Of a stretch of DNA of 64,000 nucleotides, positions 1 through 64,000 are shown one piece after another; position 1 is the first letter of the stretch; every line of letters begins with the position of its first letter. The translations under genes and the position numbers were made by a program. The DNA lies in the NCBI GenBank assembly GCA_963849325.1, contig CAWKHF010000012.1, positions 1,376,001 to 1,440,000 of the forward strand, written 5' to 3'. The DNA comes from an uncultured Planctomycetota bacterium. GTDB lineage: Bacteria > Planctomycetota > Planctomycetia > Gemmatales > Gemmataceae. Under the pieces are notes generated by a model. That model searched no databases, was not told the DNA's origin, and saw only the letters and a program-made list of their open reading frames with translations.

Positions 1-655
1 CAGCCTCTCACGCTGCCGTTTGCCTTCGCCGATGGCGCGGCCCGCCAAGTGGGCGAACTGCTCGCGCAGCTGGGACTCGGTCGAGGCCAGGGCGTCGGCC
101 AGGCCCCAGCGAAACGCCTCGGCGGCGCTGAGCCGTTTGCGGTCGAGGATGACCCGCAAGGCCCGCTCCAGGCCGATGACGCGCGGCAAGCGCTGTGTGC
201 CGCCCCAGCCCGGCAGCAGACCCAGCTCGACCTCGGGCAAGCCGAGTTGCGTACTCGGCTTGTCGATAGACGAGCCGGTAATCGCAGGCCAACGCGAACT
301 CGAGGCCGCCGCCCAGGCACGCGCCACTGATCGCCGCGATGCTGGGCATCGGCAGGCCGGCGAGCTTGCCGAACAGCTTCTGCCCGGTTGCCGAAATCGC
401 CGTGGCCGCGGCGGAGTCTTGAATGCCGAGGAACTCGTGCAGGTCGGCCCCCGCGATGAAGCCGCTTTTCTTGCCGCTGCGAACGACCAGCAACGGCGCC
501 TTGCTATCGATCACCGCATCGAGCGCGGCGTCGAGATCGGCCAACACTTGCCGGTTGAAGACGTTGACGCCGCGGCCCGGCACGTCGAGCTGGAGGACCA
601 CGCTGCCGTCGATGTCGCGCTCCACCACGACCGTCTCGGACTGAAAGACCCTCAT
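1..655 (-). CDS. Enoyl-CoA hydratase N-terminal domain of a fatty-acid oxidation multifunctional enzyme (FadB/FadJ-like); frameshift near 265, runs off window start
   Basis: Crotonase motifs FIAGADL and [16 protein letters not shown]; the other frame continues [20 protein letters not shown]; lies next to a thiolase. Confidence 0.85.
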
Positions 656-678
656 GCGGTTATCTCCGATTGGCTAAT

Positions 679-798
679 CCCAGAGTCACAGAGAGCACAG
701 AGAAAAAAGATATAAAAATGGTATATTCTATTTCCAATCTTCGTTATCGTTCTTTGTCTCTGCCCTTCTTTTCTCTCTGTGTTTTCTGTGACTCTGGG
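679..798. repeat. AT-rich inverted-repeat element (MITE/REP-like)
   Basis: CCCAGAGTCACAGAGAGCACAGAGAAAAAAGA ... TCTTTTCTCTCTGTGTTTTCTGTGACTCTGGG, imperfect ~30-bp arms around an AT-rich core. Confidence 0.75.
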
Positions 799-807
799 GT
801 TCATTGT

Positions 808-2088
808 CTACTCTGTCTCTACCAGCAGCGCCGCGCCTTGTCCGCCGCCGACGCACAACGTCGCCAGACCGCGACGAAGGTTGCGCCGCCGCAGTTCCTT
901 GAGCAGCGTCAGCACCAGCCGCGTACCCGTCGCGCCGACCGGATGCCCCAGAGCGATCGCCCCGCCGTTGACGTTTAGCCGGCTGCGGTCGATTTCACCC
1001 AGCGCCGAATCGCGGCCCAGGTGTTCGCGGGCAAACTGCGCCGAGGCGAAGGCTTTTTCGTTGCCCAGCACCACGGCGGCGAACGCCTCGTTCATCTCGA
1101 TGAGATCGATGTCCGTCAGCTTGAGGCCGGTCTTTTGCAGCAGCTTGTTCGTGGCGAACACCGGTCCGAGTCCCATCCGCGACGGATCGCAGCCGGCGTA
1201 GGCGTAGGCACGCAGATAGCCCAGCGGCCGCCGACCGTCGGCGCGGGCCGCCTCGCCGGGCATGACCACCATCGCCGCGGCGCCGTCGGTGATCGAGCAG
1301 GAGTTGCCGACCGTCACCGTGCCGTTCTTCTGGAAGAACGGCTTGAGACGAGCCAGCGCCTCCAGCGTCTGTTCCTTGCGCGGGCCGACGTCCTCGGCGA
1401 CGGTACGGCCGGCCGCTTCGGCCGGCACCGGCGTGATTTCCTCGGCAAGCACGCCGCGCTTCTGAGCGTCGGTGGCGCGGCGATGGCTCTCCAGCGCGAA
1501 GGCGTCCTGCTCCTGTCGAGTCAGGCCGAAATCGCGGACGAGCAACTCCGCCGTATCGCCCATGATGAGGCCGCATACCGGGTCGGTCAGGCCGAACTGC
1601 ACGCCGACGACCGGCTTGAAGTGCCGCGGCCGGAAGCGCAGCAGCGCGGCCAGCCGCTGCCGCCAGTTCTTCGCCTTGCCCAGTCGCAAATACAGCTCCG
1701 TCGCCTCGCGGTTGTAGAGTAAGGGGATGCGGCTCATCGATTCGACGCCGCCGGCGACGACGGTGCGGGCCTCGCCGAGTTGGATGAGCTGGGCGGCCGT
1801 GGTGATCGCTTCCATGCCGGAGGCGCAGTTGCGCTGGACGCTGTGGGCGATGCGATCGCGCGGAATGCCGGACAACAGGGCGATGACGCGCGCGATGTTG
1901 GCCGCGTCCGGCGGCATGGCGACGTTGCCGAAGACGACTTGATCGACCTGGTCGGGCCGCAGGCCGGCGCGCTGGAGCACGGCCGTGGTGGCGATGCGGC
2001 CAAGCTCCTGGGCGGACACCGAAGCCAGTGGGCCATAAGCCTTGGCGAAGGGCGTGCGGATTCCTTCGAGAATGGCGATGTCGAGCAT
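808..2088 (-). CDS. Acetyl-CoA C-acyltransferase (thiolase, FadA/FadI-like)
   Basis: Motifs NCASG, NEAF, GHPVGATG, LCVGGGQG; AGGAGG upstream. Confidence 0.95.
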   Translation of the reverse strand: MLDIAILEGIRTPFAKAYGPLASVSAQELGRIATTAVLQRAGLRPDQVDQVVFGNVAMPPDAANIARVIALLSGIPRDRIAHSVQRNCASGMEAITTAAQLIQLGEARTVVAGGVESMSRIPLLYNREATELYLRLGKAKNWRQRLAALLRFRPRHFKPVVGVQFGLTDPVCGLIMGDTAELLVRDFGLTRQEQDAFALESHRRATDAQKRGVLAEEITPVPAEAAGRTVAEDVGPRKEQTLEALARLKPFFQKNGTVTVGNSCSITDGAAAMVVMPGEAARADGRRPLGYLRAYAYAGCDPSRMGLGPVFATNKLLQKTGLKLTDIDLIEMNEAFAAVVLGNEKAFASAQFAREHLGRDSALGEIDRSRLNVNGGAIALGHPVGATGTRLVLTLLKELRRRNLRRGLATLCVGGGQGAALLVETE

Positions 2089-2154
2089 GAGGACGCCTCC
2101 TTGGAGTTGTTTTCGACGAGATGGGCGGGTCGGTCAAGAGGGGGTAGCGAGTCC

Positions 2155-2213
2155 ACAAGCCCGGAGCGTTAGCGACGGGTTATCCAAACCCGTCGCTAAC
2201 GCTCCGGGCTTGT
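2155..2213. repeat. REP-like palindrome, family A
   Basis: ACAAGCCCGGAGCGTTAGCGACGGGTT-loop-AACCCGTCGCTAACGCTCCGGGCTTGT; related copy at 29271. Confidence 0.9.
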
Positions 2214-2231
2214 AGGTGGAGAGCTACCTGC

Positions 2232-3974
2232 TCACGCCGTCGTGTGGCCGTTACCGTTGACCGAGGGCGGCGACTCGCGCAGCTTGCGGCGCAGCACCTT
2301 GCCGAGGAAGTTCTTGGGCAACTCGCTGACCACCTCGATCTTGCCGCGGCCGTTTCTGCTTGCCCAGGTGCAGCTTGCAGTGGTCTTCCAGGGCGGCCAG
2401 GTCCAGCTTGCCGCCGCCGCGCGGCACGACCAGCGCCTTGACCAACTCGCCGCGATCGTGGTCCGGCACGCCGACCACCGCCGCCTCGGCCACGTCCGGG
2501 ATAGCCGCGCAGCACCTCTTCCACCTCCGCCGGGAACACCAGGAAGCCCGACGTTTTGATAATGTCCCTTTTGCGATCCACGAAGGTGTAATAACCTTCG
2601 CCGTCGCGGCGGGCCATGTCGCCGGTGAACAGCCAGCCGTCCTTGAGCACCGCCTCCGTGGCGCAGCGGGTTGTTGAAATAGCCCTTCATCATCTGCGGG
2701 CCGCGCACCACCAGTTCGCCGACCTGCGCCGTCGGCCACGCTCGGCGCCCGTCTCGGGATCGACCAGGCGCGCCTCCGTGTCCGGCAGCGGCAGGCCGAT
2801 GGTGCCCGGACGGTTGGCCGTCGCCGGACGGGTTGGCGTGCGTCACCGGGCTGGCCTCGGTCAGGCCGTAGCCCTCGACGATGGCGCCGACGCCGTGCTT
2901 CTCGAACTCCGTGCGCACGCCCGGCTCCAGGGCCGAGGCGCCGGAGATGACGAAGCGGATGAACGACAGGTCGTGTGGCTCGTCGCGCATGAGGTTGTTG
3001 AGGGCGTGCGAGCATGGCCGGCACGGCCGGCACGATCTCCGGCCGCTGCGCTTCCAAGCAGCGACAGCACCGCCCGCGTCTCGAAGCGCGGGTGCAGGTG
3101 CAGCGTGTCGCCCTTGGCCCAGCTGGTCAAGAGCGACACCGTCAGGCCGTAGGCGTGGAAGAACGGCAGCACGCCGAGCAGGCTCTCGGTGCCGTCGTCG
3201 CCGCCGCACCAGTTGCGCAGCTGCAAGGCGTTGGCCACCAGGTTGCGATGCGTCAGCATGACCGCCTTGGGCGACGACGTCGTGCCGCCGGTCGGGGCCA
3301 GCACGGCCACGTCTTCCTCGGGCGTCACGGCGACCGCCCGCTCCAGCGGCTCCGCTTGCAGCAGGTCCTCGAAGCGATGGCGGCGGGCGTCGTGCGGCAG
3401 GCGCAGGTAGCCGCTGCGGCGCAGGCGCTCGATGCGATAGAGCATGCCGCGCCACATGGCCATGCGGCGGGCCAGCGAGGTCAGGACGACGTGTTCCAGC
3501 GGGCCGCGCTCCAGCGCGCCCGATCACGGCCGGGGCCAGCAAATCGAGGGTGACGACGATGTGACAGCCGGTCGCCTCCAGCCAGTGGCCGACCTCCTCG
3601 GCGACCATGAGCGGGCTGAGCTGCAGGGCCGTCGCGCCGGTCAGCCAGATGGCTTGCAGGGCGATCAGGTACTCGGGGATGTTCGGCAGCAGCACGCCCG
3701 ACGTGCCGGCCCGGCCGGCGCCCGAGGTCGGCCAGGGCGCGGGCCAGCCGCCGCGCCTGCTCGTCGAGTTGGGCGAAGGTCGTGGCCCGGCCGTACAGCG
3801 TGCAGGCCGGCCGCTCCGGGATGCGCCGCGCCGCCCGCTCCAGCAGGGCGCTCAGCGGCACACGCGGGTAAGGCACGGACGACGGCATGTCACAGGGGTA
3901 TTCGTCCAGCCAGGACTGCTGCCAGGATGGGACCGACAACTCCGGGGATCGCAGTTCGGCGACAGGGGCGTCAC
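2232..3974 (-). CDS. fadD: Long-chain fatty-acid--CoA ligase (several frameshifts; start approximate)
   Basis: Fragments carry [35 protein letters not shown] and [12 protein letters not shown]. Confidence 0.8.
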
Positions 3975-4333
3975 GGCGGCTCTCCTTCCGGCGCAGTCGC
4001 TCGTTGACGCGCGACACGCGAACAGGATTACAGCAGGGGAGGGGGACCGAGAGGCGCGAGACGGATGAGCGGACAAGACTGCGTGACACGAGCCGCTCAG
4101 GTGTGATTTCGGGGCCGTGGCCTCTCTTCTCTTCTCTCCACTATATTTTACGTTGCTTCTCCGACAGAAACAACCGGCCGAACCGCGTTTATTCGGCATC
4201 CCGCGGAGAGGGACTGCAGAACATACCGATCGCGCGGGATCTGCCGCCGACTGCTGCGGTGGGCGACAACGGTTACGCCGGACATAGAATGCCCCGGCGA
4301 GCTGGTTTGGCACATGGATTGGGAGATGGACTC

Positions 4334-5227
4334 ATGCCGACTCTGCTGCAAAGCGACGTGCCCGGCTACCCCTGCCGCCGCGGCAAGGTCCGCGACGTCT
4401 ACGACCTCGGCGACCGGCTCGTCATCGTCGCCACCGATCGCATCAGCGCCTTCGACTGGGTGCTGCCGACCGCCATCCCCGACAAGGGCCGCGTTCTGAC
4501 CGCCCTGACGCTGTTCTGGCTCGATCCTCTCGGCGTGCCGCATCATCTGCTGAGCACGGACCTGGCGGACATGCGGCCGGCCTTCGCCGACCGCGCCGAG
4601 GAACTGCGAGGCCGCACTTGCCTGGTGCGCAAGGCGTCGGTGGTGCCGATCGAGTGCGTCGTGCGCGGCTACCTGGCCGGCTCCGGTTGGAAGGAGTATC
4701 GCCGGCACGGCACGGTCTGCGGCATCTCCCTGCCGCCGGGTCTCGCTCAGAGTGCTCGCCTGCCCGAGCCGATCTTCACGCCCGCCACCAAGGAAGAGAG
4801 CGGCCACGATCAGAACATCTCCTTCGACGAGATGGCCCGGCGCGTCGGCGGCGAACTGGCCGCGGCAGCTGCGCAGCGCAGCCTCGACGTCTACCGCCGG
4901 GCGGCCGAGCACGCCCGCTGCGCGGCCTGATCCTGGCCGATACCAAGTTCGAGTGGGGCCTGATCGCCGGATGGGCAAATCATTCTGATCGACGAGGTGC
5001 TGACGCCGGACAGCTCGCGCTTCTGGCCGGCGGACCAGTACCGCGAGGGCGTCAGTCCGCCGTCGTTCGACAAGCAATTCGTGCGCGACTGGCTGGAGAC
5101 GACCGGCTGGGACAAGAACAGTCCGCCGCCGGAGTTGCCCGCCGATGTGGTTGCGCGCACCGCCGCCAAGTACCGCGAAGCGTACGAGCGTCTGACCGGC
5201 CGACCGCTGTCGCCAGCGACGGCCTAA
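4334..5227 (+). CDS. purC: SAICAR synthetase (frameshifted near 4920-4975)
   Basis: [62 protein letters not shown]. Confidence 0.95.
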
Positions 5228-5388
5228 GAGATAGCGGACAACACTTCTCTCTCTCCATTCGCGGCCGACGCCGAGGTTGACTACTGGGCCATTCGGTGCG
5301 CTAACCTCGGCCGATGGCGCGGCCTAACCTGAGAAAGCATCTGCGCGTTGCTGCGCTCGCTGGCCCGCTGATGATGGAAGAATAGTTG

Positions 5389-5416
5389 TTGTGGAAACAA
5401 AAGAACCCCGTATAAT
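5389..5416 (+). promoter_or_regulatory. Possible sigma70-type promoter
   Basis: TTGTGG-16nt-TATAAT upstream of AGGAGG (5462) and ATG 5473. Confidence 0.4.
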
Positions 5417-5472
5417 CCTTGAATGTGCCATAATCAGATTACTCAGCACCTGAGGAAGAGCAGGAGGGTGGA

Positions 5473-6516
5473 ATGTCGAGACTTGTTACGGTCCACGGAT
5501 TGGTTGGGAGATGGACAGCCTTCGCGGTAGCGCTGGGGCTATTCAGCGTATCGCTGGCGGCGGTCTTCGGCCAGTCGGACGGCAGTTCTTACGTGCCGGG
5601 TCCGGCACCATTCATCTTACCGATTGAATGGCAATGTCAGGAAGACGTTCCGACTCCGCTGGACCGGACGGACTTCGGACTCAACGAACAGGTAGACTTC
5701 TGGATTGATCCGACTACATGGGTAGATGAAGACTATTCCGTCGATCCGTACGGCAATCTGACGCCGGTATACGATTCTTTAGGACTCGTTATCTGGTCCG
5801 TAACCGGAGCAGGGACAATCTACCCCACGATTGGCTACAGCACCACACTCACCGTTGACGAAGTGACGCAGGACTCTCCCGTGAGCGTTGAGGCTCAGGT
5901 ATGGGATTCGGAAACCCTGGGTCTTGATCCGCCGGTGACGCTCCAGGCAGGAGGTGGCGGAGGGATGATGGGGCAGGTACCCACGGGAATTCAGGGTGTT
6001 GTATGGTATGACGATTTGGGAGTAGGAGCCCCGGGACCGCCTAACAATCAGGTCGGGGCTCGCAGTCGCTTCTGGTATCAGGTGACGCCCGCGTTCGTCA
6101 ACTTCTCCGCCACCCAATTCCAAGAAAATATTCCCGCTATCCCCCTGCCTCCTCCCTATGCTGCCCCTGTCTGGCCAGATGGCACACCTGTTAACATCGG
6201 CGCGAACATCGTGCCGTTCAACGTTGCCAACGTCACGTTCGGGCCACCGAATGCACAAGTGCTGCAGCCCAACATGGTGCGCGACCGGATCGGTACCGGG
6301 CCGTGGCCGGTTGGGCAGTTGGGGGATCCACCTCAAGCATTTAGCTACAGCGTTCCCGTACCCCTGGAGTACTCATCGGCCGGCGCCTGGATCCGTATCG
6401 CTTCGACGAATAGCAAGTGGCATCCGCGGGAATTCCAAGCGAACTTACAAGCGCGCGTTGGCCTCGACCCTGGGTCGGGACCCGTCTGGGGAGGGCTGCA
6501 AGGTCCTTGGCAGTGA
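5473..6516 (+). CDS. Hypothetical secreted protein with two beta-rich domains joined by a poly-Gly linker
   Basis: Strong RBS, hydrophobic N-terminus, acidic V/T/P-rich body, lower GC than flanks. Confidence 0.7.
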   Translation: MSRLVTVHGLVGRWTAFAVALGLFSVSLAAVFGQSDGSSYVPGPAPFILPIEWQCQEDVPTPLDRTDFGLNEQVDFWIDPTTWVDEDYSVDPYGNLTPVYDSLGLVIWSVTGAGTIYPTIGYSTTLTVDEVTQDSPVSVEAQVWDSETLGLDPPVTLQAGGGGGMMGQVPTGIQGVVWYDDLGVGAPGPPNNQVGARSRFWYQVTPAFVNFSATQFQENIPAIPLPPPYAAPVWPDGTPVNIGANIVPFNVANVTFGPPNAQVLQPNMVRDRIGTGPWPVGQLGDPPQAFSYSVPVPLEYSSAGAWIRIASTNSKWHPREFQANLQARVGLDPGSGPVWGGLQGPWQ

Positions 6517-6653
6517 GCGGGAGGATAGCGGAAAGGCTCGTGTCTCTCCCCGTATCCAGAAGTGTTGTGGAGAAGCGTTTGTCTGAGCGTTCCGGGTACA
6601 CTTCACTCTTTTTTTCCCGCAGGAACCTTTGGGATGAGAAAGGCACTCGTCGC

Positions 6654-7559
6654 ATGGCTACTTCCTTGTTACTCGTGGCGAGTTTGTGTTCCGTGATCAC
6701 CCAGAAAGAAGAAACGGAAGGAATGACGCCAGCATTCAAGCAAGATCTGGCTCGCCTGGCCGCGTTACGCCATGGAAGGGACACCCAGCTAAGAAGGGTC
6801 GATCAACTTGGTCAAGAATTGCTCCAAAAATATTCTGGCGGCAGGGAGCAAGGGGCAATCTACTACCAACTGGCGCACATCCACGCCCAAAGCGGTTTAC
6901 GCGAACCCGACCGCGTCATCGCGTATGCCAGCAAGGCGTTGGCTTTCCCTCTGGATCCATCGCAGCGTATGCGAATGTACGTTTACTGGGGAGACGCGGC
7001 CCGGTTGAAACAAGGACGATCACCAACAGCGGCGCAGCGCAAGGAGGTGGCCCTAACCTATCTCCAAGGACTGAAAGAAACGTCCCGCTATCAGCTGCCG
7101 GATACTCCGCCTGAACTACCCGGTGTCTCACCTTACGACGTGGACGGCCCTCCAGCGGTGGTGGAAAAGGCTCGTCAGGAGCATAAGCGGGAGATGGATG
7201 CTCGGAAGGAGGCGGAATTTCAGCGTGAGATGATTCAGCATCGCAAAGTATTGACTCAACAGCTCGTGGATCTGTATTCTCGCAAGCCTTATGCGACGGA
7301 GGAGTTAGAACAACTTGCCCGCCAGATCCTGGGCGATCCAGCGGCCGTGGAGCGGCTGATGAAGGCTTTGCCGCCAGCTGTCGAGAAGGACCGACAAATG
7401 CAGGCAGCCCTCGACGCCAAGAACGCCGCCGCGCGGAAGAAGCCGTTGCCTGCACCAGCCTCCGCCGCTTGGGCCTATTTCTGGCTTTTTATCTCAGGAA
7501 CGCTTGTCGTCCTTGCCATCCTCTCGCTGTTTTATTGGCGACGACGGCAATCGACTTGA
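6654..7559 (+). CDS. Hypothetical exported helical protein with C-terminal TM helix and basic tail
   Basis: Signal-like MATSLLLVASLCSVIT; TPR-like helices; ends PLPAPASAA-WAYFWLFISGTLVVLAILSLFYW-RRRQST. Confidence 0.7.
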   Translation: MATSLLLVASLCSVITQKEETEGMTPAFKQDLARLAALRHGRDTQLRRVDQLGQELLQKYSGGREQGAIYYQLAHIHAQSGLREPDRVIAYASKALAFPLDPSQRMRMYVYWGDAARLKQGRSPTAAQRKEVALTYLQGLKETSRYQLPDTPPELPGVSPYDVDGPPAVVEKARQEHKREMDARKEAEFQREMIQHRKVLTQQLVDLYSRKPYATEELEQLARQILGDPAAVERLMKALPPAVEKDRQMQAALDAKNAAARKKPLPAPASAAWAYFWLFISGTLVVLAILSLFYWRRRQST

Positions 7560-7607
7560 GGGCGGCGCTGGCAACCGTCCAGCTCCGTCCCCTCGCCCCG
7601 CGAGGGT

Positions 7608-8857
7608 TTAGTAAAAAGGATACCAGGCGCTGAAAAGCGCAGGCATACACCCCCATGAGGAAAGCGCTCAGAGAGAGCAAACCGCAAGCCACGCCCGGCG
7701 GCGCGCGTTGCAGCAGTCGGCCGAGTATCAGGTAGATCGGGATAACTGCCGCCATGAACCGTCCCATGCTCCCCATGTACATCTCATAGCTGCGCATCAC
7801 GTAGGGAATGAGCAGCATTGGTATGCTGAAGGCAATTTCCGTCTCCGACAACCAGCGTCTCCAGACTCCAACAGCAATTAACCCAATGGCCAGGATGAAG
7901 TAACACGGGTTAGCGAGGCGCAGGTTGAAGAACGGTTCGACTGGCTGGTGGCGCGTCCAGAAGCCTCCAGAGGAGGGATCGAAGGTGGTCCAAATGGGTT
8001 CCAACGTGAGAAGGGAAAAAACCTTGTTAGGTCCAACTCCTAACGGACGATCCCGCCAGTGGACTTGTGTCTTGGCAAATGCCAGCGGGTCGCCGAACTC
8101 GGCCCACTGATACCCCATGTAGGCCAGCAAGCCCCAAGAGGCGAGCGGCAGGTAAAGGACAAGCTGCCCAGCCAAACTCCGATAGGATTTCAGCGCTGCG
8201 AAGGAGACGGAGGGCGAAAGGAGCAAGCAAGGCGACGCCGACTGGTCGCGCGGCTGTTGCCGCTCCGATCACCAGCGCCGTTGGCAGCCAGCGCCAGTTC
8301 TGGTCCAGAGCATACAAGGCCAATACGGTGAAGAAGAGGAAAATGGATTCGCTGTAAGCCATTCGGAAGAAGAAGGTGGTGGGGAACAAGCCAAAGATGA
8401 GTAAGACGTAGTCCGTCGTGACAGCCGGTAACCCGACTATCCGAGATTCGGTGTACGCAGCCAGCACGGCAAAGGTTGCCAGCAGGAACAAGTGGCTACA
8501 GGTCAAAAGGGCCAGCTCAGAAGACCAGCCGGTAACTGTCATAAGAAGCCGTCCGGCCAGCGGATAAGCGGGGAAAAATGCAACGCTGGAAGGAGCCTCC
8601 GGGTCGTAAGCATAACCTTCCCGCGCGATGCGAGCATACCACCGGCCGTCCCAAGCGGCGAAGGTTGCCACCACCGACCGTTCCTTTCCCTGGCCGTAAG
8701 CCGTTGGTTGGACGTACTTTGAACCGAAGTAGCCTCCTAGTAAAGCAATGAGGCTCGTCAGGACATAGTAAGCAAAACCTATGCTGATCCACTGCGGCAC
8801 GCGAGATTTCGTTCCGAATGGTGCGCCGTGTCCAGATACTTGAGGCGGCGTGGACAT
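7608..8857 (-). CDS. GT-C glycosyltransferase, PIG-V/GPI mannosyltransferase-2-like (frameshifted)
   Basis: WDGRWYARIAREGY, AFFPAYP, YSESIF, AARPVG, FGDPLAF; multi-TM; corrected frame ends ALFSAWYPFY*. Confidence 0.8.
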
Positions 8858-8890
8858 GAGTCATGTTCCCAATCAGGCGTTTCCGCGCTG

Positions 8891-8940
8891 GCGAGCGGCT
8901 GGTCAAAGTCTTCACCAGCCGGCTCACGCCGGCCGTTCGC

Positions 8941-8941
<1 letters not shown>
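8891..8941. repeat. Truncated REP-like palindrome, family D
   Basis: CACCAGCCGGCTCACGCCGGCCGTTCGCC matches the right arm of the 11101 element; left arm degenerate. Confidence 0.7.
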
Positions 8942-11082
<2,141 letters not shown>

Positions 11083-11100
11083 GACAGACTCCTTGTGGAC

Positions 11101-11165
11101 GGCGAACGGCCGGCGTAAGCCGGCTGGTGCGTACGCCACCAGCCGGCTTACGCCGGCCGTTCGCC
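11101..11165. repeat. REP-like palindrome, family D
   Basis: GGCGAACGGCCGGCGTAAGCCGGCTGGTG / CACCAGCCGGCTTACGCCGGCCGTTCGCC, perfect 29-bp arms. Confidence 0.9.
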
Positions 11166-11172
11166 CAGAAAT

Positions 11173-12001
11173 TTAGTCTTTACCCGGACTCCGGTAGCCG
11201 GGCAAAGCGTCGATGCGTTTGCGGATGTCCGCCTGCGCGGCGAAAGCGTTCGTCCTTGAGCGAGCCGTATTGTTTGACAAACTCGGCGGCGGTCAGCCCC
11301 TCGGGCAAGCCTCGGGGTGAAAGGGCGTAGTCGGCGAGGCGAAACGATTTCTCGATGTCGGCCAGTCGGCCCGGCCGGTCGAGCAAACGGCGAGCGAAGG
11401 CGATGCCAGCGAAATCGGCGGACAGGTCGGCGAAGCTGAAGCCGCTGCCACCGTGGGCGTCGAGCCATTCCTTGAGGACGCCGGCGCTCTCGGCGGCCTC
11501 CGGCCCGGCCACGGCGGTCAGGGCCGCCGACACGGCGAAGTGCTGGGCCAGGTCGTGCCGGCCGTAAAGCGTCGGTTCGCCGAGCACGAGCAGCCGCTGC
11601 TCACGGGCCTCGTCCGTCTCGACCTTGCGCCACAGTCCGCGCGTCAGCAGGTTCTGGCGCAGCAGCGCGGAATCGTCCAGGGCGATGCCCAGCGCCAGCA
11701 GGTACGCCGGCGCCGACTGCTCGGCCGGTAAGCGGCGAGCGGTAGTCGCCCCGGCCCGGACGTAATACTCGGTGAGGTCATCACCCGTTCGGCGAAAGGG
11801 TCCGTCCGTACCGGGGACGCCACGCTGCGGTAGGCGCTGATTGTCGGCCGCGGCCTTCACGATAGCGGTCAGCACCATCCGGGCGTTATCGGCCAGGACA
11901 GCGGACGGGGCCTTCTTCGGCCCATCCGCCTCGCCGGCTCGCGCGGGACAGACGATTCCGCCCAGACTCAACGCGAACACGGCGGCGAAGCGTGCCTCCA
12001 T
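11173..12001 (-). CDS. Hypothetical exported protein (frameshift near 3' end)
   Basis: Signal-like N-terminus; conserved-looking DLAQHFAVSAAL and GSGFSFADLSAD; corrected end IRKRIDALPGYRSPGKD*. Confidence 0.7.
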
Positions 12002-12134
12002 AGACGATCCCTTGTAGGCGGCCGGAACGTGTCACCCCCTGCGCGGACCAACCACGCACCGCGGAGGACCATTCCCTTATTGTCCGTGCTGGGAGAGGGG
12101 CGTCCAGTGCGATGGGCCGCGAACGCCGCGCGGG

Positions 12135-13727
12135 TCAATGATTCAGGCTGAATTCGCCGCTGTTGAGAAGCACCCAGAAAACGTCGGCCAGCGCCTGCCG
12201 CACGTCCTGACGCGGCCCGCCGCCATCCACGTAGGGCACCAAACGTCTCGTTTCGGCCGCAGTGGGTTTGCGCGACAGCGTTGCCAGGAAAAGCGCTTCG
12301 ATCCGTCCGGCCGTGTCCAGCGAGCGGTCGTCGGCCACGGTCGTCAACGTGCCGCCGCCCTTCAATCGCGTGGCATCGGCGATGAAGCGTCCGTTCATGA
12401 GCATTAGCGCTTGTGGTATGGAGCGCTGCGTCTCGGTGCGCGGCTGACCGCCGGCGAAGCGAGCCAGGAACGCGGCGCGGGTGTCGTCGCGCGGGCCGTC
12501 CGCCGGACGAGGACTCGCAGGCGGCCGATAGCCAGTCGCCGTCGCCAGACTGTCGAACAGCTGTTCGGGACTGAGTTCCTTGACGACGCGATGGGCGAAC
12601 AGGCGAGAGGGCGGAGCCGAAGCGGCGTGTACGGCACTGGTGAGTTGGTAAGCCGGGCTGGCAATGATGCTCCGTATCAGGAAGTGCAGGTCAAAGCGGT
12701 GGGCGACGAATTGGTGGGCCAGCTCGTCGAGCAGTTCGGGATGGCTGGGCGGGTTGTCGGCCCGGAAATCGTCCACGGGTTCGACCAGTCCCAGGCCGAA
12801 GAAGTGGGCCCACAACCGATTCACCGTGGCGCGGGCGAAGTACGGATTTTCGGGGGCGGTCAGCCAGTCGGCGAGAGTGGTGCGGGCGCCGACGTTGTAC
12901 TTCCAGCGCGGCTCGCTTTCATCGAGGAAACGAGCCTCGGCGCTGACGAGGCTGCCCGGAATCTTGAGATCGCGGCGGTCGAACACCTCGCGGATGCCGC
13001 CGTCCGCGGCGTCGCGCTGAAGCCCGGCGAAGAAGGCCGCGTAGCCCCAGAAATGGCGGCGCGTCCAGGCGGCGGACGGATGGTCGTGACACTGGGCGCA
13101 TTCGATGCGCACGCCCAGGAACAGGCGGGCCGTGCTGGCGGCCAGGTTCTCCGCCCGGACGTCCTTGGCCAGGTAGAAGGCCATCGGCGTCGGCGCCGCC
13201 GCATCGGCCGGCTCGGCGAGCGGCATCCGGCCCAGCCGCACGCGCTCGCCGCCGAAGGGGAGCGTCAGCAGCTCGCGCACCATGCGGTCATAGGGCACAT
13301 TGCGGGAGAACTGCCGGCGGAGCCAGTCGTTGAAGCGGTCGAGTTGCCCTTGCACCGGATCGTTGCTGCCGGACTCCGGGATCAGCAGCTCGCGCCAGAC
13401 GTTGACGAAGTGCTCGACGTGGGCGCGGTCGTCAAGCAGCCGCCGCACCAGCCGTTCGCGCTTGTCGGACGTTTGGTCGGCGAGGAACGTCCGCGCCTCC
13501 GCCAGGGTCGGGATGCGGCCGATCAGGTCGAGATAGACGCGCCGCAGATATTCGGCGTCATCGGCCAGGGCGGCGGGCTTCACTCCTTCCGCCTGCCAGC
13601 GCGCGGCGAGGAGTTGATCGATCTTCCGCGCCAACTTCGGTTCGCTCAGCGGCTCGGCCGCATGCAGCGGCCCGGCGCAAACCAGCGGCGCTCCCAGCAC
13701 CAGCAGTCTCATCGCGTGGCGTAGCAT
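12135..13727 (-). CDS. DUF1549/DUF1553 (PSD1) planctomycete protein
   Basis: LRRVYLDLIGRIPT, CAQCHDHP, NPPSHPELLD, C-terminal EFSLNH. Confidence 0.92.
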   Translation of the reverse strand: MLRHAMRLLVLGAPLVCAGPLHAAEPLSEPKLARKIDQLLAARWQAEGVKPAALADDAEYLRRVYLDLIGRIPTLAEARTFLADQTSDKRERLVRRLLDDRAHVEHFVNVWRELLIPESGSNDPVQGQLDRFNDWLRRQFSRNVPYDRMVRELLTLPFGGERVRLGRMPLAEPADAAAPTPMAFYLAKDVRAENLAASTARLFLGVRIECAQCHDHPSAAWTRRHFWGYAAFFAGLQRDAADGGIREVFDRRDLKIPGSLVSAEARFLDESEPRWKYNVGARTTLADWLTAPENPYFARATVNRLWAHFFGLGLVEPVDDFRADNPPSHPELLDELAHQFVAHRFDLHFLIRSIIASPAYQLTSAVHAASAPPSRLFAHRVVKELSPEQLFDSLATATGYRPPASPRPADGPRDDTRAAFLARFAGGQPRTETQRSIPQALMLMNGRFIADATRLKGGGTLTTVADDRSLDTAGRIEALFLATLSRKPTAAETRRLVPYVDGGGPRQDVRQALADVFWVLLNSGEFSLNH

Positions 13728-13746
13728 GATGGTCGAAACTCCTCCC

Positions 13747-13800
13747 AGCCGCGAGCATCAGCGAGCGGGGCAGCCCGCTCGCTGACGCTCGCGGCTCGGA
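13747..13800. repeat. REP-like palindrome, family B
   Basis: AGCCGCGAGCATCAGCGAGCGGG-loop-CCCGCTCGCTGACGCTCGCGGCTCGGA. Confidence 0.85.
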
Positions 13801-13806
13801 TAAACA

Positions 13807-16630
13807 CTATCGAAGCTCCCACAAGCAGACGATGCCATCCGCGCCGGCAGAGAAGGCACGGCGACCGTCGGACGAGACGCCGACACTCAGCACCGGCTTG
13901 TTGTGTACCTCGAAACTGTCCCGGCATTCGCCCGTTTGCAGGTTCCACCAGCGAACCGTGTGGTCGTAGCTGGCAGTCAGGGCGTGCCGACCGTCGGGCG
14001 TGAAACAGGCGGCGCGGACGTAGCCGGCATGGCCTTCGAGGCGGCGGATTTCCTTCTTGGTGGCCACGTCCCACAGACGCACCGTGCGGTCGGTGCCGCC
14101 GGTGAGCACCTGACGGCCGTCAGGCGAGAATGCCGCCGTCAACACCGGGCCGTTGTGCCCGACAAGGAAGCCGAGCTTCTTGTTGGCGAACGGGTCCCAC
14201 AGGACGCAAGCATCATCCTCGGTGCCGCTGGCAACGACGGTGTGCCCATCCGGCGAGAACGCCACGGCATAGAGGGTATCCGTCAGTCCCTTGAGCTTGC
14301 GCAGCTCGCGCCCCGTCGCTATCTCCCAGAAACGCACCGTGCCATCGCGGCTGGCGGTGACGGCATGGCGGCCGTCGGGGCTGAAGGCCACGCCGGTCAG
14401 CGCCTTGGTGTGGCCCTGGAAGCGGCGCGTCTCCTTGCCGGTCGAGACATCCCACAGGCGGGCCGTGTGATCGCCGCCGGCCGACAGGGCGAATCGTCCG
14501 TCCGGGCTGAGGGCCAACGCCTGCACCTTGTCGGTGTGGCCCTCCCATACGGCGACCTCCTTGCCGCTGGCCGCGTCCCACACGCGCAGCGTGCCATCCC
14601 AGCCGGCGGAGAGGATGCGCCGGCCGTCCGGCGTCAGAGCGGCGCCCGTTACCCAACCGTCGTGCCCGCCGCAGCGAACGATCGGCAAACGTCTCGGCTC
14701 CAGGCTCCACAGCTTGAGCATCTCATCCTGGCCGGTGGTGACGAGGAAGTTCCCGGCGGACGCCACGACGATGGAACCGATGGCGCCGTGATGGCCAGTC
14801 AGCAACACCTGCTCCTGCCAGGAATCCGTCGCCCATAACACCAGGCCGGACCCGGCGTGGCCGCTGACCAGCTGCGCCGTCGGGAGTGAAGGCCAGCGCG
14901 CGCACGGCGCTCCGCTGCTTGCGCGTCAGCAGCAGTTTGTGCTCGGGCAGTTGCCAGAGCTTGAAAGTCGCATCACTGCCGCCCGTCGCCAGCAGCGGAG
15001 CATGGGGAGCGAAGGCCAGCGCCGTCACGTCGCCAGCGTGGGCGGACCAACTCGCTGTCTCCTGGCCGGTGGACACGTCCCACAGTTTGACAACGCCTGC
15101 GCCTTGTCCGTCCTTGTCGCCGCCGCTGGCCAGCAGTCTGCCATCCGGAGAGAAGGCCAGGCGCGCGATGCTGGTTTCGTGGCCGGTCCAGGCAGCTCGT
15201 TCGCGCAGCGGCTCGGGCACCGCCGCGGCATCGGGTACGTCCCACAACAAAATGGCGTGGTCGGCGCCGGCCGTGGCGAGGGTCTTGCCGTCGGGGGAGA
15301 AGGCCGCGGTGCGCACGGCGTTGCGATGGCCGCCCAGCGAGGCGATGGGTCGCCCGTCCGGCACCGACCACAGGCGAGCCGTGCGGTCGCGGCTGGCGCT
15401 GGCCAGTAGCTTGCCGTCCGGCGCGAAGGCCAGCCCGACCACGCCCGCCCGGTGTCCGCGCAGCGTCGCCTTCACCTGCCAGGTCTTCACGTCGCGGAGC
15501 ACGATGGTCCGATCGTCACCGGCGGTGGCGACGGTACTGCCGTCAGGCGAGAGGGCGGCGATCGCATGCAGTCCGTGGCCCGCGCGCTGCGTGTGCCGTG
15601 CCTGCAAGCGCGGGATACTGGCGTCCCATAGCTCGATGGTGCGGTCGGCAGCGGCGCTGGCCAGCTGCCGGCCGCTCGGCGCGAAGGCCAGGCACGTCAC
15701 GCTCTCGCTGTGCCCTTCCAGGGTCGCCAACTCCGCGCCCGTCTGCACGTCCCACAATTTGATGAGGCGGTCGAAGCCGCCGGTGGCCAGCAGCTGGCCG
15801 CGCGGCGAAAACGCCACGGAGAAGACGAGATCGTTGTGCCCTTCCAGCGAACGCACTTCCCGGCCTTTCGCCACGTCCCAGAGCTTGACCGCCTTGTCCT
15901 CGCCAACGCTCGCCAGCCATTTGCCGTCCGGCGAGAACGCCACGCCGCGCACCGTTCCCTCGTGTCCCTCCAGGGCCGCTTTCTCCTCAAACGTGTGCGC
16001 GTCCCACAGACGAACGCGGCGGTCGGCGCCGGCGGAAGCCAGCAGTTTCTCATCCGGCGAAAACGCGACAGCGCGGACGGTCCCTCGATGGCCCTTCAGG
16101 GTGGCGCGCTCGGCGCCCGTGGCCACGTCCCAGACCTTGACCACGCGATCGTAACCGGCCGAGGCCAGCGTTTTGCCGTTTGGAGAAAAAGCGACTCCGT
16201 AAATCCAGTTTTTGTGCCCCGTGAGTGTTCGCAGTTCCTTGCGAGCGGCGACGTCCCAGAGTTTGATGGTCTGATCGTAGCTGGCCGAGGCCAGGAGCTT
16301 GCCGTCCGGGGAGAAGGCCAGGCTGGAGATGGCGTCGCCGTGGCCGGCGAGCAAGGCGACGCGCTTGCCGCTGAGGACGTCCCAGAGCTTGACCAGTTTG
16401 TCGGCGCCGCCGGCTGCCAGCGTCTCGCGGTCGGGAGAATACGCCACCGCGAGCATCTCGGCGGAGTCGTCGCCCAGCGGCGTCGGCTGCGGATCGAATC
16501 GCGTCGGCTCCGGGAACGACAGCCGCGCCGGGGCCTTCACGGCGGGCTGCTGTACGCGGGCCACGCCGCACAGGCTCGCCACGATGGCCACCGCCAGGAC
16601 GGCCCCGAGGAAACGCGCATGTCGTCGCAT
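13807..16630 (-). CDS. Exported multi-propeller WD40-repeat protein (frameshift near 14880)
   Basis: About 20 GH...FSPDG...LWD repeats across two frames; N-terminal signal. Confidence 0.9.
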
Positions 16631-16644
16631 GGGTCGCTCTCTCC

Positions 16645-19600
16645 TCACTTCTTCGCGTCCTTCACCGCCCACAGCGTCTCCTCATCGGGCACCTGGCGCG
16701 GCCACTGTCCGCGGTAGGTCACGTTGCGGACGCGGATCGTCGTGTCGTCGGCGTAGTGGAACAGGCCGAAGGTCCGCTGGTTCGTCGATTCGAGCACGCG
16801 CTGGTACACCTCGACGCCGTTGAGGTGTAACGTCACCGTGTCGCCGGTCAGCGACAGTTTCAGGTGATTCCATGCCTTCGGTTTCAGCGGCAGCGCCGCC
16901 GGGCCGCGCCGATTGTTCGGCTCGGTCGTGGCGTTGTCCAGCGACAGGCCGGTACGGTCGTGGACGCCGTCGGTCAGCCAGTGGATGCGCACGCCCTCCG
17001 GGTCGAGCAGGAACACGAGGCGGTCGAGGGCGGGATGGCCGTGTACCTTGTCCGGTTCGTAGAAGAAGTCATACTCGATCTCGCCGTCTTCCAGCAGGGG
17101 ACGATGATAGTGCAGCGCTTGCTCCTGCCAGGTCCGCGGCGGCGGCGGGCGGTCGCCCCGCGGCTCCGCCCGGCTGCCGTGACTGACGATGGTGTCGCCG
17201 CGCTTCTGCCAGCCGCTGGAGTCGTAGGAACGCCAGCCGGTCAGGTCGGGCAGCGCCGACAGCGACAACGATTGTGGCACCTGCGGCCGGCCGGTGATTT
17301 TCAAGTCGCGGACGCCGGCCGTGAGCTGATGATCGGCGAGCAGCATCAGCCACGGGTCCGCGTCATCCAGTAGCCACTCCTCGCACATCTTGCGGTCGTT
17401 GACGAAGACGGTCCAGGTTGCGCCGCGGACGACGAGACGGAACTTGTACCAGGGACCGGGGGCCGGCAACGGCGGGACGAGGTCGCCGACACGGATGCGC
17501 TCGGAGAATCGGTTCAGATTGTAGCTCTTGAGCGTGTAGAGCAGGTCAAAGCGCAGACCGCCGTAGGCCAGCCGCATCTCGCGCCAGCCGAAGGATGTCA
17601 GCTCACAGGAAACCTCGAAGTCGCCCCGGAGCGGCATGCGCAGATACAGGTAATCCTGAGCGCGACCGGGGTAATGCTTGACGACGCCGCCATCCTCGAC
17701 GGCCCAGTGCGTTTTCGGCGAACCGATGCCGCGCGGCATCGCCCAGTTGTGAGACACGGGGTTCCAGTACAGGAGGCCGGGATCTTCGCCGAAGGCGTGC
17801 CTCGGCGGCGGCGACCGCAAGACCTGGATGGCGGCGCGAGCCTGCTTGACGTGCCGGATCCATTGATCGCGGCTGGGCAGCGGAATTCCTTTGACGATCC
17901 CCTCTTCCATCTGCTTGACCTGCGTCTCCAGCAGCGCCAGCGCCGCGGCGCGAAGGGCGGGGCGGCTCATCGCCCCCTTGGCGGCCACCAGTTCGGGCCA
18001 GCGCCGCCAGGTCGGCTCGTCCAGCGGTCGTGCGGCGATCCATCGCGTCAATTCGTCGAGGGCCGTCCGCGCCGGCTCATCCCGTTCCTGAGCAGCCCAC
18101 ACCAACACCTGCATCGCCAACCGCCCCCGCGCCTGCCGGGGATCCGAAGCGTGCTCGACGTGCTTGGCCAATTCGGCGAGTTTACCGAGTTTTTTCGCCA
18201 ATCTCACCAACTCCAGGGCGGGCGCTTCGAGTTCGCCTCCGGTCTGCACGCGACGGCCCGAAGGCAGCGGCTTCGGCGCCACCGGCGGGGCCGGGTCAGC
18301 CGGCGTGAACTCGCCGGCCATCTGGAAGACCGAATGGCCCTCGCCCGGCAGCACCCACGCCGCCAAAAGCTCAAAAGCCTTTTCGTCGGGCAAGGCTCGT
18401 GCCTGCCGCAGAATGTGGTCCGCATTCAGCAAGAAGAACTTCTCGCCGATTAGCGCCCGGCGGATCGCCCCGTCCGTGACTGGCCCGGCCGCAACGAGCG
18501 GATCGGCCAATTCCTTGTCGCTCAGCTTCGCGGGCCAGTCGCCGGTGAGGACGACGTTGCGGACCTGCACGGCAGTGCGATTCTTGTAGTGGAATAAGCC
18601 GAATGTGCGGGCATTATCCGGTTCCAGCTTCTGTTCGCAAATGGTGGCGCCGTTCAATTCGAGCTTCACTCCGTCTGCGGTCAAGGAGACCTGGAGCCGG
18701 TTCCACTCGTTGGCCTTGAACGGCAGCGGCCCGGCCGCGCGGCCGTCGGCCGCCTCGACGGCGTTGTCCGTCGCCAGGCCGGTCCAATCATTGCCGTCAT
18801 TCTCGCCCAGCCAGTGCAGGCGCATGCGCTCCGGCCCTAGCAGGAAGGCGAGCCGGCCCAGGGCGGGATACACCATCACCTCGCCGGGCCGATAGAAGAA
18901 CTCGTAGCGCAACGTCTCGCCGGAACGCAGAGGGCGGAAGTACGACAGCAGGCTGCCCACGCCTTCGCGCCCCGGAAGATCGCGGGCGTGCCGGCCGTGG
19001 ATTTCCCCCTCACGGGAGTACCAGTCGAAAGAGGATAACTCCCTTTTCCGATTCGGTATGTCTGTTTCTTCCTCATCCGAGCTGTCCGCCTGTTTGTTCA
19101 GACGTGTGGGCTGACTGTCCTGGTAGAAGCTGGATACCCAGCCCTCCAGGCGGTCTCCGTGGCTGAGTCGGACCTCGCGGGGCACCTGCGGCGTGCCGCG
19201 GATTTGCGGGTTGCGGAAGACGGTATGTCGCTCGCGGCTGGCGAACAGGGCCAGCCACGGACTCGTCGGGCTGGGGTCCGTCTGCTCGTGGACGAGTCGG
19301 CCGTTGACCAGCCAGCGCAGCTTGCCCGGCTCGACCTGGACCGTGAAGCGGTTAAAGGTGTCGTGGTGGAGGGCGCCGGCGAGCAGGTAGATTTGTTCGT
19401 GGGCACCCACCGGCCAGAACCGACTGGTCGAGGTAGGGTTCGGCTCGAACACCATGCCGGCGTAGCCCATGTGGCCCTCGGCCCAGCCGCCGTGGTAGGC
19501 ATCGACCGAGAACTCAAACGATCCGGTAAGCGGATAATCATAGAGCAGGAATTGATGATCGGGACCGAGCAGATGGGCGACGTGACCTTCGTGGGCAACC

Positions 19601-22600
19601 CACCAGGCAGGCAGCGTTCCGCTGGGGCGAGCGGCGCCGGACTCGTAATTACCTGGGTGCCAGTGTTTCAACTCCGGCTGGCGCGGACCTGACGCTTGCG
19701 GCTTAGCGCCAGACCGCAAACGGCTCTGGGCCACGTTCTCACGCAGATGGATCAGCATCGACCAGTTGCGGCTACGCTGGGCCAGGGAAAGGAGCGCGTC
19801 GGCCAGGGCGTGCCCCGGCGCGGACAGGTGGGCATCGCTCAGGCAGGCCCGCGCCAGCAGGTAATCCGTCCATTCGACCTGCGGTCCCTCGTTCTGCTGT
19901 CCAGGGTAGTAGTACGGCGAGCGGACGGGCGGCGGTGCCGCCAGCGTCTTGCGCACCCGTTCGAGGTGCTGCTTGACCGCGTCCTCGACGGAGGCGCCTT
20001 GACCGCGCGCGATCTGAATTAGCGCATGGAGCGTATCGGCGTTCTCGACTTTCTTGGCAGCAAGCTGCTGGACCTCCGCGGCCAGCTCATCGAGCTTGCC
20101 CGTGTCTCGCGCCGCCTCGATGAGTAGATCGGGCGTATTCAGCACGCCTCCCCGTGGAACGCGGTACTTGCCGAAGGCGGCCGGCGGCGCCTCCGTCGGC
20201 ACGAAGCCGCCGAGGACGCGGACAGACCGGCGCACCAGCGTCGGCAGCGTCCAGCTCTTGAGCAACTCGTAGCGGCGCGGAGCGGGCAGAACGTCGAACT
20301 GGCGGGCGAAGCCGGCGACCAGATAATTGAGGGCGTCGCGGGGAACTTGCGCCTGTTGCTCGGCGGGGAGATCGACGACCATGCCGAGTAGATCCAGCGC
20401 ATCGCCGAGGAGGCCGGCGCGGATGTACGCGCGGACCACGTTCTGCATTTGCTGGACCAACTGCGACTGGCCACCTTTGCCGACCAGATTGCGCAGACCC
20501 AGAGCCGTCACTTCCTTGAGCCGTGTCCGTCCCTCCTTCGTCTTGCCGTGCTCGAAATCGTGACGCGCCAGGAACAGGAGCACATTCATGGCCGAATCCT
20601 CAGCGCCGGCCGCGATCAAGTTCTTGGCCGCTCGTTCGAGCACCGGCAGGGCGGTCGGGGCCAACTCGGGTTTGGAGAGGGCCGGCGCCGCCACCTGAAC
20701 GAGCAGGTCGGCGGTGTGTCGCAAGTTGTCCTTGTGCAAACTCTGCTCGAACTCCTGGAGCAGTTCGCCGAGGCGAGCGTTGTCCCCAGCAACCCAGGCT
20801 ACCTGCGCCAGCAGAACGCGGGCGTTCAATTCGCCCAGCGGCTTGTCCTTCCGGGACGCGACACGCTGGCGCAGATCGTCGAGGCGGTCGGCCTTTTTCG
20901 CGGCCTCGGCGAGCAGCCGGCCGACGCTGTTGCCCGGCTGGGAGGGATCGGCGCCGGAGTCCGGCGTGTACAGGAAGACCTCGGCGGGCCGCGCCGCGGG
21001 CAGCACCACATCGGCCAGCGCATCGTAGATGTCCGACTCCGGCACCCCGCCGCGCCGCCAGCGCGCGACCAGTTCGCTCAGCTGGTTGGCGACGGCATAA
21101 CTGTGCTGGCCGGCGTCGTCGGCGACGGAAAGTGAGGAGCCGCCGCCAGCGACGGAAAGAGAGTAGACGCCGCCAGCGACCATCGCGTTTCGCCGTCGGC
21201 CGAAGTTCGAGTTACCGGACACCGGCGGGCCGCCGCGCAGGGCGTCGCGGACGGCCCGCAACGATAGAGCGAACATCTTTCGCTCGGCCGCCAGCTTGGC
21301 CACTTCCGCGGCCCGATCGAATTGCTGGTTCGTGACGCCGGGCACAAGCAAGTCCACCGCCGCTTGCGCCTTGCGTGGCGGCGGCGCGACGGGAGCCGGC
21401 GTAGGGGCCGCGAGCGCGAAATACGTGTCAGGAACCTTTTTCCGGCCGGCCACGAAAAAGGTTCCTGACACGTATTTCGCCGCCCGCGCTGACGCTCGCG
21501 GCTCGGATTTTTTCGACGGCGCGGGCAGCACAACGTCGAGAATCTCGGCCCAGCGCTGTTCCGCCGCCTGACGGTCGCCGCGATCCAGCTCGATTTGTCC
21601 CCATTCGCGCAACATGGCCAACGCGAAGTGCGGTTCCAACTGTCGCCGGGCCGCGTCCACGGCCCGACGGCCGAGTTGCTCGCCCGCCGCCCGCAACGGC
21701 TGTCGGCGCAGACAGTCGCGGGCCACCAGCCACAAGCCGATTTGTCGCGCTGCCTCGCGCGCTGGCGGGCGTTGGCGCGCTTCCCTGCGGGTAGCTTCTC
21801 CAACGGCAGCGCAGCGACGAACTTGTTCAGCCGCTCGACCGCTTCACTGGCTCGCTCCGGCTTGTCCTCCGTCAGCGCTTCCAGCGCCGCCGCGATCCGC
21901 ACGGACACGTCGCGCGGATGCTCGGCCCGCAGTTTCGCCAGGGCCGCTCGCGCTTCCGTCTGCGCTTCCGGCTTCTTCGCCGCCGCGTGCAAGGCCCGCT
22001 CCAACATGCTCGTCAGCCGGGCGTCCGGCAGTTCGCGCGGCTGCACCAGCAGCAACAGGTCCAGCGCCGCCGCATCGCCTTTGAGGTCGGGGCGCGGCGT
22101 GAGCACGTCGCGCACCGCCTCGGCCAGCGTCGCCGGCTTGAGACCCTTGATGGCGTTGTGCAGCGCGCGCTCCGCCTGCTGCTTCAGCCAGTTGCCATTA
22201 AAGTTGGCCGCGGCTTCCAGGGTCTCGCTATCGTCGAGCAGTTCGCTACAGAGACGCACGGCATCGACGGGGTAGCCCATCTCGGTGAGCGAGTTCGCCA
22301 GTGCCGAGGTGTTCTGGATGCGCCGGTAGGCGGCGTAGCCGGGGTCGTACTGATCGGGGGTCGGCCGCGAGCACTTCAGCAACAGCGTCCGCGCCTTGCG
22401 CTTGCACCCGCCTCACGGTAGAGGTTCACCAGCAGGCGAACCGGGCTGTAGCTGTAATCCAAGTTGGAGTCGGTGAGCATGTCCTCAATGCCACCTTCCA
22501 GCGTCTCCAGGGCGAGGTCGCGCATCGACTCGTAATCGGTCAGCTCCTGGCCGAAGATGAAGCGCGGCCAGGTCGGCATCGGGTTCTCCTTGTCGTCGAG

Positions 22601-25600
22601 CAGCTCGCGCCAGGCGCGGCGGGCCTCGTCCGTTCGGCCGCGCTGAAGGTTCAACACGGCCAGCAGCGCTTTACCGGCGCTCCATCCGGGGCGCTTGGCC
22701 AGCGCCTCCTCGACCTCGCGCGTCAACGGCCGGAGCCGGTTCTGCCGCCGCGCCGCTTCCAGCAGGCGCGTGACGACGGCGCTGACCCGGCCATCGCCGC
22801 CGTAGCTGATGACCTCCTCGCTGCCCCGCCACGGATCGATGACGATGTCGCCTTGCGGGATGACGGCCTGGCGCGCGTAGTCGTAGACCTCTGGCAGCTG
22901 CCATAGCTCATTCTGGTACAGCGAACCCAGAATGTGCGACCGTTCCTGCGGAAAGGCCTCCCACACCTTGCGGAACAGCTTCAAGCCCTGGGCGCGCGTG
23001 CGCTCCTGTTGGAACAGCGGCTGCAACACGTTGAGGAACACCCAGTAGTTGCCGCCCGCCGCCTTGAGGTCGATCTCGTCGAACAGCTTCACCAACTCTT
23101 CGGTCTTTCCGGCCTGGGCGAAGACCTGTTCGATGTCCCAGTAGTCCGAGGCGAACAGCGCCGGGTCCTTGCGGATGGCGACGCGGTAGCGCTCCGTGGC
23201 CGCGACCAGTTCACCGACCTGCTGGAGCTGCTGGGCGATCTGGAACTGGATCTTGGCGTCGTCGGGCCGCACCTTCGCCATGCGCCCGGCGATGTCCTTG
23301 ACCTTGTCCTTGTCGCCGGCCGCCTTGTAATACTCCAGCAGTGTCTGGTGCAGCTCCAGCGACTGCGGCGCCGCCTTGAGCTGGGCCTCGGCCCGCGCGA
23401 TCATCTCGCTGAGCTTGCCGGAACGAACTAAAACCTGAATCGCCTCGGCCCGGCCGTCGTTCTCGCGCGAGTAGTAGCGGGGCATGAACGTCAGCGACGG
23501 ACCCTTGCGCAGCAGCTTGCGGGCGATCTGCACCGCTAGGTCGATGTGGTTCTGGTTCTGATACTGATGCATCAGACTGATGAGGGCGGCGGTACGATGG
23601 CCGGCTTGGTGGTGGGCGCGGCCAAGCACCTTCTCGGCGGCATCGTGCATGCCGAGCTGGTTCATCTGGGCGGCGAGTTGTACCTGCGTCTCCGCGTCCA
23701 GGCGCAGGCCGAATAGCCGATCGGCGGCGCGGCGGGCGCGTTCGACATCGCCGATCTTCACCGCCACGCGCAGGGCGGCGATCTCGCGCTGCTGCATGGT
23801 CGTGTGGTCCAGCGGCGTGATGCCGTCGAGAATGGCCAGCGCCTCGCGCGGCTCGTTATTGCTCTCGCGCAGACGGGCCACCTCCAGGCGCAGGTACACG
23901 TCGGCGGGGGCTAGGTCGCTGGCCGCGTTCATCGCGGTCAGGGCTTGCTCGTACTCGTGGTTCCACCAGTGCAGAGCGGCGAGCGTGAGACGCAAAGACA
24001 CCTTGTCGGCGGCGTCGGCCTTGTCCAGTTCCTGCCGAAACTGGCCGAACAGGTCGCTCACCAGGTCATCGCGTTTGTACAACTCGAAAGCGTTGCGCAG
24101 CAGCTCGATAGCGGCGCCGTCGAGGTAGTCATTGGGCTGCGGAAAGTCGATGGCGATCTGCCGGCGACTGTTGCCGACATACACGGAATAATTGCCCTGC
24201 CACGACGACGTTGCGCGACCCGATGAGGTGCGCCCGGATGCCTGATGCTGGTGCCGGTAGGCCGTCAGGTAGGCCAGGTAGAGCGGAGGGATGGTGGCGT
24301 GTGCCTTGGCATCGGCGCGGGCACGCATGGCCTCTTCCAGCGCCGACGCCGCCTGCCGGATGTTCAGGGGAGCGCCGGCTACGGCGCGGGAGCGCTGCCT
24401 TGCAGCTTGTTGAGCCGATCGAAGAAGCCCAAGACGGTGTCGAGATCGCCGCGTTTGGCGGCGACGAAGAGCACCTGACGAAGAAGGCCGGGTTGCCCGC
24501 CCGCCGACGCGGTCGCCACGGCATCGCGGTAGACTTGCTCTTCCTCCTTCGTCCTCTTGGCCCGCTTCAGTTCCGTGAGGACGTTCGTCAGCACGTCCGT
24601 CGTCAGCCACTGCGGCTTCTCCTTGCGTAGGGTTTGGAAGCCGGCCACGACGCGATCCAGTTCGTCGGCCGGCAGCGGCGGCGTGGTGTCCACGGCGCCA
24701 GGCCGGGACGACCGACCGGAGCGATCGGTGCCCGTCCGCCCGGACAGGGCGTGCAAGTAGGCCCATTGGCCGGCCGGGTCCGACGAGCGGGCCAGTTCCC
24801 GCGCTGCCGCGCAGATCTCGCGCGTGTCCTGCCGCAGCAGTTGCAGGTAATACCAGTCCCAGGCGGCATGAGGCGACGACGACCCACGGGCCGGCCGGTG
24901 CTCCGTCAGGAAGGCGTCGCCGTGGTTCTTCTTCTGGGCAAACCCCATCAGCCAGGCCAGGGCGGCCATGCGCGCCTGGCCGAAGTCGCGCGGCATCCAG
25001 ACACGAGGCGAGGAGCCGGAGTTGAAGTCATAGCGCGAGTCCAGCCCCGTGAAGGCGCGGATCTCCCAAACGTTCTGGGTACGCTGCGCCAGCGGCACCT
25101 CGTCCGGCAGGAGGGTCATCGAGGTCGAGCTTCCCACGGCGCGGCCTGGCTTCGGCTTCTGGCCCGCCTTGAGCGCCGCGCCTTTCTCGTCGTCGGACAG
25201 GCGCAGGTCGAGCAGGACCTGGAAGTCGCCGGCCGGCCTCGTCCTGCCGGTGCAGGTCGGCCAGGGCGGCGCCTTCACGGTAGAGCAGTTCCCAGTTGCC
25301 CGGCTTCTGCGTCAGCAGCCGCCGTGTGATGGCGAGCACGGCATCGGCCTTCCCGTGGGCGAGCAGGGAATCGATGGCCTGCAAATTGCGGTGCGGCTCC
25401 GTTTCGCCGGCGACCAGCTGGACCCAGATCGTCGCCGCCTCGTCCGACTCGCCGGCCTTGACCAGGAGCTGCGCCAGTCGCAGCCGGGCGTCGTGACTGT
25501 TCGGCGCCGCCTGCGCGAGCTGACGCTGGTACTTCAGGGCCACGATGTTGTCGCCCTCACGCTCGGCCAATTGAGATAGCTGTTGAAGCAATTGCGTATC

Positions 25601-35790: not shown

Positions 35791-37293
35791 ATGCACGAAT
35801 CGGTATATGGCGTGTTGGCGCCGGTGTCGCGCCGGCAGCAGGTGGGATTCGCCCTGCGTTTGATGGCCTACGGACTCCTCGCCGGCTCGCTGCTCGGCCT
35901 GGTCTTCGGGGTCATCAGCTGGATCCACGGCGGTCCCTTGTCGCTGGTGCGGACGGTATCCATCGTCGTTGCGGCCGGACCCGCGATCGCGCTTGTGACC
36001 GGCGCGATCGGTTTTCTCTGGCGCCGCAGTCTCCACGATGCCGCCGTCGCCGTGGATCGGCATTATCGGCTCAAGGATCGCTCGGCGACGGCGCTGGACT
36101 TTGCGGCCCGGCCGACGCCCAGCCCACTCCAGACGTTGCAGATCGCCGACGCCTTGCATCATCTGCAACTTGTCGATCCGCGACAGGTGGCGCCGCTGAA
36201 GCAGCCGCGCTCGTTGCCTTACGCCCTTGGCCTGTGGGTCTGTGCGGCGAGCCTGGCCGTGGCCCTGATTTTCTCTCCCTTCGGCCGTCCGAACGTGGAG
36301 GCCGGCCCCGTCCCGCCTCCGCCGCAGGTCGTCGCCGAGGCCGAGCGCCTTGGGCAATCGCTGCAAGACCTGGAGGAGATCGCTCGCCAAGAGGAGATCC
36401 AGGAACTGGCCACGCTGATCGAGCAGCAGCGCAAAAAGGTTGAGGAGATGAAGCAGTCGGGCATCGACAAGCGCGAGGCGTTGGCCAAGCTGTCGGAGAT
36501 GGAGGCGGCCATCCAGGCCCAGCAGGCCCAGTACAACACGGCCCTGGTGGACGGCCAGCTTCAATCGCTCGGCTCGGCCATGTGCGCTGCCGCCGCTCTC
36601 GAAGGAGCAGGTAAGGCGTTAGAGGAAAACAAACTCGATAAAGCTGCTCAAGAGATGGAAAAACTCGACGAACCGGAACTCGAACGCAAGGAGGTCAAGG
36701 TGGTCGAGCAAAAGCTGAAGCAGGTGGCCAAGGAAATGGGCGAGGCCGGGTTGGGACAGCTCAGCGGCGCCGTGGCCGACTTCGCCGAGAGCCTCAAGGG
36801 CGGTAAGGGCAAGGGCAAAAAGGCCACCCGGACGCTGGCCCGCGAGATCAAGAATCAGGCCCGACGCAAGCGCGTCGCCGAACTACTCAATGGCGTGCTG
36901 GATAATCTCAAGGAGGCCAAGTCCAACGTCCAGAACAACAGTCTCGTCAAGGGCAAGATGCCGTACAAATCGACCACTCCCACCTCGACCTTCGGGGCGG
37001 AGACGAGCGGCAACGTGCAGGGGGAGAAGACGAACCTGCTCGGCCAGAATAAGCAGGTGGACGTGACCGGCACGCCCGGCGAAGGTCCGTCGGACGTTGA
37101 GTCCACCACGTCGCCGGAAGCACGGCAGCAGGCGCGGCGCGGCTACAAGGATGTCTATAAAAAATATCGCAAAATGTCAGATGCCGTGCTCGACAGCGAG
37201 CCGATCCCGCTCGGCCATCGCCAGACCATTCGCCGTTACTTCGAACTGATCCGTCCGCAGAACGCCGACATGACCGACAAAAAGGGGAACTAG
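35791..37293 (+). CDS. Membrane-anchored coiled-coil protein of the MoxR/vWA operon
   Basis: Three N-terminal TMs, LKDRSATAL, long coiled coil, C-terminal EPIPLGHRQTIRRYF. Confidence 0.85.
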   Translation: MHESVYGVLAPVSRRQQVGFALRLMAYGLLAGSLLGLVFGVISWIHGGPLSLVRTVSIVVAAGPAIALVTGAIGFLWRRSLHDAAVAVDRHYRLKDRSATALDFAARPTPSPLQTLQIADALHHLQLVDPRQVAPLKQPRSLPYALGLWVCAASLAVALIFSPFGRPNVEAGPVPPPPQVVAEAERLGQSLQDLEEIARQEEIQELATLIEQQRKKVEEMKQSGIDKREALAKLSEMEAAIQAQQAQYNTALVDGQLQSLGSAMCAAAALEGAGKALEENKLDKAAQEMEKLDEPELERKEVKVVEQKLKQVAKEMGEAGLGQLSGAVADFAESLKGGKGKGKKATRTLAREIKNQARRKRVAELLNGVLDNLKEAKSNVQNNSLVKGKMPYKSTTPTSTFGAETSGNVQGEKTNLLGQNKQVDVTGTPGEGPSDVESTTSPEARQQARRGYKDVYKKYRKMSDAVLDSEPIPLGHRQTIRRYFELIRPQNADMTDKKGN

Positions 37294-37306
37294 TGGACAG
37301 AACCCC

Positions 37307-37383
37307 TCCGAGCCTGAAGCGTAAGCGAAGAGGAACGGCAACCTCCGGTTGCCGTTCCTCTTCGCTTACGCTTCAGGCTCGGA
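37307..37383. repeat. REP-like palindrome (family E) between convergent genes; may act as a terminator
   Basis: Perfect 37-bp arms TCCGAGCCTGAAGCGTAAGCGAAGAGGAACGGCAACC with a 3-nt loop. Confidence 0.85.
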
Positions 37384-37400
37384 CAAACACATTCTCCGCA

Positions 37401-38381
37401 TCACCCTTTCACTTCCAGCACCTGAACCTTGCCGTGGCCGGCCACGAAAAGGGTGTCGGCGTTGTCGCCGAGCGCGAAGTCGTGGACGTGCATCGCCGCC
37501 TTTTCCTGGCGGACGGCCTTCTTCGCCTTCAGGTCGAAGAAGATGAAGAAGCCATCGTTGGCGCCGCCGCCGCCGAGCAGCCAATCGCCCTTGGGGTGAA
37601 ACGCCAGGTGCTCGACGAGACCCTTGAACTTGTCGTCGGCGTATTCGTGCGTCCGCTCGCCCTTGTGCCAGTCGAACACCTCAATGCGGGCCTTGCCGTC
37701 CAGGTGATCGATGTTGCCGATCTTGCCGATGCCGCCGGCGGCGAGGTGCTTGCCGTCCGGCGAGAAAGCCAGCGAACGAATGCCGCCGATGGAATGTTTG
37801 CGCTGCACCGGGTCCCAGGTGTACATGCCCGGCGCTTCCAGCGCCGCCACCTGTTTGCCGGTGGCCGTCTCCCAGACGACGATGTGGCCGACCTTATCGG
37901 CGGTGGCGAGATAACGCCCATCCGGCGAGAAGGTGCAGACGAACAGCATCGACGGAAAGTGATTGGGTGTCCGTTCCGCGTGGCCGCGCAACTCGCGGAG
38001 GGGCTTGCCGCTGACCGCGTCCCACAGGCGGCACACCATGTCGTCGGCCACGCTGGCGACGGTCTTGCCGTCCGGTGAGACGACGACTTTACGGACCCAC
38101 TTTGTATGTGCTTCGACCGTGCGGATGGGTTTGCGGGCATCGATGTCCCACCACATGAGCCGGCCGTCGTAGCCGCCGGAAACGGCGGTCTTGCCGGCCA
38201 GCGCTAGGCCACTGACGTAGCTCTGGTGTTCGCCCAACGGCTTCGGCTCCGGCTTGGCCTGCGACAGATCGAGGTCGTATACCTTGAAGTCGGAGCTGCC
38301 GAACAGCAAGCGGTCGCTGCCGGGAACGCGGGCCAGCGCGAAAACAGTGCCGCGACTGGAGATGTCCTTGAGGATCTTCAT
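37401..38381 (-). CDS. WD40-repeat protein
   Basis: Repeated SPDG..WD/WE units. Confidence 0.88.
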   Translation of the reverse strand: MKILKDISSRGTVFALARVPGSDRLLFGSSDFKVYDLDLSQAKPEPKPLGEHQSYVSGLALAGKTAVSGGYDGRLMWWDIDARKPIRTVEAHTKWVRKVVVSPDGKTVASVADDMVCRLWDAVSGKPLRELRGHAERTPNHFPSMLFVCTFSPDGRYLATADKVGHIVVWETATGKQVAALEAPGMYTWDPVQRKHSIGGIRSLAFSPDGKHLAAGGIGKIGNIDHLDGKARIEVFDWHKGERTHEYADDKFKGLVEHLAFHPKGDWLLGGGGANDGFFIFFDLKAKKAVRQEKAAMHVHDFALGDNADTLFVAGHGKVQVLEVKG

Positions 38382-38410
38382 GGAAAACCTCACCAATCGT
38401 CCATTCGTTG

Positions 38411-39724
38411 TTACGCCAGCACGGCCTTGATGGGCTTGGTGCCCGGCTCGGTCAGCGGCACCGGCCGCGAGCCGACGTAGTAGTTCTTCTGATGGTTGAT
38501 GCCCAGCGCCCGGTAGATGGTGGCGAACAACTCAGCGGCGCCGACCTCGCCCTCGGTGACGCGCTGGCCCTGCTCGTCGGTCTTGCCGTAGACGCTGCCG
38601 CCCTGGACGCCGGCGCCGGACAGCGTCGCGCTCCAGGCCGTGGCGAAATGGTCTCGGCCCAGGCTCGGGTTAATGCTCGGCGTTCGGCCGAACTCCGCCA
38701 ACGTCAGGACCAACGTGTTCTCCAGCAGGCCGCGCTCCTGCAAGTCATCCAGGAGGGCCGCCATGACGTGATCCAGCTCCGGCACCAGTTCCTGGTGCGT
38801 CTCGAAGTTCTGACCGTGGCTGTCCCACCAAGCCCGGCCAACGCGGACAAACGGCACGCCCGCCTCAATGAGTCGGCGGGCGACCAGTGCCTGCTCGCCG
38901 AACAGTGTCGGGCCGTAGCGGTCGCGCACCTTCGCCGACTCCTGCGACACGTCGAACAGTTTCTCGCTGGCCATCAGGCCATGCACGCGCTGGTACGCCT
39001 CGCCGTGGCTGCCGAGGCTGTGCGACGAGCGGCCGCGCTCGAATTGCTTGCTCAACACGTCGCGCAGCTGGGCACGCTGCCGGTGATCGACGTCGCTGAT
39101 GCCTTCGAGGCGGCGGATGTTCTCGGGGATCATGCTCGTGTACAGTTCCATCGAGGCGTAGCGCGAGCCGAGGAAGCCGGCCGAGCCGGGGGCCATATTG
39201 CGGCCCTCGGTGGCGAAGTAGAACGAGACGTAATCGGGCACCTGGCTGTCGGCGCAGCCCAGTTCGCGGGCCAGCACGGCGCCGAGGTCGGGATATTTCA
39301 GGTTCGGTTCGTCGCGCCGACCGCGCATCATGAGCTGAGCGCCGCTGCCGTGGTCGCCGATGCGCGTGTTCAGCGAGCGGATGATGCAGGTGTGCTTCAT
39401 CCGCTTGGCCATCTGCGGCATCAGCTCCGAGATGTGGATGCCGGGCACCGAGGTCGGGATGGCGCGGAACGGCCCTCCGGTCGGCGCTCCGGGCTTGGGG
39501 TCCCACGTTTCCAGTTGACTCGCACCGCCCGCCAGCCAGAGAAGAATGCAGCGCTTCTGCTGCTTCTTCAACTCGCCGGCCAGGGCTGGATGTTGCAGGA
39601 CGTTCAGCTGCGTCATGTCCGCCGCGAAGGCGGCGGCGCCGGCGGCCATCGTGCCGAGGAAGGCGCGGCGATCAACGGCGTGCAGCGGCGAGCCACAGAA
39701 ATTCGAGCGTCGGTTGAGGGCCAT
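38411..39724 (-). CDS. DUF1501 protein with Tat-like RRAFL motif
   Basis: LWLAGGASQLETWDPKP, WDSH, EFGRTP, GRDH. Confidence 0.92.
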   Translation of the reverse strand: MALNRRSNFCGSPLHAVDRRAFLGTMAAGAAAFAADMTQLNVLQHPALAGELKKQQKRCILLWLAGGASQLETWDPKPGAPTGGPFRAIPTSVPGIHISELMPQMAKRMKHTCIIRSLNTRIGDHGSGAQLMMRGRRDEPNLKYPDLGAVLARELGCADSQVPDYVSFYFATEGRNMAPGSAGFLGSRYASMELYTSMIPENIRRLEGISDVDHRQRAQLRDVLSKQFERGRSSHSLGSHGEAYQRVHGLMASEKLFDVSQESAKVRDRYGPTLFGEQALVARRLIEAGVPFVRVGRAWWDSHGQNFETHQELVPELDHVMAALLDDLQERGLLENTLVLTLAEFGRTPSINPSLGRDHFATAWSATLSGAGVQGGSVYGKTDEQGQRVTEGEVGAAELFATIYRALGINHQKNYYVGSRPVPLTEPGTKPIKAVLA

Positions 39725-39767
39725 CGCGATTCCTCCGGGAGGGATGCCGCCGGCGGCGGACCCGATG

Positions 39768-41387
39768 TCAGTAGTTGAACCGAAATTCCGCGCTGGTCAA
39801 CAGCGCCCACACGATTTGTCGCTGCGCCTCGCTCAGCCGGTCGCCGCGCTGGCGGAGGTAATCGCCCAGCAGCTTGCGCTCGTCCGCGCGTGGCGGACGG
39901 CACAGGGTCGTGGACACGGCCAAGTCAATCGCCTCGTCTGGGTTTTGGAGTTGTTTCATCCGGCCGAGTAGGCGGTCGCCGCCGTCGGCCAGCAGCTCCT
40001 TCTGGATGCGATCATTGTTGCTGAACAGCAGCGCCTCGCCGACGCCGACCTGGAAATCGTCGCCGGGCTGCTCGAACAGAGGGGCGATTCCGCCGGCACT
40101 GGACTCCAGTCCTTGCAGCCGTTTGTCGAACTCCTCGGGCTTGAGCGTCGCCGGCAGGGTCCGCGGGTCGGTGACGGCCAGGCGCAGCGACGTGGCAAGC
40201 TGCGTCGGCGTCAGCGGCCGGACGCGGGCCACGGCGAACAGCGCCGGCCGAGGAGCATCGCCCTTGTCCCACCGGCTGTCGCGCGCATAGGCGCGGCTGA
40301 GCACGAGGCCGCGGATCAGACGCCGCGGGTCGTAGCCGTGTTCGATGGTGTCGCGGGCCAGCCAGTCGAGCAGCTCGGGATGGCTCGGCGGGTTCTCCGA
40401 GTGCATCTGATCGAGCGGCATGACCAGCCCGTAGCCGAACAGCCGGTGCCAGACGCGGTTAACGAGGGAGCGAGCAAAGAAATCGCGCTGGCCCGGCTCC
40501 AGCGACAGGCGGACGAGCTGAGCGCGGGCGCTGAACTTCGGCGGTGGCGGCGGCGGCGTATTCGCATCCGCACTGTTCTTGCGTTTCTTTTTCGGCTTCG
40601 GCTCGCCGCCGGGCGGTTCCTTCAAGGTATCCGTCTCGATCGCCTTGCCGGTCAGGAACATCATGCGGGCCTGACGCTCGACGCCCTTGGTCGTCTTGAA
40701 CTTGACGATGCCGAACTCGCGCTCGGCCAGGTGTCCGCCGCTCTCGTAGGTACGGCTGAGGAACGATTTCATTCCGAAGAAATGGTCCTGTTTCCAGTCG
40801 TTGACCAGGGGATGATCGTGACAGCGGGCGCAGCTCATGTTGACGCCGAAGAACAGCGAGCTGACCTCCGCCGTCATCTTGTCGAGATCGCGGACGCGCT
40901 GGCGAAGAAATTCGCCGGCCGATTTCCCCTTGGCGTCGTTCTCGTCGGGCAGCATCAGATCGCGGTAGATGCGGTCCCACGGCCGCTTCTCCGCCAGGGC
41001 GGTCAGCAGGTAGTCGCGCACGCTGCCCTTGGTCCCATTCATAAGCATGACGTCGAACGCCGTGGCCTGGTGCCGCACGAAGGCGGGCGAGTCCATCAAG
41101 CGCTCGACCAACTCGACGCGCTTGTCGGGCTTCATCGAGGCGACGAACATCCGCGTCTCGTCCACGGTGGGGATGCGGCCGGCAAGGTCGAGCGTCAGCC
41201 GGCGGATGAAGGTGGCGTCATCGGTTGGGCCGGCCGGCGCGATGCCTTCTTCCTGGAGGCGGACGTCGAGGTAATGATCGACAACTTGCTCGACGGGCTG
41301 TCCGGGCGGCAGCAGGTCGTCGGCCGCGACGGGAGACGCCATCGGAATCAGGGCGAGAAGCGGGAGAATCAGACGGAGGGTCCGCAT
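39768..41387 (-). CDS. DUF1549/DUF1553 (PSD1) protein
   Basis: RRLTLDLAGRIPT, CARCHDHP, NPPSHPELLD, EFRFNY. Confidence 0.92.
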   Translation of the reverse strand: MRTLRLILPLLALIPMASPVAADDLLPPGQPVEQVVDHYLDVRLQEEGIAPAGPTDDATFIRRLTLDLAGRIPTVDETRMFVASMKPDKRVELVERLMDSPAFVRHQATAFDVMLMNGTKGSVRDYLLTALAEKRPWDRIYRDLMLPDENDAKGKSAGEFLRQRVRDLDKMTAEVSSLFFGVNMSCARCHDHPLVNDWKQDHFFGMKSFLSRTYESGGHLAEREFGIVKFKTTKGVERQARMMFLTGKAIETDTLKEPPGGEPKPKKKRKNSADANTPPPPPPKFSARAQLVRLSLEPGQRDFFARSLVNRVWHRLFGYGLVMPLDQMHSENPPSHPELLDWLARDTIEHGYDPRRLIRGLVLSRAYARDSRWDKGDAPRPALFAVARVRPLTPTQLATSLRLAVTDPRTLPATLKPEEFDKRLQGLESSAGGIAPLFEQPGDDFQVGVGEALLFSNNDRIQKELLADGGDRLLGRMKQLQNPDEAIDLAVSTTLCRPPRADERKLLGDYLRQRGDRLSEAQRQIVWALLTSAEFRFNY

Positions 41388-41563
41388 CACGGGTTCCTTG
41401 CTTCTGGATCGTCGGTACTCAGGCCGGTCGCGCGGACGGCCGGCGTGAATCTCTCGGGGCGGGAGGGTGGTCCCTGGTAGGCCGAGAAGGCGGGTTCCCA
41501 AACTGTCCTTATTGTGCGGCGCGGGCGGCCGACTTGCAAGTGTCTTCTGGCCGATTGTCCGCG

Positions 41564-42094
41564 ATGAGTGCCCTGGCCGACATCGACGATGTTTGTGTCC
41601 GCCGCCGCGTCGAGGCCGACCTGTCGCCCTTGGAGCCGCTGGACAGCACGATCCGCCGACTGGAGAAAGACATCGAGGTCGCCGCCCGCCCGCATTACTC
41701 GACTGAGATGGCCGTGCTGCAATCGACGCCCGGCGTCGGCATCGTCATCGCCCTGACCATCCTCCTGGAGATCGACACCCTGGAACGCTTCGACACACGC
41801 CAGCAGTTTTGCTCCTATGCTCGGCTTTGCGGCGCACGCCAAGAGTCGGGCGGCAAGACGGTCGGCAGCGGCAACGCCAAGCAGGGCAATGCCTGGCTAA
41901 AATGGGCCTTCTCCGAGGCCGCCGTACTCAGCGCCCAGAAGAATGAGCGGATCGCCAAGTATCTCGACAAGCTGTCGGGTCGTCTGGGCAAAGCCAAAGC
42001 CTTGTCGGCCTTGGCCCACAAGCTCGGACGCGCCTTCTACCACATGCTCCACAAAAAAGAGGTATTTAATATCGACAAATTCCTGAGACACTGA
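41564..42094 (+). pseudogene. IS110/IS1111-family transposase, C-terminal part only (DEDD RuvC-like domain missing)
   Basis: LQSTPGVGIVIALTILLEI, RF...QQFCSYARL, QESGG, GNAWLKWAFSEAA, ALAHKLGR. Confidence 0.88.
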
Positions 42095-42720
42095 GCCACG
42101 GGGCGGCCGGCGAGCCGAAGCCGAACGGGAGCCGCTACGGGCCAACCCGCACGACGACCCTAACCAGCAAGGGAGCATCGACTCCGCCATTGGGGTCCGG
42201 GACCGCCCAGGCATCCTGCCGCCTTGATGGGACGCCGGCCGCCGCCGTAAATTTCGACCGCGGTGGTATCAAAAATAGGCCGCGATCCGCCGGTGGGTCG
42301 GGGGACAAAACGGGATCAGCGTAACGCTGTCCCCATGAAAAAGGGCTTGGCCAGTGACCATCCCACGTCCTGCCGACCCCCGCCGGATCGCGGCCACCAC
42401 GAACAAAGGAGCCTTCGCCCGGACGATCCGCCCCAGACGCCAGCCGAACCTAACGGGACACTCCCTTCGGGGAGTGAGCCAGTCGCTTTTTGAATGGCGG
42501 CGACGCTGGGAACGCATGAGTATCGGGACCGACCAGGGCTAGTTCCCTGGCACAGCCGCCTGGTCCTTCGGGTCTGGGCCGCCGGAGTCCGCATGACGGT
42601 TGGGTGCGGTTCGCCGCACCAGCCGTTGATAAGCAAGCCGGATCGCCGAGGAGGATTGCTCGCCGCCGCAGCTACACTCGTTCGGAAATCCGGCAAGAAA
42701 ACTGCCGTGGATAGCCGTTC
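42095..42720 (+). ncRNA. Putative bridge/seek RNA region
   Basis: Several long stems, TTCG-capped hairpins, two related internal-loop modules, and ATGACGGTT identical to the element end. Confidence 0.6.
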
Positions 42721-42818
42721 CCGTGGAAAATATTTTCTATTGACACCAAGAGCCTTATGACGGTTAGGGCGGCCGGGCAGGTGCCAGTCTATCCCATTCC
42801 GATTAGCGGAGATCGGGC

Positions 42819-42846
42819 TTGACGGCAACTAGCGGCCTGATATACT
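42819..42846 (+). promoter_or_regulatory. Sigma70-like promoter inside the cassette
   Basis: TTGACG-16nt-TATACT. Confidence 0.55.
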
Positions 42847-42901
42847 CAATTGACAGGAGTAATCATAATAAAAGAGCAACCACGATTTTGAGGATTTAGC
42901 C

Positions 42902-43510
42902 ATGAGTCAAGCGAATCTGAATCGCCTCCGGGATGATCTTGAGATAATGAAGCAAGCGGCCGGTGTGGACCTGCCGTTCGGACGCGAAGATGTCCGTGCC
43001 TCTCTCTGGTGCGCGCTCTGCGGCGTATTGGTTTCTACCTGGGCCTTGCTGGGGCCTTGGGAGTACCGGTGGATAGTGGCTATTCCCCTGACGCTCGCCG
43101 TCCTCGGCGGGGTCCAGGCATACCGACGAGCACACCGCGAGCGCGGAGGGGAGCCAGTCCGCTGGCGCGAGCATCGGCTTTCGGGAACTGCTGCACTGGT
43201 CGCAGTGCCGCTCGCGATTGCCTACATGCAATGGGAGCGACAAGTCGGCGTGCCGCGGCAGTTTGTCGGGGTGGCCTCGGTGTTCTTTGTGGGCGTGGGC
43301 CTCCTCATCTTCGCGGTACTGGATCGGCGTCGGCGTCCCTATGCGGGAGGAGCAATCCCCTTAATGGCATTTGCCGTCGCTATCCCGCTCTGCTCCCCGA
43401 CTCAAGTGGTGTTCGCGGCCGGGCTATGCTGGACGGTTGGTGGAAGTGCAACCGCGGGGCTACAGTCTTGGCAACTACGCAGAGGCTCAAACAATCATGA
43501 CGCCAATTGA
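42902..43510 (+). CDS. Hypothetical multi-TM membrane protein
   Basis: About six hydrophobic segments; GAGG RBS; overlaps the downstream regulator. Confidence 0.75.
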   Translation: MSQANLNRLRDDLEIMKQAAGVDLPFGREDVRASLWCALCGVLVSTWALLGPWEYRWIVAIPLTLAVLGGVQAYRRAHRERGGEPVRWREHRLSGTAALVAVPLAIAYMQWERQVGVPRQFVGVASVFFVGVGLLIFAVLDRRRRPYAGGAIPLMAFAVAIPLCSPTQVVFAAGLCWTVGGSATAGLQSWQLRRGSNNHDAN

Positions 43511-43808
43511 TTTCAACGGCTTGGACACGGCCGTTCACGGACCGGTTCGGTTGGGCATCCTAACCGCCTTGCACTTGGACGGTTCCCTCGACTTCACGAC
43601 GCTTAAGAAACGACTCAACGTCGCGGACGGGGCATTGGGATTGCATTTGGCCAAACTTGAGGAGATCGGTTACGTCATCTGTAGCAAGGCTTTCGTCGGG
43701 CGCCGTCCGCGGAGCACATATCGCCTTACCCCGCGTGGACGAAAGGCCTTCGCGGCTTACCTAGACGCCATGCAGCGACTGATTGACGCGGTGAATCGAC
43801 AGCCCTAA
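43497..43808 (+). CDS. Small winged-helix transcriptional regulator (HTH_34/MarR-like)
   Basis: LDTAVHGPVRLGIL, DGALGLHLAKLEEIGY, K.FVGRRPRSTYRLTPRGR.AF..Y. Confidence 0.9.
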   Translation: MTPIDFNGLDTAVHGPVRLGILTALHLDGSLDFTTLKKRLNVADGALGLHLAKLEEIGYVICSKAFVGRRPRSTYRLTPRGRKAFAAYLDAMQRLIDAVNRQP

Positions 43809-43996
43809 CAACTGATTAGATCGCGCACGTGCGCGATCTAGCACGGCCGCTGCGCGACCTAACACGGGCCTGCGCGATCTAGCACGGCTGTTGCGCGACC
43901 TAGCACGGGCCTGCGCGATCTAGCAAGAGGCTGCGCAATCTAGCAAGAGGCTGCGCGACCTAGCAACGCTCTCCTTATCTATCAGCAATGTTGCGC
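43802..43996. other. attC-like recombination site, unusually long
   Basis: R'' GCCCTAAC, then CTGATTAGAT pairing with ATCTATCAG with one extrahelical base, then R'-like GTTGCGC. Confidence 0.5.
43817..43966. repeat. 24-bp perfect palindrome followed by seven tandem 20-21-bp units
   Basis: TAGATCGCGCACGTGCGCGATCTA; units TGCGC(G/A)A(T/C)CTA(G/A)CA+6-7 nt at 43830, 43851, 43871, 43892, 43912, 43932, 43952. Confidence 0.9.
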
Positions 43997-44032
43997 AACA
44001 GTCAAGAAAAAAACTCCCCTTTGAGACTTTTC

Positions 44033-44929
44033 CTACCTCGATGGGCGTGTTTGAATGGCCGTCCGGATAAGAGTCAGAATCTCTTCACGCTCCGGACCGA
44101 CCAGCGGTAGTCGCGGCGCACGCACCATCTCGGAACCCAGTCCCGTCTCGCTCATGGCCAGCTTGATGTATTGCACCAGCTTGACGTGCGTGTCCAGATG
44201 CAGCAGCGGAGCGTACCAGCGGTACAGCTGGACCGCCTCGGCGTAGCGGCCGGCGGTCGCCAGATCCCAGAGCAGACGGTTTTCGTCGGGAAAGGCGTTG
44301 ACCAGGCCGGACACCCAGCCGACCGCGCCGAGCAGCACGCTCTCCAGTACCAGATCATCGACGCCGCAGAAGAGCAGGTAACGATCGCCGCAGCGGTTTT
44401 TCAAGTCGGTGATGCGGCGAACGTTCTCCGACGATTCCTTGATGGCGACGAACTTCGGCTCGTCGGCCAGCTCGGCGAACATCGGCGGCGTGATGTCCAC
44501 GCCGTAGGAGACGGGATTGTTGTAGCAGAGGATCGGCAAATCGGTGGCGGCGGCCACGGCGCGGAAGTGGATCAGGGTCTCGCGCGGGTCGGATTTGTAG
44601 ACCATCGCCGGCAGGACCATGAGGCCGTCGGCGCCGGCCGCGCGAGCCTCGGCGGCGAAGCGGCACGCCAGGGCCGTGCTGCACTCGGCCACACCGGCGA
44701 GCACGGGGACGCGGCTACCGACCTGGCGAACCGCCGTTCGCAGCACCTCCAGCTTCTCGGCGTACTCCAGCGAGCCATTCTCCCCGACGGTGCCGAGCAT
44801 GATGATCCCGTGAACGCCGGCTCGCAGCAGCGTCTCGACGTGGCGGGAGGTGGCGGCCAGGTCCAGGGATTGATCGTCATGAAACTGCGTCGTCACGGCG
44901 GGGAAGACGCCGTGCCAGGTAACCTTCAT
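44033..44929 (-). CDS. DapA/NAL-family protein, probably 1-pyrroline-4-hydroxy-2-carboxylate deaminase-like
   Basis: [44 protein letters not shown]; overlaps an enolase-superfamily gene. Confidence 0.75.
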
Positions 44930-46032
44930 GGAACGACCTCCAGCACCGGCTCGCCGAGTACGTCCCAGCGCGGAGTGATGCCCAGGCCGGGAGCGGTCGA
45001 TGCCGCCATGCGGCCGTTGACGCGCCGCGGCGCTCCCTCGGCGATGGAGACGGTCACATAGCTATTGAAGTCGGTGGCGGTGAACAGGAACTCGGGCGGC
45101 GTGCTGTGCGCCAGGTGAGCGATGGCGGCGGTAACGATGTCTCCGCCCCAGGAGTCTTCCAGCGTCATGGCGACGCCCAACGATACGCACAGGTCGCGCG
45201 CCTGCTTCGCTCGCGTCAGTCCGCCGAACTTGCTGATCTTGATGTTGACCACGTCCATGGCCCGATCCGCGTGTCCGCGCAGCAGCACATGGACCGAGTC
45301 GATCACCTCGTCGAGTACGAAGGGGTGATCGGTGTGGCGGCGAACCGACAGGCACTCCTCGTAAGTCAGACACGGTTGCTCGATGTAAACGTCCACGTCG
45401 CGCACGGCGCGGACGACACGCATGGCGTCGTGCATCCGCCAGCCGGTGTTGGCGTCGGCGATCAAGCGATCCCCGCGACGGAGCTGTTCGGCCACGGCGC
45501 GGATGCGATCGATGTCCTCCGCCGGATCGCCGCCCACCTTGAGCTGAAAGCGATGGTAGCCTTCCGCTCGGTAGTCGGCCACCCGGCTCGCCATGACCTG
45601 CGGAGGTTCCTGCGAGATCGCCCGGTACAGGCCGAAATCGTCGCCGTAGCGCCCGCCCAGGAGCGTGCAGACCGGCTGTCCCGTGGCCTGGCCGAGGATG
45701 TCCCAGCAGGCCATGTCGAGGCCCGACTTGACGTAGGCGTGACCCTTCAGGGCGGCATCCATGCGGCGGTTCAGCTTCTCCAGTTGCCGCGGGTCTTCGC
45801 CGAGGAGATGCGGCCCCAACTCGGCGATACCGGCGCGGACGCCCTGGGCGTAGGCGGGCAGATAAAACGGGCCGAGCGGGCAAACTTCGCCGAAGCCGGT
45901 GAGTCCGGAATCGGTCTCGACCTGGACCACCGTGCTGTCGAACACCGTGACCGACTTGCCTCCGGACCACTTGTAGCTGCCCTCGTGCAAGGGCAGCTCC
46001 ACGCGGTAGGCGCGGATGCGATTGATCCGCAT
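44926..46032 (-). CDS. Enolase-superfamily (mandelate racemase/MLE) enzyme, cis-3-hydroxy-L-proline dehydratase/Hyp-betaine epimerase-like
   Basis: FQLKVG, DAN, EQP, DE, KISKFGG, EDSWG. Confidence 0.75.
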
Positions 46033-46044
46033 GGGGTGTTCTCC

Positions 46045-47625
46045 TTACCGCAGCGGCACGTCCTTGAGGAGGAACGGAATATCAACGGCCACCTGCTTGC
46101 GGCCGAGGTAGACGACCTTGGCCGGCTCGCCCTGGTCCTTGCCCGGCTGGCAGATGAGGGTGTAAATCATGGTGAAGGATTGGCCCCCGCCGGGCAACTC
46201 CTGTCTACGAACCATTAGCGGTCCCAACTGCAAGGGCAGCGCCTTGTCCTTGTCATCGCGGACGCTCAGGCCGTTGACCGGACCCACGAAGATGATGGGG
46301 ACGCCGGGCCCGACGGGGCCGCCGATCCGTACACGACCCTGCACCGGCACCGCCGGAGCTTGCGCCGGCGGTGCCCTCGGCGCCGCCGGCACGGGAGGAG
46401 GCGGAGGAGGGAGCGCTGGGCCGGGCGGCGGGACAGGGGCGCCCGCCGGCACGGCCATCAGCGGCGCCGCCGGTATCGCGTTAAGAAACGGCCTCAACTC
46501 CAGCTCGATGATCGTCCGCTTCTGCTCGTCGGTCCTCACCCGCACGATCTTGATCGCGCCGTCCTCGTCGCCCTTGAAGGTCTTGCCGATCGCCTTGGCA
46601 AGGTTGTCGGCCACGATCATCGGCGTAGCCTCGGACAGCACCTGGGCCGAGAGGACGCCCTTGAGGAGTTTGAGCGTTTTGGCGGCCTTGTCGCCCTTCC
46701 TGAGCTGGAGAGGCACCTGCTGCGAGGCGCCGGTCCACAACATCATCCCCGGAGCGAAGACGCCGCCACCGACGCCGGGTGGGCCGGCCGGAACCTGTGG
46801 CGTAATCTGCGTCAGGATCTGGCCCCGATCATCCAGCGCCTTGTCGATGCGAACCGACTGGAGACCCTGCCATTGCAGCTTCGGCTCGGGCGTGACTTCC
46901 AGGGCGAGAATACTTTCCCCTGGAGGGACGGGGCCGAACACGTCCGCCCGAGGCAGGACGCGGACGCGCACGGCGCTGCCGTCGTCGCTGGGCAGCTTGC
47001 GAGACTTGCCGGCCTTGAGAGGGATCACGCCGGGCGGATTTATCAGGAGGGGCCGACCACCGGGTACGGCAGGTGCGGCGCCCGGCGCCGCTGGCATGAG
47101 CACGCCCTGGGCCGTCGCCTCAACCAGATCGGCCTTCTCGCATAGCAACGCCAAGGCGCGCCAGAACGTCGTTTCGCCTGTGTCGAGTGTTACCTTGCCC
47201 TCCTTGCGTTCGCCTTCCGGGGGCATCAGGAAAAGGTTGTAGCCGCTCTTCTTCTGCAGCTGGGCGACGGCCTCGCTCACCGGCGTATCCGTGCAAACCA
47301 AGCGGAGACGCTTCGGGGCCAGCACCTTGGCGCTCTCGGCCTGTTTCTCAATCTTCTTGACCAACTCTTCCGCCCGCCGCTTGACCTCGGCGTCGTCGCT
47401 CCGCGCCGCCTTGCGCAAGGCTCCCAGGGCCGGCACACCGATGGCGTCCAGTTCCTTCGTCGCCTTCTCGCGCTCGGTGAAGGTGCCGCTGCCCACCTGT
47501 TCGATGAGCCGGTCAATCCGCTCGGCGCTGACGGCCTCGCTGCTTGGACTCGGCAAGGCGCCGAGCAGGAATACACCCAGGATAACCAGCAGGGCCAACG
47601 GTAAATATCGGCTGCGTATCACATT
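46045..47625 (-). CDS. Hypothetical exported Pro-rich protein with an N-terminal HEAT-like helical domain (start approximate)
   Basis: Signal peptide; IDRLIEQVGSGTFTEREKATKEL...DAEVKRRA. Confidence 0.7.
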   Translation of the reverse strand, partial: NVIRSRYLPLALLVILGVFLLGALPSPSSEAVSAERIDRLIEQVGSGTFTEREKATKELDAIGVPALGALRKAARSDDAEVKRRAEELVKKIEKQAESAKVLAPKRLRLVCTDTPVSEAVAQLQKKSGYNLFLMPPEGERKEGKVTLDTGETTFWRALALLCEKADLVEATAQGVLMPAAPGAAPAVPGGRPLLINPPGVIPLKAGKSRKLPSDDGSAVRVRVLPRADVFGPVPPGESILALEVTPEPKLQWQGLQSVRIDKALDDRGQILTQITPQVPAGPPGVGGGVFAPGMMLWTGASQQVPLQLRKGDKAAKTLKLLKGVLSAQVLSEATPMIVADNLAKAIGKTFKGDEDGAIKIVRVRTDEQKRTIIELELRPFLNAIPAAPLMAVPAGAPVPPPGPALPPPPPPVPAAPRAPPAQAPAVPVQGRVRIGGPVGPGVPIIFVGPVNGLSVRDDKDKALPLQLGPLMVRRQELPGGGQSFTMIYTLICQPGKDQGEPAKVVYLGRKQVAVDIPFLLKDVPLR

Positions 47626-47800
47626 GACCTCCTTGCAAGAAGGCCCGAGGGCCGGAGACATCCAACATGCCTTATCCTCGCGCGATCGCATCGTACCAAT
47701 CCGACGGCGTGGCGGCTATCCATTTCGGAGGACGGAGGAGAGGCAGGTCGGGGACACGACCCGGACGAAGAGCGCATCGCGGCGAAATGGAGAACGGATT

Positions 47801-47864
47801 GTTTAGCCGCGACGCGCAGCGGAGCGCGGGTTCTCCCGCGCTCCGCTGCGCGTCGCGGCTAAAC
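47801..47864. repeat. REP-like palindrome, family C
   Basis: Same arms as the 35692 copy. Confidence 0.92.
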
Positions 47865-47888
47865 GAGGAATGGGTTGATCGGTCCTTG

Positions 47889-49231
47889 TCACGCCAGCAG
47901 CTTGTCGATGACGCGGCCTTCGCGGAACAGCTGAATCGGCCGGCCCGTCGAGGTCGTCAGCTCCTGGTGCGGGTCGATGCCCAGGCAGTGGAAGATCGTG
48001 GCCGACACGTCGTCCGGCGTACACGGCTCGGTGGCCGGGGCCATGCCCTGAGCGTCGGTGGTGCCGTGGGCGTAGCCGCGCTTGAAGCCGCCGCCGGCCA
48101 GCACCACCGCCATCGACCGCGCCCAGTGGTCGCGGCCGGCGTTCTTGTTGATCTTCGGCGTCCGGCCGAACTCGCCGGCGCAGTACACGATCGTCCGATC
48201 GAGCATGCCGCGGTCGGTCAGGTCCTCGATCAGGGCCGACAGCGTCTGATCGAGCTGTCGGCAGCAGTCGCTTCGACAGGGCGTCGAAGTTCTTGCCGTG
48301 CGTGTCCCAGCCGCCGAGGCTGATGGTGACGAAGCGAACGCCGGCCTCGACCAGCCGCCGGGCCGCCAGACGCGCCCTGGCCGAACGCGCTGCGTGCCGT
48401 AGCGGTCGCGCAGCGCCTGCGTCTCCTGCGTCGAGGTCGAACGCCTTCTTGGTCCTGTCGGAGCGCAGGATCTCCAGGGCTTGCTTGTGGAAGGTGTCGA
48501 GGCCGTCGACGAGGTCGGCGGACTGGTCGACCGCGCGGAAGGTCTCGTCGAAGCCCTTGAGGAGCTTGTCGCGGTTGTTCCAGCTCGTCGAGGCGTGAAG
48601 CCGTTGGGCAGCTGGATGCCGCGGACGCGGCAGTCGAGCCTTGCCGCCCTTGCCGCCGGCGTTGCCCTCGATGACGAACGGGTTGTAGGCGGTGCCGAGG
48701 TAGCCGGCCGCGCTGCCGCTGCGGCATGTCGCCGAAGCTGACGTAGGGCGGCACGCCCTTCTCGGCCGGCAGCAGCTTGCGTCGTCAGCGAGCCGAGCGA
48801 CGGATACTGCAGCGCCGGCGTCGGCTTGTTGCCGGTCGTCATGAAGACGCGTGGCCGGCCCGTGCGCCGGGATGGTGTGGTCCAGCGAGCGGACGATGGC
48901 GATCTTGTCCGCCGACTTGCGCCATCTTCGGCAGGTGCTCGCTGATCTGCACGCCGTTCGCCTTGGTGGGGATCGGCTTGAACTCGCCGCGGACGCCTTC
49001 GGGGGCGTTCGGTCTTGAGGTCCCACATGTCGATGGTGGCCGGCCCGCCGCCCAGCCAGAGCATGATGACCGCGTTGGCCCGCCGCTTCTGCTTTTGCGG
49101 AGCGGGGGCCGACCTGCGCCTCCAGGCGCAGCAGCTGCGGCAGCGTCAGGCCGAACAGGCCGGCCGGCGCCGATCTTGAGGAAGTCGCGGCGATGGAACC
49201 CTTCGCAGTCCGTGCCAAATGGTCGTGTCAT
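47889..49231 (-). CDS. DUF1501 protein (multiple frameshifts)
   Basis: CEGFHRRDFL, LWLGGGP, GGWDTH, GEFGRTP, GRDHW. Confidence 0.85.
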
Positions 49232-49302
49232 GATGCGATCCTTTCAATCGCCCTGAACCCCCCAGCGTCCGTCCTCTCAGGGCAGCGTGAACGGACACGC
49301 CA

Positions 49303-51731
49303 TTAGTGATTGAAAATGAACTCGTTCGTGTTGATCAGCGCCCACAGCGTATCGAGGAAGACCGCTTGCCGGTCCTTGCCGCGCGTGCGGTAGTCGGCGA
49401 ACCACGACCGCTCTTTCGCGTCGGCGGGCGGGACAACGTAGCGAGGAACAGTTCGTCAAGCGCCTTGTCGTCGTCCTTCTCGGCGGCCAGCAGTTTGCGA
49501 ACGCGGCCCTGCGGCGACTGCATTTTCTGCTGAATCGACGGGTCGGCCATCAGGAACAGCTTCTGCGGCAGGCCCGGCTCCATGGCGCGCTCGCAGTCGC
49601 AGGCCGTCGTGCGCGGCGGCCGGCCGAAGATGCGGAAGGCGTAGTTGACCGAGCCGTTCTGCAAGCGGCTGGCGCCGACCTCGATGGCCCGACTGCCGGC
49701 CGGCATCTCCGCGCCGAACTTCTCCGTCGCCCCCAGCGCCGCGTTCAGCACGTCGACCACGACCTCGGCCATCATCGGCCGAACGTAGCTGTGCGAGTAG
49801 TTCGTCCGGTCGAGGCGGTTCGTCTCGTTGGACGCCGAACGTCAGCTGGTAGGTCCGCGACAGTGAGGATGCGTGCGCTCCAGCTGGCGGATGTCGTACT
49901 TGCCGGCGACGAAGTCCTTGGCCAGGGCGTCGAGCAGCTTGTCGTTGGACGGCGGGTTGGCCAGCGAGAAGTCGTCCACCGGATGGACGATGCCGACGCC
50001 GAAGTAGTGGCCCCAGACGCGGTTGACGAAGCTGCGGGCGAAGAACGGATTGTCCGCCGCGTGCATCCAGTCGAACAGGGCGACGCGCGGGTCCTTGCCG
50101 TTCTCGACCGGCGATGTCCGGGCCGCCCAGCGCCTTGCGGCGTCAGCGGCTGCTTCGTGTCGGGGTCGGTCAGCGGCCTGGCCGTCGTGCCGGTGGCGCG
50201 GACGTAGACCTCGCGCAGCGGCGTCAGTTGCACGTTCTTCTTGCCGTCGCTCCGGCGCTTGTTCCGCTCGGCGTTCTCGGTGCGGAACAGCTTCTGCGAC
50301 TCCGGCGAGACGCCGAAGTCCAGCCGGGCGAAGACGTTGGCGTAGGCGCGATAGTCGGCCTGCGTCCAGCGGTCGAAGGGGTGCTTGTGGCACTGGGCGC
50401 ATTCGAGGCGGACGCCGAGGAACGCGGCCGCCGTCTTCTCGCCCCACTGCTCGATCGGCACGCTGCTGCTGCCGCCGCCAGAACAGGTCGAGCGTCGGCC
50501 GATCGGCGTAGACGGTCGTCGCAACCCTTGTCGATCGGCCTCGCTGTTCCTTGACCTGCTTGACGTACTCCTCCGGCGTTATGCCGTCGCGGCTGGTGGC
50601 GCACAGGACGCCGTGGACGATCTCGTCGTAGGGCATGTTGTCGGCGAGGCGCTTGCGGAACCAGTCGTGCCACATCTGGCTGAGCTTGCGCCCGGCGCTG
50701 CTGCGGGTTCTCCAGCGCGTCGGTGTTGTTGCCGGTGATGTCGCAGAACTTCGTCGCCCACAGGGCGGCGTGCAGCGGATGGGCGAGCAGCTCGTCGATC
50801 TTGCGCGCTGCGCTTGTCGGGTCGCGTGTCGGCGAGGAAGTCGCGCACTTCCTGCGGCGTCGGCAGCGAGCCGATGGTGTCGATGGTCACGCGGCGGAGG
50901 AACTCGGCGTCGCCGGACAGGTCCGACGGCACCATGTTGAGCCGCCGCAGCTTGGCGAAGACTTCGTGGTCGATGTAGTTGACCTCGGGCACGTCGGGGT
51001 AGCTGAAGCCCGGCGTCGGCCTCGACCGGCACCAGGACGCGCACCGGCAGGACGTTGCCGCGATAGGAGACGATGACGGCGGTGTCGCCGGGCCGCACGG
51101 CCCTGAAGCCGGCCCAGCGGCGTCGACCTCGACGACGGCCTCGTCGTTGGTGCGGAAGTCGCACAGCGGCGTGATCGTCTTCCGTCGTGCCGTCGGCGAA
51201 GGTCGCCTCGACCTGGAGCTGGCCGCTCTGGCCGGGCTTGGCGAAGGCATATTCCGGAGGCGTAAATGGTGATGTTGGCGAACGTCGCCGCTGCCCTTGT
51301 GCCAGCGGGCGCCCTGCGCGATCCAGTGCGCGGAGCAGTTGATACGCCCAGGAATCGCTTGCCGAAGCGCGTCTGTCCGCTCGTGCGGCACCTGGCCGGT
51401 CGCCTTGAGCAGGAGCAGGCTGGTGTCGGGGTCGGCGCGGTTGAGGCGGCGGCCCTCGATGTCGCGGCGTGAGGGCGAGGTAGTCCTTCTCCGGATCGTA
51501 GCCGAACAGCGACAGGCGGAAGCCGCCTTTGCCCTGGAACGAGCCGTGGCAGGAGCCGGAGTTGCAGCCCATGCGGCCGAACACGCCCATGACGTGGCGC
51601 TCGAAATCGACCTTCTCGACCGTCTCGCCGCCGGGCAGCTTGATGCCGGCACAGGGGGCGGGGCCGATGAAGCCGAGCAGGCCGGCCAGGACGAAAGTGG
51701 GGCCGAATCGGGTGATGCAGGCAGTGTGCAT
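49303..51731 (-). CDS. DUF1549/DUF1553 protein with N-terminal Ig-like domain (multiple frameshifts)
   Basis: GCNSGSCHG..GKGGFRLSLFG, FLRRVTID, CAQCHKHP, NPPSN, C-terminal EFIFNH. Confidence 0.85.
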
Positions 51732-52029
51732 TCCTCGATCCTCCAGAGAAACGACCTCCTCTGTCGCAGAGGAGAGCACAGGAAGGTTCAGGCAGGCGGG
51801 CAGGCAGGAAAGACCGCGTACGGTGCGGCGGGGATTTAACCACGAACTAACGTGAAAGTATCGCATGGGGAGACCGATTGCAAGCAATTTCTCGATGCGG
51901 CACAAGACCTTTCGGACCCCTGCCTTCTTCGTCCGCCCTTGTTTTGCTTGACACCCCGCATGTCGGAGGGGTACGGTGAACCTCGGCCAATGAGGTATTG
52001 CGCGATCGGAAGGCGATGGAGGATCGGTC

Positions 52030-53805
52030 TTGCCTCGGTTGATCGTCATCAAGGGCGTGGATGAAGGCAAGCAATTCGAGCTGAGCGGCCCGCACGTCGG
52101 CGCCGGCCGCGACAGTTCCAATCGCGTCAAGCTGCACGATACCGAAGTGTCGCGCCGCCACGCCGAGTTCGTCCGCACCGACGAGGGTTATCGCCTCGTC
52201 GATCGCGGTAGTGCCAACGGTACGTTCGTCAACAACCAGCCCGTCCGCGATGTCCTCCTGCAACCGGGCGATCAGATCCAGATCGGGCAGACTGTCTTCG
52301 TCTACTCCGCCGGGGTGCGTCCGGACGCCTGGGAACCGCCGGCGCGCGGCGACCTGGCCGACCACATCAGCCTCATCTCGCGTCAAGATCTCGAACTGCC
52401 GTCGGCCATCGTCCAGTCCATCGGCGAAACCGAAGGCAGCCGAATCCTCGCCCACCCCGAGCAGGTTGAAGGACCGTGGCTCAAGAACGCCTTGGCCAAC
52501 CTCATGTACCAGGCGACGCAGGCCGTCAGCCACATCCTCGACCTCAACCAGCTCCTCGAACGCATTCTGGAGCTGATCTTTCGCTACCTCGACGCCGACC
52601 GCGGCTGCGTCATGCTGCGCGAGGCGTCGGCGTCCGAGGCGGGGGCGGGATCGGCCGTGCCGCACAGCGCCGACTTTCAGCCCCAGGCGCTGCGCTGGCG
52701 CGACGGCATCAACCGCCAGGAGAAGATTCCCGTCAGCCGGACCATCATGGATTACGTCCTGCGCGAGAAGCAGGGCATTCTCGTCTCCGACGTGGCCGGC
52801 GACGAGCGCTTCCAGGCCGTGCAGAGCATCGTCCGCCACGGCATCCGCGAAATCATCTGCGTACCCATGAAGGGACGGCACGGAACGCTCGGCGTGCTCT
52901 ACCTCGACGCGCGCACCGCCTCGCGCGATCCGCTCGGCGGCGTCCCTGCCGGCGGCAAGCCCGCCAACAAGTTCAGCGGCGAACATCTGTTCCTGGCGGG
53001 CGCCCTCGCTCACCAAGCGGCCCTGGCGGTCGAGGAGACGCGCTACTACCAGGCCATGGTCCAGGCCGAACGCCTGGCCGCGGTTGGGCAGACCATCGCG
53101 GCGCTGTCGCACCACATCAAGAACATCCTGCAAGGACTCAAGAGCGGCAGCGAGATCCTCAAAATGGGCCTCAAGGACATGGACCCGGTGCTGTTGCAGC
53201 AAGGCTGGAAGAACATCGAAAAGAACCAGGGCAAAATCTACGACCTGGTCGTGGACATGCTCGGCTACTCCAAGGAGCGCGAGCCGAACATCGAGAGTAC
53301 CGACCTCAACGGCGTGGCCCGCGACGTGATCGAGCTGATGGCGCCGCGCGCCATGGAACTCGGCGTCGAGCTGACGGCGCGGCTTGACGACCAATTGCCC
53401 AACTGTCCGGCCGACCCCGAGGGCATTCACCGCGCCTTGCTGAACATTGTCGGCAACGCCCTGGACGCCGTGGAGGACGTGGAGTCGCCGTGCGTGATCG
53501 TGGCGACGGCGCGGGAGCCAAACGGTGAGTCGGTTTGCTTCGAGGTACGCGACAACGGCGGCGGCATTCCGCCGGAAAAGATCCACGACATCTTCCGCCC
53601 TTTCGTGAGCACCAAGGGAGCGCGCGGCACGGGACTGGGATTGGCCGTCAGCCGCAAAATCCTCCGCGAACACGGCGGCGACATCGTGGCCCACAGTCAG
53701 CCCGGACAGGGCAGTGTGTTCCTTCTGCGTTTGCCGCTGCGCAGCGCCTTCCATTCCGACGTCAACAGCACGCGCACCATCCATCCGCCGCTGGCGCCGG
53801 ATTGA
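52030..53805 (+). CDS. FHA-GAF-histidine kinase (orphan)
   Basis: FHA motifs GR, SRRHA, SANGT; GAF region; SHHIKN H-box, N box, DNGGG, GTGLGL. Confidence 0.92.
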   Translation: MPRLIVIKGVDEGKQFELSGPHVGAGRDSSNRVKLHDTEVSRRHAEFVRTDEGYRLVDRGSANGTFVNNQPVRDVLLQPGDQIQIGQTVFVYSAGVRPDAWEPPARGDLADHISLISRQDLELPSAIVQSIGETEGSRILAHPEQVEGPWLKNALANLMYQATQAVSHILDLNQLLERILELIFRYLDADRGCVMLREASASEAGAGSAVPHSADFQPQALRWRDGINRQEKIPVSRTIMDYVLREKQGILVSDVAGDERFQAVQSIVRHGIREIICVPMKGRHGTLGVLYLDARTASRDPLGGVPAGGKPANKFSGEHLFLAGALAHQAALAVEETRYYQAMVQAERLAAVGQTIAALSHHIKNILQGLKSGSEILKMGLKDMDPVLLQQGWKNIEKNQGKIYDLVVDMLGYSKEREPNIESTDLNGVARDVIELMAPRAMELGVELTARLDDQLPNCPADPEGIHRALLNIVGNALDAVEDVESPCVIVATAREPNGESVCFEVRDNGGGIPPEKIHDIFRPFVSTKGARGTGLGLAVSRKILREHGGDIVAHSQPGQGSVFLLRLPLRSAFHSDVNSTRTIHPPLAPD

Positions 53806-53888
53806 CCCGGTCGTTTAGCCGCGACGCGCAGCGGAGCGCGGGGATACTCTCGCGCTCCGCTGCGCGTCGCGGCTAAACGACCGGGTCA
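53803..53888. repeat. Family C palindrome extended to include both convergent stop codons
   Basis: TGACCCGGTCGTTTAGCC...GGCTAAACGACCGGGTCA. Confidence 0.92.
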
Positions 53889-55585
53889 TACGACGATTTG
53901 CGTGGCCACGTCGGGATGCGACTCCTCGTCGCCGCGCGTGACGATGGGGTGCTCGCGCCACCACCGCGCCGCCTGCTCTTCGGTCCACTGGTCCGCCGCC
54001 GCGCAAGCGGCCAGGGCTTGCTCCAGGCTGTGCGCGTCCGGGAAACGACGGGCAGGGTCTTTCTCCAGGCAGCGCAGCACAACGGCTTGCAGGTCGAGCG
54101 GCACGTCCGGCTGGACCTTGGACAGCGGCAGGACCGGCTCGTAGGCGTGGGCCATGAGCATCATCATGGCCGTCTCGCGGACGAACGGCGCTTGCCCCGT
54201 CAGGAGGTAGTAGGCCACGGCGCCCAGGCTGTAGATGTCGCTGCGCGGATCGAGGATGGATCTTGCCGGCGGCCTGCTCCGGCGACATGTACGGCGGCGA
54301 ACCGAGGATGGTGCCGTGCTGCGGTGAGCCGATCGCCCTCCTTGCCGAAGCGCGTCTCCTGCACCAGGCCGAAGTCGAGCAGCTTGGCCACGTCGAAGAC
54401 GCCGCCGCGCTCGCAGGCGATGATGTTGCTGGGCTTGATGTCGCGGTGGAGCAGACCGACGCCGTGCGCCTCGCGCAGGGCACGGCAGACCTGGCGCAGC
54501 AGGTGGATGGCCCGTGCCGGCGACAGCGGCCCATAGCAAGCGACGAGATGGTCCAGGTTCTGTCCGGGCAGGTACTCCATGACGTAGTAGAAGGTGCCGT
54601 CGTCGGCGTGGCCGTAGTCGTAGATCTCGACGGTGTTCCAGTGCGTCAGCGTCGCCATGGCCTGGACCTCGCGCTCGAAGCGCTGCAAGTTGGTCGGGTC
54701 GCCGGCCTGCTCCGGGCGGATCAGCTTGACGGCGCAAGGACGGCGCAGCAGCAGATGCTCGGCCAGGAAGACCTCGCCCATGCCGCCGGCGCCGAGGCGC
54801 TTCTTGAGGCGGTACTGGCCCAGTTGCTGGGCCTCGAAGGCCTGTTCTTCGAGGACCTGGATGCGGTAGGAGCCGAACACGGCGATGGCCAGGGCCACCG
54901 CCAGAAGGATCGCCATGTCGAACAGGGAGAAGAATAGCTCCATCTGCGGCGGAGCGTGGCGCGAGGCAGCCAACGGCGTCAGGATCAACGGCGTCAGCGC
55001 CAGGCCGAGGCTGACCAGCAGACAGCGCCGCCAGGTGTTGGGGATGAACACGCCGTAAACGATGATGAGGAAGAACCAGCGCGTCGAGGTGTTGCCGACC
55101 GCGTGGTGCAGAAGAAGCGGACCCTGGGGACCGCGCGACGCTTCCGCCAGAGGGCCGTGAAGGAAGTCTCGATATTGCAGCCAGGCGAAGAAGACCGTCA
55201 GCGAGCCGAAGATGGCCAGCTCGATGGCCCGCAGGATGGGCAGCGACAGACGCTTGCGTCGCCACAGGATCATGGCTCCCACGGCCGCCACCAGGGCGGT
55301 GCCGCCGTGAAACACCAGGGCGAAGCCGGTCAGGTGCCGCGGCAGGTTCGGATCGATCAGATTGCGGATCAGGAAGGTGAGCGAGGGAGCCAACGTCAGC
55401 AGGGCGACGAAAAGCAGACGTCGCTGCAGCAGCGATTCGATGGCTCCGCGGAAGGCGGCCCCACCGCTGACGGGCATGGCCACCCGGCAGCGCGGCGTTC
55501 GCCGCGTCGGGCGCGAACCACCCGGAGGATAGTCCGTGGTCGAGCCGTCGGAGCGCGGCGCATTCGGCGCGGGGTAATTCATCAC
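53886..55585 (-). CDS. Membrane-bound Hanks-type Ser/Thr protein kinase (frameshifts near 54260-54330)
   Basis: N-terminal TMs; LGAGGMGEV, AVK, HRDIKPSN, DFG, YMSPEQ, SDIYSLG. Confidence 0.92.
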
Positions 55586-55706
55586 AGCGGACAGGCTCCG
55601 TCGAGGGTAGCCGATTCGGTCTCTCCCCTAACTATATCCTCTCGCCCCTGCCGTGGGAACGGAGTACCCGCGCCGTGGTGCCGTTCTATTCTAACAATAG
55701 TTTGGT

Positions 55707-55772
55707 TTTTCCGAGCCGCGAGCGTCAGCGAGCGGTGGACGGCCCGCTCGCTGACGCTCGCGGCTCGGAAAA
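55707..55772. repeat. REP-like palindrome, family B
   Basis: TTTTCCGAGCCGCGAGCGTCAGCGAGCGG / CCGCTCGCTGACGCTCGCGGCTCGGAAAA. Confidence 0.9.
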
Positions 55773-55968
55773 GACTGCCCTCCGCCATAAGCGGCCCTTG
55801 CCGGTTCTACGCATGTTGCCATCCGCGTAGTCTACGGCGAGGGCGGGAGGGTCGGCGTGAACAAAGCGGCGCTTGTCCTCCGCCCCCACGCCCCGTTAAA
55901 TGATAAGAGGAATCGAGATCAATCGGCCCCTCTCTCGCGGCCCGAGGCTTTTGCGGAAACGTGACACT

Positions 55969-58760
<2,792 letters not shown>

Positions 58761-58775
<15 letters not shown>

Positions 58776-58820
58776 GTTCTGAGTTCTGAGTGAAAGACTC
58801 AGAACTCAGAACTCAGAACT
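58761..58820. repeat. Inverted heptamer tandem repeat (AGTTCTG)4 / (CAGAACT)3
   Basis: Directly visible; supplies the sucA stop codon. Confidence 0.9.
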
Positions 58821-58830
58821 GGAGATTGGC

Positions 58831-64000: not shown

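What the first reader, a model, noticed from the sequence alone, without database searches (positions are those of the whole stretch)
42095..42764. IS110/IS1111 right-end RNA with two tandem target-loop-like modules carrying different attC-core guides
Seen in sequence: a ~670-nt non-coding stretch after the transposase holds two related internal-loop modules. Module 1 has closing stem GGCGGCCGGCG (42102-42112)/CGCCGGCCGCC (42233-42243), left loop AGCCGAAGCCGAACGGGA and right loop GCCGCCTTGATGGGA. Module 2 has left loop AGCCGAACCTAACGGGA (42442-42458), a CACTCCC-TTCG-GGGAGTG hairpin and right loop GTCGCTTTTTGAATGG. The variable parts are GCCGAAC (reverse complement GTTCGGC) and ACCTAAC (reverse complement GTTAGGT). 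Both resemble integron GTT core sites, and CCTAAC matches the actual flank GTTAGG at 42763. Established: IS110/IS1111 elements use bridge/seek RNAs whose loops pair with target and donor, and some IS1111 elements target attC sites. Inference: this is a multi-guide bridge RNA that lets one recombinase address two attC variants. The guide matches are only 6-7 nt, so chance is not excluded.
Basis: partly seen in the sequence, partly recalled or inferred. Interest (0 to 1): 0.85.

Follow-up and report, generated by a model that had tools for sequence, protein, structure and literature searches.

The report
Three-loop bridge RNA in IS remnant
This is the right-hand remnant of a jumping gene that aims at integron recombination sites, and its guide RNA region carries one loop for its own ends plus two target-type loops instead of the usual one, although only the first of these clearly fits the sites where relatives have landed.

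Summary
The two modules lie at the stated coordinates. Their shared 17-18-nt motif occurs twice in 64 kb and in 0 of 100 shuffles. Both modules are present in all 7 Planctomycete homologues and in 9 distant relatives.

The window copy is a fossil. Only transposase residues ~175-349 and the 670-nt right end remain (41567-42763).

Intact relatives insert at GG|TT of the R' core of attC-like repeats in cassette arrays. Both track their own ends across lineages.

The RNA region therefore has three loops:
- M1, a separate stem-loop just after the stop codon.
- M2, a branch of a covariation-supported multiloop.
- The donor arms, which lie in the same multiloop as M2.

M1 fits both halves of occupied sites (mean 8.8 of 13 variable positions). 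M2 fits poorly (5.0 of 13), and its left-target arm matches no observed site.

The window's CCTAAC/GTTAGG match discriminates between the loops by one nucleotide. That position is mismatched for both loops in L003 and L005, and L006's flank is not of this form.

A dual-guide bridge RNA is plausible but unproven. I rate it a new variant of a known kind.

The parts
41567..42094 (+). 3' part of an IS110/IS1111-family transposase gene (about residues 175-349 of 349). The N-terminal DEDD half and the left end are missing.
   Evidence: Pfam PF02371 only, E 2.1e-18. Of the 120 best full-length relatives listed, 88-93% identical among the top 13, most are 349 aa and 118 carry PF01548+PF02371. Nucleotide homology to intact elements starts at 41567.
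42099..42247 (+). Domain A: M1 stem-loop, the first target-type loop. Closing stem 42099-42112 / 42233-42247, with a long inner stem.
   Evidence: 11-nt perfect inverted repeat. On alignment A4, 93.6% of cells are paired. Covariation score is 0.184 versus 0.099 in shuffles (0 of 500 as high), and slid controls pair at 28-44%.
42113..42130 (+). M1 5' arm. GCCGAAC is complementary to the top strand of the attC R' core (GTTCGGC). It is followed by the constant GGGA.
   Evidence: Against the right flank: L001 6 of 6, L002 6 of 10, L007 8 of 10, L003 7 of 10.
42215..42232 (+). M1 3' arm. It has the same sense as the left target and ends in the core G. It is followed by AT (the first bases of the IS, handshake-like) and GGGA.
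   Evidence: Against the left flank: L007 7 of 10 with a terminal run of 7, L001 7 of 10, L003 6 of 10. The base after the core is A in 8 of 8 sequences.
42278..42395 (+). Domain B: long conserved hairpin between the two modules. Role unknown.
   Evidence: 19-nt arms, 89% complementary (I1). The region aligns across homologues.
42425..42612 (+). Domain C: multiloop closed by 42425-42435 / 42601-42612. It holds M2 and the donor-binding arms.
   Evidence: On alignment A5, 95% of cells are paired. 16 of 51 pairs have changes on both sides, versus 6.3 +/- 1.6 in shuffles (0 of 500) and 0-4 in slid controls. The outer helix has 4 of 10 pairs with double changes.
42437..42503 (+). M2: the second target-type loop. 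Closing stem 42437-41 / 42499-503, 5' arm 42442-58, hairpin 42459-76, 3' arm 42477-97.
   Evidence: It has the same layout as M1: AGCC..., AAC before the stem, and G+A in the 3' arm. The closing helix has 4 of 8 pairs with double changes. Its 3' arm does not match any observed left flank, at 2-5 of 10.
42515..42528 (+). Donor-binding 5' arm. CATGAGTATC is the reverse complement of the left end (core G + ATACTCATG). It is followed by GGGA.
   Evidence: 10 of 10 against the left ends of L001-L006. Each homologue's own arm matches its own left end at 7-9 of 10. L007's arm fits its own divergent left end at 8 of 10 versus 5 of 10 for the others.
42593..42604 (+). Donor-binding 3' arm. ATGACGG has the same sense as the right terminus. 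It is followed by TT (the first flank bases, handshake-like) and GGG.
   Evidence: Direct repeat with 42757-42768 (D13). Three terminus haplotypes are each tracked by the internal arm, at 7-9 of 11 against the element's own end. In distant relatives the arm changes together with the terminus, as read from the sequences.
42740..42745 (+). Outward -35 box TTGACA. It would pair with a -10 in the left end once the element circularises.
   Evidence: Conserved in homologues and in distant relatives. The junction-promoter role is established knowledge for IS1111/ISEc11 (PMC11187229, section 7 read). It was not tested here.
42747..42763 (+). Right subterminal inverted repeat (42747-42759), 2-nt extension, and core GG (42762-63) marking the end of the element.
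   Evidence: The left ends of homologues carry the inverted copy. Homology to L001/L002/L003 ends at 42768, which includes shared flank bases.
42764..42775 (+). Right flank (TTAGGGCGG...). This is the surviving half of the former target.
   Evidence: It diverges from the flanks of the homologues, which read TTCGGC....

Best explanation
The region is the 3' remnant of an IS1111-type insertion sequence whose intact relatives insert, in one orientation, at GG|TT of the R' core of integron attC sites.

Its long right-end non-coding region encodes a bridge/seekRNA-type guide with three recombinase-type loops:
- M1, directly after the stop codon, is the target-binding loop. Its 5' arm pairs with the top strand right of the crossover (the attC R' core). 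Its 3' arm pairs with the bottom strand left of it, plus one or two 'handshake' bases of the element.
- About 300 nt further on, a multiloop carries the donor-binding arms. These pair with the joined right and left ends of the circular intermediate.
- As a branch of that multiloop, M2 is a second loop built like a target loop.

Shown here: the anatomy, its conservation, the attC targets, and donor-arm and helix covariation.

Inferred: that an RNA is made from the circle-junction promoter and bound by the transposase, and that M1 directs insertion.

M2 is most likely a conserved paralogue of M1 that can offer an alternative target specificity to the same donor loop. Its target is unknown, and I put its use as a guide at about 0.4.

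In this window the element has lost its left end and catalytic half, so nothing here can move or be expressed from the junction promoter.
For: Truncation:
- Pfam finds only PF02371.
- Homology to intact 349-aa elements starts at 41567.
- There is no second copy in the window.

Conservation:
- The right end aligns through 42768 in L001, L002 and L003, at 87.0%, 87.5% and 70.4% identity.
- Both modules are present in 7 of 7 loci and in 9 of 9 distant relatives at 42-47% protein identity, from Gammaproteobacteria and Nitrospirota.

Targets:
- In L003 the element sits in one of a set of ~100-nt repeats spaced about 370-810 bp apart. Their ends are inverse cores.
- 5 of 5 intact L003 copies and 2 of 2 intact L007 copies read ...GG TTCGGC at the position where the element is inserted.
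- The bottom strands of two copies fold as bulged hairpins, z -6.6 and -4.9.

Donor arms. They fit their own ends best, with three haplotypes.

Structure.

M1 fit (left + right):
- L007 7 + 8 of 10 + 10.
- L001 7 of 10 + 6 of 6.
- L003 6 + 7.
- Summed over both halves, M1 beats M2 in 5 of 6 loci and ties in L002.

Target-loop hallmarks in M2: AAC at the stem side of the 5' arm, and G+A in the 3' arm in 7 of 7.
Against: - No RNA, promoter activity or protein binding was tested.
- Rfam gives no match at E <= 1.
- M1 shows only weak locus-specific covariation with flanks (own 8.8 versus other 7.7 of 13), because the targets are alike.
- Position R3 of M1 is mismatched in L003 and L005.
- The first core G is mismatched in the M1 3' arm of L001 and L002, and in the donor 3' arm of 5 of 7 sequences.
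- M2 fits flanks near background (5.0 versus 5.15 of 13).
- M2-predicted sites were found nowhere in the held DNA at 13 or more of 16.
- In Salinivibrio (L016), the M2 base that matched the flank in L009 does not match.
- Only 8 close and 9 distant sequences were available.
Confidence: 0.6

Rival explanations
1. Both loops are active guides of one multi-guide bridge RNA. M1 would address GTTCGG-type attC cores and M2 GTTAGG-type cores. The window copy would have been placed by M2.
For: - The window's right flank fits M2 better than M1: 6 of 10 with an initial run of 5, versus 4 of 10 with a run of 2.
- M2 keeps the target-loop hallmarks in all lineages.
- M2's R3 base is G in L001, L002 and L004, where attC cores read GTTCGG.
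- In L009, M2 fits the right flank by one base more than M1.
Against: - The M2-over-M1 advantage in the window rests on one nucleotide, R3.
- That position is mismatched for both loops in L003 and L005. L006's flank (CC...) is not of the TT form at all.
- M2's 3' arm (T-rich in 6 of 7) matches no left flank, at 2-5 of 10.
- M2 shows no own-versus-other excess.
- L016 carries the same M2 as L009 but has a different flank base.
- The window's left flank is lost, so half of the test cannot be made.
Confidence: 0.2
2. M2 is not a guide. It would be a duplicated recombinase-binding loop kept for another reason. It might nucleate or stabilise the donor-loop multiloop, load a further transposase dimer, or act as a decoy or regulator. 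Its arms would drift under structural constraints only.
For: - M2 sits inside the covariation-supported multiloop, next to the donor arms.
- Its arms fit flanks at background level.
- The U-rich 3' arm followed by GAAT/GAAU-like bases recurs in phylogenetically distant relatives with different targets. That pattern looks more like scaffold than guide.
Against: - The bases expected to read the crossover are kept in M2 just as in M1: AAC in the 5' arm, and G followed by A in the 3' arm.
- The positions between them vary between lineages, as guide positions do.
- In L007, the M2 3' arm changed to the local ..TGG form.
Confidence: 0.3
3. The two modules are debris: tandem or nested partial right ends of two elements, or chance GC-rich hairpins.
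For: The right end is unusually long at ~670 nt, against ~270 nt in ISEc11 (PMC11187229, section 7 read). L005 and L013 show small duplications of the right terminus.
Against: - The same order of M1, hairpin, M2, donor arms, -35 and terminus is kept in 7 of 7 close homologues and 9 of 9 distant relatives.
- Helices carry compensatory changes.
- The motif is absent from shuffles.
Confidence: 0.02

Closest known systems
IS621-type bridge RNA (IS110 group; Durrant et al. 2024, PMC11208160; Hiraizumi et al. 2026, PMC13626964)
   Same: - Loops whose two arms pair with opposite strands on either side of a short core.
- A donor loop that reads the joined element ends.
- One or two 'handshake' bases beyond the core.
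- A DEDD transposase with a PF02371 C-terminal domain.
   Different: - Here the RNA region lies 3' of the gene, not 5'.
- The order of the strand matches is reversed.
- The core is G/GG rather than CT.
- The donor arms lie in a multiloop.
- There are two target-type loops instead of one.
IS1111 seekRNAs of ISEc11, ISPa11 and ISKpn4 (Siddiquee et al. 2024, PMC11187229)
   Same: - Non-coding region downstream of tnp, with subterminal inverted repeats.
- The top-strand match lies 5' of the bottom-strand match.
- The guide starts close to the stop codon, as M1 does.
- -35 box at the right end.
   Different: - The sections I read (6-9, 13, 14) report one pair of target matches in RNAs of 82-96 nt, with long forms of 145-172 nt.
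- The ISEc11 non-coding region is ~270 bp. Here it is ~670 nt, with a second target-type loop and identifiable donor arms.
- I could not see their Supplementary Figs 6-7 (folds of the long forms).
IS1111-attC group (ISKpn4, ISPst6, ISPa25; Post & Hall 2009 as cited in PMC11208160; target table in PMC13604230)
   Same: IS1111-type elements that insert orientation-specifically in integron attC sites.
   Different: - Per that table, those elements insert at AA*CG, about 10 nt upstream of GTTAG.
- The present clade inserts at G|TT of the R' core itself.
- Relatedness of the transposases was not tested.
ISPpu9 with its ssr9 module (Pares-Guillen et al. 2025, PMC12288879; abstract and outline seen)
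   Same: An IS110-family element with an extra RNA-gene module downstream of the transposase gene.
   Different: - There the module has its own ends, forms its own circles, occurs alone in the genome, and is not needed for transposition.
- Here neither module was seen alone (and one element per held locus).
- No internal copy of the terminus separates M1 from M2. The only internal terminus copy (42593-42604) lies downstream of both and covaries with the right end, so I read it as a guide arm.

Membership tests
IS110 family, IS1111 group | DEDD transposase with PF01548 (N-terminal) and PF02371 (C-terminal) domains | tested here: inconclusive
   The window copy has PF02371 only. The missing half is present in full-length relatives that are 88-93% identical among the top 13 listed. 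The lineage therefore meets the feature, but this copy does not.
IS110 family, IS1111 group | Subterminal inverted repeats, with the long non-coding region downstream of tnp | tested here: met
   The right repeat is at 42747-42759. The left copy is seen in L001-L007. The non-coding region is 3' of the gene.
IS110 family, IS1111 group | Site- and orientation-specific insertion without a target duplication beyond the shared core | tested here: met
   Homologues are flanked by ...GG on the left and end in GG on the right. 5 of 5 intact L003 repeats and 2 of 2 intact L007 repeats read GG TTCGGC at that place.
Bridge RNA / seekRNA | A loop whose two arms match opposite strands of the target on either side of the crossover | tested here: met
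   Met for M1: L007 left run of 7 plus right run of 7, and L001 7 of 10 plus 6 of 6. For M2 only the right arm resembles targets.
Bridge RNA / seekRNA | Donor-binding arms complementary to the joined element ends and covarying with them | tested here: met
   The 5' arm matches its own left end at 7-9 of 10, and L007's arm is specific for its own end. The 3' arm tracks three terminus haplotypes.
Bridge RNA / seekRNA | Conserved secondary structure with compensatory changes | tested here: met
   Domain C has 16 of 51 pairs with double changes, and 0 of 500 shuffles reach that.
Bridge RNA / seekRNA | The RNA is transcribed, bound by the transposase and required for transposition | not testable with these tools
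   No expression or binding data are available. No Rfam match at E <= 1 in 40000-44000.
IS1111-attC group (ISKpn4-like) | Insertion inside attC at the AA*CG position upstream of the R' core | tested here: not met
   This clade inserts at G|TT of the R' core. The known position is taken from the table in PMC13604230 (passage seen).
Integron attC site (the target, not the element) | Imperfect palindrome with inverse R''/R' cores and unpaired bases, repeated between short cassettes | tested here: met
   In L003 the repeats are spaced about 370-810 bp apart. The bottom strand folds with single unpaired bases, z -6.6 and -4.9. The L008 candidate is weaker: z -2.24, with its end boxes unpaired in the best fold.
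Integron attC site (the target, not the element) | An integron integrase gene next to the array | not tested
   The held loci are 7 kb or shorter. No search for intI was made.
Integron attC site (the target, not the element) | The window copy itself lies in an attC site | tested here: inconclusive
   The left half of the target is lost. No attC-like repeat was found in the window. Neighbouring genes are PSCyt2/PSD1, DUF1501, DHDPS and MR_MLE.

The most novel reading that the evidence does not exclude
A natural multiplexed bridge RNA. One donor-binding multiloop would be served by two independently evolving target-binding loops. A single recombinase could then send the same element to two classes of site. 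M1 would aim at the common attC R' junction. M2 would aim at a second, rarer site with a T-rich left half and a GTT(A/C)GG right half, for instance a particular site of the host integron or a fallback site outside arrays. The layout would be ancient, shared by Planctomycetota, Gammaproteobacteria and Nitrospirota.
Probability: 0.3. Interest if true: 0.8.

Novelty: new variant of a known kind. Interest (0 to 1): 0.6.

Why it matters
Bridge and seek RNAs are described as one RNA with one target loop and one donor loop (review PMC13604230, passages seen). A conserved natural architecture with two target-type loops would show how such elements widen or hedge their target range. It would also give a natural template for multiplexed guide designs.

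Independently, this clade inserts at the very G|TT position used by integron integrases. That makes it a competitor or disruptor of cassette exchange in chromosomal integrons of several phyla.

For this genome the feature is a dead remnant with no likely activity.

Tried and rejected
- **Rfam** scan of 40000-44000 at E <= 1 gave 0 matches.
- **Other copies** in the window: none found.
- **M2 as donor loop:** rejected. Its arms do not match the ends, while other segments do.
- **M2 aimed at the R'' side or the bottom strand of attC:** compared by eye with the copies. No fit.
- **M2 aimed at the right junction for excision:** its 3' arm does not resemble the right terminus (by eye).
- **Scan for M2-predicted sites** in all held DNA: nothing at 13 or more of 16. 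M1-predicted sites hit two intact L003 attC junctions at 13 of 16. In L007, equal scores also fell on non-attC places, so that scan has little power.
- **Several insertions of one identical element**, to sort sites by loop: each query matched 3 plasmid records. Two were full-length, the same element in closely related plasmids. The third was partial, at 73-79% identity.
- **Literature** searches for a second target loop found no such report. The library lacks many subscription papers, and supplements were closed.
- **Single-sequence fold of M2:** not better than shuffles.

Full report
**Observation.**

- The M1 closing stem 42102-42112 / 42233-42243 is an 11-nt perfect inverted repeat.
- The two left loops are at 42113-42130 and 42442-42458.
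- A degenerate form of their shared motif occurs exactly twice in the 64-kb window. It occurred in none of 100 shuffles.

Folding the window sequence alone is only partly convincing:
- Whole stretch: z -3.82.
- M1: z -2.85.
- M2 region: z -0.42, with 70 of 200 shuffles as good.

**What the element is.**

The reading frame ending at 42094 carries only the C-terminal Pfam domain PF02371.

A search for longer relatives gave 790 hits. Of the 120 best listed, most are 349 aa and 118 carry both PF01548 and PF02371. The top 13 are 88-93% identical to the window fragment.

One scan of genome contigs returned 7 loci, L001-L007, all from Gemmataceae or Planctomycetaceae assemblies.

Nucleotide homology to them begins at window position 41567. 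That corresponds to about residue 175 of the transposase. It runs to 42768:

| Locus | Identity | Note |
|---|---|---|
| L001 | 87.0% | |
| L002 | 87.5% | |
| L003 | 70.4% | |
| L004 | 72.3% | up to a contig end |
| L005 | 71.5% | |
| L006 | 72.1% | |
| L007 | 69.6% | over 526 nt only |

The window therefore holds a 5'-truncated copy. The left end and the catalytic half are gone, and there is no second copy in the window. The ~670-nt non-coding right end is a genuine, conserved part of the element.

**Ends.**

- Homologues begin (T/C)GG|ATACTCATGAAGG... and end ...CCTTATG(AC/CG)GG|. The two ends carry subterminal inverted repeats.
- GG is present at both junctions. I treat it as the core.
- In the window the element ends at 42763 and the flank starts at 42764.
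- A TTGACA box at 42740-42745 faces outward. This is as described for the junction promoter of ISEc11 (PMC11187229, section 7 read).

**Targets.**

In L003 the left flank is most of a ~100-nt repeat that recurs on both sides of the element. Together with one further junction found, the spacing is about 370-810 bp.

A pattern for the repeat's inner box found 13 places in the loci and none in the window:
- L003: 6, one of them occupied.
- L007: 3, one of them occupied.
- L002, L004: 1 each, both occupied.
- L006: 2. One is occupied. The other looks like a chance match.

All 5 intact L003 copies and both intact L007 copies read ...GG TTCGGC at the place where the element is inserted.

The repeats start with the inverse of that core (..GCCGAAC..). 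The bottom strands of two L003 copies fold into long hairpins with single unpaired bases (z -6.6 and -4.9, 0 of 200 shuffles each). This is the anatomy of integron attC sites in a cassette array.

I did not look for an integrase gene.

L001 and L005 sit in sites that resemble only the last ~10 nt of such a repeat.

- 42515-42524 is the exact reverse complement of the left end of L001-L006 (10 of 10).
- 42593-42601 repeats the right terminus plus the first two flank bases.

Across homologues these arms follow their own ends:
- The 5' arm fits its own left end at 7-9 of 10.
- L007 has a divergent left end. Its arm fits that end at 8 of 10, but the other left ends only at 5 of 10. The other arms fit L007's left end at 5-7 of 10.
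- The 3' arm tracks three terminus haplotypes, at 7-9 of 11 against the element's own end.
- In distant relatives the same internal segment changes together with the terminus: ATATGTG in gammaproteobacterial elements, ATAAGTG in the Manganitrophus elements (read).

**Anatomy.**

Alignment folding gives two separate domains.

Domain A (M1, 42099-42247):
- A long closing stem, an internal loop and a long inner stem.
- 93.6% of cells paired, covariation score 0.184 versus 0.099 in shuffles (0 of 500), and slid controls at 28-44% paired.

Domain C (42425-42612):
- A multiloop closed by 42425-35 / 42601-12.
- It contains M2 as one branch, two further hairpins, and the donor arms in the joining strands.
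- 95% of cells paired. 16 of 51 pairs have changes on both sides, versus 6.3 +/- 1.6 in shuffles (0 of 500) and 0-4 in slid controls.

Donor-binding bases lying in a multiloop is what Durrant et al. note for many IS1111 elements (PMC11208160, passage seen).

All three loops share a format:
- The 5' arm is a guide followed by (C)GGGA or TGG.
- The 3' arm is a guide ending in the core G, then one or two bases of the partner DNA, then GGG or TGG.

The base after the core is A (the first base of the element) in 8 of 8 M1 arms and 7 of 7 M2 arms. It is TT (TC in L003) in the donor arm. These resemble the handshake guides of IS621 (PMC13626964, abstract and Main read).

**Which loop fits the sites.**

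Ten-nt windows on each side of the crossover:

| Locus | M1 left | M1 right | M2 left | M2 right |
|---|---|---|---|---|
| L001 | 7/10 | 6/6 | 2/10 | 5/6 |
| L002 | 5 | 6 | 4 | 7 |
| L003 | 6 | 7 | 5 | 5 |
| L005 | 6 | 5 | 3 | 6 |
| L006 | 6 | 5 | 2 | 2 |
| L007 | 7 | 8 | 5 | 3 |
| L004 | 5/10 | – | – | – |
| window | – | 4/10 | – | 6/10 |

- In L007 the M1 matches are runs of 7 on each side.
- L004 has a left flank only. The window has a right flank only.
- Summed over both halves, M1 is the better fit in 5 of 6 loci and ties in L002.
- M2's 3' arm never gives more than a 2-nt terminal run.

Counting only variable positions:
- M1 guides match their own flanks at 8.8 of 13 and other loci's flanks at 7.7.
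- M2 matches its own flanks at 5.0 and others at 5.15.

M1 is thus clearly attC-directed, but it shows little locus-specific covariation because the targets are alike. M2 is near background.

Sites predicted from M2 were not found at 13 or more of 16 anywhere in the held DNA.

**A complication for the 'variable' base.**

In M1, the base opposite flank position R3 is predicted to pair with the 3'-arm base at the first core position. The two covary (G-U in 3, C-G in 2, U-G in 1, unpaired in 1 of 7).

R3 is mismatched to the flank for both loops in L003 and L005. L006's flank begins CC and is not of this form.

So R3, the only base that favours M2 over M1 in the window, is a poor witness of guidance.

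**Distant relatives.**

tblastn against plasmids found 181 records, all below 60% identity. I read nine:
- L008-L016: Alteromonas, Vibrio campbellii, Pseudoalteromonas (two), Catenovulum, Salinivibrio, and Candidatus Manganitrophus (two).
- They are 36-47% identical in protein.

All nine have both modules in a 450-530-nt right end. In L011 the right end is cut after M2 by another insertion sequence. All insert at ..TTG|TT(A/C)...

Contiguous match around the crossover, M1 versus M2:

| Locus | M1 | M2 |
|---|---|---|
| L008 | 9 | 9 |
| L009 | 6 | 7 |
| L010 | 5 | 5 |
| L012 | 9 | 9 |
| L013 | 10 | 8 |
| L014 | 7 | 7 |
| L015 | 11 | 7 |

Seven of these positions are constant in this group.

L016 carries the same M2 as L009, but its flank differs at the base that matched in L009.

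The two-module layout is therefore old and widespread. Again, only M1 ever fits clearly better.

**How it most likely works.**

By analogy with IS621 and ISEc11 (established for those elements, inferred here):
- Excision joins the ends and creates a promoter (-35 at 42740).
- The transcript runs through tnp into the right end.
- Transposase dimers bind the loops.
- The donor arms pair with the circle junction.
- M1 pairs with the attC R' junction.
- Strands are exchanged at the core G(G).

M2 has everything a target loop needs at the crossover. It could present a second specificity to the same donor loop, in cis. Split guides are reported to work (review PMC13604230, passage seen). I put this at about 0.4, against about 0.3 for a purely structural or regulatory role.

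In the window none of this can happen. There is no left end, no catalytic domain and no junction promoter.

**Comparison and novelty.**

The element works like an IS1111 seekRNA/bridge-RNA system and meets the sequence-level criteria (see the membership table).

It is not an ISKpn4-type IS1111-attC element, because the insertion position differs.

I found no paper describing two target-type loops. The library is incomplete. The supplementary folds in Siddiquee et al. and the supplementary tables of Durrant et al., which might show such a loop, could not be opened.

**Left open.**
- RNA expression and protein binding.
- M2's target.
- The presence of an integrase near the arrays.
- The left half of the window's former target.

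Noticed in passing
L006:4684-4921: The right end of the L006 element carries an extra ~230-nt insert. It has terminal inverted repeats and is flanked by a 9-bp direct repeat (CCCCCGTGG), so it looks like a miniature inverted-repeat element. This copy's right flank (CC...) also departs from the TT seen elsewhere.
   Followed up: partly
L005:4670-4690; L013:3045-3085: Both show short tandem duplications of the right terminus: 8 nt in L005 and about 22 nt in L013. They may be scars of aberrant recombination at the end.
   Followed up: no
L010 and L015, right junctions (about 3563 and 3056): The same insertion is present in two related Manganitrophus plasmids. The first variable flank base differs (C versus A). 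Only the L015 form matches the M1 arm, with an 11-nt contiguous match.
   Followed up: partly
window 42158-42166: CCCTAACC, in the apical part of the M1 inner stem, is complementary to the junction GGTTAGGG at 42762-42769 (I2). It is not conserved in L001 or L002, so it is probably chance.
   Followed up: partly
window 42840-42855: A 16-nt stretch is 81% identical to the right-end -35 region at 42730-42745 (D1). It lies about 50 nt upstream of the gene starting at 42902. It may simply be that gene's own promoter.
   Followed up: no
L009:568-1584 and 2001-3044: Two different IS110-family transposase genes lie in tandem in the Vibrio campbellii plasmid. The element studied here abuts the right end of the other one, and its left flank contains an attC-like CTTGAAC..ATTG stretch.
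   Followed up: no
L003:1300-2915 and 4750-6900: A cassette-like array of at least seven attC-like repeats with GTTCGGC cores in a Planctomycetaceae assembly. L005, about 47 kb away on the same contig, holds a second copy of the element in a non-repeat site.
   Followed up: partly
window 41391-41566: The truncated element lies in a divergent intergenic region. It is 176 bp upstream of the start of a PSCyt2/PSD1 gene (minus strand) and about 140 bp upstream of a small membrane-protein gene followed by an HTH regulator. What removed the left half of the element is unknown.
   Followed up: no
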